Virus record (IMG/VR): IMGVR_UViG_3300045988_110028
Source: a virus
Length of the DNA stretch: 41,239 bases
Reading direction: 5' to 3' (one strand)
Shown here: piece after piece, positions 1 through 41,239 of the stretch
Layout: each line of letters opens with the position of its first letter
How positions within the stretch are numbered: the first letter of the stretch is position 1
The notes under the pieces: generated by a model
Seen by the model: only the letters and a program-made list of their open reading frames with translations
Databases searched by the model: none
Told to the model about the DNA's origin: nothing
Made by a program: the position numbers and the translations under genes

Positions 1-55
1 TAATGAGCGCTTAGGCTGATTACTATTATCAGAATCAAGAATTTAATCATTGGTA
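1..55. repeat. Direct terminal repeat; left copy, identical to 41185-41239
   Basis: The first 55 nt (taatgagcgcttaggctgattactattatcagaatcaagaatttaatcattggta) match the last 55 nt of the window exactly. The repeat may be longer because the window cuts it off. Consistent with a circular assembly or terminal redundancy. Confidence 0.9.
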
Positions 56-226
56 ATACGCCTCCGTATTCACAATATAGCATAAAATAACCATGTTCAC
101 AAACGCAAAAAACTAAAAAAATATTTGCAAAAATACTTTACAGACGAATATAAAAGAGCTATTATATAGTTGTAGACGAAAATAGAAACACAAAGAAATG
201 GGTAAGCACAACAAGGAGAAAATACC

Positions 227-466
227 ATGACAATCAACGAAATGAACAAAACAGCACTGAATAAAGTTTTTGAAGCCTACCTGGATGCTTCGAGAGCCCT
301 TCGTAAAGGCCAGCTGGCCGACAGCGAGAGATACCACCGCCTGGCATTCACGATGGCGGAAGCCTATCAGGCCATCGGGCTGATGAGTTCCAGCGATAGC
401 CTGCACCTCGAAATCAAGGCCGAAAAACAGGCCATCAAGGAATGGCGCGAAGGCCGCCTTCAGTAG
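227..466 (+). CDS. hypothetical early protein (79 aa, predicted all-helical)
   Basis: ORF with strong RBS (acaaggagaaaatacc-ATG), followed by a hairpin element. Confidence 0.6.
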   Translation: MTINEMNKTALNKVFEAYLDASRALRKGQLADSERYHRLAFTMAEAYQAIGLMSSSDSLHLEIKAEKQAIKEWREGRLQ

Positions 467-475
467 AACAAGGAC

Positions 476-533
476 AAGAAGCCACCAGCCCGCCACACGG
501 CGGGCTTAGGGTGGTGAGGGGGTAAGGATACCC
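476..533 (+). repeat. Structured intergenic element A, related to 39994-40047
   Basis: Hairpin agcccgcc-acac-ggcgggct (487-506), then ggtgagggggta and a hairpin gggta-agga-taccc. Shares the blocks cagcccgccac, gcgggctt, ggtgagggggta and aaggataccc with the element downstream of the amidoligase gene. Confidence 0.55.
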
Positions 534-591
534 TGATGATCCACCTCGCCAGCAGTGGGCGAATAGCGGAAGGAGAAAGGGGGTGATACTG

Positions 592-759
592 ATGGAGACA
601 GAAAGAACAATCACGGAGCGTCGCACCTACTGGGAAAGCCTTGCAAGGAAGACTAGCCGCGTACACGTGACAGACTTTGAAATGGGCGTCCTTTATGGGA
701 TGTCCATGAAGGTCGACATCGAGCGTGCACAGAAGGAAAGCGAGAAAAGGGATGCTTGA
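592..759 (+). CDS. small hypothetical protein (55 aa)
   Basis: Below the ORF-track size cutoff. ATG at 592 is preceded by ggaaggagaaagggggtg. METERTITERRTYWESLARK...KESEKRDA, stop TGA at 757-759. Confidence 0.35.
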   Translation: METERTITERRTYWESLARKTSRVHVTDFEMGVLYGMSMKVDIERAQKESEKRDA

Positions 760-806
760 CTGGCATCACTCGAAAGAGTGATGAATGACAGCGAAAGGAG
801 GTCCAA

Positions 807-1163
807 ATGAAAGTATTGAAAGATTACATCCAGGCGCTTCATATCATGGACGAGAAACTGGACGAGCTTCGCAAGAGTCGCAAGAGATTATTCACCGAGG
901 CGGATGGAAAAGAAGCCACGGAGATTAGCGGGCAGGAGACCGCGATCATCCGCATCGCTGCGTACATTCGCCTCGCGATCAAGCACCATGGCTGCTTCGG
1001 TTCGAAAGACATGGCGTGTATCTATATATACGCCGACGACGCCAAAGAAGAAGCCAAAAAGTACTACAGTAATCCCAGAGTTACTTGGTTCGTGAAAGGT
1101 CTCGCCGAGGGCGCCGCATGGGCGTGCGTGGGGCTCGAAGCTAGGATGGAGGAGGAGCCATGA
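807..1163 (+). CDS. hypothetical protein (118 aa)
   Basis: RBS gaaaggaggtccaa-ATG. Stop overlaps the next start (ATGA). Confidence 0.65.
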   Translation: MKVLKDYIQALHIMDEKLDELRKSRKRLFTEADGKEATEISGQETAIIRIAAYIRLAIKHHGCFGSKDMACIYIYADDAKEEAKKYYSNPRVTWFVKGLAEGAAWACVGLEARMEEEP

Positions 1164-1522
1164 CGAACCGGGAAGAAATAGTCGGGAGCGTAGGCGTGTG
1201 GCCATTGAAGCTCCTGGCGAAGCGGTGGGTGTGTTCTGACGCAGCCATCCGCGACAGAGAAAAAGCCGGGCTCTTGAAGAGGTGCCGGGGAGTGCCCGGC
1301 GTATGCTATACCGCCGCATCCGTCGCAGAATGTGAGGGATGGGACGGGAACCAGAATCCCATGAGCCCGTTCGAGCGTCGCAAGCTCGAGACGCGGATTC
1401 GCGAGCTCGAGAAGCAGCTCGCTAGCTATGAGGACCAATTCTATTTCTTGGCCGATGCCCTGGAACGGGCAAGGACCAGTATCGAGAGAAGGGAGAAACA
1501 GCATGGAAAAGAACGCGCGTAA
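1160..1522 (+). CDS. putative excisionase-family / MerR-like HTH DNA-binding protein with coiled-coil C-terminus
   Basis: N-terminal segment WPLKLLAKRWVCSDAAIRDREKAGLL resembles Xis/MerR-type HTH. C-terminal ELEKQLASYEDQ looks coiled-coil. Functional call is weak. Confidence 0.35.
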   Translation: MTNREEIVGSVGVWPLKLLAKRWVCSDAAIRDREKAGLLKRCRGVPGVCYTAASVAECEGWDGNQNPMSPFERRKLETRIRELEKQLASYEDQFYFLADALERARTSIERREKQHGKERA

Positions 1523-1763
1523 GTATGCCGTAATATTTACGGTCGAGGAGACGGAGCCCCGTCGTTTGACGATCAAAATGAACGCAATTCCATTCCTCCG
1601 CACTTCCCATTGCCTATTGATTGCCGAATCCATCATGGAGCACCTTGCAAGAAACACCAACGTCCCGATCGAAACCGTACTGGCAGACTTCTGCAAGGTC
1701 ACCCTCGCCCGGAACGAAAGCGTCCGGGTAGTAGAGCAGCGGGACGTCTTGAAAGGAGACTAG
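1503..1763 (+). CDS. hypothetical protein (86 aa)
   Basis: Start chosen at MEKNARKYAV with RBS agaagggagaaacagc-ATG. The track ORF 1428-1763 would overlap the previous gene by 95 nt. Confidence 0.5.
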   Translation: MEKNARKYAVIFTVEETEPRRLTIKMNAIPFLRTSHCLLIAESIMEHLARNTNVPIETVLADFCKVTLARNESVRVVEQRDVLKGD

Positions 1764-1764
1764 T

Positions 1765-2055
1765 ATGAAAACATTTGGTGCAGCACTGTATGGGCTGGTA
1801 GCGGGAGTAAACATCCTGCTGGGAGCGTACATCCTCGCCACTCCGGCCCCGGAGAAGGAAATGGTGACGTATGAGGTCGAGGTCGAATCTGGGGATACGG
1901 TATACGACATCGTGTCCCGCATCGCGACCGCAGACGACGATGTGAACGAGCTTGCATGGCAGGTTCTTCAGGATAACCACATCGAGGACTGCGCCAATCT
2001 GCGGCCGGGAACGGTGCTCACCATCACCGTTCCCCGGATCATTTCGGACAAATGA
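1765..2055 (+). CDS. LysM-domain protein with N-terminal membrane anchor
   Basis: N-terminal hydrophobic segment AALYGLVAGVNILLGAYILA. LysM-like YEVEVESGDTVYDIVSRIA...NLRPGTVLTITVP. RBS gaaaggagactagt-ATG. Confidence 0.7.
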   Translation: MKTFGAALYGLVAGVNILLGAYILATPAPEKEMVTYEVEVESGDTVYDIVSRIATADDDVNELAWQVLQDNHIEDCANLRPGTVLTITVPRIISDK

Positions 2056-2057
2056 AA

Positions 2058-2088
2058 AGTGCCCGACTTGGCACAGTTCGGGCACTTT
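2058..2088 (+). terminator. rho-independent terminator-like hairpin
   Basis: 9-bp stem agtgcccga / tcgggcact with an 11-nt loop, followed by ttt. Sits right after the LysM gene stop. Confidence 0.55.
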
Positions 2089-2101
2089 CCATATAGATTT
2101 C

Positions 2102-2127
2102 GGGTAGCTCCAGTCTCGGAGCTACCC
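2102..2127 (+). terminator. second tandem hairpin (10-bp stem gggtagctcc/ggagctaccc)
   Basis: Perfect 10-bp stem with a 6-nt loop and no T tract. May act as a bidirectional or structural terminator or a processing site. Confidence 0.4.
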
Positions 2128-2157
2128 CTAGTATAACAGATTAGGAGGAAGAACACA

Positions 2158-3129
2158 ATGAAACCGACACTGATTTTGAGAGCAGACGCCCCGAGAGACG
2201 AATGGCTCAAGGTACGAACCCAAGGCATTGGCGGATCCGATTGCGGAACCGTGCTCGGATTGAACCCTTACAAGAGCGCCTATAGCCTGGCCGCAGAAAA
2301 AATCGGCATGATGGAGCCGGACGATCTTTCCGGCAATGAGAAGGTATGGTTCGGCACCCAGCTCGAGCCTGTCGTCGCCTCGCGCTTCGAGATGGTCACC
2401 GGGAAAAAGGTGCACAAGAGAGGAACCCTGCAGGATCCTGAGCACCCATACATGCTTGCAAATATCGACCGCTGGGTGGTCGGGGAGAATGCGGGTCTTG
2501 AAATCAAGACAGCAGACTATCATATGCGAGACGAATGGGGAGACCCTGACGATCCGAAGGATATCCGGGTGCCGGATTCGTATTATTGCCAGGTTCTCCA
2601 TTACATGGCAGTAACGGGCGCCGACTACTGGTATATCGCCGCCCTTATCGGAGGTAACGATTTCAGAGTGAAGCGCATCGAGAGAAACGAGGATGACATC
2701 GCCTATATCCGGGAAAAGGAAAAGGACTTCTGGGATCTTGTACAGGCGAAAAAACTGCCACCTCTGGATGCTACAAATTCGACAGCTTCCACACTGTTGA
2801 AGCTGCATAATTATTCAAACGGAGAGGCTATCGACCTCGGGCCGGATGCCTTGATGGCCATTCAGAATTACCAAGCATGCAAGCGCCGTGAGAAGGAGCT
2901 GAAAGAGGGAGAGCAGGAAGCTAAGAATCTCCTGATGTCGATCCTCGGCGATAACGAAGTCGGCACCGTCACCGATGGGGAAGGCAAGGTGCACAAAGTC
3001 ACATGGAAAAGCCAGACCCGCGAAAGTATCTCTGTGGCTAAGCTGAAGAAGCAGGATCCGGCAAGCTATGAAGCATTGAAGGCCATCGGCCTCATCACCA
3101 CCACCAGTACCCGCGTCATGCGGATTTAA
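2158..3129 (+). CDS. YqaJ-like viral recombinase exonuclease (lambda Exo-like PD-(D/E)xK)
   Basis: N-terminal WLKVRTQGIGGSDCGTVLGLNPYKSAYSLAAEKIG is the YqaJ signature. Paired with RecT immediately downstream. RBS attaggaggaagaacacaATG. Confidence 0.85.
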   Translation: MKPTLILRADAPRDEWLKVRTQGIGGSDCGTVLGLNPYKSAYSLAAEKIGMMEPDDLSGNEKVWFGTQLEPVVASRFEMVTGKKVHKRGTLQDPEHPYMLANIDRWVVGENAGLEIKTADYHMRDEWGDPDDPKDIRVPDSYYCQVLHYMAVTGADYWYIAALIGGNDFRVKRIERNEDDIAYIREKEKDFWDLVQAKKLPPLDATNSTASTLLKLHNYSNGEAIDLGPDALMAIQNYQACKRREKELKEGEQEAKNLLMSILGDNEVGTVTDGEGKVHKVTWKSQTRESISVAKLKKQDPASYEALKAIGLITTTSTRVMRI

Positions 3130-3151
3130 TTTTTCCAAGGAGGAAACAAAA

Positions 3152-4084
3152 ATGGATGCAAGAAAAGGACTCGTAGCTACAAGAAACGAAATGGCCGCGC
3201 AGCAGCAGGAACGGCCATCCATCCCGAAACTGCTGAACAACACGCTCGATAACAGCGGGTATAAGCGCCGCTTCGACGAGCTTCTCGGCAAGCGCGCACC
3301 ACAGTTCGTCAGCTCATTAGCCGCACTCATCAACAGCACCCCGCAGGTGCTTTCCATCTTCCAGAATAACCCGGTGGCGATCATCCAGTCCGCTCTGAAG
3401 GCGGCCGCCTATGACCTCCCCATCGAGCCGTCCCTCGGGTACGCCTACATCCTGCCCTTTGGGCAGACGGCGACCTTCGTACTCGGGTACAAGGGCATGG
3501 TACAGCTGGCGCTTCGCACTGGGCTTTACATGCGCCTCAATGCGGTCGACGTCAGGGAGGGGGAGCTTATCAGCTATGACCGCCTGACGGAAGACATCGA
3601 ATTCCGCTGGGAAGCAGACAACGCGAAGCGCGCGAAGATCCCGGTCATCGGATACGCTGCTTTCTATCGGCTGAAGAATGGCATGGAGAAGACACTCTTC
3701 ATGACAAAGGCGGAGATCGACGCCCACGAGCTCGCCAACCGGAAAGGGAGAAGCCAGAATCCGGTGTGGAGAAACCACTATGACGAGATGGCCAAGAAGA
3801 CAGTTCTTCGCCGCCTGCTCTCCAAGTGGGGCATCATGAGCATCAACTACCTTGAGGCTTCCCCGGCGGATCAGGAGGTCATGCGCAACATGGCCGAGGG
3901 CACCTTGGATGATACCGAGATGCCGCAGGAACGCACCATCGAAAATTCGCCGAATTTGGCCCCTGTGAGCCCCGCGGAGCCTGCGGAGGCTATCACTATA
4001 CCTTGGGAGCAGGGGAACGCACAGGAAGGCCAAAATCAGGCGGTTGCTGGCGAAGCTATGAATGGGGGCAGGGCAAATGACTGA
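3152..4084 (+). CDS. recT: RecT-family single-strand annealing recombinase
   Basis: RecT hallmark GYKGMVQLALRTG. Classic partner of the YqaJ exonuclease. RBS ccaaggaggaaacaaaaATG. Confidence 0.85.
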   Translation: MDARKGLVATRNEMAAQQQERPSIPKLLNNTLDNSGYKRRFDELLGKRAPQFVSSLAALINSTPQVLSIFQNNPVAIIQSALKAAAYDLPIEPSLGYAYILPFGQTATFVLGYKGMVQLALRTGLYMRLNAVDVREGELISYDRLTEDIEFRWEADNAKRAKIPVIGYAAFYRLKNGMEKTLFMTKAEIDAHELANRKGRSQNPVWRNHYDEMAKKTVLRRLLSKWGIMSINYLEASPADQEVMRNMAEGTLDDTEMPQERTIENSPNLAPVSPAEPAEAITIPWEQGNAQEGQNQAVAGEAMNGGRAND

Positions 4085-4469
4085 AGAGCAGGAAAACATG
4101 ATCAAGGCGAAGCTCGAAGAAATCGCTGCTGACATCCCCGCATTCAGGGGAGCCATCGTCGCCATCAGCACCGGTAATGCGAGCGAAGAAGGGGACGTGA
4201 CGGTATTTAAGAGCGCCGGCGGCAAGGAGATGGTGAATCTTTTCACCAATATCGCCGCGCAGGTGGCTATCGCCCTCGCGGCGGAGACCACGCCGGGAAA
4301 GGCAGTAGAACTCTTCCGGCGCTATGGAGATGACGCCAAGCTCGTACTCGCATACGGATTTCTGACTACAGTCCGGGCTGCCCTATCGAAAGACATTGCT
4401 GCCACGATGAGGAAGCAGCTGGATAAAGAACTGGAGGAGGTGATCGGCGGTGGAAACCATGTCTCCTGA
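4077..4469 (+). CDS. hypothetical protein (130 aa)
   Basis: ATG at 4077 overlaps the recT stop (ATGA). Ala-rich, helical. Confidence 0.55.
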   Translation: MTEEQENMIKAKLEEIAADIPAFRGAIVAISTGNASEEGDVTVFKSAGGKEMVNLFTNIAAQVAIALAAETTPGKAVELFRRYGDDAKLVLAYGFLTTVRAALSKDIAATMRKQLDKELEEVIGGGNHVS

Positions 4470-4824
4470 AAATCTCCTGCACACCAAGGGAGTCGTTGTC
4501 TATCTGGCGCACCCCTTCGGCGGCAGCTTCGAGAATCAGATCCTCGCACGGAATCTTGCCCGCTCGCTCACCAAGGAATACCCGGAGGCGACATTCATCA
4601 ATCCGCTCGATAACTTCATCTACATGGACCGTCGGAGCGAAGAAGAAATCCTGGCCGCCGAGAGATTCATCCTTGCCAAGTGCGAGCTGCTGCTCCTGAC
4701 CGGGCACTGGAGAGAAAGCCGCGGATGCCGCAGCGAGAAAAACTATGCAGAAACCCGAGGCATACATATTGCCCAGTTGAACGAAGACCGCACACTGCGC
4801 TGGGTTGGACAGGAGAAATCATGA
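4459..4824 (+). CDS. nucleoside 2-deoxyribosyltransferase-like (DUF4406-like) protein
   Basis: VVVYLAHPFGGSFENQ...ATFINPLD resembles the N-terminal motif of DUF4406 / nucleoside deoxyribosyltransferase-like phage proteins. Family assignment is from memory and not certain. Confidence 0.4.
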   Translation: MSPENLLHTKGVVVYLAHPFGGSFENQILARNLARSLTKEYPEATFINPLDNFIYMDRRSEEEILAAERFILAKCELLLLTGHWRESRGCRSEKNYAETRGIHIAQLNEDRTLRWVGQEKS

Positions 4825-5192
4825 CGAAAGAAGAAATGAACCGCCTCGTGGCGACAAAAATCAAAGAAATCAAGGCCCTGAATCCGGATCTGAATGCAGT
4901 GCTTCTCGCACTGCATGATGAGAACGGCAGCGTGGTTTGTGCAGCGGGGGATGATGTCGATGGACTTGCAAGCGCGTTCCTGGCTCTTGCCAGCTCAGTC
5001 GCCATCCCCTTCGTCAAACATTGCGACAAGGACCATGCAGCAAAGGTGAATGAGAACCCGAAGGATCCCGCGAACAAAACCACCTACCTGTTTCTGGTAC
5101 ACCTGACCGCCCTTGTCGCCAAGAACGCCGGGATCGACTGGAATACCCACGTTCGTATGGCCATGGACGCTGACGAAATGGGACTGAAATAG
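4821..5192 (+). CDS. hypothetical protein (123 aa)
   Basis: RBS aggaga-N5-ATG. ATGA overlap with the upstream stop. Confidence 0.55.
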   Translation: MTKEEMNRLVATKIKEIKALNPDLNAVLLALHDENGSVVCAAGDDVDGLASAFLALASSVAIPFVKHCDKDHAAKVNENPKDPANKTTYLFLVHLTALVAKNAGIDWNTHVRMAMDADEMGLK

Positions 5193-5200
5193 GAGGAACT

Positions 5201-5824
5201 ATGGAAGGATACATCAAGCTCTCCCGCCGCCTGTTTTCCTCGGACATTTGGTTCAAGCCGCCACTTTATCTGAAGGTTTGGATCTACCTGCTCCATCAGG
5301 CTGCATTCAAGCCATACAACGGGCTCGCTCGCGGGCAGCTTGTGACTTCCATACCAAAGATTCAGGAAGCGCTCAGCTATAAAGACGGGGCTATTACGCG
5401 CAAGCCGTCCTATGAGGAAATCCGGAGCGTGATTCGCTATATGCGGAAAAAGCCGACAAAATCTACGCTACCCACTCGCTGCCCATTTAGCGACCCATGC
5501 GGTGACCCAGATGAAACCCCGATGATTTCCACGCGAAAGATAACAGGCGGATTGCTAGTAACCATCGAAAAATATGGCGAGTATCAAGATGCGTTTGCAA
5601 ATGAGAATATCCAACCTCGTGACCCACATCGTGACCCACCTCGCGACCGCTACGCTGCCCAAATCTTTATAGATGAGAAGAAGGGAGAAGAAGGAAAGAA
5701 GAAATATCCTAATACCCTTAGTGTGAATAGTACCAGGAGCGGCGCAGATTTCGGCAGCGTTGAAAATTGGAAGGACAAGCCAAAGACGCCGGAGGACTTC
5801 TGGAATACAGGGAGGAAGAAATGA
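5201..5824 (+). CDS. phage replisome organizer / DnaD-like replication initiator (N-terminal domain)
   Basis: N-terminal MEGYIKLSRRLFSSDIWFK...KVWIYLL matches the phage replisome-organizer/DnaD-like HTH region. Has an internal P/D/H/R-rich linker encoded by tandem GTGACCCA repeats (iterons). Lies upstream of the DnaC-like loader. Confidence 0.65.
   Translation: MEGYIKLSRRLFSSDIWFKPPLYLKVWIYLLHQAAFKPYNGLARGQLVTSIPKIQEALSYKDGAITRKPSYEEIRSVIRYMRKKPTKSTLPTRCPFSDPCGDPDETPMISTRKITGGLLVTIEKYGEYQDAFANENIQPRDPHRDPPRDRYAAQIFIDEKKGEEGKKKYPNTLSVNSTRSGADFGSVENWKDKPKTPEDFWNTGRKK
5490..5654 (+). promoter_or_regulatory. putative origin iterons (G[T/C]GACCCA repeats) inside the initiator gene
   Basis: cgacccatgc-ggtgacccag at 5491-5510 and tandem 12-mers gtgacccacatc / gtgacccacctc / gcgaccgctacg at 5619-5654. 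Confidence 0.45.
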
Positions 5825-6552
5825 GCAAATTCAAAAACGTATTTCCTGCCAAGGATGAGGTGAAGAAAGCGCTGGCCGACTTCACCGCCGCTTGGAGCAG
5901 CGACTACCTGAAGGTGGATGATGAGAATTCAAAGCAGGTGGCGATCGCCAGAGCCATGAAAGCGCAGGAGAAGATCGCCCGCTCGGGGATCCCGAAGCGA
6001 TACCGCTGGTGTACCTTTCAAGCGATCGCAGAAAGAGGCGTACCGGCAAAACTGGCGGAGAATTTCGCAGTAGCGAAGGCGTATGCGATCGACCTTGAGA
6101 ATCAGCTGCAGGCAGGGCATGGCCTTCTGATGACAGGACCCTGTGGCCAGCTGAAGACGACGATGGCTTGCGCGATCGCGCTTGCAGCCATCAAGAAGCA
6201 CAAGTCGGTATTCTTCGTATCGATGCCGGAGCTCTTGACAAAACTTCTGCAGGATCCGCAGGATGGCACATTCCTCTCAAAGATCCGAGACAGGGATGTG
6301 GTCATCTTGGATGATCTCGGGATGGAGTACCAGTCGAAGAAGAGCGACTGGATGAAGGGACAGGTGGATGCCATCATTACCCATCGATACAACGAACTGA
6401 AGCCGACAATCATCACCACGAATCTGGACGCTGACCAGATCATCAAACGCTATGATACCCGTTTCTTCGACCGATTGCGGGATAGCTGCTACGCAGTGAT
6501 CTCCGGCGGGGAATCGGTCAGAGGGACGCTGAACACGGAGGAGACAGAATGA
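5821..6552 (+). CDS. DnaC/IstB-like AAA+ helicase loader
   Basis: LLMTGPCGQLKTT (Walker A-like, with L where the conserved G-before-K normally sits) and VVILDDLGMEY (Walker B). ATGA overlap with the upstream stop. Confidence 0.75.
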   Translation: MSKFKNVFPAKDEVKKALADFTAAWSSDYLKVDDENSKQVAIARAMKAQEKIARSGIPKRYRWCTFQAIAERGVPAKLAENFAVAKAYAIDLENQLQAGHGLLMTGPCGQLKTTMACAIALAAIKKHKSVFFVSMPELLTKLLQDPQDGTFLSKIRDRDVVILDDLGMEYQSKKSDWMKGQVDAIITHRYNELKPTIITTNLDADQIIKRYDTRFFDRLRDSCYAVISGGESVRGTLNTEETE

Positions 6553-7028
6553 ACGAATGCTATTGCATGGGGAACCTCGGACGCGATCCGGTGGTCAAGT
6601 GTACACAGACGGGCAAGACGTATGCCCGATTCTCGATCGGATGCAGTGAAAAATGGGGAGACAAGGAAATCACCAACTGGGTGAATGTGGTGTGCTGGGA
6701 CAATGTGGCGCAGGCTGTAGGTAACTATCTCGCAAAGGGCAAGCTGGTCATGGTCAAGGGCCGTTGGACATCCCGGAAGTACACGGATCAGAAGACCGGG
6801 GAGGTGAAGTACACCACCGAGCTGAATGCGCAGGTCGTATCGATCCCCATCGGACTGGGTAAGCAGTCAGCAGGAGAGCCCCAGACAAATCAGAACCCAT
6901 GCGGGGCTGCCGGGTTCAGTCAGTTTGGCAGCCCGGCGCAGCAGCAGGAGCAGCCAAGCATGTTCCCTGCGGGAAGCGGGCAGCTTTCCGGACAGGGGAT
7001 GCAGCCCCCGGATGACTACCCATTTTGA
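6549..7028 (+). CDS. ssb: single-stranded DNA-binding protein
   Basis: OB-fold SSB sequence (MGNLGRDP...ARFSIG...WVNVVCWDNVAQAVGNYLAKGKLVMVKGRW). Gly/Gln-rich tail ending DDYPF, the acidic SSB C-terminus. Confidence 0.85.
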   Translation: MNECYCMGNLGRDPVVKCTQTGKTYARFSIGCSEKWGDKEITNWVNVVCWDNVAQAVGNYLAKGKLVMVKGRWTSRKYTDQKTGEVKYTTELNAQVVSIPIGLGKQSAGEPQTNQNPCGAAGFSQFGSPAQQQEQPSMFPAGSGQLSGQGMQPPDDYPF

Positions 7029-7245
7029 CTGCAGAGCGCAAAATGCCATTGGCCGGATAGGGTAAAACGGCTGAGGATTGCGAATTTAGGCCCCAGGAGC
7101 CCGAGGAGGGGTGGCGGACGGGTAAGTTTATATCCGAAGGCCGCCAAGGCCTGTGAAGGCCGAAATTAGCGAAATTTGAATTCCAAGGTATTTAGAGCCT
7201 GACCGGTTGCGGGGCGGGAACGAATGATGGCAAGGCAAAGGTGAA

Positions 7246-7273
7246 TATTTATTCAATAACCATTGAATAAATA
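7246..7273. repeat. perfect palindrome tatttattcaat-aacc-attgaataaata
   Basis: 12-bp perfect inverted repeat arms with a 4-nt spacer inside the 300-bp noncoding region 7029-7329. Candidate operator or origin element. Confidence 0.8.
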
Positions 7274-7329
7274 GCCGCTCTAGCCAGGGTTCAGCCACTG
7301 TCCCGCGATGGTTAGGTGGATAGGAGGAA

Positions 7330-7464
7330 ATGGCAGGTATGGACATGGTATTGTTTGGAGCCGGGTGCATGATACTCGGCGGAGTGATCGGAGCGAGTGT
7401 CGGCTTGCTGATGTATGCGCTCTGCTACGTCGGAAAGAGAGGAGATCGTTATGACGGAGAGTGA
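7330..7464 (+). CDS. small hydrophobic membrane peptide (44 aa)
   Basis: RBS ggataggaggaa-ATG. MAGMDMVLFGAGCMILGGVIGASVGLLMYALCYVGKRGDRYDGE. Below the ORF-track cutoff. Confidence 0.4.
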   Translation: MAGMDMVLFGAGCMILGGVIGASVGLLMYALCYVGKRGDRYDGE

Positions 7465-7753
7465 ACTGAGAGAGTGGGAAGTCATCCGGTGCAAGTTGGA
7501 TATGCAGCGATGCAGGATCTTTCTAAAGGAATGGCCCAGGACCGTAAGGATCGTGTGGGAGAGAAAGACGCGCGAGGAGTCCTGGGGGATTTCACCCAAC
7601 CGGAAGCGCAACTGCCGTTGGCGCAAGCTGGTGCGTACGACTATGTGGTGGAATCGACGTAAGTGGGAAAAATGGAGGAAAGGGCAAATGAAAACATGGG
7701 AAGCGATTAAGGTGGCGGAAGAAGGGGAAAAAGATGAGAAATGCAGAATCTGA
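7451..7753 (+). CDS. hypothetical highly basic Trp/Arg/Lys-rich protein (100 aa)
   Basis: ATG at 7451 with RBS ggagatcgtt-ATG. Composition RKRNCRWRKLVRTTMWWNRRKWEKWRK suggests nucleic-acid binding. Confidence 0.45.
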   Translation: MTESELREWEVIRCKLDMQRCRIFLKEWPRTVRIVWERKTREESWGISPNRKRNCRWRKLVRTTMWWNRRKWEKWRKGQMKTWEAIKVAEEGEKDEKCRI

Positions 7754-7973
7754 AAGTTTTGAGGAAACATACAAGCATGTAAAAGGATATTTAAATCGAA
7801 CTGATACAGGTAACGCAATAGCCTTATTACATGATATGTGTGCTAACTGTGAACGTTGGAACGGGATTAAAGAGCATGACTACTCAGAGTGCAAAGACAT
7901 GGCTTGCTTTAAACTGTTTTTACGCGCTGAACATGACGAATGGTGTGCGAGTTTTGAAGGGGACGGCAGGTAA
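7734..7973 (+). CDS. hypothetical Cys-rich protein (79 aa, C-x2-C ... C ... C)
   Basis: AT-richer codon usage than its neighbours. CANCERW...CKDMAC...C is a possible zinc-binding fold. Confidence 0.45.
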   Translation: MRNAESESFEETYKHVKGYLNRTDTGNAIALLHDMCANCERWNGIKEHDYSECKDMACFKLFLRAEHDEWCASFEGDGR

Positions 7974-7976
7974 TGA

Positions 7977-8447
7977 ATGAAAATGAATAATGTAAAAAAT
8001 GTTGGCGAAGGCAGATTTTTTAAGGTCGTAAAAGGTTGCCCGTTTGTTGTCCGACTGCCTGAACGCAGCACAAAATATTCTGCCGGGTATGATTTCTTCT
8101 GCCCGTATCCAGTTGTAATTGCGCCGGGACAGACGATCAAAATCAAAACATGGGTAAAAGCTCGCTTCCCCCGAGATGAGTTTCTGATGATTTGCGATCG
8201 CTCGTCGTTTGGAATTAAGAAGCATCTTACAATTCCAAACGGTGTAGGCATTATTGATAGTGATTATTACGGAAATGAAAATAACGATGGAAATATCATT
8301 GCTGCGCTGTATAACTTCGGGCAAGAACCTGTACAGATTAAAACTGGAGACAAGGTGTGTCAGGGTATCTTTATTCCGTTCAAGGTCACAGATGACGATA
8401 CAGCAACAGGGAAACGTACTGGCGGAGTAGGGAGTACAGGAAAATGA
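7977..8447 (+). CDS. dut: dUTP pyrophosphatase (trimeric dUTPase)
   Basis: dUTPase motifs SAGYDF, APGQ, GIIDSDYYGN, and a C-terminal RTGGVGSTG motif-V-like segment. Lower GC than the surrounding genome. Confidence 0.85.
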   Translation: MKMNNVKNVGEGRFFKVVKGCPFVVRLPERSTKYSAGYDFFCPYPVVIAPGQTIKIKTWVKARFPRDEFLMICDRSSFGIKKHLTIPNGVGIIDSDYYGNENNDGNIIAALYNFGQEPVQIKTGDKVCQGIFIPFKVTDDDTATGKRTGGVGSTGK

Positions 8448-8514
8448 ATCTGAAATCGTAAGCTTGGAGCATTTAGACTGGGACGATTATTGACGTGAAA
8501 GGGGCAGGATAAAT

Positions 8515-8916
8515 ATGTCAATCAACAGTAAGGCAAAGGGAAAACGCGGAGAACTCGCCTGGTGCCGATTCTGCGGAGGATTCGGGTATACCGTCCGCCG
8601 CACGGCGCAGTTTTGCGGAAATAATGAGGCTGGGGCTGCGGACTGCATCGGTATCCGCGGCATCCATCAGGAGGTCAAGTTTGTCGAGCATCTGAACATC
8701 CAAGACGCCATGGATCAGAGCATCCGCGATGCCCGGAAGGCGATGAAGGATGAGGTGCCGATTGTGGCACATAAGAGAAGCAACTGCGAGTGGCTTGTCA
8801 CAATGCGGGCTTGTGATTTCCTGAAGCTCTATAAGGAGCGTGAGTCGGAGCTTGTACTGCAGGACCTCGCGGCTGCGAAATGTCTAGAAGAAATAAGAAA
8901 GGTGAAAGAGAAATGA
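8515..8916 (+). CDS. Holliday-junction resolvase, archaeal Hjc-like PD-(D/E)xK family
   Basis: KAKGKRGELAW...GGFGYTVRRTA...ADCIGI...HQEVKF parallels the Hjc pattern KG..ERE..L...GF.V.RSAGS...D..A.....EVK. Confidence 0.55.
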   Translation: MSINSKAKGKRGELAWCRFCGGFGYTVRRTAQFCGNNEAGAADCIGIRGIHQEVKFVEHLNIQDAMDQSIRDARKAMKDEVPIVAHKRSNCEWLVTMRACDFLKLYKERESELVLQDLAAAKCLEEIRKVKEK

Positions 8917-9365
8917 TCGTAATCAAAGCAGAAGACGGATCCATCATCACGGACCCGAAAGAAATCTATATCGACAAGGACTTGGATGGGAATTTGCATC
9001 TTTACGCGGATCTGTCCAACACAGACCGTATCAAAGCTGTAAAGCTGACTGTATTTGATTATTCCAAGGAAGACTTGGGGCAGATGCTTGAGACGATGTA
9101 TGAGAAAATGGATAAATGGCTCTTCATGAACGAATGCCCGCATTACGTCATCCGCATGAGTGAGATACAGGGCATGGTAAGCCCGAACAACGCGGAGGCA
9201 GAAAGGAGATATCATGAAGGACATCGGGTGCTTGATGCGAGAGAAACGGGAAGCGTGGGAGCTGGCTATGGAACGTTATCAGCAGCTGCTCGCTCTGGAA
9301 GCGACCGGCAACATCAAGAGCCCGCCCATGTCCGGCATGCCATCCGGCGGAGGGGATGGAGATAA
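8913..9365 (+). CDS. hypothetical protein; 3' ~150 nt overlaps the next gene out of frame
   Basis: RBS aaggtgaaagagaa-ATG. N-terminal 100 aa look protein-like. The last ~50 codons overlap the ArpU-like gene and are Arg-rich, so the true end is uncertain. Confidence 0.4.
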   Translation: MIVIKAEDGSIITDPKEIYIDKDLDGNLHLYADLSNTDRIKAVKLTVFDYSKEDLGQMLETMYEKMDKWLFMNECPHYVIRMSEIQGMVSPNNAEAERRYHEGHRVLDARETGSVGAGYGTLSAAARSGSDRQHQEPAHVRHAIRRRGWR

Positions 9366-9630
9366 GACCTATAAGCTCTTAGATGACATCGAACGTGCAA
9401 GGCAGCGCGCCGCATCCCTTCGTGATGACTACATGATGGCAAGGAATGTGCTGCTTGCACGGCTTCGCAGAGAGTTCGAGGATCCGCGTGATTTCAAAAT
9501 CGTATGGCAGTATGTCATAGAGGGAGAAAGCGCGCAGAACGTCAGCAGGTGGAATGATACCACTGTGAATAACGTGTACAAACTCAAATACAAATACAAA
9601 AAAGTGCTTGAGGCAGAAAAATATTTGTGA
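9214..9630 (+). CDS. ArpU/RinA-like late-gene transcriptional activator (sigma-70 region 4-like HTH)
   Basis: C-terminal GESAQNVSRWNDTTVNNVYKLKYKYKKVL resembles sigma region 4. Sits upstream of the terminase genes, the usual place for ArpU/RinA. RBS gaaaggagatatc-ATG. Confidence 0.55.
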   Translation: MKDIGCLMREKREAWELAMERYQQLLALEATGNIKSPPMSGMPSGGGDGDKTYKLLDDIERARQRAASLRDDYMMARNVLLARLRREFEDPRDFKIVWQYVIEGESAQNVSRWNDTTVNNVYKLKYKYKKVLEAEKYL

Positions 9631-9774
9631 TATGATAATATCAACGAAAGCTATAGAGGGCTGTCGATCTCACTATAGTTTTCCTCCTTATTACATCTCT
9701 TTGAGTTGTGCCGGAAGAAGGATCGGAATGGATGAGCCGGTCCTTTTTTCGTGCCTTTTTATAGGGAGATTACG

Positions 9775-11094
9775 ATGGATTACAAAACTAATGCGGAACC
9801 AAGAACGGTCGCGCCGGATGGCGCGGCTGTTTTTTGTCGCTACGATGAGCTGGTAGAAGTATCTGCCCTGAAGCCCAACCCCGGAAATCCTAACCAGCAC
9901 AGCGATGGACAGATAGAGCTCCTCGCAAAAATCATCAAGAGCACGGGTTGGCGCGCGCCGATCACCGTATCCAAGAGGAGCGGCCTTATTACAAAGGGCC
10001 ATGGGCGACGGATGGCTGCTATGCGCGCCGGTCTCAAGTATGCGCCGGTCGAATATCAGGACTATGCGAGTGAGGAAGAAGAGCACGCTGACCTCCTAGC
10101 AGATAATCGCATCGCCGAGCTGGCGAACATGGACGAGGACAAGCTGACCGCCATGCTGAAAGAGATGCAAGACATGGCGGACGATTTCGACATGGATCTA
10201 ACTGGCTATGACGAGGCGGCGCTGGCTGAGCTCCTGGAAGAGGAAGCAACAGCGGACGATACGACGGACAGCGACGTCCCTGAAAGTGAAGGGCCTGTGT
10301 TCACGAAACGAGGAGACCTGTGGTTTCTTGGAGGACATCGCCTTCTGTGCGGAGACTCTACCAATGCAGGCGAAGTCGAAACGCTGATGGGCGGCGATCA
10401 GGCGGATCTGTACCTGACGGATCCGCCGTACAATGTAGCTTATGTCGGTAAAACAAAGGATGCGTTAACCATCCAGAATGACAAAATGGCTGACGGAGAC
10501 TTTAGACAGTTTCTCGTTGATGCATTCTCTGCTGCGGACGCGGTCATGAAAGCAGGGGCTGCCTTCTATATCTGGCATGCTGATAGTGAGGGGTTCAATT
10601 TCAGGGGCGCGTGCGATGATATCGGATGGAAGGTTCGCGAGTGCCTTATCTGGAACAAGAACACCATGGTGCTTGGCCGTCAGGACTACCAGTGGAAGCA
10701 TGAGCCATGCCTCTATGGGTGGAAGGACGGAGCTAGTCATAATTGGTATAGTGATCGCTCCCAGACGACCGTGATCGACATGGACAAGCCAAGCCGGAGT
10801 GCGGATCATCCGACCATGAAGCCGGTGCCGCTCTTTGCTTATGAAATTCAGAACAGCACAAAGACGGGGGATATCGTACTCGACTCCTTCGGCGGCAGCG
10901 GAACCACGCTTATCGCCTGCGAGCAGATGAATCGCATGGCTCGTCTAATGGAGCTGGATCCGAAATATTGCGACGTAATTATTCGTCGCTACCTCAAAGA
11001 AGACGGAGTGGCACAGTCCGACGTGTATGTGGAAAGAGATGGCCGGCGTATGAGCTTAGAGGAAGCATTGGAACAGGCCGGAGCGGTCTTATAG
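9775..11094 (+). CDS. ParB-like nuclease domain fused to DNA methyltransferase (N6-adenine/N4-cytosine, DPPY type)
   Basis: N-terminal ParB/Sulfiredoxin-like segment (LKPNPGNPNQHSD...GHGRRMAA). Motif IV TDPPYN followed by motif I FGGSGTT, the beta-class amino-MTase arrangement. RBS tagggagattacg-ATG. Confidence 0.85.
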   Translation: MDYKTNAEPRTVAPDGAAVFCRYDELVEVSALKPNPGNPNQHSDGQIELLAKIIKSTGWRAPITVSKRSGLITKGHGRRMAAMRAGLKYAPVEYQDYASEEEEHADLLADNRIAELANMDEDKLTAMLKEMQDMADDFDMDLTGYDEAALAELLEEEATADDTTDSDVPESEGPVFTKRGDLWFLGGHRLLCGDSTNAGEVETLMGGDQADLYLTDPPYNVAYVGKTKDALTIQNDKMADGDFRQFLVDAFSAADAVMKAGAAFYIWHADSEGFNFRGACDDIGWKVRECLIWNKNTMVLGRQDYQWKHEPCLYGWKDGASHNWYSDRSQTTVIDMDKPSRSADHPTMKPVPLFAYEIQNSTKTGDIVLDSFGGSGTTLIACEQMNRMARLMELDPKYCDVIIRRYLKEDGVAQSDVYVERDGRRMSLEEALEQAGAVL

Positions 11095-11109
11095 TGAGGA
11101 GGTGCCCCG

Positions 11110-11619
11110 GTGCGAAAGAAAACTGAATTGGCGTGGGAGCGCCAGCCCGGGGAGAGTGAAGAAGCCTATGAGGCGTTCACTGACTACTATAAGAATCCGA
11201 AGCGCAGTCAGAAGAAGACCGCGAAGGCCGTCGGGAAGTCGGAAGCGCTGATATATCGGTGGAGCGTCCGATGGCATTGGAGCGAGCGAGCCCGGGAGTA
11301 TGATAATGCTCTCGTTCGAGAGGACTATCTAGCGACTATCGACGAGATTCGCAAGATGAACCGAAAGCAGGCGGTTATCGGCGTTCTGCTGCAGACCAAG
11401 GGTGTTGCGGCCCTGCAAAAATTGAAGCCGGAGAAGCTGAACGCTAAAGAATTGATCCAATTCCTGATTCAGGGGACGAACATCGAGCGCCGAGCGCGCT
11501 TGTCGGATGTGTCTATCCAAAACAAGAAGAAGGCGCAGGAGGAGAGCAGTACTGAGTACGCGGATGACGGACTTTCTGCGGCGCTGGAAACGGCCGCAAA
11601 GAAAGTGTGGAAGCAATGA
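11110..11619 (+). CDS. terS: terminase small subunit
   Basis: GTG start with RBS gtgaggagg. N-terminal HTH-like region, then a basic/oligomerisation region. Immediately upstream of and overlapping (ATGA) the large terminase. Confidence 0.7.
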   Translation: MRKKTELAWERQPGESEEAYEAFTDYYKNPKRSQKKTAKAVGKSEALIYRWSVRWHWSERAREYDNALVREDYLATIDEIRKMNRKQAVIGVLLQTKGVAALQKLKPEKLNAKELIQFLIQGTNIERRARLSDVSIQNKKKAQEESSTEYADDGLSAALETAAKKVWKQ

Positions 11620-12938
11620 GGACGATCATACAGCCGGTGATCCGGTTCGAGAAATTCTCCATGAAGCAGCTGAAGGCTTTCACCTGGTGGTGCAAGGAGT
11701 CGCCATATAGTGAGTACAACGGCATCATAGCTGACGGATCGATCCGAGCGGGCAAGACGGTCGCAATGGCTATCAGCTATATCCTATGGGCTATGGCGAC
11801 CTATGACCGGCAGAATTTTGCCATGTGCGGCAAGACTGTCGGCGCATTCCGCCGCAACGTATGGAACTGGCTAAAGCCCGTACTGCAGGCGCGGCGCTAC
11901 ACGATCAGTGAATCACACTCAAGCAATACGATCATTTTAGATGACGGGAAGCGTGTGAACTATTTCTACATCTTCGGCGGCCGCGATGAATCCTCGCAGG
12001 ATCTGATTCAGGGCATGACGCTTGCTGGCGTCTACTGCGACGAGGTCGCGCTGATGCCGGAGTCCTTCGTCAATCAGGCGACCGGTCGCTGCAGCATCCC
12101 CGGGGCAAAGATATGGTTCAACTGCAATCCGGAGAGTCCGATGCACTGGTTCCTGAAGAACTGGATCGAGAAGCAGGAAGAGAAGCGGATGCTTCACCTG
12201 CATTTCACAATGGAGGATAACCCATCGCTCACGCCTGCCGTTCGGCATCGTTACGAGACGCAGTATGGCAAGGGCGGAGTATTCTACGAGCGCTTCATCC
12301 TTGGGCTATGGGTGATGGCCCAGGGGGCGATCTACAAGGATGCGTGGAGTGATGAGCTCTATATTGACAAGGAGAAGAGGGACTGGATCTATTTGAACCG
12401 GAGACGTTTCCGCAGGTATATCGCGATCGACTATGGTACGGTAAACCCGATGGTGTTCCTGGACATCTGGGACGACGGGGACACATCCTACGTACTTCGA
12501 GAATATTACTGGAACAGCAGAGAGGATGGAAAGTATGAGAAAGACAACAGTCAGTACGGCGATGACCTCATGGCTTTCGTGGGGGATATTGATTACCCTC
12601 CTTCTGCTGTCATTGTCGATCCGTCGGCCGAATCCTTTAAAATCGAGATGCGGAACCGTGGCCTACGTTCAAAGGCGACTGTCGATACCATCAATGCAGA
12701 CAACAGCGTGCTCGAAGGCATCCGATCCGTCAATAAGCTATTGACACGCAGGAAGATCCGTTTCTATCGGCCGGATTGCCCCATGACCATCCAAGAAATG
12801 ACATCCTATTGCTGGGATGATAAAGCAATACAGCAGAGCGGAAAGGAAAGGCCGCTGAAGGTCAGGGATCACGCGCCGGATGCATTAAGGTATTTCGTAA
12901 ACACTATTATTCGTTCGAGGAGGCTTGCTCATGCGTAA
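11616..12938 (+). CDS. terL: terminase large subunit (PBSX/SPP1-like headful type)
   Basis: ATPase Walker A ADGSIRAGKT and Walker B VYCDEVALMP. C-terminal nuclease region. Length ~441 aa. Confidence 0.9.
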   Translation: MRTIIQPVIRFEKFSMKQLKAFTWWCKESPYSEYNGIIADGSIRAGKTVAMAISYILWAMATYDRQNFAMCGKTVGAFRRNVWNWLKPVLQARRYTISESHSSNTIILDDGKRVNYFYIFGGRDESSQDLIQGMTLAGVYCDEVALMPESFVNQATGRCSIPGAKIWFNCNPESPMHWFLKNWIEKQEEKRMLHLHFTMEDNPSLTPAVRHRYETQYGKGGVFYERFILGLWVMAQGAIYKDAWSDELYIDKEKRDWIYLNRRRFRRYIAIDYGTVNPMVFLDIWDDGDTSYVLREYYWNSREDGKYEKDNSQYGDDLMAFVGDIDYPPSAVIVDPSAESFKIEMRNRGLRSKATVDTINADNSVLEGIRSVNKLLTRRKIRFYRPDCPMTIQEMTSYCWDDKAIQQSGKERPLKVRDHAPDALRYFVNTIIRSRRLAHA

Positions 12939-14943
12939 GCAGCGGGTAAAAAGAATCACACCGGCAAAGCCGCAGGTCATCAAAGCGAGCGCCAGGGACG
13001 CATTTAGCAATGTGCTGGCGCGTCTGGGGACGGGGACGCCTAACCTCATGGAAGGAACGACCTACTCTCTCAACCGGCTCACGCGCGACTACGGCTTGCT
13101 GAATGCTCTGTACCGCGAGCACTGGATCATCCGGCAGATCATCGATATCATTCCGTCGGACATGCTGAAGAACTGGATCACGCTCACGACAGAGGTCAGT
13201 CCGAATCTGCTGAAGAAGGTCGATCTGGAACTGCGCAAGACGCAGCTGATCCAAAAACTGAAGCAGGGACTCCAATGGGGACGACTCTTCGGCGGTGCAA
13301 TCGGGCTCATGATCATCAAAGGGCAGGGCTATGATCTGTCCCAGCCGCTCGACCTTCGCCTCATAGTTCCGGGGGATTTCTGTGGGCTCATGGTATTTGA
13401 TCGGTGGAACAGTGTAGACCCCTCCATCGAGCTGGTTGAAGATGTCACGGATCCGGAATTCGGACTGCCGGACTATTACACCATCACTGATAACACCAAT
13501 GGCGCCATGTACAAAGTACACCATAGCCGCCTCCTTCGCTTTACCGGGGACGACCTGCCATACTGGGAATCACAGGCAGAGCAGCAGTGGGGCGCTTCCG
13601 TCATTGAGTCCATCTTCGATGAGCTGAAAAAGCGCGACAATGTGTCTTGGAACATCGCCCAGCTGACCTTCATGGCCAGCCTGCGTGTGTTGAAGATGGC
13701 CGATATGGGACAGATGCTCTCGGCTACGGACGAACAGACAAAGGCGGAGCTCTATCGCACCATTCAGGCGCAGAATTGGCTCATGTCTAACATGGGCATG
13801 CAGATCATCGATGCCGGGGACGATATGCAGAGCCACCAGTACACATTCGGCGGCATCTCTGACACCTACAAGCAATTCATGATGGACGTGGCCGGTGCTG
13901 CCCGCATCCCGGCGACAAAGCTCTTCGGTCGCTCGCCGGAGGGCATGAATGCCACAGGGGAGAGCGACCTTCGCAACTACTACGATATGATCGCGCAGGA
14001 GCAGGAAGCCAAGCTCCGCCCGATCCTGAACAAGCTGCTGCCTGTGCTGTGTATGTCCGTCTTCGGTGCAGTGCCGGATGACCTCGATTTTGAATTCGAT
14101 CCCGTATCCGAGCCATCGGATCAGGAGCGGGCCGATCTTGCCAAGTGCGGCACGGATAACATTGTCACGGCTTACAACGCCGGCCTCATTAGCCAGCGCA
14201 CTGCCCTTCGCGAAATGAAGCAGCAGAGCAGCCGTACCGGTACATGGACGAACATCACCGACGAGGAAATCATGAATGCGTCGGACGAAATCGAGCAGCA
14301 GGGCGAGATGGGAGGATTCCCTGGCATGGGCGGCGAGGAAGACGGCGCTGGAGGCCCGGATTTTCCCCATGCAGGCCGCGGCGGGGAGGTGGGCGATAAA
14401 CCACCCGAGGCTCCCGGAAAGCCGCCACAGGCGCCAAAGGAGGCGCGTGACAGCTTCCCTTTTTACCATACCGCCAGCGATGACTTGGATGCGAACGGGG
14501 ACAATCACGATCCATCGAACGGTCGCTTCGCCCCGAAGGGAACTGGCGGTGGCAATGTATCTCTAAATGACTTGAAACACACCGGACGTCGTGCTAAGCT
14601 ATCACCAAGTGGAGCGAATAGCATATCGGTTAAAGCCTTTGGAAAGAAAAGCCATCATATCATTCACGTAAACAAGCATTTAAAGGTAGAACATGAATTT
14701 AAAGGGATGACAGAGGAGCAGTACGTGAGCGAAGGGGTTAAATTACTAGAGTCGCCAGTTGGTAATGGGATAGAAGGTTACATGGATGGATTGGGGAATA
14801 TAATCCGATATGACCGGAGGAGAAATCTAATCGCTATTGGAAACGATGGTGGTCTGCTCACATTCTACGCACCACGTGATGGTCATAAAACATATTTAGA
14901 TTTGAGAGCGAGGGCGAAAAAGAATGGAGCTAAATTCAAATAA
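12931..14943 (+). CDS. portal protein with ~200-aa C-terminal extension (Gly/Pro linker + low-GC globular domain)
   Basis: N-terminal ~460 aa are portal-like and lie directly after the large terminase. These are followed by GGFPGMGGEEDGAGGPDFP...PPEAPGKPPQAP. The terminal ~130-aa domain contains KKSHHIIHVNKHL and shifts abruptly to AT-rich codons from about 14560. Confidence 0.75.
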   Translation: MRKQRVKRITPAKPQVIKASARDAFSNVLARLGTGTPNLMEGTTYSLNRLTRDYGLLNALYREHWIIRQIIDIIPSDMLKNWITLTTEVSPNLLKKVDLELRKTQLIQKLKQGLQWGRLFGGAIGLMIIKGQGYDLSQPLDLRLIVPGDFCGLMVFDRWNSVDPSIELVEDVTDPEFGLPDYYTITDNTNGAMYKVHHSRLLRFTGDDLPYWESQAEQQWGASVIESIFDELKKRDNVSWNIAQLTFMASLRVLKMADMGQMLSATDEQTKAELYRTIQAQNWLMSNMGMQIIDAGDDMQSHQYTFGGISDTYKQFMMDVAGAARIPATKLFGRSPEGMNATGESDLRNYYDMIAQEQEAKLRPILNKLLPVLCMSVFGAVPDDLDFEFDPVSEPSDQERADLAKCGTDNIVTAYNAGLISQRTALREMKQQSSRTGTWTNITDEEIMNASDEIEQQGEMGGFPGMGGEEDGAGGPDFPHAGRGGEVGDKPPEAPGKPPQAPKEARDSFPFYHTASDDLDANGDNHDPSNGRFAPKGTGGGNVSLNDLKHTGRRAKLSPSGANSISVKAFGKKSHHIIHVNKHLKVEHEFKGMTEEQYVSEGVKLLESPVGNGIEGYMDGLGNIIRYDRRRNLIAIGNDGGLLTFYAPRDGHKTYLDLRARAKKNGAKFK

Positions 14944-15121
14944 ATGTCCTGTTTGCGGGAATGAATCCGAGGATTTAACTACGCCATATTCAATTTGTAA
15001 ACGGTGTGGATGGGAACGGGACCCAGATCAAGAATCCGATCCGAATTTTTCCGGTGCTGCAAATCGACTATCCTTAAATGAAGCAAAAAAGGAGTGGAAG
15101 GAAGGGCGCACTGTTTGGTAA
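14924..15121 (+). CDS. small zinc-ribbon protein (65 aa, CPVCG ... CKRCGW)
   Basis: Two CxxC pairs. Low GC. Overlaps the portal stop and is followed by a strong terminator. Could be the immunity or partner of the portal C-terminal domain. Confidence 0.5.
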   Translation: MELNSNKCPVCGNESEDLTTPYSICKRCGWERDPDQESDPNFSGAANRLSLNEAKKEWKEGRTVW

Positions 15122-15142
15122 TTAAAGTAAAGAGAATTTCGC

Positions 15143-15167
15143 AAGACCGCAGCCGCGGTCTTTTTTA
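15143..15167 (+). terminator. rho-independent terminator
   Basis: aagaccgc-agcc-gcggtctt followed by a T tract. Confidence 0.8.
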
Positions 15168-15253
15168 GTGCACGAATATAACTGGATTTATAGCTACTGC
15201 AGAGCTATGATGTGTCACGCAACGAAAAGTAGCGTGGTAAAAGGAGGACAAGT

Positions 15254-16177
15254 ATGGACCAGACAAAAAACAACCTGGATCGAATCCGGGCCTTCGATGC
15301 CGAGGAAGGCGAGTGGCGTACCATCAACGGTGCGCATGTACTCATCAAGAACGGCCGCATTGCCGGAGGCGCTGGCGGGGCACTGAACGGGCAGCCCTTT
15401 CGCGGTGGTTCTCTGAAGAAGATGCAGTCGGGTAGTAAAGGCATGGAAAGCGGCGCTTATGGGAGAAGGCTGAAGTCCCAGGCGAAAGAAGTGGCGGAGA
15501 AGAATCGGGCGGCTATTGCAAGGGCCAATGCCAAACGCGACCGCAACAGAAATGAAAGACTTAAACAGATGGGGAATTTAATGGCGGAGGCTTCCAAGTT
15601 GCCGGACCATAGCCCGCTCGAAGCAAGATATAGAAATGCATATGAGGCATTGGCAAGAGAAGACCAGAGGGAAGGTAGGGCAACGGCAGCTACTAACCAC
15701 GCACTGAATCAGGAAATGTTTGATTTAGAAGGGAAAGCTGCTCGCCATGAATCTAACCGCGGAGAGGTAGCAAGTCGTGCGCAGCGTGCTCTCGAGAGAT
15801 ATCGCAAGAGCCGTGAGGCTGAGCGGGGCGGCGCGGCTGCGCCGCAGCAGAGTGCCCCGCATGCGACAAAGCTCGGACGCATGCAGCCGGGTTCTACGGC
15901 GGTCAATGCAGGCAAGGAGGCCAAGCGTCTCGACCATAATGCTCGGGTGTATCACCGGACAGCTCGGAGAGCAAGAGAGGCGTACAATGCAAAAATGGAT
16001 AAGTCTGGAGGCGAGCCAAATGCGATCGAGCAGAAAAAGAGTGCCTATAAGGCGAAGTCCGATGCGAATGTCAGCCGGCGTGACCAGGCTGCCGCAAGTG
16101 CCAAGGAACGGCTTTCCAAGTTGAGACAGCTCGCCAAGTCCCTCAAGGCGCGTAACCCCCATGCATTCAAAGGCTAA
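15254..16177 (+). CDS. hypothetical highly charged Ala/Arg/Lys/Glu-rich helical protein (307 aa)
   Basis: RBS gtaaaaggaggacaagt-ATG. Sits between portal and MuF. No recognisable enzymatic motif. Possibly a virion-internal or DNA-associated protein. Confidence 0.6.
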   Translation: MDQTKNNLDRIRAFDAEEGEWRTINGAHVLIKNGRIAGGAGGALNGQPFRGGSLKKMQSGSKGMESGAYGRRLKSQAKEVAEKNRAAIARANAKRDRNRNERLKQMGNLMAEASKLPDHSPLEARYRNAYEALAREDQREGRATAATNHALNQEMFDLEGKAARHESNRGEVASRAQRALERYRKSREAERGGAAAPQQSAPHATKLGRMQPGSTAVNAGKEAKRLDHNARVYHRTARRAREAYNAKMDKSGGEPNAIEQKKSAYKAKSDANVSRRDQAAASAKERLSKLRQLAKSLKARNPHAFKG

Positions 16178-16186
16178 GGAGAAAAG

Positions 16187-17023
16187 TTGTATACAGACAG
16201 ATTCAAGCCGCGGCGATCGGTAGAGAAACGATATGCTGCGGCGATCAACCGGATCATGGAAGGACTGCGAAGGCGCCTCACGGGTGCCAGCAGTCCTTTT
16301 CAGATGCTCCAGGTGCTGCGCGGATTCGCGAGGTCGCCGACTCTGGATAAGGCCGCCCGCGAGGCAGCAGGCTCTATGGCCACCAGTCTCTTCCACGATG
16401 GGGCACGGAGTTGGCGTGAGGCCGCCAGACGCGGATCCCGGGGCAGGGCTATATATTTACTCCTGAAGAAGGAGCGAGCCCACAGGAGCGAAATCAGCGA
16501 GATCGTGGAGCAAAATTCCAAGCTCATCAAGTCCATGACATCGAGGGTGGCCAGCAAGGTCGCTCACGAGATGGACAAGGGGCAGATGGAAGGGAAGCGT
16601 CCGGAGGAGCTTATGCATCAGGTGCTGGCGCGTTGGCCACAGCTGACGAGGGCGCATGCACTTCTCATTGCCCGCACGGAGTCCTCGAAGGCGACCACTG
16701 CCTTGACGCGAGTCCGGGCAGAAAGCGCGGGGCTTTCGTGGTATGTGTGGAAGACGAGCAAGGATGCCCGGGTGCGAAGCTCGCATAGTCACATGGATGA
16801 CGTCATCTGCAGCTGGAAAGACCCGCCGTCTCCCGAGAAGCTCCTTCACCAGAAGGACTATGGGCATTACGCCCCGGGGGAGATATTCAACTGCCGCTGC
16901 TATCCGGCCCCGCTCCTGGACTATGGGGACGTGTCATGGCCGCATAAGGTCTACATGAACGGACGCATCCGTATGATGACGCTGGCGGCATTCAAAAAAC
17001 TGAATGGAGGAGGCAGCTTATGA
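16187..17023 (+). CDS. head morphogenesis protein, Mu gpF / SPP1 gp7 family
   Basis: TTG start with RBS aaggagaaaag. Conserved C-terminal ...YAPGEIFNCRCYPAP motif (NCRCY). Confidence 0.8.
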   Translation: MYTDRFKPRRSVEKRYAAAINRIMEGLRRRLTGASSPFQMLQVLRGFARSPTLDKAAREAAGSMATSLFHDGARSWREAARRGSRGRAIYLLLKKERAHRSEISEIVEQNSKLIKSMTSRVASKVAHEMDKGQMEGKRPEELMHQVLARWPQLTRAHALLIARTESSKATTALTRVRAESAGLSWYVWKTSKDARVRSSHSHMDDVICSWKDPPSPEKLLHQKDYGHYAPGEIFNCRCYPAPLLDYGDVSWPHKVYMNGRIRMMTLAAFKKLNGGGSL

Positions 17024-18300
17024 GGGCATACTTCGGGAGCCGTATTTCCGACCATATGATTCGCACACCTGAAGGGTATCTGGTATGCAAGGATGTGCCG
17101 ATCGCGCGCACCGGCATCCAGAATTACCGCGGGATGGAATTTGGCGGGACGGATCCCAATAAAATCTATAACATAGAGCGCCCGGAAGCTGAGGTGTTCA
17201 GCAAGGCCGCGCTCGCATCATTTGAAGGCAAACCCGTGGTGGATGAACACCCGACAGAAGATGTGAAACCCGGGAATGTACTTCAGTACCTGAAGGGCAC
17301 CTGCCGCAACGTACACCGCGGCGAGGGTGCCCTTTCTGATTGCATCGTTGCCGACCTCATTATCTATGACGACGATCTGATCAGAAAAATCGAGGATGGG
17401 AAGCGCGACGTGTCCTGCGGGTATGACTGCCTGTGGGATCCGAAAGACAGAGACACCTACGTGCAGCGGGAGATCCGCGGCAATCATGTGGCTGTCGTCA
17501 ATCGCGGTCGCGCTGGCCATAGAGTTTCTATTCGTGATTCCAAAGGAGGAATGAAGAGAATGAGTACAAAAAAGAACAGCCTCTGGGGCCGTGTGCTGGC
17601 GGCCTTCGCTAAAGACGAAGACACCACCCCGGAAGACTTGGAAGCTGCTTCCAAGCTGAACCCGAAGGTGCAGGACGAGGATCCTGAACCGCCCAAGGAT
17701 CCAGAACCTCAGCGCACGCCGGCGTATGATGCTCTGGATGCACGCCTCCGTCGTATCGAGGATGCACTGGATGCGCTGGCAGCGGAACCGGAACCAGAGG
17801 ATGAGTACGAGGATCCGCGATCGGCAGAAGATGATGGCGAGGATTATCCAGATAATCCGGATGATGAACCGACTGCGCTGGATGCTCTGGAAGGGGAGCT
17901 GACAGGGGAGAGGAACCCAGAAGGCGCCGAGGATGATGGCGAAGAAGACGTGCCGGCTGAAGCGATCAATGCAGCACACGGCGAGGAAACCGAGGATGAT
18001 GCAGACTGCATTGATCCAGGAGATGAAGACGATGACGCGCAGGCAGCTCGTGACGCGGCGCTGGATATCATCGACGGGCTGAAGCCGGTTATTGCAAATC
18101 TCCCTTACCGCCAGCGCCAGAGAGCTGCGGACTCCATGGCGGCGCTCCTTCGCGCTAACCTGCCGGATCGCCAGTATGCCGGCCTCATGCGTGCGCAGCA
18201 GAATGGACACAGCGCTCGCGATTCTGATCCGATTATGGACGACGAAGAGTACGGCCGCATGATCCGAGACAAGTATAATCCGCATTACAAGAAAGACTAA
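17020..18300 (+). CDS. putative scaffolding protein (DUF2213-like N-terminal domain + long acidic region)
   Basis: N-terminal ~170 aa resemble the DUF2213 phage domain. Middle region is extremely acidic (EPEPEDEYEDPRSAEDDGEDYPDNPDDEP...). Sits directly upstream of the decoration/capsid genes. Confidence 0.6.
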   Translation: MRAYFGSRISDHMIRTPEGYLVCKDVPIARTGIQNYRGMEFGGTDPNKIYNIERPEAEVFSKAALASFEGKPVVDEHPTEDVKPGNVLQYLKGTCRNVHRGEGALSDCIVADLIIYDDDLIRKIEDGKRDVSCGYDCLWDPKDRDTYVQREIRGNHVAVVNRGRAGHRVSIRDSKGGMKRMSTKKNSLWGRVLAAFAKDEDTTPEDLEAASKLNPKVQDEDPEPPKDPEPQRTPAYDALDARLRRIEDALDALAAEPEPEDEYEDPRSAEDDGEDYPDNPDDEPTALDALEGELTGERNPEGAEDDGEEDVPAEAINAAHGEETEDDADCIDPGDEDDDAQAARDAALDIIDGLKPVIANLPYRQRQRAADSMAALLRANLPDRQYAGLMRAQQNGHSARDSDPIMDDEEYGRMIRDKYNPHYKKD

Positions 18301-18313
18301 GGAGGACATCACT

Positions 18314-18829
18314 ATGAGTGGTAAAGCAATTGGTATTTCCATGAATTACGGGTTCCCGGGCACCTACGCCCGCACCCCTGACCTGATCACTACGTCCCGC
18401 CAGCTGAAGGCAGGCTCTGCCGACGTGCCGTTCGGTGCTTGCCTGCAGGCGAATGACGACAACACCTACTCCCCGATCGGCGCTGATTTTACGGAGGACA
18501 AATTCGGAGGGGTGGCGCTTCGCGTCATCAAACAGGCGGTAGCCTATGATGACCAGAATCACACCGCATACCACGAAAAGGACATGATCAATGCCCTGAA
18601 CCGCGGTGCCGTCGTCGTGACCTGCAACAATGGCAAGCCGACCGCTGGCGGCAAGGTATACGTTCGCATCAAGAAGAACACCTCCGTCGTGGATGGTGTG
18701 ATTGGCGGATTCGAAGCGGAGGAAGATGGTGAAAACTCCATCCTGCTTCCGAATGTCCAGTGGACGAACGGATATGTGGACGCGAACGGCGTGGCAGAAA
18801 TCACCATTCTGACCCGCGCGAACGCTTGA
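18314..18829 (+). CDS. putative capsid decoration / cement protein
   Basis: 171-aa beta-rich protein between scaffold and major capsid. RBS ctaaggaggacatcact-ATG. Function inferred only from position and size. Confidence 0.4.
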   Translation: MSGKAIGISMNYGFPGTYARTPDLITTSRQLKAGSADVPFGACLQANDDNTYSPIGADFTEDKFGGVALRVIKQAVAYDDQNHTAYHEKDMINALNRGAVVVTCNNGKPTAGGKVYVRIKKNTSVVDGVIGGFEAEEDGENSILLPNVQWTNGYVDANGVAEITILTRANA

Positions 18830-18853
18830 TTACGCAAAGGAGGATAATTGATT

Positions 18854-19918
18854 ATGGGTAATGGGGTTTCTTTTTTCACTCCAAATAAGGAAATGGCCGG
18901 CCGTGCCAGCATGGCAATGATGCAGGGCGGCCGTCAGGTATACGACATGCCGGGCGCTTTCTACGGGAAAGGCTTTGACTCTGCCGTGGCTTCTGGTATG
19001 GCTTACATCACCGGCGAGCTCGAAAAAATGGATCCGAAGGTGCGCGAGCCTCTCACCAGTGTCACCTGGCAGCGAGACATGGTGGCGAAGACTGGCGGAG
19101 GATGGGTAGAATACACCTCCACCTACAACGTAGACTACGGCACCACGGGACCGAATGACCTCTCGATTGTAGGCACCGCGTCCAACACGATCCCCGTCAT
19201 GCAGGTCAGCACCGAAAAGAATCTGTACAAGGTATTCACCTGGATGCACATGATGAGAATCAACTTCGTGGATATGGCGAAAGCAAAGCAGATCGGCCGC
19301 AGTTTGGAAGATATGCTGAATAAGGGCATCCGCCTTAACTACAACAAGTCGCTGGACATGAACGTCTACAAAGGATTTGAGAAGCTGGGCACGACCGGCC
19401 TCGTAAACGATCCGAATGTCGTTGTCGCAACTGCAGACAGAGGTGCATCCGGAAAGGCGACATGGAAGGATAAGACTCCGGATGAAATCTTGGACGATAT
19501 CAATCAGGCAATTACAGCAGCGTGGGTGGCATCCGAATACGACCTCGACGGTATGCCGAATCACATCCTGATCCCGCCGCAGCAGTACACTCTGCTCGTG
19601 ACGCGCAAGGTTTCTGAAGCCGGCAACTGCTCTCTGCTGGAATATTTAATGAACAATAATATCGCGAAGAATCAGGGACGTTCGATTTCCATCTATCCAT
19701 CCCGTTGGTGCATCAAGGCTGGCGCTGGTCAGACCGACCGCATGGTAGCGTATGTGAACGATGAGGACAAGGTCAACTTCGACATTACTGTTCCGATCAC
19801 ACGCGCCATGTCCTCCCCGAACCTTTCTGCAGCTGCATACGACACTCTTTACGCAGCGCAGATTGGGCAGGTGAAGTTTAATTACTATCAGCCGGTTCGC
19901 TATATCGACGGCATCTGA
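18854..19918 (+). CDS. major capsid protein (DUF2184-like, HK97 fold)
   Basis: 355 aa. RBS gcaaaggaggataattgatt-ATG. Sequence resembles the major capsid family that co-occurs with DUF2213 scaffolds. Confidence 0.8.
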   Translation: MGNGVSFFTPNKEMAGRASMAMMQGGRQVYDMPGAFYGKGFDSAVASGMAYITGELEKMDPKVREPLTSVTWQRDMVAKTGGGWVEYTSTYNVDYGTTGPNDLSIVGTASNTIPVMQVSTEKNLYKVFTWMHMMRINFVDMAKAKQIGRSLEDMLNKGIRLNYNKSLDMNVYKGFEKLGTTGLVNDPNVVVATADRGASGKATWKDKTPDEILDDINQAITAAWVASEYDLDGMPNHILIPPQQYTLLVTRKVSEAGNCSLLEYLMNNNIAKNQGRSISIYPSRWCIKAGAGQTDRMVAYVNDEDKVNFDITVPITRAMSSPNLSAAAYDTLYAAQIGQVKFNYYQPVRYIDGI

Positions 19919-19939
19919 TTTCTAATCCCGGAGGAAACC

Positions 19940-20266
19940 ATGCTTATTATTTCTAAGAGAAAGTTCATGTTCAAAAACGTCATCGGTGGTTCCTTCATCA
20001 CCAAGGGAGGCGGCATTCTGGAGGAAGCGCCGGACTGGATCCGCGAAACCCTCCTCTATGACCTCGCCCTCTCTGATGGAGACATCATCGAGGTCAAGGG
20101 GAGCGGCAGCGACAAAGATGCTGAAGCGGCTCTGGCCAAGACTGAGGAAACCACGATAGAAGAAACTGCAGCGGAAGAGGAACCGGAAGCCGAATCTCCG
20201 GTCAATCCCACGGGTAAAGGCGGCAAAAGGGGAACCGGTAAATCTGAAAACAAATCCAAAGAATAG
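19940..20266 (+). CDS. hypothetical head protein (108 aa, acidic C-terminus)
   Basis: RBS ccggaggaaacc-ATG. Position in the head module. Confidence 0.5.
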   Translation: MLIISKRKFMFKNVIGGSFITKGGGILEEAPDWIRETLLYDLALSDGDIIEVKGSGSDKDAEAALAKTEETTIEETAAEEEPEAESPVNPTGKGGKRGTGKSENKSKE

Positions 20267-20278
20267 AGGTGACTGACA

Positions 20279-20728
20279 ATGATCGGGATCGTTTCGCAGG
20301 CTTCGAACATCAAGAAAGAAGAACATCCGGAGTACACCAAGGAGACGTTCCTCCTGCTGTACCCGCAGTTTAGAGGCGTGCTTCCGGATGCGGCACTGGA
20401 CATGTACGTAGACCTCGGACTGTCCTGTGTCAATTACAAGCGCTTCAACCGGATGTGGAAGGCGGCGATTGGTTTATTCATCGCCCACTTCTGCACTCTG
20501 TACCTGCAGTCCATGCAGCCTGAAGGGACAGATGCCTCGCAGGTGCTGGCATCTGCATCCTCAGCCGGTATGGTCACCAGCGAGAGCGCTGACGGCGTAT
20601 CCTACTCCAGAGACGGATCGGCGCTCAATGACTTGAATGGCTGGGCGGCCTTCAAGATGACGACTTTTGGAGTACAGTTTGCCACCATGGCGAAACTCGT
20701 AGGGAGAGGCGGGATGTATGTATGGTGA
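20279..20728 (+). CDS. putative head-tail connector (DUF4054-like)
   Basis: 149 aa in the position typical for head completion or connector proteins. Confidence 0.45.
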   Translation: MIGIVSQASNIKKEEHPEYTKETFLLLYPQFRGVLPDAALDMYVDLGLSCVNYKRFNRMWKAAIGLFIAHFCTLYLQSMQPEGTDASQVLASASSAGMVTSESADGVSYSRDGSALNDLNGWAAFKMTTFGVQFATMAKLVGRGGMYVW

Positions 20729-21300
20729 ATGCGAAAGTGGAACACAAGGAGTACAACGGCGGCATCGCCGGGCTCTTTGCCCGTCTGCGCGGCCTACAGA
20801 AACGGCACATCTATGTCGGTATTCCGCAGGCAGAGAACAGCCGCAAAGGTGGGGAGATCGGCAATGCGGAGCTCCTCTACATTCACACCCACGGCATCCG
20901 ACGCCGTCCTATGATCGAAGAGATGGATCAGAACATGGCTCGGGGGCTCAAGTATTCCGCAGCCTTTTCTCTATACATCCAGTCTCATGGCTCGCCTCTC
21001 TGGCACTCGCCGCCTCGCCCGGTCATTGAACCGGCGCTTGCGGCCAACAAGGTCAGGATCGCAGCCGAATTTAAAAAGATATACCAGGCCACGGCATCCG
21101 CCGATGGCGATGGGGTGGAGCGTGCCATTACACGGACGGGACTTCTCGCACAGAATGTATGCCGCGAGTGGTTCGATGATCCGAGAAATAACTGGCCAGC
21201 CAATTCGCCCGTCACCATCGAAAAAAAGAAGAGCGATAAGCCTTTGATTGATACCGGCGCGATGCGAAAGGCCATTACCTATGTGGTTAGGAGTGATTGA
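20722..21300 (+). CDS. HK97 gp10-like head-tail joining protein
   Basis: C-terminal PLIDTGAMRKAI resembles the gp10-family LVDTG.LR.SI motif. Confidence 0.55.
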   Translation: MVNAKVEHKEYNGGIAGLFARLRGLQKRHIYVGIPQAENSRKGGEIGNAELLYIHTHGIRRRPMIEEMDQNMARGLKYSAAFSLYIQSHGSPLWHSPPRPVIEPALAANKVRIAAEFKKIYQATASADGDGVERAITRTGLLAQNVCREWFDDPRNNWPANSPVTIEKKKSDKPLIDTGAMRKAITYVVRSD

Positions 21301-21689
21301 CTATGATTAACCTGGCCACAGTGATACACTCGCCGATGCTCTCGCAGGGCATCACTATCAAGCGGTCCTCCGGTATGTGGGAAGATGGGGATTTCGTCTC
21401 TGACACGACTTCCCCATCGACCCTTCATTTACGCGGAATCGTAACGGTAGCAAGTGCCCGAGACCTCAGCATGGTTCCGGAAGGCGACCGGCAGTCTGGC
21501 GCCATGAAGGTGCTGACGACGGAGCGCCTGTACGTAACGGGTGAGATCAATGATTCTTCGAATTTCTCTGATATCCTCGTATGGCGCGGAGAGGAGTACC
21601 GTATATATTCAGTGACTCCTGACGCAGACTATGGGTTCTATCGATCGATCGCTATGAGAGTACTTGGGGAGGTGTCCACCGATGCCTAA
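21297..21689 (+). CDS. hypothetical tail completion protein (130 aa)
   Basis: Position between the connector genes and the sheath. Confidence 0.45.
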   Translation: MTMINLATVIHSPMLSQGITIKRSSGMWEDGDFVSDTTSPSTLHLRGIVTVASARDLSMVPEGDRQSGAMKVLTTERLYVTGEINDSSNFSDILVWRGEEYRIYSVTPDADYGFYRSIAMRVLGEVSTDA

Positions 21690-22278
21690 CCTTACACGGA
21701 AGGAAATCATGCGGCTATTCTACAGAGCGACCATGGCCGCGATCGGGGAGGATCCGGATAAAAAGTACAGAACCTCAAAGCCGCCTGTTCGTCTGACTTA
21801 CAGCACCTTTGGGAAACCAGACTGGACGGTGAACGATGATGTCATTTTTCTTACGTTCCATGATGCGGGAGGTGATGAGACCACCCAGCCGATCCATGAA
21901 GTATGGGAAGACGCTGGGCGTGATCTCATCTGCCGGCATTATATGAACCGTGTGCTTCAGATTTCTTTCACGGCCTACGGGCCGAATGGATACGATCATC
22001 TCCTGGAGGTCAAACATGCCTTCCTTGACGGCTCCGACGTACTGCGGAAAGCCGGCATCATGATCATCCCATCTGCAGAGACACCGCAGTACGTTCCCGA
22101 AAATTACCAAAACATGTGGTGGGACAGGGCAGACCTAACACTCCGCTTCAACTACCTCATGCGTTGGGATGAGGACGTGAAGGCCATCGAGAAGGTGCCG
22201 GTGACTATCCACGCCAATCCGCCCGGCGAATCGCACCGCGTCCAGACGGACAGCGGAATTATCATCAAGAAAGGATAA
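21682..22278 (+). CDS. hypothetical tail terminator/completion protein (198 aa)
   Basis: ATG at 21682 overlapping the upstream stop. Immediately upstream of the sheath. Confidence 0.45.
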   Translation: MPNLTRKEIMRLFYRATMAAIGEDPDKKYRTSKPPVRLTYSTFGKPDWTVNDDVIFLTFHDAGGDETTQPIHEVWEDAGRDLICRHYMNRVLQISFTAYGPNGYDHLLEVKHAFLDGSDVLRKAGIMIIPSAETPQYVPENYQNMWWDRADLTLRFNYLMRWDEDVKAIEKVPVTIHANPPGESHRVQTDSGIIIKKG

Positions 22279-22281
22279 AAC

Positions 22282-23424
22282 ATGCAGCTTGATTTAAAAA
22301 CAATCGTCAATGTGCAGGTTAATCTGGCCTCTCGCTCGGCTGCCAGAAAAGGTTTCAATGTGGCGCTGATCCTTGGCCCTAGCACGGCCATCAGCACAGG
22401 CGAACGCGTCAAAATCTACACCAGCGTTTCCGCCATGCTGCAGGATGGATTCACTATGGACACCCCGGAATACACGGCAGCGTCGCTGTATTTTTCAGCG
22501 ACATCTGGCCCGACCAAGCTGGCCGTCGGCGTCAAAGGGGAAGAAGAATCGTTCCTCGCTGCGGCTAAGGCCTGCCGAGAAAAGAATGGGGAATGGTACG
22601 TTCTGATCCCGCTTGAAGCCAAAGACGCTGATATCCTGCAGCTTGCAGAGTGGGCAGAGGCGGCCAGCCCAGATACGCTCCTCGCCTATACCACCTCCGA
22701 CGATTCGAACCTGTCTAATACAGTAACAGGCGAAGTGGGCGATCAGACTGACGCTATCTTCAAGCGTCTGAAGGCAAAGAATTACCGACGCTCATTCGGC
22801 ATCTACAGCGGAACCAGTCATGCCGTCGCTGCCGTCATGGGCTATGCAATGGGACAGAACACCGGTCTCAACAATTCCGCGTTCACGCTCGCCTACAAGA
22901 AACTTCCCGGCGTCGTGACGGACGACCTGTCCGAAACGCAGGTACAGTATGTGTGCGGGGATAGCGAGACTGCAGGCGTGAACGGCAATGTGTATGTGCG
23001 CCGATCGGATGCCTACGACGTCCTGCAGGAAGGATGCATGGCGGACGGTACGTACTTCGACGAAGTCCTGAACCTCGACATGCTGAAGAATGAAATCGTG
23101 CTGTCGGTCATGGATCTCCTGACCAGTCAGCCGAAGATTCCGGATACGGAGCCCGGCGTAAACAGCATCGTGGCGGTCATCAATACCGCTTGCGAAAAAT
23201 TCGTCAATTCCGGATTCATCGCACCGGGCGTATGGAATGGCGGCACTGTGCTCACTCTGAAGAATGGAACCACGCTCGATGCAGGCTATATCGTCCTCTC
23301 CGAGCCGGTCGCCGACCAGTCGCAGGCCGATCGCGATGCGCGCAAGGCGCCTCCGATCTACGTATGCATCAAGACTGCCGGGGCTATTCATTATGTGACC
23401 ATTGCGGTCAACGTCAATCGCTAG
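22282..23424 (+). CDS. tail sheath protein
   Basis: 380 aa directly upstream of the tube. The contractile tail is corroborated by the hub, spike, PAAR, gpW, gpJ and gpI genes downstream. Confidence 0.65.
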   Translation: MQLDLKTIVNVQVNLASRSAARKGFNVALILGPSTAISTGERVKIYTSVSAMLQDGFTMDTPEYTAASLYFSATSGPTKLAVGVKGEEESFLAAAKACREKNGEWYVLIPLEAKDADILQLAEWAEAASPDTLLAYTTSDDSNLSNTVTGEVGDQTDAIFKRLKAKNYRRSFGIYSGTSHAVAAVMGYAMGQNTGLNNSAFTLAYKKLPGVVTDDLSETQVQYVCGDSETAGVNGNVYVRRSDAYDVLQEGCMADGTYFDEVLNLDMLKNEIVLSVMDLLTSQPKIPDTEPGVNSIVAVINTACEKFVNSGFIAPGVWNGGTVLTLKNGTTLDAGYIVLSEPVADQSQADRDARKAPPIYVCIKTAGAIHYVTIAVNVNR

Positions 23425-23440
23425 TGGGAGGTGAAAAAGT

Positions 23441-23884
23441 ATGAATGGAGCTTTAACTACCTACTCCTTCTCGGACGTGGTCGGATCGATCCATTGCGGT
23501 CTGATGGAGGACTACGTATTTACCGGGAAAGGCGTGGGTTCGATTACGATCTCTAAATCAACGGAGCGCACCACGCATGACATTGCGGCCGACGGATCTG
23601 TCATGGTATCCAAGGTGCCGGGTAACAACGGGACTATAACTATTGAGGTGCAGCAGACCAGTCCGCTTAATAAATGGCTGAACGGATGGTTCCAGAAATT
23701 ATGGAATTCTCCCACAGCGAAATGGGCCAGCACCACCATCTTGATCCGAAACGGACATCTGGGAAATACACACGTCTGCGTTGGTGTGTCTCCTTCCAAA
23801 GAACCTGATACGCCTTACCAGTCGCAGGGCGGCCGCGTGACGTGGCAGCTCATGTGCGCAGATATTGTGAATAACCCGATCTAA
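23441..23884 (+). CDS. tail tube protein
   Basis: 147 aa, between the sheath and the chaperones. RBS gggaggtgaaaaagt-ATG. Confidence 0.65.
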   Translation: MNGALTTYSFSDVVGSIHCGLMEDYVFTGKGVGSITISKSTERTTHDIAADGSVMVSKVPGNNGTITIEVQQTSPLNKWLNGWFQKLWNSPTAKWASTTILIRNGHLGNTHVCVGVSPSKEPDTPYQSQGGRVTWQLMCADIVNNPI

Positions 23885-23915
23885 TGTGAAGCATCTTTAT
23901 ACCGGAGGAACCATA

Positions 23916-24338
23916 ATGCTGAAACAGAAGACAAAAGTGATCGAATCGGGCGGCGTTAAATACCGCCTGGGCAAGATGGATGCCCGCTCGGCATCCTATC
24001 TGGCCATGAAAGCAGCGGCGGTGATCGCGCCGGCCCTTTCCACTGTCAAGGGCATGAATAAGCAGGATGCCATCACGGCGGCGGCCAATGCGCTGCCCTC
24101 TATGCCCCGTGAGGAATTCGATGAAATCCAGACCATGCTGCTCCGCACCGTCGTGAAGCTGGTAGAGACGAATGGTGTGGATATGCCGGTGCCGGTCATC
24201 AAGGCGGACGGATCGTTTACCGATGATGATCTCTGCTATGACGCTCCGACAGTTATGCAGCTCTCGGTACAGGCGCTGATGTTCAATATCGGCGATTTTT
24301 TTCAAGGAGCCGGCCTGATCCAGAAACCGGCCAAGTAG
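23916..24338 (+). CDS. tail assembly chaperone (XkdN-like)
   Basis: Position upstream of the tape measure. RBS ccggaggaaccata-ATG. Confidence 0.5.
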   Translation: MLKQKTKVIESGGVKYRLGKMDARSASYLAMKAAAVIAPALSTVKGMNKQDAITAAANALPSMPREEFDEIQTMLLRTVVKLVETNGVDMPVPVIKADGSFTDDDLCYDAPTVMQLSVQALMFNIGDFFQGAGLIQKPAK

Positions 24339-24340
24339 CA

Positions 24341-24538
24341 ATGCCATTTGAACCATATGCCTATCCGACCATTGACGCCTTCGCGTATGCGCCGGTGGCC
24401 GCCGGTATGTGGCGGCAGCACGAAGTGTTTGATGGGACATATGACTTTGACGATTTACTCGACGCGCATGAAATCATGGCAGTAAAGGCTATCAATGCCA
24501 AGAGGGCCCAGGAAGCGGCAGAAAGGAGAAATCGATGA
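24341..24538 (+). CDS. small tail assembly chaperone-like protein (65 aa)
   Basis: Second small ORF before the tape measure (G/GT-like position). Confidence 0.4.
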   Translation: MPFEPYAYPTIDAFAYAPVAAGMWRQHEVFDGTYDFDDLLDAHEIMAVKAINAKRAQEAAERRNR

Positions 24539-26589
24539 ATCCAGTCGAAACGATGGGGGAATACCTGGTCAAACTGTCTGCGGACATTGATACCAATTCC
24601 TTTAATGCCGCCATGGGTGCTCTGAATCAGCTCATGAATGCCCTGAAGAACATCAAAGGCCTTGTGGCGGCTGCAGCGGCAGTGACCGGATTCGCGGCGA
24701 TCGGCAAGGCGGCCATCGATACCATCAAGAGTGTGGCCGCGGCCGACATGCAGTTCAAACGGCTGGCGAATCAGATGTGGATCACCAAGGACAGCGCCAA
24801 GGCGCTCTCTACTGCCATGAAGGTCATGGGTGTCTCTGAAGAAGATCTGGCATGGATCCCGGAGCTTCGCGAGCAGTTCTTCCGTTTACGAAGTGAGATG
24901 AACCAGCTGGCCACGCCGATCGATGCCGACCGGCAGCTTAAATGGATCCGAGAAATCGGATATGACATCCAGTCGCTGCAGGTGAAGCTGAAAATGCTGA
25001 AGGAGTGGGTAGCATACTACCTCATCAAATACCTGCAGCCATTCATCAAGGAGTTTCAACAGTTCATCCAGTGGCTAAATGATAAGCTCGGAAAGAACAT
25101 GCCGCAGATCGCGAAGAAAATCGCGGAGTTTCTAGGGCACGTCGTGTCCGTCGGGCTGAGTGCACTTAAAGTATTGAAGTCGGTCATCGGCACCGTCTAT
25201 CGCTTTATCGACGGCCTCCCTGCGAATGTGAAAAAGTGGGGAGCGATATTTGCGACGGTCGGGGCCTTTATCATGGCCGGTCCTTTTGGGAAATTCCTGA
25301 TCGCGATCGGCGGGGCTCTTCTGCTCCTCGAGGACTTCGTCTACTACATGAATGGGTGGAAGTCGTCTAAGACGCTCGCTCCCGTGTGGGAGAAGCTGCT
25401 GAATTTCTTAGAGGGAGATACGCTCTCCACTATCTCCGATTCCATCAAGGAAATCCTGAAAGTCATCGCGGATTACCTCGATTACATCGTGACCAAATTC
25501 GTAGAAGGCATTGATTGGGATGGTATTCGTGAGTCCTGGTCAGATGGTCTTTCCGAGTTGAAGAACGGTGTTGGGGATTTATTCGACGCCATCTCTGACC
25601 TTTTTGATACCATCACCAAGAACACCGACGAGAAGGCGAAGTCTCGCCAGCGGTCATTCTGGACATCCATCGGAGAATTCATATCTTGGGCGTTGAAGGA
25701 CCTCGGCCGAATGGCCGGGATGGTCGGGAAGCTCATCGCCTCCATTGCGTTATGCCTTCGCGGTGATTTCGTGGGGGCGGCTAAGCTCCTTGGTGTCGTC
25801 GTTCAATCGGCGGCTAAGAACAGCCCTTGGGGGCGCATTCTTAGTGGTGTATTTGAATCGTCTGCTGATGAGAAAGCAAATACAGCGGCCGCAATGAACA
25901 TACTCACGAAGGACGGTGGATTTACGAAAGAGGCGGCCGCTGCAGCTATCGGGAATTTCTCGGCGGAGTCGAATGTAGATCCGAGCAACGTACAGAAAGG
26001 CAGCCAGGAGGAGAAGGAAATCTACTTGCGGCGCCTCCTTAATGGAGATATGAGCCGGGATGAATTCGTAAACGACGGTGTCGGATTTGGCCTTGCGCAG
26101 TGGACAGATGCAGGAAGAAAGGGAGCACTCTACGATTTCGCCATCGAGCAGGGGCGGCCCATCAACGACCTACGCCTGCAGCTGGCCTTCTTCATGAAGG
26201 AGCTTGAGGAAGATTACGGCGACCTGTACCAGGAAATGAAGACGACGGACGATGTGGACAGCATGACGCGCCGCCTGCTTCACGAATACGAAAGTCCGGA
26301 GGATCAAGGGTATGGCGTGCAGGTGGATCGCGTAGACAGGGCGCAGAATGCATACGACAACAATTTTGTAAGTACATCCTCCTTTGCAGTAAATCCAAAC
26401 AGCTTCGCAGCGACGGCTGGCGCAGGCAGTAATGGATTCGTACAGACCGGCTATAGCAACGGCGGCAGCCGCATTTCATTTGGAGATATCCACGTGAATG
26501 TCACGAATAGCAATGCCTCAGCCAAGGACATCGGAAACGCAGTCGCTGATGCCATTTCTACGCGGTATCAGAGAGGGGTGCTGGTATGA
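24535..26589 (+). CDS. tail tape measure protein with C-terminal phage tail lysozyme-like domain
   Basis: 684 aa. Hydrophobic segments in the N-half. C-terminal GNFSAESNVDPSNVQKGSQ...GVGFGLAQWTDAGRKGALYDF resembles phage tail lysozyme / transglycosylase domains. Confidence 0.8.
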   Translation: MNPVETMGEYLVKLSADIDTNSFNAAMGALNQLMNALKNIKGLVAAAAAVTGFAAIGKAAIDTIKSVAAADMQFKRLANQMWITKDSAKALSTAMKVMGVSEEDLAWIPELREQFFRLRSEMNQLATPIDADRQLKWIREIGYDIQSLQVKLKMLKEWVAYYLIKYLQPFIKEFQQFIQWLNDKLGKNMPQIAKKIAEFLGHVVSVGLSALKVLKSVIGTVYRFIDGLPANVKKWGAIFATVGAFIMAGPFGKFLIAIGGALLLLEDFVYYMNGWKSSKTLAPVWEKLLNFLEGDTLSTISDSIKEILKVIADYLDYIVTKFVEGIDWDGIRESWSDGLSELKNGVGDLFDAISDLFDTITKNTDEKAKSRQRSFWTSIGEFISWALKDLGRMAGMVGKLIASIALCLRGDFVGAAKLLGVVVQSAAKNSPWGRILSGVFESSADEKANTAAAMNILTKDGGFTKEAAAAAIGNFSAESNVDPSNVQKGSQEEKEIYLRRLLNGDMSRDEFVNDGVGFGLAQWTDAGRKGALYDFAIEQGRPINDLRLQLAFFMKELEEDYGDLYQEMKTTDDVDSMTRRLLHEYESPEDQGYGVQVDRVDRAQNAYDNNFVSTSSFAVNPNSFAATAGAGSNGFVQTGYSNGGSRISFGDIHVNVTNSNASAKDIGNAVADAISTRYQRGVLV

Positions 26590-27317
26590 ATATATTAGGA
26601 TCTCTGGGCGGCGGCGCTCATCTCGGCCTGGGTAATCTGACCGGCATGACACTCGGTAACCTCAATGCAGTGCTGATCGGTGGGACGGCTACGCTGCCGT
26701 CCAAGGAAATGTTTCTTGGATCCGCGTTTCAGGATGGGTATTTTCCCCGCCAGTGGGCGGCCGGGACGCATGAGCAGGGCGAGCTCATCTACTGCAAGAC
26801 GAACATCGCCGGATTCTTTTTCGATGCCGTTCTGAACGTGTCCACGGAGCATACCGCTGTCGTGACCTCTCACCCGGTGCAGACCGGGGCGAATATCTCG
26901 GATCACATGTACTTGGAGCCGGTACAGATCACCATGGAAATCGGAATGAGTGACTGCATGGCCTCCATGGTGCGCGGCCAGTGGGTGGGAGCCTACACGA
27001 AGTCCATCTCAGCCTATCGAAAGCTCTGCGAGTTACAGGCGGCGCGTATTCCCTTCACTGTGCTGACGCGTCTCAACCAGTATCAGAATATGGTCATCCG
27101 CTCGATTTCCGTCAACGATGACGCCAGTACGCTATACGGCCTGCGGGCCACAGTCAACCTGCAACAGCTGATTCTAGCGAATGTCACGACGGAAAAAGTC
27201 TCTGCTCGGGAATGGACGAGCGGGGATGGAACGAACCGCGGAGAAGTCCAACCGACGCCGGAGCCCACATCGACCATCCGAGCCATGGAAGACGCATCGA
27301 AAGGGGGCGATGGCTGA
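26586..27317 (+). CDS. tail/baseplate-associated protein (XkdP position; no LysM)
   Basis: 243 aa immediately after the tape measure. Confidence 0.45.
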   Translation: MNILGSLGGGAHLGLGNLTGMTLGNLNAVLIGGTATLPSKEMFLGSAFQDGYFPRQWAAGTHEQGELIYCKTNIAGFFFDAVLNVSTEHTAVVTSHPVQTGANISDHMYLEPVQITMEIGMSDCMASMVRGQWVGAYTKSISAYRKLCELQAARIPFTVLTRLNQYQNMVIRSISVNDDASTLYGLRATVNLQQLILANVTTEKVSAREWTSGDGTNRGEVQPTPEPTSTIRAMEDASKGGDG

Positions 27318-27652
27318 TGGCATACTGCAGAATACCATTGACTTGTCATCCGCAGTCTGTACAGACCTTCAAGCTCACGCTTGAGGGCGGAAAGCGGAAC
27401 ATCAACATCAAGCTCGTGCTCCGGTATATGGATCTGTATGATACTTGGATCGCCGCGATTTATGACAACAGTACGGGAGACCTTCTGGTGGACATGATGC
27501 CGCTGGTATGCGGAGTGAATCTCCTCGGCCAGTACAAGCATCTTTCTATCGGGGAGGCATACATTGTGCCTATTTCCGACACGATCATCATGCAGCCGGA
27601 CAACAAGACACTTGGGACGACCTTCGTTTTAATCTGGGGGGATGCATCATGA
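27317..27652 (+). CDS. hypothetical baseplate/tail protein (111 aa)
   Basis: ATG at 27317 overlapping the upstream stop. Small protein before the hub. Confidence 0.45.
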   Translation: MAYCRIPLTCHPQSVQTFKLTLEGGKRNINIKLVLRYMDLYDTWIAAIYDNSTGDLLVDMMPLVCGVNLLGQYKHLSIGEAYIVPISDTIIMQPDNKTLGTTFVLIWGDAS

Positions 27653-28740
27653 GTTTTGCGAGTGCTGCCCTTGGGGCGGCGGTAGAAACCACGCTGGCTA
27701 AGCAGTGGGGCGCCGACAAGGCAAATCCCAATGCCAAGCCGAAACTGACGCGATCTAACGGTGCTCTCTGGCTTAGAAAGTACAAGATCCTGATCACGGA
27801 TAAGAATGATGAAGAAGCGCTGAAGGTGTCCGATCTGCACTGCACCTTCGAGGTGCACAAGAAAAGAGACCGAGGCGGCTTCTATGCCATCGTCCGTATC
27901 TATAATCTGAATTCCGACACCGAGGATAAGCTGGTCATGGAAGGAGACAGGCTGATCATCGAGGCGGGGTATCAAGCGGAGCAGGCGGAAACGTCCAAGG
28001 ATGATGCAGGGAATGAGGTCAAGACGACCGTCGACTTGCAGTATGGAAAGATATTCGATGGGAAGATCATATGGCCATCGCGATCGCGCGATTCTAATAC
28101 AGACTACGCCCTAACGCTCATGGCCATCGATGGTGACCAGCAGCTGAACCTTAATTTCATCTCCAAGACAGTGAACCGAGGATTGAATTCCCGGAAAATT
28201 ATCGAGACTGTGGCGAATGACAGTGAAGAGAAGACACCGGTGAATCAGGTATCGGATGGACTGTCGGATCAGGCGCTTCCAAGGGGCAAGGTGTTTTTTG
28301 GCCGTCCCTATGACTACATACAGAATGTGTGCCGTGGTAACGCGGCCTCTTTTTATGTAGAAGACGGAAAGCTAAACATCGTCCGCCTGCAGGATGTGGG
28401 AAAGGATGAAGCGATCGTCGTATCCCCGGAGACCGGGCTTGTCGGGACTCCGCAGCAGGTACAATTCGGGCTGTCATTCAAGATTCTTCTGAATCCGGCC
28501 ATCCACCTGCAGTCGCTTATCAAACTAAAAAATGTGCAGGCGAATGAGGCGAGCGTGACACCCGGACAGCAGCAGGCTCCGCTGGATGATGAGTGGATTT
28601 ACCAAGTCATGGAACTGACGCACGTCGGAGATACCCGTGGGAACGAATGGTACACGGAAATTCAGGGAATATCCCGTTACGGGAAGGGCTCACTGGCGGC
28701 CTTATTGGGGAACAGTGGGCAGAATGGGAATGGGGTGTGA
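27649..28740 (+). CDS. baseplate hub protein (gpD / XkdQ-like late control D family)
   Basis: 363 aa. Size and position match gpD-like hubs of small contractile-tail phages. Confidence 0.5.
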   Translation: MSFASAALGAAVETTLAKQWGADKANPNAKPKLTRSNGALWLRKYKILITDKNDEEALKVSDLHCTFEVHKKRDRGGFYAIVRIYNLNSDTEDKLVMEGDRLIIEAGYQAEQAETSKDDAGNEVKTTVDLQYGKIFDGKIIWPSRSRDSNTDYALTLMAIDGDQQLNLNFISKTVNRGLNSRKIIETVANDSEEKTPVNQVSDGLSDQALPRGKVFFGRPYDYIQNVCRGNAASFYVEDGKLNIVRLQDVGKDEAIVVSPETGLVGTPQQVQFGLSFKILLNPAIHLQSLIKLKNVQANEASVTPGQQQAPLDDEWIYQVMELTHVGDTRGNEWYTEIQGISRYGKGSLAALLGNSGQNGNGV

Positions 28741-28742
28741 TA

Positions 28743-29291
28743 ATGATACCTTTGACAGAGCTTGCGCCCGACAGGCGCAAAAATCGCGAAAATTTCGCTC
28801 GCGAGAGGGAAAACAATCTGCGTGTGGCCTGCCCGGGGATCATCCAATCGTTTGATCCGAAGGAGCAGACGGTCACTGTGCAGCCTGCAATCCGAGAGAA
28901 GCGGCTAACCTCGGAAGGGGAAGAGCGCTGGGTGGATCTCCCCCCACTCGTTGATGTTCCTGTGGTATTTCCAAGGGCGGGCGGCTATGTGCTGACATTC
29001 CCTGTGAAGCCGGGCGATGAATGTCTGGTCATCTTTGGCGATGCCTGCATGGATGCCTGGTGGCAGTCGGGCGGTGTGCAGAATCAGATCGACTGCCGCC
29101 GGCATGATCTCTCAGACGGATACGCCATCCCTGGTCCATGGAGTCAGCCTCGCACCATCCCGGGGTACAGTACCGGATCCGTGCAGCTCCGGAATGAATC
29201 CGGAGCTGCGTATGTGGAAATCGCTGGCGATGCCATCAACATCGTCGGCGGCACCATCAACATCAAGGGAGGGACGGTGAATATCAATTGA
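28743..29291 (+). CDS. baseplate spike protein (gpV-like OB-fold)
   Basis: VKPGDECLVIFGDACMDAWWQSG resembles the gpV N-terminal motif. Immediately upstream of the PAAR protein. Confidence 0.55.
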   Translation: MIPLTELAPDRRKNRENFARERENNLRVACPGIIQSFDPKEQTVTVQPAIREKRLTSEGEERWVDLPPLVDVPVVFPRAGGYVLTFPVKPGDECLVIFGDACMDAWWQSGGVQNQIDCRRHDLSDGYAIPGPWSQPRTIPGYSTGSVQLRNESGAAYVEIAGDAINIVGGTINIKGGTVNIN

Positions 29292-29578
29292 GTCAGGCGA
29301 CACGACTGGGAGACAAAGACACAGGACATGATGCCTGCCCGCCGACGGCTCTCGTTACTGCGTCCTCGGATGTGTTCATCAATGGCAAGGGGGCGGCTCG
29401 CGTTGGGGATATCTATGCGCCGCACGGATGTAATGTACATGCCCCCCATTCTGGGGTGATTGCTTCCGGGAGTAGCTCTGTATTTATTAACGGGAAGCCT
29501 GCTGCCCGGGTGGGGGATAGAGTCTCCTGCGGCGGGGCGGCTGCCGAAGGCTCTTCGAATGTGTTTATAGGAGGCTAG
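29288..29578 (+). CDS. PAAR-repeat spike-tip protein
   Basis: Two PAAR-like repeats GKGAARVGD and GKPAARVGD with conserved His/Cys. TTG start overlapping the upstream stop. Confidence 0.75.
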   Translation: MSQATRLGDKDTGHDACPPTALVTASSDVFINGKGAARVGDIYAPHGCNVHAPHSGVIASGSSSVFINGKPAARVGDRVSCGGAAAEGSSNVFIGG

Positions 29579-29580
29579 CT

Positions 29581-29952
29581 ATGATTTACCGCATGTTAGA
29601 CGCCGATGGTGACTACGTATTCGGAAGGAGCAAGCATGCTTATCTCGAAGGCGTGGAAGCTGTCGCGCAGGCCATCAAGACACGACTCCGCCTGCTCTAT
29701 GCGGAGTGGTGGGAGGATCGAGAGGACGGTCTGCCCCTTTTTGAGAAGATTCTGGCATCCTCGGGCAGCCAATCCAACACAGCGGCGGTGGATTTCCTTT
29801 TCAAGGAACGCATCTCCGGGACGAAAGGTGTGCTCTCGATTCTTGGATATGATTCAACCTATGACAATGACACTCGAAAATACACGTTCCGCGCCGTAGT
29901 AGAGAGCATGTACGGAACGCTCATTATATCGAATCTGGGAGGAACAGAATGA
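29581..29952 (+). CDS. baseplate wedge protein gpW/gp25-like
   Basis: 123 aa. Position between PAAR and baseplate J. RBS ataggaggctagct-ATG. Confidence 0.6.
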   Translation: MIYRMLDADGDYVFGRSKHAYLEGVEAVAQAIKTRLRLLYAEWWEDREDGLPLFEKILASSGSQSNTAAVDFLFKERISGTKGVLSILGYDSTYDNDTRKYTFRAVVESMYGTLIISNLGGTE

Positions 29953-31139
29953 GTTACTTTGCTCCTTATGTTGACGGCTCAGGACTTCACATGCCGACCT
30001 ATCAGGATATTTTGGACGACATGATCGCAAGTATGAAAAAGATCTACGGATCGGAAATCTACCTTGGAAACGATAGTGCGGATTATCAGTTTCTATCCAT
30101 CCTTGCGCTGAAGGTGGCCGACAGTTACCAGGCGGTGCAGTATGCTTACAATTCCAGAAGCCCGACGACTGCGATCGGAGCAGCGCTTGACTCCGTAGTA
30201 ATGCTGAACGGCATTTACCGTAAACCTGCAGGTTTCTCGACCTGTGAACTCTACATCACGGGCACGGCCTTCACGGAAATCAAAAATGGCAGCGTCAAGG
30301 ATGCTACTGGGAATGTGTGGAATCTGCCGGCGTCTGTGGTGATCGGATCGGACGGCAGCGTGCTTTCCACAGCCACCTGCAGCGTGGATGGCGCCATCAC
30401 AGCACTTCCGGGTGACATTACGCAGATCAACACCCCGACCATGGGATGGAAGGCGGTCGAAAACAAAGTGTCAGCCATCCCCGGCAATGCCGTCGAAACG
30501 GACGGAGAGCTTCGAAATCGGCAGACCATTTCGGTATCGAACCCGTCTCAGACCATGCTGGCCGGGACGCTCGGTGCACTCCGTGCGCTGAAGAATGTGG
30601 CTCGCGTGTCGGTCTACGAGAATGACACCAACATCTCGGCCGTGGATGAGGAGAATAATCCCTTTGGCCTGCCGCCACACTCAATCACCTGCGTAGTCGA
30701 AGGTGGCGATGATAACGAAATCGCGGAGTCGATTCTTTACCATAAAGGGATCGGCTGCTATACGAATGGCACGAAGGTGGTCAAGGTCAAAGACCAGAAT
30801 GAATACATCAATACCGTCCGTTTTTATCGGCCAATCTATGTGCCGATCCATGTGCACGTGAGGATTAAAAAGTACACCGGCTATATCTCCAGTCTGTCAT
30901 CGACCGTAAAAAGTGCGATTTACGACTATATTAAAGGACTGGAAATTGGACGTGACGTGTCCATTTCTATGCTGACCGGCGTCGTTGTGAGCTGTAACCC
31001 CATCCCGAGCAAGCCGCTGTTCGGCATCTCTTCCATCACGATCGGCCGCTCGGCTGGATCCATGACAGCGGGAGACGTAGATATCAATTACAACGAGGTA
31101 GCAAGCCCCGACTATAGTTTCATCGAGGTAGAATCATGA
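29949..31139 (+). CDS. baseplate J-like protein
   Basis: 396 aa. Size, sequence and position typical of XkdT / gpJ. Confidence 0.75.
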   Translation: MSYFAPYVDGSGLHMPTYQDILDDMIASMKKIYGSEIYLGNDSADYQFLSILALKVADSYQAVQYAYNSRSPTTAIGAALDSVVMLNGIYRKPAGFSTCELYITGTAFTEIKNGSVKDATGNVWNLPASVVIGSDGSVLSTATCSVDGAITALPGDITQINTPTMGWKAVENKVSAIPGNAVETDGELRNRQTISVSNPSQTMLAGTLGALRALKNVARVSVYENDTNISAVDEENNPFGLPPHSITCVVEGGDDNEIAESILYHKGIGCYTNGTKVVKVKDQNEYINTVRFYRPIYVPIHVHVRIKKYTGYISSLSSTVKSAIYDYIKGLEIGRDVSISMLTGVVVSCNPIPSKPLFGISSITIGRSAGSMTAGDVDINYNEVASPDYSFIEVES

Positions 31140-31885
31140 TTACACCGACGAAGGAATACTACAGGGAGCTCATCACTTCAGAATACCGCCTTGCTCCGCG
31201 CTTCAATGACATGGTGCGCAAGATGGTGGACTATAACTGCGAGCTGGATACATTCATTCTGAAGGTCGTGGACATGTTCGACTTGGAAACCGCCCATGAT
31301 GACCAGCTCGATATCATCGGTTACTGCGTCGGTGCGTCTCGCGATCTGGATTTTGAACCAACGCCGCTGGGCCGAGGAGACATCATCTGTCCGACACCGG
31401 AAGAAATGGAAAAGGACAGCGGCGATGAATCGGTCTATACCGTGTACCCGACACCTACCCCGGTGAATATGGCGGAATCAGACTTTATTAAAGGTTATTC
31501 TCCGGCGGATATCGAAGATGCTCCCCTGATCACGGACGCCGTCTTCCGCACGATGATCAAAGCAAGAATCGTACAGAATGTGTGGAAGGGGAACGTACTC
31601 GAGCTTTACGAAATGTGGGCGAATCTGTTTCCGGAGAATCTGGGTATACAGATCCAGGATCTGCAGGACATGTCTTACAATATCGTACTTGTTGGTCAGT
31701 ACACAGGTCTCATGCGCGAGCTCATCATGCATGGTTATATCATCCCGAAACCGGAAGGCGTCCGTATTAACACACTCGCCTTTATCGATACAAGCGGCAT
31801 GCCGATCTTTGCATACGATTACAATACTCTCAACTATAGCGGCTATAAGTCACATTGGTTGCAGGTTATGAAAACGGAGGGGTAA
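31136..31885 (+). CDS. tail protein gpI / XkdU-like (DUF2313)
   Basis: 249 aa following baseplate J. Confidence 0.55.
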   Translation: MITPTKEYYRELITSEYRLAPRFNDMVRKMVDYNCELDTFILKVVDMFDLETAHDDQLDIIGYCVGASRDLDFEPTPLGRGDIICPTPEEMEKDSGDESVYTVYPTPTPVNMAESDFIKGYSPADIEDAPLITDAVFRTMIKARIVQNVWKGNVLELYEMWANLFPENLGIQIQDLQDMSYNIVLVGQYTGLMRELIMHGYIIPKPEGVRINTLAFIDTSGMPIFAYDYNTLNYSGYKSHWLQVMKTEG

Positions 31886-31888
31886 TGA

Positions 31889-32761
31889 ATGGCCAAATCT
31901 AATTTTAAGGTATTTGCGGAAGGCGTCGCCCCTGCAAATATCCAGTCAGACAATGAATACGAGGCAGACACACAACGCGTCTCCGGCGTGGTGCCGGGCA
32001 TTGCTGTTCCTTCGCTTCACAACAAGATTTATAAGCAGGCGACGATCATGGCTGCGGCCATAGCGCAGGCCATCGTACAGGCTGGGTTCGATGCGATGGA
32101 TGATGACTATACCGGCCTCGTCGCGAATCTACGTAAAACTTTTGCAGGCTCGGTGAATAGCATCAAACCGGACGCGAATGGGAATATCGACCTCACGTCC
32201 GTCCTTGAGAACATCCGGCGAATGACCTATCCCAGGATCGGCGACGTCATCATGACGAAGAATCCCGAAAATCCATCCGTTAAATACACCGGCACAACAT
32301 GGGAACTCCTCGAAGAAAAGACCTTTATTATGTCCGCTGGGAATACTGCAAAAGTGGGCGAAAAGGGTGGAAGCAATACTCACACGAGTACTGTATCCGA
32401 GATGCCATCGCACACCCATGGATATACGATGGGTTTAGCAGGCGGGCATGACCATGATCGGGGGAATATGGATATAGCAGGTGAATTTAATGCAGATGAT
32501 TCAGCATTTGGACGACATGCGGATAGTACACCCACTTCTGGTGCATTTTTTCAGGGAAGAAGCGTTGATTTCGATCAAAAATCCACTGTCGGCGGTGGTG
32601 GTGCTCGTATGCGTTTCTTAGCTTCCCGTGCTTGGACTGGACGTACATCTTACGCCGCAGCACATAATCACTCTCTTTCGATCAATGCTACAGGCAGCGG
32701 ACAGGAGTGGGACAGCCGTCCGAAGTACATTGCATTATACATTTGGATTCGTACAGAATAA
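31889..32761 (+). CDS. tail fiber protein with phage tail-collar (MdpB-like) domain
   Basis: GSNTHTSTVSEMPSHTHGY...AHNHSL and the C-terminal PKYIALYIWIRTE match tail-collar domain signatures. Confidence 0.7.
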   Translation: MAKSNFKVFAEGVAPANIQSDNEYEADTQRVSGVVPGIAVPSLHNKIYKQATIMAAAIAQAIVQAGFDAMDDDYTGLVANLRKTFAGSVNSIKPDANGNIDLTSVLENIRRMTYPRIGDVIMTKNPENPSVKYTGTTWELLEEKTFIMSAGNTAKVGEKGGSNTHTSTVSEMPSHTHGYTMGLAGGHDHDRGNMDIAGEFNADDSAFGRHADSTPTSGAFFQGRSVDFDQKSTVGGGGARMRFLASRAWTGRTSYAAAHNHSLSINATGSGQEWDSRPKYIALYIWIRTE

Positions 32762-32773
32762 TAAGGAGGAATC

Positions 32774-34420
32774 ATGGCGGTAGAAACGAATGCGCGCATA
32801 GAATTTTCCGTCGCCTCTGTAGCGGAATGGGAAAAAGTAAATCCCAAGCTCCATCAGGGCGAGCCAGTTTTTGCAAAGAAACCAAGCGGCAAGTACATTC
32901 TGAAAGTCGGGGCACCTGGCGGGAGCACCTACAAAAATGCCGTCGTCGTATGGGATCAGGACGATGCAGAAACAAAAATGACAAGCACACAGGAGGCGGC
33001 TGCGCAGGCGCTTGCCTCCAAGAATGCAGCGTCCTTGAGCGCGAGTGCGGCCAAGGCTAGCGAGAACGCTGCGGCCGCCTCCAAGAGTGCGGCGGCAATG
33101 AGCGCGGAGAATGCCAAGACTAGCGAGACGAATGCAGCTGATTCCAAGACCGCCGCTGCGAATAGCGCAAGCATCGCCAGCGCTAAGGCCACAGCAGCAG
33201 GAAATAGCGCCAGCGCAGCGGCCACCAGCGAGAAGAATGCCGCCAGCTCCGCCAACGCAGCTTCGAACAGTGAAAGCAATGCGCTGAAAAGTGCAAGTGC
33301 GGCGAATACCAGTGCTGGCAACGCCAAGGGCAGTGAGACGAATTCGTCCGCGAGTGCGAGTGCGGCCAAGACTAGCGAGAACGCTGCGGCCGCCTCCAAG
33401 AGTGCGGCGGCAATGAGCGCGGAGAATGCCAAGACTAGCGAGACAAATGCAGCCGCGAGTGCCAATACAGCCAAGGCGTGGTCGATGTCAGATAGTAGTC
33501 CTGATGGAATAATTGGTAATAAGTCATCTAAGACTTGGGCAGAAGAAGCAAAGACCTCTGCAAGTAACTCTGCTGCTTCTGCTAGTGCTTCTGCGTCCAG
33601 TGCTTCTGCGAGTGCCTCCGCTGCGACTAATGCATCTAACAGTGCAAATGCGTCTAAACAGAGTGCTAGTGCAAGTGCTAATAGTGCTTCTGCATCTGCT
33701 TCTTCGGCTTCTGATTCAGCTACCAGCGCGTCTAATGCGAAAATTAGTGAAACTAATGCAGCTAAAAGTGCTAGTGCAGCAGCTCAGAGTGCAGAAAATG
33801 CAAAGACATGGGATCCTACGCAATACGTCCAGTCCGTTACAGAATCGAACGGCAAAGTAACTGTCACAAAAGGTGGCGGTGAGAGTACAACGTTTAATGC
33901 AGGGCTTAACATTCTTGCTCGAAACAAAGCATATTCCGTCGGTGATATTGCATATTCACCTAACCTTCCTTCTTACCTGTATCTTGAATGTATGACTGCA
34001 GGAACCACAGGAGTAACAGAACCTGATATGTCAACCTTATCTGGTGGGGCAATAATTAAGGATGGTACAGCTCAATTTAGCGTGAAAACGGTGTGTGCGA
34101 AGGAATATGTAGATAGTGTTAGTGGAAAATTGCAAGCACAGTTTAATGATATTCAGGCAGGTGTGGCAACGCTAACAAATCTTGATTTTGAAAAAACTGA
34201 AGAATGGTATACCTCTGTAAGCGTACCTGTCAATTTTGAGGATAGTAATTATGTGGTGCAACTCACTCTAGGTACGCAGTTATATTGTAGTTTTGCTGCC
34301 CTTTCATATGATATAAAAGATTCTAAACATTTTATAATAAATATATGGGTACATGCGGCTCGGAATTCTGATTTATCAGATATATCGTATACTGTTCATT
34401 GGTTAGCAATACATAAATAA
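32774..34420 (+). CDS. tail fiber protein with Ala/Ser/Asn-rich repetitive shaft and AT-rich C-terminal distal domain
   Basis: 548 aa. Shaft has repeated ...SASAAKASENAAAASKSAAAMSAENAKTSETNAA... units. C-terminal ~300 aa have clearly lower-GC codons. Confidence 0.7.
   Translation: MAVETNARIEFSVASVAEWEKVNPKLHQGEPVFAKKPSGKYILKVGAPGGSTYKNAVVVWDQDDAETKMTSTQEAAAQALASKNAASLSASAAKASENAAAASKSAAAMSAENAKTSETNAADSKTAAANSASIASAKATAAGNSASAAATSEKNAASSANAASNSESNALKSASAANTSAGNAKGSETNSSASASAAKTSENAAAASKSAAAMSAENAKTSETNAAASANTAKAWSMSDSSPDGIIGNKSSKTWAEEAKTSASNSAASASASASSASASASAATNASNSANASKQSASASANSASASASSASDSATSASNAKISETNAAKSASAAAQSAENAKTWDPTQYVQSVTESNGKVTVTKGGGESTTFNAGLNILARNKAYSVGDIAYSPNLPSYLYLECMTAGTTGVTEPDMSTLSGGAIIKDGTAQFSVKTVCAKEYVDSVSGKLQAQFNDIQAGVATLTNLDFEKTEEWYTSVSVPVNFEDSNYVVQLTLGTQLYCSFAALSYDIKDSKHFIINIWVHAARNSDLSDISYTVHWLAIHK
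33041..33138 (+). repeat. intragenic ~98-bp direct repeat, copy 1
   Basis: gcgagtgcggccaaggctagcgagaacgctgcggccgcctccaagagtgcggcggcaatgagcgcggagaatgccaagactagcgagacgaatgcagc. Differs from copy 2 at only 2 positions. Confidence 0.85.
33356..33453 (+). repeat. intragenic ~98-bp direct repeat, copy 2
   Basis: Near-identical to copy 1 (aaggctagc becomes aagactagc, gacgaat becomes gacaaat). 315 bp downstream in the same reading frame. Confidence 0.85.
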
Positions 34421-34461
34421 GGAGATAACATGAAAACAAAAGGAAAGGAAAGGTGATTATC

Positions 34462-34710
34462 ATGGGGCCTGAGCGAAGGGCGGTTAAAGAATGGCTAAAA
34501 ACGGTGGATCGCGAAGAGCTTGACGCGATGCTTCAAGCCGCCATCTTTACCTCCGACGAGCTGAAATATATAAACATGAGACTTATTGAAGGAATGACGT
34601 TCAAAGAGATTGCTATCGACCAGTCTCTTACAAGGAAGAGCGTGGCTAGGATTGCAATGCGAATCGCGAAGAAGATGTACAAATCAGGCAGAAAACTGGG
34701 ATATTTTTAG
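34462..34710 (+). CDS. small sigma-70 region 4-like HTH protein
   Basis: ELKYINMRLIEGMTFKEIAIDQSLTRKSVARIAMRIAKKM is a region-4-type HTH. 83 aa. Sits between the fiber and the lysis genes. Confidence 0.5.
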   Translation: MGPERRAVKEWLKTVDREELDAMLQAAIFTSDELKYINMRLIEGMTFKEIAIDQSLTRKSVARIAMRIAKKMYKSGRKLGYF

Positions 34711-34773
34711 GGCTTTTGAGACACCATTCCCTTTCTCGTTTCATCTACAATGGAATCGTAAGGAGGGGATACC

Positions 34774-34884
34774 ATGTACGGAGAATTCTATCCAACAGGT
34801 TACTACGGAGCAACGCCTCAAATGCAGGATCGGCTGGCTATGCTCGAACAGCAGCGGCAGATGCAGCGTCCGCCTCAGCCATGA
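34774..34884 (+). CDS. small protein (36 aa; XkdX-position)
   Basis: Strong RBS taaggaggggatacc-ATG. MYGEFYPTGYYGATPQMQDRLAMLEQQRQMQRPPQP. Below the ORF-track cutoff. Confidence 0.35.
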   Translation: MYGEFYPTGYYGATPQMQDRLAMLEQQRQMQRPPQP

Positions 34885-35028
34885 CCGTTCGCGGGCACTT
34901 GGTGACAGGCATCGAGGAAGCACGAGCGGCACAGGTCATGCTGGACGGGACACCGTCCTATTTCTCCTCCCCGGTTGATTTAATGATTTCCAAGACCTCC
35001 ATCGGAGGTCTTTTTTATTGGAGGGACT

Positions 35029-35349
35029 ATGGACTCAGCTTTATTTTCTTTTCTCCTGCATGTCATGTACTCTGCGGGGGCATTTGTTTTTGGTTACGCC
35101 TGGAATAAATCGCGCAGCTTGGCACGGCGGCAGGAGGGCGTCGAGCAGGGGACGCGTATACTTCTTAAGATGAATCTTATCCGAATTCATCGCGCATCGT
35201 CGAAGCAGGGGTGCATCACCTACGATGACGCAGCGCTAGCGGAGGAAATCTATAACGCCTATCACGCACTTGGTGGTAATGGATCCGGAACTCATATGCT
35301 GGCAGATATTAAAAAGATGAGGATGGTGGGTAACGATGGAAAAGTTTAA
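35029..35349 (+). CDS. putative holin-like membrane protein (N-terminal TM)
   Basis: LFSFLLHVMYSAGAFVFGYAW hydrophobic segment. RBS ttggagggact-ATG. In the lysis cassette. Confidence 0.4.
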   Translation: MDSALFSFLLHVMYSAGAFVFGYAWNKSRSLARRQEGVEQGTRILLKMNLIRIHRASSKQGCITYDDAALAEEIYNAYHALGGNGSGTHMLADIKKMRMVGNDGKV

Positions 35350-35704
35350 ATGGCTGATCGAACGGATCAATCGTGAGCGGAAGCGTACTCGGGAGGCGAA
35401 GTCGTCCATGCGAATTGTGTGGTTCTACGGCATCGGTCTTGCACTGATCAGCGCGCTCCTCGTGGGCGGATGGGTATACCAGTGGATGCTGACCGGCCAT
35501 CCCGACCTTCCGCTCCTGGTGTCCTATTTCAAAGAATACACGGCAGCCTCGGTCGTGGCTGCCGTAACCTTTCTTTCCGTATTTAATGTCGATAAAAATA
35601 ATGACGGGCGACCGGATGCCGCGGAGCTTCAGGCCAAGAAACCCAAGGATCCCCCCAAGGTTCAATTCCCGTCCGTTCCCAAGAAGGAGGTTACCCATGA
35701 CTAG
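35336..35704 (+). CDS. putative holin (two TM segments)
   Basis: IVWFYGIGLALISALLVGGWVY and AASVVAAVTFLSVF segments with a charged C-terminus. Immediately upstream of the lysozyme-like gene. Confidence 0.5.
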   Translation: MEKFKWLIERINRERKRTREAKSSMRIVWFYGIGLALISALLVGGWVYQWMLTGHPDLPLLVSYFKEYTAASVVAAVTFLSVFNVDKNNDGRPDAAELQAKKPKDPPKVQFPSVPKKEVTHD

Positions 35705-36260
35705 AGAAGAACTGGCTAATGCCATTGCTGACGGCATCATTGAAGTAGGTATAGAAGGAGACTTCGATTCGGTTTCCTGCTCGACCGCAGGAGACTATCC
35801 GTCGATTGGCGTATCGCAGTGGGAAGGTGACAGAGCGGAGGACTTGCTCAGTCGTATCCCAGGAGGTGATTACTACTCTGGGCGTGCATACTCAGATATC
35901 TACTACAGCGGAGACCTCGATGGGCTGAAAGATCTGCTGAATTCTCCTGACGGCCAGTCCGCTCAGCGAGAGAAGCTGGCGGAGGACTGCTTGGACTACG
36001 TAGACGAACTGTGGGGAATTCCGAATCTGGATGACACCCGCTGCACGATCTATGCCGGGATGTGGTGCCCGACTTCTACGTCCGTGGTTTGCCGCTTCCT
36101 TGCCAACCGGCAGTGGAACTATGACCTTCGAGATCTGGACGTCCTGTGCGCGCTATTTAAATACCAGTATGCGCATGCGGCGGGCTGTGATGAGTATGCG
36201 GAAGGCTATTCGAATCGCGCCAGCGCCACTTACGATTACTGTAAAGAGCTTGATGTGTAA
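35697..36260 (+). CDS. putative endolysin (lysozyme-like; no recognisable cell-wall-binding domain)
   Basis: Position after the holins. RBS aagaaggaggttaccc-ATG. Segment SIGVSQWEG echoes the GLAQWT motif of the tape-measure lysozyme domain. Acidic 187-aa protein. The call is tentative. Confidence 0.4.
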   Translation: MTREELANAIADGIIEVGIEGDFDSVSCSTAGDYPSIGVSQWEGDRAEDLLSRIPGGDYYSGRAYSDIYYSGDLDGLKDLLNSPDGQSAQREKLAEDCLDYVDELWGIPNLDDTRCTIYAGMWCPTSTSVVCRFLANRQWNYDLRDLDVLCALFKYQYAHAAGCDEYAEGYSNRASATYDYCKELDV

Positions 36261-36415
36261 AAAATGTTATATCGAAAATATTCAATGGGGCTAAATGGCC
36301 CTGACATGCGTTGGCGGACCATTCCTTGAGTGATTTATCAAAAGGGAACCTCGAACGCCTGCTAGGGTAAAAATTCGCAATCCTTAGCGATTTGTAATAT
36401 AATTGAAGGTGTGAA

Positions 36416-36895
36416 ATGTGGAAGAAGACAAAATGCGTCTCGCTAGTTGCTGTGTTGCTGCTCTGCTCCTGCTGGCGGCCGGCTATTTCTTATTGCGAGG
36501 AGACTACGGAGCAGGAAGTAGTGATGTCGGCGGATCAATTCATGACATTGAAAGAGACGTCAGCGAAGCTCAGAGCGGAATTGACACTGCAAGAAGAGAA
36601 AATCAAAATGCTAGAGAAGAGCTCGGACGGATCCATGAAGGAATTGATAGCGCTGCAGAGCGAGCTCACCGATTGCAGGAACAGACTGCAGCAGACAGAG
36701 AGCTCCTTGGAGAAATCCGAGATGGCAATGAGCGCTGCCAAGCATTCGCTCTCGAACTTGAACGAACACTTGGAGACATTGAAAGACAAAATCAAAAAGC
36801 TCGAGCGCAAGCAGGTGATCGCAAAGAGACAGAGGGACGTGTGGGCGGCGATAGCCGTAGTGAGTCTCGGTAGGATCGTTCTTTCCGGATTATGA
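36416..36895 (+). CDS. membrane-anchored coiled-coil protein (moron); alternative frame 36418-36873 is equally open
   Basis: ATG with RBS gaaggtg. N-terminal hydrophobic VSLVAVLLLCSCW, long heptad-like coiled coil, and a C-terminal hydrophobic tail. Own promoter-like tataat upstream, terminator downstream. Confidence 0.45.
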   Translation: MWKKTKCVSLVAVLLLCSCWRPAISYCEETTEQEVVMSADQFMTLKETSAKLRAELTLQEEKIKMLEKSSDGSMKELIALQSELTDCRNRLQQTESSLEKSEMAMSAAKHSLSNLNEHLETLKDKIKKLERKQVIAKRQRDVWAAIAVVSLGRIVLSGL

Positions 36896-37135
36896 TTTTG
36901 TCAAAAATTTGGCAAAAAACTATCCCAAATTCCCGTTATTTTCCGCCGCATGCCCCAAAAATTTTCAAAGAACGAAAGTAAAGAAATTCGATATTATCGA
37001 GCTTTTCGTAATTAAATAAAAATTTCCGAATCAAACTCGGATACAATAAAACATAAAAATTAATCCGAGAAAGATTCGATAAACACTAGCTTTTTCTCGT
37101 CAAGGAGCTGTCTTTGTCAAAAATCCGTCAAAAAG
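36896..37135. other. AT-rich putative attP / integrase arm-site region
   Basis: Very AT-rich. The 12-mer tttgtcaaaaat occurs twice (36897-36908 and 37113-37124). Has short inverted repeats (tccga...tcgga). Lies adjacent to the integrase 3' end. Confidence 0.4.
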
Positions 37136-37176
37136 AAACACCCCTGATTCCTATGTGAATCGGGGGTGTTTTTTTG
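37136..37176. terminator. bidirectional rho-independent terminator
   Basis: acacccc-tgattcctatgtgaatc-ggggtgt followed by ttttttt. A-rich on the other side, so it can terminate both the moron transcript and the integrase transcript. Confidence 0.75.
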
Positions 37177-37192
37177 TGTGTTCGGAACAGGT

Positions 37193-38308
37193 TTAACCAA
37201 AAATTCTGTTTATATCATCTGCGGCCTTCTCGCGCATCTCATCCGTGTAATGGACGTAAATCAGCTCGACCGTGGTGATGGTGTCGCCGAGGAGACTTGC
37301 GACTGTCTTGATATCGATGCCTTCGGCGAGTAGACGGGTGGCGTATGTGTGCCGGAGATCGTGTACTGAGTGTCCGGGGACACACCGATTGATCAGGCAG
37401 TTGATATTGTGCGAAGTGCGGTAATGCGTCAGGCGGCGGTGCACGTAGAGGACGCGTTCATCCAGGTACTCGTTTAGTGCTGTTACCAGAGCGGGAGGAA
37501 TTGGGACGGTCCGGTTCGAGTGCTTCGATTTGACTCGAGCGATGCCTCGCACCTTATGATTGCTTGGATCCGTGACGGTCAGCTGCTTATTGATGGTGAT
37601 GCTGCGATTGGCAAGGTCGATATCGGAACAGGTGAGGGCGAGGATCTCGCCGATCCGGGCGCCGGTGTAGACTGCGAAGCAGAGAACGATCCACGCTTCC
37701 CTGTTATGGTCATGTGCATATCGGAGCAGTGCTTGTACTTCATCCTGGCTCAGCGTTCGAAGTTTCGTCTTACCGGCTTTGTCTTCGCGAGGTTTGTAGG
37801 CGAAGTCAGAGATGGGGGAGGCGGTCACGACATGATAACGGACAGCCTCTCGAAAAAGTGTTTTCAGTAGGCTGACACGACCTTTAATGCTCGAGGTGGC
37901 GGCATTCCGCATACCATTGATCATCCGGCTGACGTCTGCGTAAGTGATGTCCACCATCGGCTTATCCAGCAGATCGGTCATGGATGCCAGACGGTTCCTG
38001 TAAGTGAATATGCTATTTGGTGCGAGCGTCGTGCGGCCGGATATATACATCTCCCCGAATTCGCGGAGCGTCATGCCTTCGAATACGGCATCGATGTCGC
38101 CTGTCTTTTGAACCTTAGCGAGTAGTTTTTCTTTTTCTTTATCTGATGCAGCCAAGGATCTCAGAGCATAGCCGCCTTTTGATGCCTGCTTCCAGATTCC
38201 ATCCTTCGATCGATAGGATAGAATGAGCTGGTAATTCGGCTTCCCATTTTTCCTTGGCCGGTTTCGGATGATGAAATTGTAATTCATGTCCATGGCTATG
38301 CCCTCCAA
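37193..38308 (-). CDS. int: tyrosine site-specific integrase
   Basis: C-terminal catalytic region with HDLRHTYATRLLAEGIDIKTVASLLGDT...YVHY (H-x-x-R ... Y). 371 aa. Next to the repressor. Confidence 0.9.
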   Translation of the reverse strand: MEGIAMDMNYNFIIRNRPRKNGKPNYQLILSYRSKDGIWKQASKGGYALRSLAASDKEKEKLLAKVQKTGDIDAVFEGMTLREFGEMYISGRTTLAPNSIFTYRNRLASMTDLLDKPMVDITYADVSRMINGMRNAATSSIKGRVSLLKTLFREAVRYHVVTASPISDFAYKPREDKAGKTKLRTLSQDEVQALLRYAHDHNREAWIVLCFAVYTGARIGEILALTCSDIDLANRSITINKQLTVTDPSNHKVRGIARVKSKHSNRTVPIPPALVTALNEYLDERVLYVHRRLTHYRTSHNINCLINRCVPGHSVHDLRHTYATRLLAEGIDIKTVASLLGDTITTVELIYVHYTDEMREKAADDINRIFG

Positions 38309-38353
38309 TAGGGAAAGAAATAACGTGTGTGTGGCGGGTCGGGATCGCTATCG

Positions 38354-38884
38354 CTAGCCAATATTGTGTGCCAGAGAATCCACATCGAGAGAAGGATTGG
38401 ACTCTTCTCGCCGTTTCTTCTGTATTTTTTTTTCGAGTTCAAATGCACGCTTCACGACGGCCTGCTCAGCGCGGATATCATCCGCCTGCAGATCGTCATG
38501 AAAACCTGCAATGAACTCAAAAAAGGCATTGGAAACGTCTTCGCGCTTCTCCGGATCCATGAAGAGGAATACCTCCATGATCCTTCTCTGGTTGGCGTCC
38601 AGATTGTATCTGGCAACGACGTCTTCCACGATGCTGCGGTCATCTGCATCGCGCATCTCCCCCTGGCCTGTTTTAAGCCAGGCGTAGTTGACGTCAAATT
38701 TCTTGCATACCAGCTGCAGGAAGGTGTCTGTTGGCACGACGCGGTTATACTCATATTCGCTATAAGCGTGTTTAGTAGTCCCGCAGTCTTCCGCAAACTT
38801 TGTCTGAGATGGCTTGGGATGGATTGAGAAGCGGACGAGCTTCAGTCTGTCGCCGATGGTGTCTGCTGTGGTTGGGATATTCAT
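38354..38884 (-). CDS. XRE-family HTH transcriptional repressor (CI-like, no S24 peptidase domain)
   Basis: IGDRLKLVRFS...SQTKFAEDCGTTKHAYSEYE...L..VCKKFDVNYAWLKTG is a Cro/CI-type HTH. Divergent from the early operon. Repressor role inferred from position. Confidence 0.8.
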   Translation of the reverse strand: MNIPTTADTIGDRLKLVRFSIHPKPSQTKFAEDCGTTKHAYSEYEYNRVVPTDTFLQLVCKKFDVNYAWLKTGQGEMRDADDRSIVEDVVARYNLDANQRRIMEVFLFMDPEKREDVSNAFFEFIAGFHDDLQADDIRAEQAVVKRAFELEKKIQKKRREESNPSLDVDSLAHNIG

Positions 38885-38969
38885 AGTATCACCTCCTTTC
38901 TAAACCTATCATACCTCTTTTCTTGGTGTTTGTAAACGCCAAAAACATAAATCGAGTGAAATTAAATTG

Positions 38970-38999
38970 TTGACACACGAAAAATGAAGAGCTATGATG
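38970..38999 (+). promoter_or_regulatory. sigma-A-type promoter (TTGACA - 18 nt - TATGAT) driving the rightward early operon
   Basis: Near-consensus -35 TTGACA at 38970-38975 and -10 TATGAT at 38994-38999, in the divergent region between the repressor and the amidoligase gene. Confidence 0.6.
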
Positions 39000-39058
39000 T
39001 GTATGTAAGGTAAATATACCGACAGCGAAAGAGCGCACACACGAAAAGGAGGAACGCT

Positions 39059-39982
39059 ATGAGCAAAATCGACAAGAGCTTAACCGTAGGGGTAGAGATC
39101 GAAATGACCGGCCTCGCCCGCGCACACGCGGCGGACATTGTAGCTACGGAGCTGGGAGGCCAGGTTGGCCGGATGGCCCGCAACTGCTACGAGACACGCG
39201 AAATCACCGCCCCAGACGGACGGGTATGGAAGGTGATGCGCGACGCCAGCATTACCCGCGAGGCGGGCGGGGATCCACTCACCTGGGAAAATGCGGTGGA
39301 GCTGGTCACACCGATCCTTCACTATGAGGACATCGAAACCCTGCAGCATATCGTAAGAGCCTTGCGTAAGGCGGGAGCAAAGGTCAACGACTCCTGCGGG
39401 ATCCACGTACACGTAGGTGCTGGGAAATTCGATGCACGCCACCTGCGAAACCTGGTTAACATCGTAAACAGCAAGGAGGACCTCATATACGATGCGCTGG
39501 GAGTACTTCAGAATCGAGAGGATGGATACTGCAAGAAGATATACCCTGAATTCTTGATGGAGGTCAACGCTCCGAGCCAGCCGATGGAAAGCCGAGAGGA
39601 CATCATCGATACTTGGTACGAATCGCAAGGAGAAAGTTGGAACCGAAACGACCACTACAATGATACCCGCTACCACGGCCTCAACCTGCACGCCGTAGAC
39701 ACCAAGGGAACGGTAGAGTTCCGGGTATTCAACAGCACCCTGCATGCGGGCAAGGTCAAGGCATATATACAATTCTGCATGGCGGTCGTAAGCCAGGCGC
39801 TTGCGCAGAAGAGCGCGAGCCCCACGAAGACGACCACTACGAATCCGAAGTACACCTTTCGAACCTGGCTCCTGCGCCTGGGGATCATCGGAGAGGAGTA
39901 CGCCACCTGCAGGAAGTGGATGCTCGAGAAACTGGAAGGCGACAGCGCCTTCCGGGATGCCCGCCGCTTGCAGAGAGCCTGA
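39059..39982 (+). CDS. amidoligase (GCS2 / glutamine-synthetase-like carboxylate-amine ligase family)
   Basis: N-terminal LTVGVEIEMTG strand and CGIHVHVGAG motif are typical of GCS2-like amidoligases (phage Amidoligase_2 family). 307 aa. RBS gaaaaggaggaacgct-ATG. Confidence 0.6.
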   Translation: MSKIDKSLTVGVEIEMTGLARAHAADIVATELGGQVGRMARNCYETREITAPDGRVWKVMRDASITREAGGDPLTWENAVELVTPILHYEDIETLQHIVRALRKAGAKVNDSCGIHVHVGAGKFDARHLRNLVNIVNSKEDLIYDALGVLQNREDGYCKKIYPEFLMEVNAPSQPMESREDIIDTWYESQGESWNRNDHYNDTRYHGLNLHAVDTKGTVEFRVFNSTLHAGKVKAYIQFCMAVVSQALAQKSASPTKTTTTNPKYTFRTWLLRLGIIGEEYATCRKWMLEKLEGDSAFRDARRLQRA

Positions 39983-39993
39983 GCTGCCCCGCG

Positions 39994-40047
39994 AAGGATA
40001 CCCACAGCCCGCCACGTGCGGGCTTTCCGGGGTGAGGGGGTATCCTT
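39994..40047 (+). repeat. Structured intergenic element B (nested hairpin), related to 476-533
   Basis: Outer stem aaggataccc / gggtatcctt encloses inner hairpin agcccgc-cacgt-gcgggct followed by ttt. Shares four sequence blocks with element A. Confidence 0.6.
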
Positions 40048-40106
40048 ATACCACCCATATACACGGAGCCCACACAGGGATGAATTTTGCAAAGGAGGCA
40101 GGAAAC

Positions 40107-40391
40107 ATGCTCGAAGAAAGAGTGATTCCCGACGAAAACAACCCATACTATCTGACATTCTGTCTGCTGCGAGACATGCTCAGAGCCAATGGGGTGGCCA
40201 TTGCCCATATCCGCCTGGTGAAGCGTACAGGGGATGGCGAGTGGGCCACCGGGTGTATCGGCATGCAGGTGCTCCTTATCTATGATAGTGGTAAAGAGGA
40301 TCGGCTCCGGATCCTCGATGAGGATCCCTTGGCACTGACAGGCGCGATCCTCCGCATTGTGGATCGATCGGAGGTGAAGTTCGATGGCTAG
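40107..40391 (+). CDS. hypothetical protein (94 aa)
   Basis: RBS aaggagg-N8-ATG. No recognisable motif. Confidence 0.45.
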   Translation: MLEERVIPDENNPYYLTFCLLRDMLRANGVAIAHIRLVKRTGDGEWATGCIGMQVLLIYDSGKEDRLRILDEDPLALTGAILRIVDRSEVKFDG

Positions 40392-40605
40392 AATCCTGGA
40401 CTTCAGCGAGCTGGAGAGCGCAGTTCAGCTGGCGGTTCAATACCTGAAAACGGAAGGGATAATCATTGGGGATTGGCATATCGAGCGCATCCCTGCCAGA
40501 TGGGATACGCTCCTGCTCGTCCACTCCGACGGATCGATACAGAAAGTGTTTCTCATCAGAGACAATGTGAGTCAGACTGCCGCAGATATTATGCTGATCT
40601 CGTAG
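40384..40605 (+). CDS. hypothetical protein (73 aa)
   Basis: ATG overlapping the upstream stop. Confidence 0.4.
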   Translation: MARILDFSELESAVQLAVQYLKTEGIIIGDWHIERIPARWDTLLLVHSDGSIQKVFLIRDNVSQTAADIMLIS

Positions 40606-41234
40606 ATCCGTATGGGCGAGGGAGGGGCATCTAAATCACTAATTACTGGGGCAATCCAACAAAGACAATGATATCCTTCTCCAGCGTATATAGGCCCATG
40701 CATCGACGCATCCTTGACGATATATTCCGGAATGGGCTCGTCTAGGGGGCAAACAATGTTATTCATGTGCCTATGCTGCGCATCTGTGCCTGCCTTCCAA
40801 ATATAATGCGTACACCCAGCATTTATCGCTTCTTTCAGATCCCAATAAACGCGGCAGGTATTTTGTATGGAAGAGGCCAGATAGTATGCGTCCCTTTTGG
40901 TCATGCGAGGTAGGTACTGTCGAATTTCGTCCACGCTTACGGCATCGCGATCGTCGCTTGATATAGATCTAATGGCCCAATCCTTTATGACTGGTCTGGG
41001 AATTGCCATCAATATACCCATTTTAGATAGCTCGTTAATGCTAAAAACGATTGCCTCTTTTGCAAATGGGGCTCTACGTTTTCTAACCATATCTGTAAAT
41101 GATGCGATACCTGTTTTGCGCTTCTTCTTTTTCATTAGGAATCTATACGCAAAATAAAAAATGGCCAAAAACAAGATGGCAGGATAATGAGCGCTTAGGC
41201 TGATTACTATTATCAGAATCAAGAATTTAATCAT
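40572..41234 (-). CDS. hypothetical membrane-anchored protein (220 aa), low-GC, spans the genome junction
   Basis: N-terminal TM ILILIIVISLSAHYPAILFLAIFYFAY, then a basic stretch KKKKRKTG. C-terminal domain has Cys/His (CTHYIW...HRHMNNIVCPL...GYHCLCW). AT-rich codons. Convergent with the amidoligase operon. Confidence 0.5.
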   Translation of the reverse strand: MIKFLILIIVISLSAHYPAILFLAIFYFAYRFLMKKKKRKTGIASFTDMVRKRRAPFAKEAIVFSINELSKMGILMAIPRPVIKDWAIRSISSDDRDAVSVDEIRQYLPRMTKRDAYYLASSIQNTCRVYWDLKEAINAGCTHYIWKAGTDAQHRHMNNIVCPLDEPIPEYIVKDASMHGPIYAGEGYHCLCWIAPVISDLDAPPSPIRIYEISIISAAV

Positions 41235-41239
41235 TGGTA
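41185..41239. repeat. Direct terminal repeat; right copy, identical to 1-55
   Basis: Exact 55-nt match to the window start. The minus-strand ORF 40572-41234 starts (ATG = revcomp of cat at 41232-41234) inside this repeat. Confidence 0.9.

Follow-up and report, generated by a model that had tools for sequence, protein, structure and literature searches.

An almost fully overlapping gene pair as a candidate lipoprotein-independent, spanin-like lysis module in phages of diderm Firmicutes

Towards the end of the lysis cassette of a ~41-kb temperate phage (the window, that is, the whole stretch of DNA analysed here, is 41,239 nt long), two forward reading frames run side by side over nearly their entire length, posing the question of whether both are genes and, if they are, what such a pair may do for the phage. 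ORF A (36416..36895, + strand; 159 aa) begins with an ATG and is predicted to comprise a signal peptide, a coiled coil and a C-terminal anchor (36839-36892). ORF B (36418..36873, + strand; 151 aa) begins with the GTG contained in the same ATGTG, has an alternative internal ATG at 36433, and is predicted to comprise a transmembrane (TM) helix at ~36439-36495 followed by a coiled coil. The original prediction had placed both co-extensive frames exactly, described both as open and proposed for each a hydrophobic anchor followed by a heptad-like coiled coil, and our analysis bears this out, as both carry an N-terminal hydrophobic segment and a predicted 3.5-residue periodicity. It had also interpreted the region as a separately transcribed moron with a role in lysogenic conversion or superinfection exclusion, a view from which our results depart.

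Homologues of the pair are numerous, and its overlap is of ancient origin. The same gene is present in 24 loci drawn from IMG/VR contigs, metagenome contigs and prophages, which fall into groups of 82-94% and 55-58% identity; apart from two loci cut by a contig end, all have both frames intact. A profile search with A retrieved 136 representative clusters, almost all of them 140-175 aa in length and alignable from end to end. This family has in common a signal peptide, the motif (V/I)xMSxxQY(N)xLK, an NST break in the centre, the motif (L/M)EHK...RQR(D/N)xW(A) and a hydrophobic tail of ~15 residues, usually with R or K at its end. In all eight divergent members for which DNA was available (24-45% identity in A), the B (+2) frame is open for 130-163 codons and ends just before the EHK/RQRD motif of A. 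Throughout the family, the stop codon of A lies 22-88 nt past that of B, with A in the +1 frame relative to B. Among GenBank phages, neither a DNA search with the locus nor tblastn with a family member returned a relative, and the genome scans yielded no confirmed match with A and none with P0138. We also considered whether the 123-aa 'short' variants of A represent N-terminal disruptions and rejected this idea: the one variant checked, L098, possesses an intact 159-aa ORF, so the short form reflects a different start call.

One explanation for the double open frame would be that the locus holds a single gene and that the second frame lacks stops owing to the purine-rich, stop-poor make-up of coiled-coil sequences. 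E/K/Q/L-rich coiled-coil genes do often contain long alternative ORFs, gene callers choose one frame, and the antisense frames are partly open too. Nevertheless, we consider this explanation very improbable. In an exact calculation in which the A protein was held fixed and synonymous codons were drawn from the phage's own usage, 7.8 stops were expected in frame B of the window (P(open) = 1e-4). For 11 family members, the same probability ranged from 2e-5 to 1.6e-3 per sequence, with 5-9 stops expected in B, yet none occurs in any lineage. Shuffling the own synonymous codons of each gene gave probabilities of 0.0002-0.06 for an open B, and the converse probability of A being open given B was 0.07 for the window, the family range being 8e-4 to 0.07. 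Both frames are open in 17/17 full-length relatives, down to ~25% protein identity; that frame A is free of stops in all full-length homologues had been set as a check by the original prediction. The third sense frame (+1) is interrupted by 10-20 stops, and none of the antisense frames is free of stops in any relative. The latter applies also to the antisense ORF that had been pointed out earlier, which is indeed open in the window (36535-36810, antisense strand) but is not conserved in relatives.

Comparing synonymous-site conservation between the frames in homologues, as the original prediction had proposed, revealed constraint on both. When compared with the adjacent endolysin gene, ORF A has a 2-4x lower dS and a 1.5-4x higher dN in most genome pairs compared; in the close pair L011-L007, dS is equal in the two genes. 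Changes that are synonymous in both A and B were accepted at 0.29-0.36, those synonymous in A only at 0.083-0.095 (3-4x less often than the doubly synonymous ones), those synonymous in B only at 0.050-0.058, and those non-synonymous in both at 0.042-0.048. A change creating a stop in B was seen once, compared to ~8 expected; in the endolysin control gene, shadow-frame stops were accepted at the synonymous rate. We further applied a recoding null, in which the proteins of one frame were fixed, codons were resampled and the similarity of the other frame was compared. With A fixed, the similarity of B was above expectation in 13/13 pairs (z = 3.5-9.5), and with B fixed, that of A within the overlap was above expectation in 8/8 pairs (z = 4.2-7.2). 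The rejection of this null in both directions, combined with B being open everywhere, argues that both frames are protein-coding. Outside the overlap, in the tail of A past the B stop (KRQRDVWA), the window and L010 differ by six synonymous and zero non-synonymous changes (counted by eye), and such retention of the tail through synonymous change likewise speaks against the existence of a single gene.

The arrangement of the start codons points in the same direction. The layout seen in most lineages consists of a strong GGAGG-type ribosome-binding site and, behind it, ATGTG(G/C), where the ATG is the start of A and the GTG two bases later the start of B; as a consequence of this layout, residue 2 of A is W or C in 20 of the 27 family representatives. 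The start in L107 reads GTGTGG. In L115, it is ATGTATG, with the ATG of B coming first and that of A four bases later, and in L114, B has its own GAGGTG site and an ATG located ~30 nt upstream of the AAGGAGG site and TTG start of A. That each of three layouts preserves two starts argues strongly, albeit by inference, that both frames are translated. These independent layouts, together with the full-length TM helix kept in B and its matches to existing PHROG families, are difficult to reconcile with a B frame that is open merely by composition. Judged by their patterns of sequence change, both frames are very probably genes kept by selection. The earlier preference for the 36416 frame is therefore upheld as far as A is concerned, this frame being a genuine gene whose product begins with a signal-like segment and ends in a hydrophobic tail, but B is also selected and has a start codon. 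Because gene callers report only one frame per locus, either A or B, half of the A/B system is absent from every annotation.

Two observations, namely that B always stops just before the conserved tail of A and that the protein P0088 is a B-to-A fusion, prompted the idea of a programmed frameshift leading from B into the C-terminus of A. We set this candidate mechanism aside, as the context of the B stop differs between groups 1 and 2 (by eye) and P0088 would need two indels.

What kinds of proteins does the pair encode? In the 11 members analysed, B is predicted to have a short, mostly basic N-terminus, a hydrophobic helix of 17-20 aa and a periodic domain of 102-127 aa, which shows strong 3.5-residue periodicity and usually contains one Cys. 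The Rz-like PHROGs 89, 214, 312, 739, 1403, 2975 and 8821 are the top named matches for most B proteins. The best of these (L112 B versus phrog_312) reaches E = 4e-8 and most others are marginal (E = 1e-4 to 1e-2); such scores can be inflated by a TM plus coiled-coil composition, and A also receives weaker Rz-like matches, with weak hits to phrog_89 in its coiled coil. Furthermore, B matches phrog_18860, a family of unknown function, from end to end (E down to 7.5e-10), which means that gene calls for B-type proteins already exist in some phage genomes; the difference is that PHROGs holds no record of an overlap with an A-type gene. By its architecture, B resembles an Rz-like i-spanin, and it would be a type-II inner-membrane protein.

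ORF A encodes a protein of a different kind, with a hydrophobic N-terminal segment followed by a region of strong predicted 3.5-residue periodicity. The N-terminal segment has the hallmarks of an export signal, comprising a basic n-region, a hydrophobic core of 12-13 residues, a Pro at about -6 and a small-x-small cleavage site, and the mature N-terminus left after the predicted cleavage is acidic or Thr-rich. In the window, the Sec-type signal is predicted to span residues 1-27, with the cut after S-Y-C, and the protein carries the motif VIAKRQRDVWA. The AF2 model of A (pLDDT 73.5) consists of helices only, with a break at residues 68-72 and a second helix that continues into the C-terminal anchor; this model leaves the topology undecided. 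By default, the combination of a Sec signal and a C-terminal hydrophobic helix would put A in the inner membrane, and no outer-membrane targeting signal was recognised in it. The possibility that A is a lipoprotein, as u- and o-spanins are, was considered and rejected, since its LLCSC sequence in the window fits a permissive pattern only and fails the strict lipobox [LVI][ASTVI][GAS]C. The Cys of this sequence is missing in near as well as distant relatives, and the whole window yielded no further lipoprotein ORF that has a ribosome-binding site. Of the ~13 A proteins tested, 4 match the PHROG 'hemolysin' families 937 and 1193, which we take to be XhlA-like (E = 3e-6 to 2e-3); these matches span the coiled coil and the C-terminal anchor. 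Searches of A and B against Pfam, NCBIfam and PADLOC produced generic coiled-coil noise only (SMC, tropomyosin, JetC and LmuB).

The genes upstream of the pair place it in the context of host lysis. Three tightly packed genes (35029-36260) precede the spacer that separates them from A/B. The first, opening the lysis cassette, encodes a small membrane protein of 106 aa (35029..35349, + strand) that matches phrog_4105 (unknown function; E = 2e-14), and this first-gene slot is filled in relatives by a 106/111-aa gene. The second (35336..35704, + strand) overlaps the upstream gene with its start and the downstream gene with its end and encodes a 122-aa protein with two hydrophobic (TM) helices. 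Family searches with this protein gave no match; we regard it as holin-like, and Phage_holin_4_1 genes occupy its slot in divergent relatives. The third gene (35697..36260, + strand) encodes a 187-aa protein with 391 homologues, none of which has a Pfam domain; the named ones are from Selenomonas, Selenomonadaceae, Phascolarctobacterium and one labelled as a Bacteroidota MAG. A search of PDB sequences with this protein returned nothing. Its confident AF2 model (pLDDT 94.7) has its best fold matches in the PDB within the lysozyme superfamily: a GH46 chitosanase (probability 0.99), T4 lysozyme, pesticin and MltE, although the E-values are weak throughout. On the strength of this model, the 187-aa protein is a candidate endolysin belonging to an unannotated family with a lysozyme-superfamily fold.

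In every locus, the A/B pair follows lysis genes, and it does so across different tail modules and three endolysin types. In the Dialister phages, the 187-aa protein directly precedes it, and in L106, a Phage_holin_4_1 gene and a GH25 gene do so. L105, L107, L112 and L113 have a GH25 endolysin with a small membrane ORF ahead of it, the endolysin being separated from A/B by one or two small ORFs in L112 and L113. In L104, a holin, a glucosaminidase and one further gene come first. The pair is thus the constant third element of the cassette whatever the type of endolysin, which is the niche of spanins, and within the window, no other candidate for disruption of the outer membrane was found.

This position also bears on the original prediction, according to which the locus would be a separately transcribed moron, encoding a membrane coiled-coil protein of the prophage for conversion or exclusion, with frame B being incidental. 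Several features lend themselves to such a reading. The pair is the last gene of the prophage and adjoins attR/attP, and it is preceded by a conserved spacer of 155 nt (36261..36415, + strand) with 77% column identity across groups in which the synonymous sites of the endolysin gene are saturated. This spacer contains a hairpin (~36298-36368; five compensatory pairs, fold z = -2.4), the sequence AATTCGCA at 36372-36379 (position -44), a promoter-like, sigma-70-like TTCGCA-18-TATAAT (10/12 match) and the Shine-Dalgarno sequence GAAGGTG (36405-36411). The AATTC(G/T)CA motif occurs at exactly -44 or -43 in four lineages; L107, whose spacer is longer, has it at -115, and it is absent at -44 in L104 and L112-L115. 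Upstream hairpins are followed by T-runs in L105-L107, and the one in L106, along with the conserved -44 motif, could also be taken to favour a separate transcript. Given the -44 motif, local regulation of A/B appears possible, though not universal. Several lineages have a conserved spacer with promoter- and terminator-like features between the endolysin and A/B, an observation that speaks against a spanin reading.

Other lines of evidence make a moron improbable. The tataat box reported near 36393 does exist, as TATAAT at 36398-36403, but it clashes with the ribosome-binding site: it ends 12 nt before the ATG of A, and a transcript initiated there would have its 5' end within or beyond the conserved Shine-Dalgarno sequence and lose it. 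The terminator reported at 37136-37176 corresponds to a very stable hairpin at 37132..37175 (-30.2 kcal/mol, z = -6.8) flanked by T-runs on both strands. However, between this hairpin and A/B lies the attP core ATACAATAAAACATA (37041..37055), which puts the hairpin on the integrase side; we located the core by aligning the window with prophage junctions and empty sites in Dialister MAGs. In the lysogen, this terminator would consequently be at the other end of the prophage rather than 3' of A/B, and is not the pair's own. It is followed by the tyrosine integrase gene (37193-38308, - strand), and an Rfam search of 34400-37250 found only a sub-threshold ohsC-like match on the terminator. Moreover, A and B are present in all relatives, where they retain their place behind the endolysin, with little or no spacer between them and the upstream gene in L104, L112 and L113. 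Conversion or superinfection exclusion is not supported either, as there was no match to a defence family and the PADLOC hits were coiled-coil noise; frame B, in turn, is under selection.

The prophage copies L011-L014 and L098-L103 are located directly upstream of ftsY, and attB lies ~25 nt upstream of the start codon of the Dialister ftsY. The FtsY encoded beside the prophage shares 100% identity with that of several Dialister MAGs, compared with 83-84% for other Veillonellaceae. Other family members come from Megasphaera paucivorans and M. hexanoica. Hosts could be named for three lineages, and all of them are diderm. Negativicutes are Firmicutes with an LPS outer membrane. By definition, o-spanins and u-spanins are both outer-membrane lipoproteins (PMC6139136). 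Negativicutes are devoid of LolA/LolB (PMC5007114), and Veillonella parvula has no identified lipoproteins in its outer membrane (PMC10665443), so that a canonical lipoprotein o-spanin would not be available to their phages. In the literature that we searched, we found nothing linking spanins with Negativicutes or their phages, and no description of how Negativicutes phages breach the outer membrane.

Taken together, these data lead us to favour, with a probability of roughly 0.55, the reading that A and B form a spanin-like, dual-coding lysis module that disrupts the outer membrane independently of lipoproteins. In such a module, one mRNA segment would be read in two frames, from the ATG of A and from the GTG of B two bases later, mostly behind a single Shine-Dalgarno sequence. 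B would be held in the inner membrane by its N-terminal TM helix and extend a coiled coil into the periplasm, as an analogue of an i-spanin. A would be exported via a cleavable Sec signal and would contribute a periplasmic coiled coil as long as that of B and an anchor of 15 hydrophobic residues, replacing the lipoprotein partner from the +1 frame of B and past its end. Because the same DNA encodes A and B co-linearly, any heptad-sized indel in the alignment of A shifts B equally, and the two coiled coils stay matched. Once the holin and the endolysin have acted, the pair may then disrupt the outer membrane of the Dialister and Megasphaera hosts. Translation of both frames, the interaction of A with B, the site of the A anchor and the disruption of the outer membrane are all steps that we infer. 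The more specific proposal of a hitherto undescribed two-component spanin in phages of diderm Firmicutes, whose subunits would share ~450 bases in two frames and in which A would reach or engage the outer membrane without Lol, is one that we put forward tentatively, rating it slightly below even odds.

The alternative that we take most seriously, while still deeming it unlikely, is that A and B are real lysis proteins but act in the inner membrane as holin accessories or regulators, XhlA-like or antiholin-like, controlling when the holin lesion forms or how far it extends. Default topology predictions, which put both anchors in the inner membrane, are in line with this alternative, as are the 'hemolysin' matches of some A members and the failure to find an outer-membrane targeting signal. 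Yet Pfam XhlA does not match A even at E <= 1, the named matches of B are i-spanin families rather than holin accessories, and a position after the endolysin is the usual one for spanins. In addition, the identified hosts are all diderm, with A/B as the sole candidate in the window for breaching their outer membrane. As regards the spanin reading itself, no physical link from A to the outer membrane was identified, which counts against it.

How would a spanin-like module of this kind relate to known lysis proteins? Like lambda Rz/Rz1 (Kongari et al. 2018, PMC6139136), A/B forms the last unit of the lysis cassette in phages of diderm hosts. B shares with Rz an N-terminal TM helix and a predicted periplasmic coiled coil of ~110 residues, usually with a Cys; its Rz-like PHROG matches are mostly marginal. 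A is encoded in the +1 frame of B and past its end. The differences are nevertheless substantial. Whereas the lambda partner is a short proline-rich outer-membrane lipoprotein, A is a predicted Sec-exported coiled-coil protein of 145-175 aa with a C-terminal anchor; the overlap takes in nearly the whole B gene (130-150 codons), with the starts mostly 2-4 nt apart behind one ribosome-binding site; and the A/B hosts lack LolA/LolB. The u-spanin gp11 of phage T1 resembles A in its N-terminal export signal, C-terminal anchor and last position in the cassette. Unlike gp11, A has no conserved lipobox or Cys, its signal is of the Sec/SPase-I type, its periplasmic domain is predicted to be helical instead of beta-rich, and it has an overlapping partner.

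XhlA of the Bacillus PBSX type is likewise a small coiled-coil protein with a C-terminal TM anchor from a Firmicutes-type cassette, and some A proteins have the weak PHROG matches mentioned above. In contrast to XhlA, however, A has a signal peptide, owing to which its coiled coil would sit outside the cytoplasm, and it follows the holin and endolysin instead of preceding them, is dual-coded with B and shows no Pfam XhlA match. Finally, lambda S105/S107 provides a precedent for two lysis proteins whose starts lie a few bases apart behind one ribosome-binding site, although the lambda starts share a frame and give near-identical proteins, whereas A and B are read from different frames and are unrelated in sequence. 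In view of these comparisons, we rate the pair as novel in being spanin-like and yet both lipoprotein-independent and almost fully dual-coded.

The paradigm of lipoprotein-based spanins (PMC6139136) should not apply to hosts without the Lol system (PMC5007114), and for these, A/B represents a concrete and testable candidate. With two proteins of ~150 aa sharing ~95% of their coding sequence in more than 130 clusters, the pair would also be an unusually extreme case of overlapping genes in a bacterial virus. Lastly, A may report on how proteins that are neither lipoproteins nor barrels associate with the outer membrane of diderm Firmicutes.

The genes of the lysis cassette may form a late transcription unit of their own, since a hairpin resembling a terminator, with the stem sequences AAGACCTCC...GGAGGTCTT and then TTTTTATT (34992-35012 of the window), lies directly 5′ of the first of them. 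The endolysin position in this cassette is occupied by a 187-aa protein (35697-36260) belonging to a large unannotated family, for which we found 391 homologues and no Pfam domain, and nearly all of whose named members come from Negativicutes. Its AlphaFold2 model is confident (pLDDT 94.7) and best matches the folds of GH46, T4 lysozyme and MltE. These proteins probably constitute a new family of endolysins within the lysozyme superfamily.

A conserved spacer (36261-36415) separates the endolysin gene from the dual start, where the overlapping reading frames A (36416-36895, ATG) and B (36418-36873, GTG) begin two bases apart. The spacer contains a covarying hairpin (about 36298-36368 in the window) with the loop motif GAGT(A/G)ATTT(A/G)(T/C)C, followed by AATTCGCA at 36372-36379. 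In four divergent lineages the motif AATTC(G/T)CA is found in the spacer exactly at -44/-43, counted from the start codon; it is absent from the related loci L104 and L112-L115. The conserved spacer could serve as a promoter or attenuator, or it could control translation.

A very stable hairpin (37132-37175; -30 kcal/mol, z = -6.8), which carries T-runs on both sides and whose sole Rfam match is a sub-threshold, ohsC-like one, probably also ends integrase transcription. The attP core, ATACAATAAAACATA (37041-37055), separates the A/B side from the integrase side. In contigs L015-L018, attB (at about 2960-2975) precedes the start of the Dialister ftsY gene by about 25 nt and shares bases with a TACAAT that resembles a -10 box. 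On integration, all DNA upstream of the ftsY -10 region is consequently swapped for that of the phage. The stretch from the A/B pair to ftsY shows no evident terminator on the + strand.

Several MAGs bear, according to their contig titles, the label Fusicatenibacter, Agathobacter, Paludibacteraceae, Lachnospiraceae or Oscillospiraceae (L015, L019, L020, L024 and L025). Their FtsY proteins are 82-100% identical to that of Dialister, and the contigs are probably mis-binned Dialister or Veillonellaceae. P0088, a 197-aa call from an NCBI MAG, begins in frame B and passes via indels to frame A and beyond. P0086 and P0087 comprise just the C-terminal 35-45 residues of A joined to unrelated sequence. 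All three are likely decayed or mis-assembled copies.

In a Megasphaera paucivorans prophage (L112), the A/B pair is followed on its 3′ side by a 1011-aa ORF (2359-5394), which, by its N-terminal sequence LAIVHISDFH, looks like a metallophosphoesterase. This ORF, lying beyond the lysis cassette, is a candidate for a cargo or defence function. A distant relative (L010; 57% identity in A), whose bin is among the MAGs with doubtful labels, adjoins a tRNA 3′ fragment beside a threonine synthase gene at its integration site (8680-8740). Its baseplate is P2-like, and an XkdX gene is present. The lysis module has thus been transferred among phages that differ in backbone and in site of integration.
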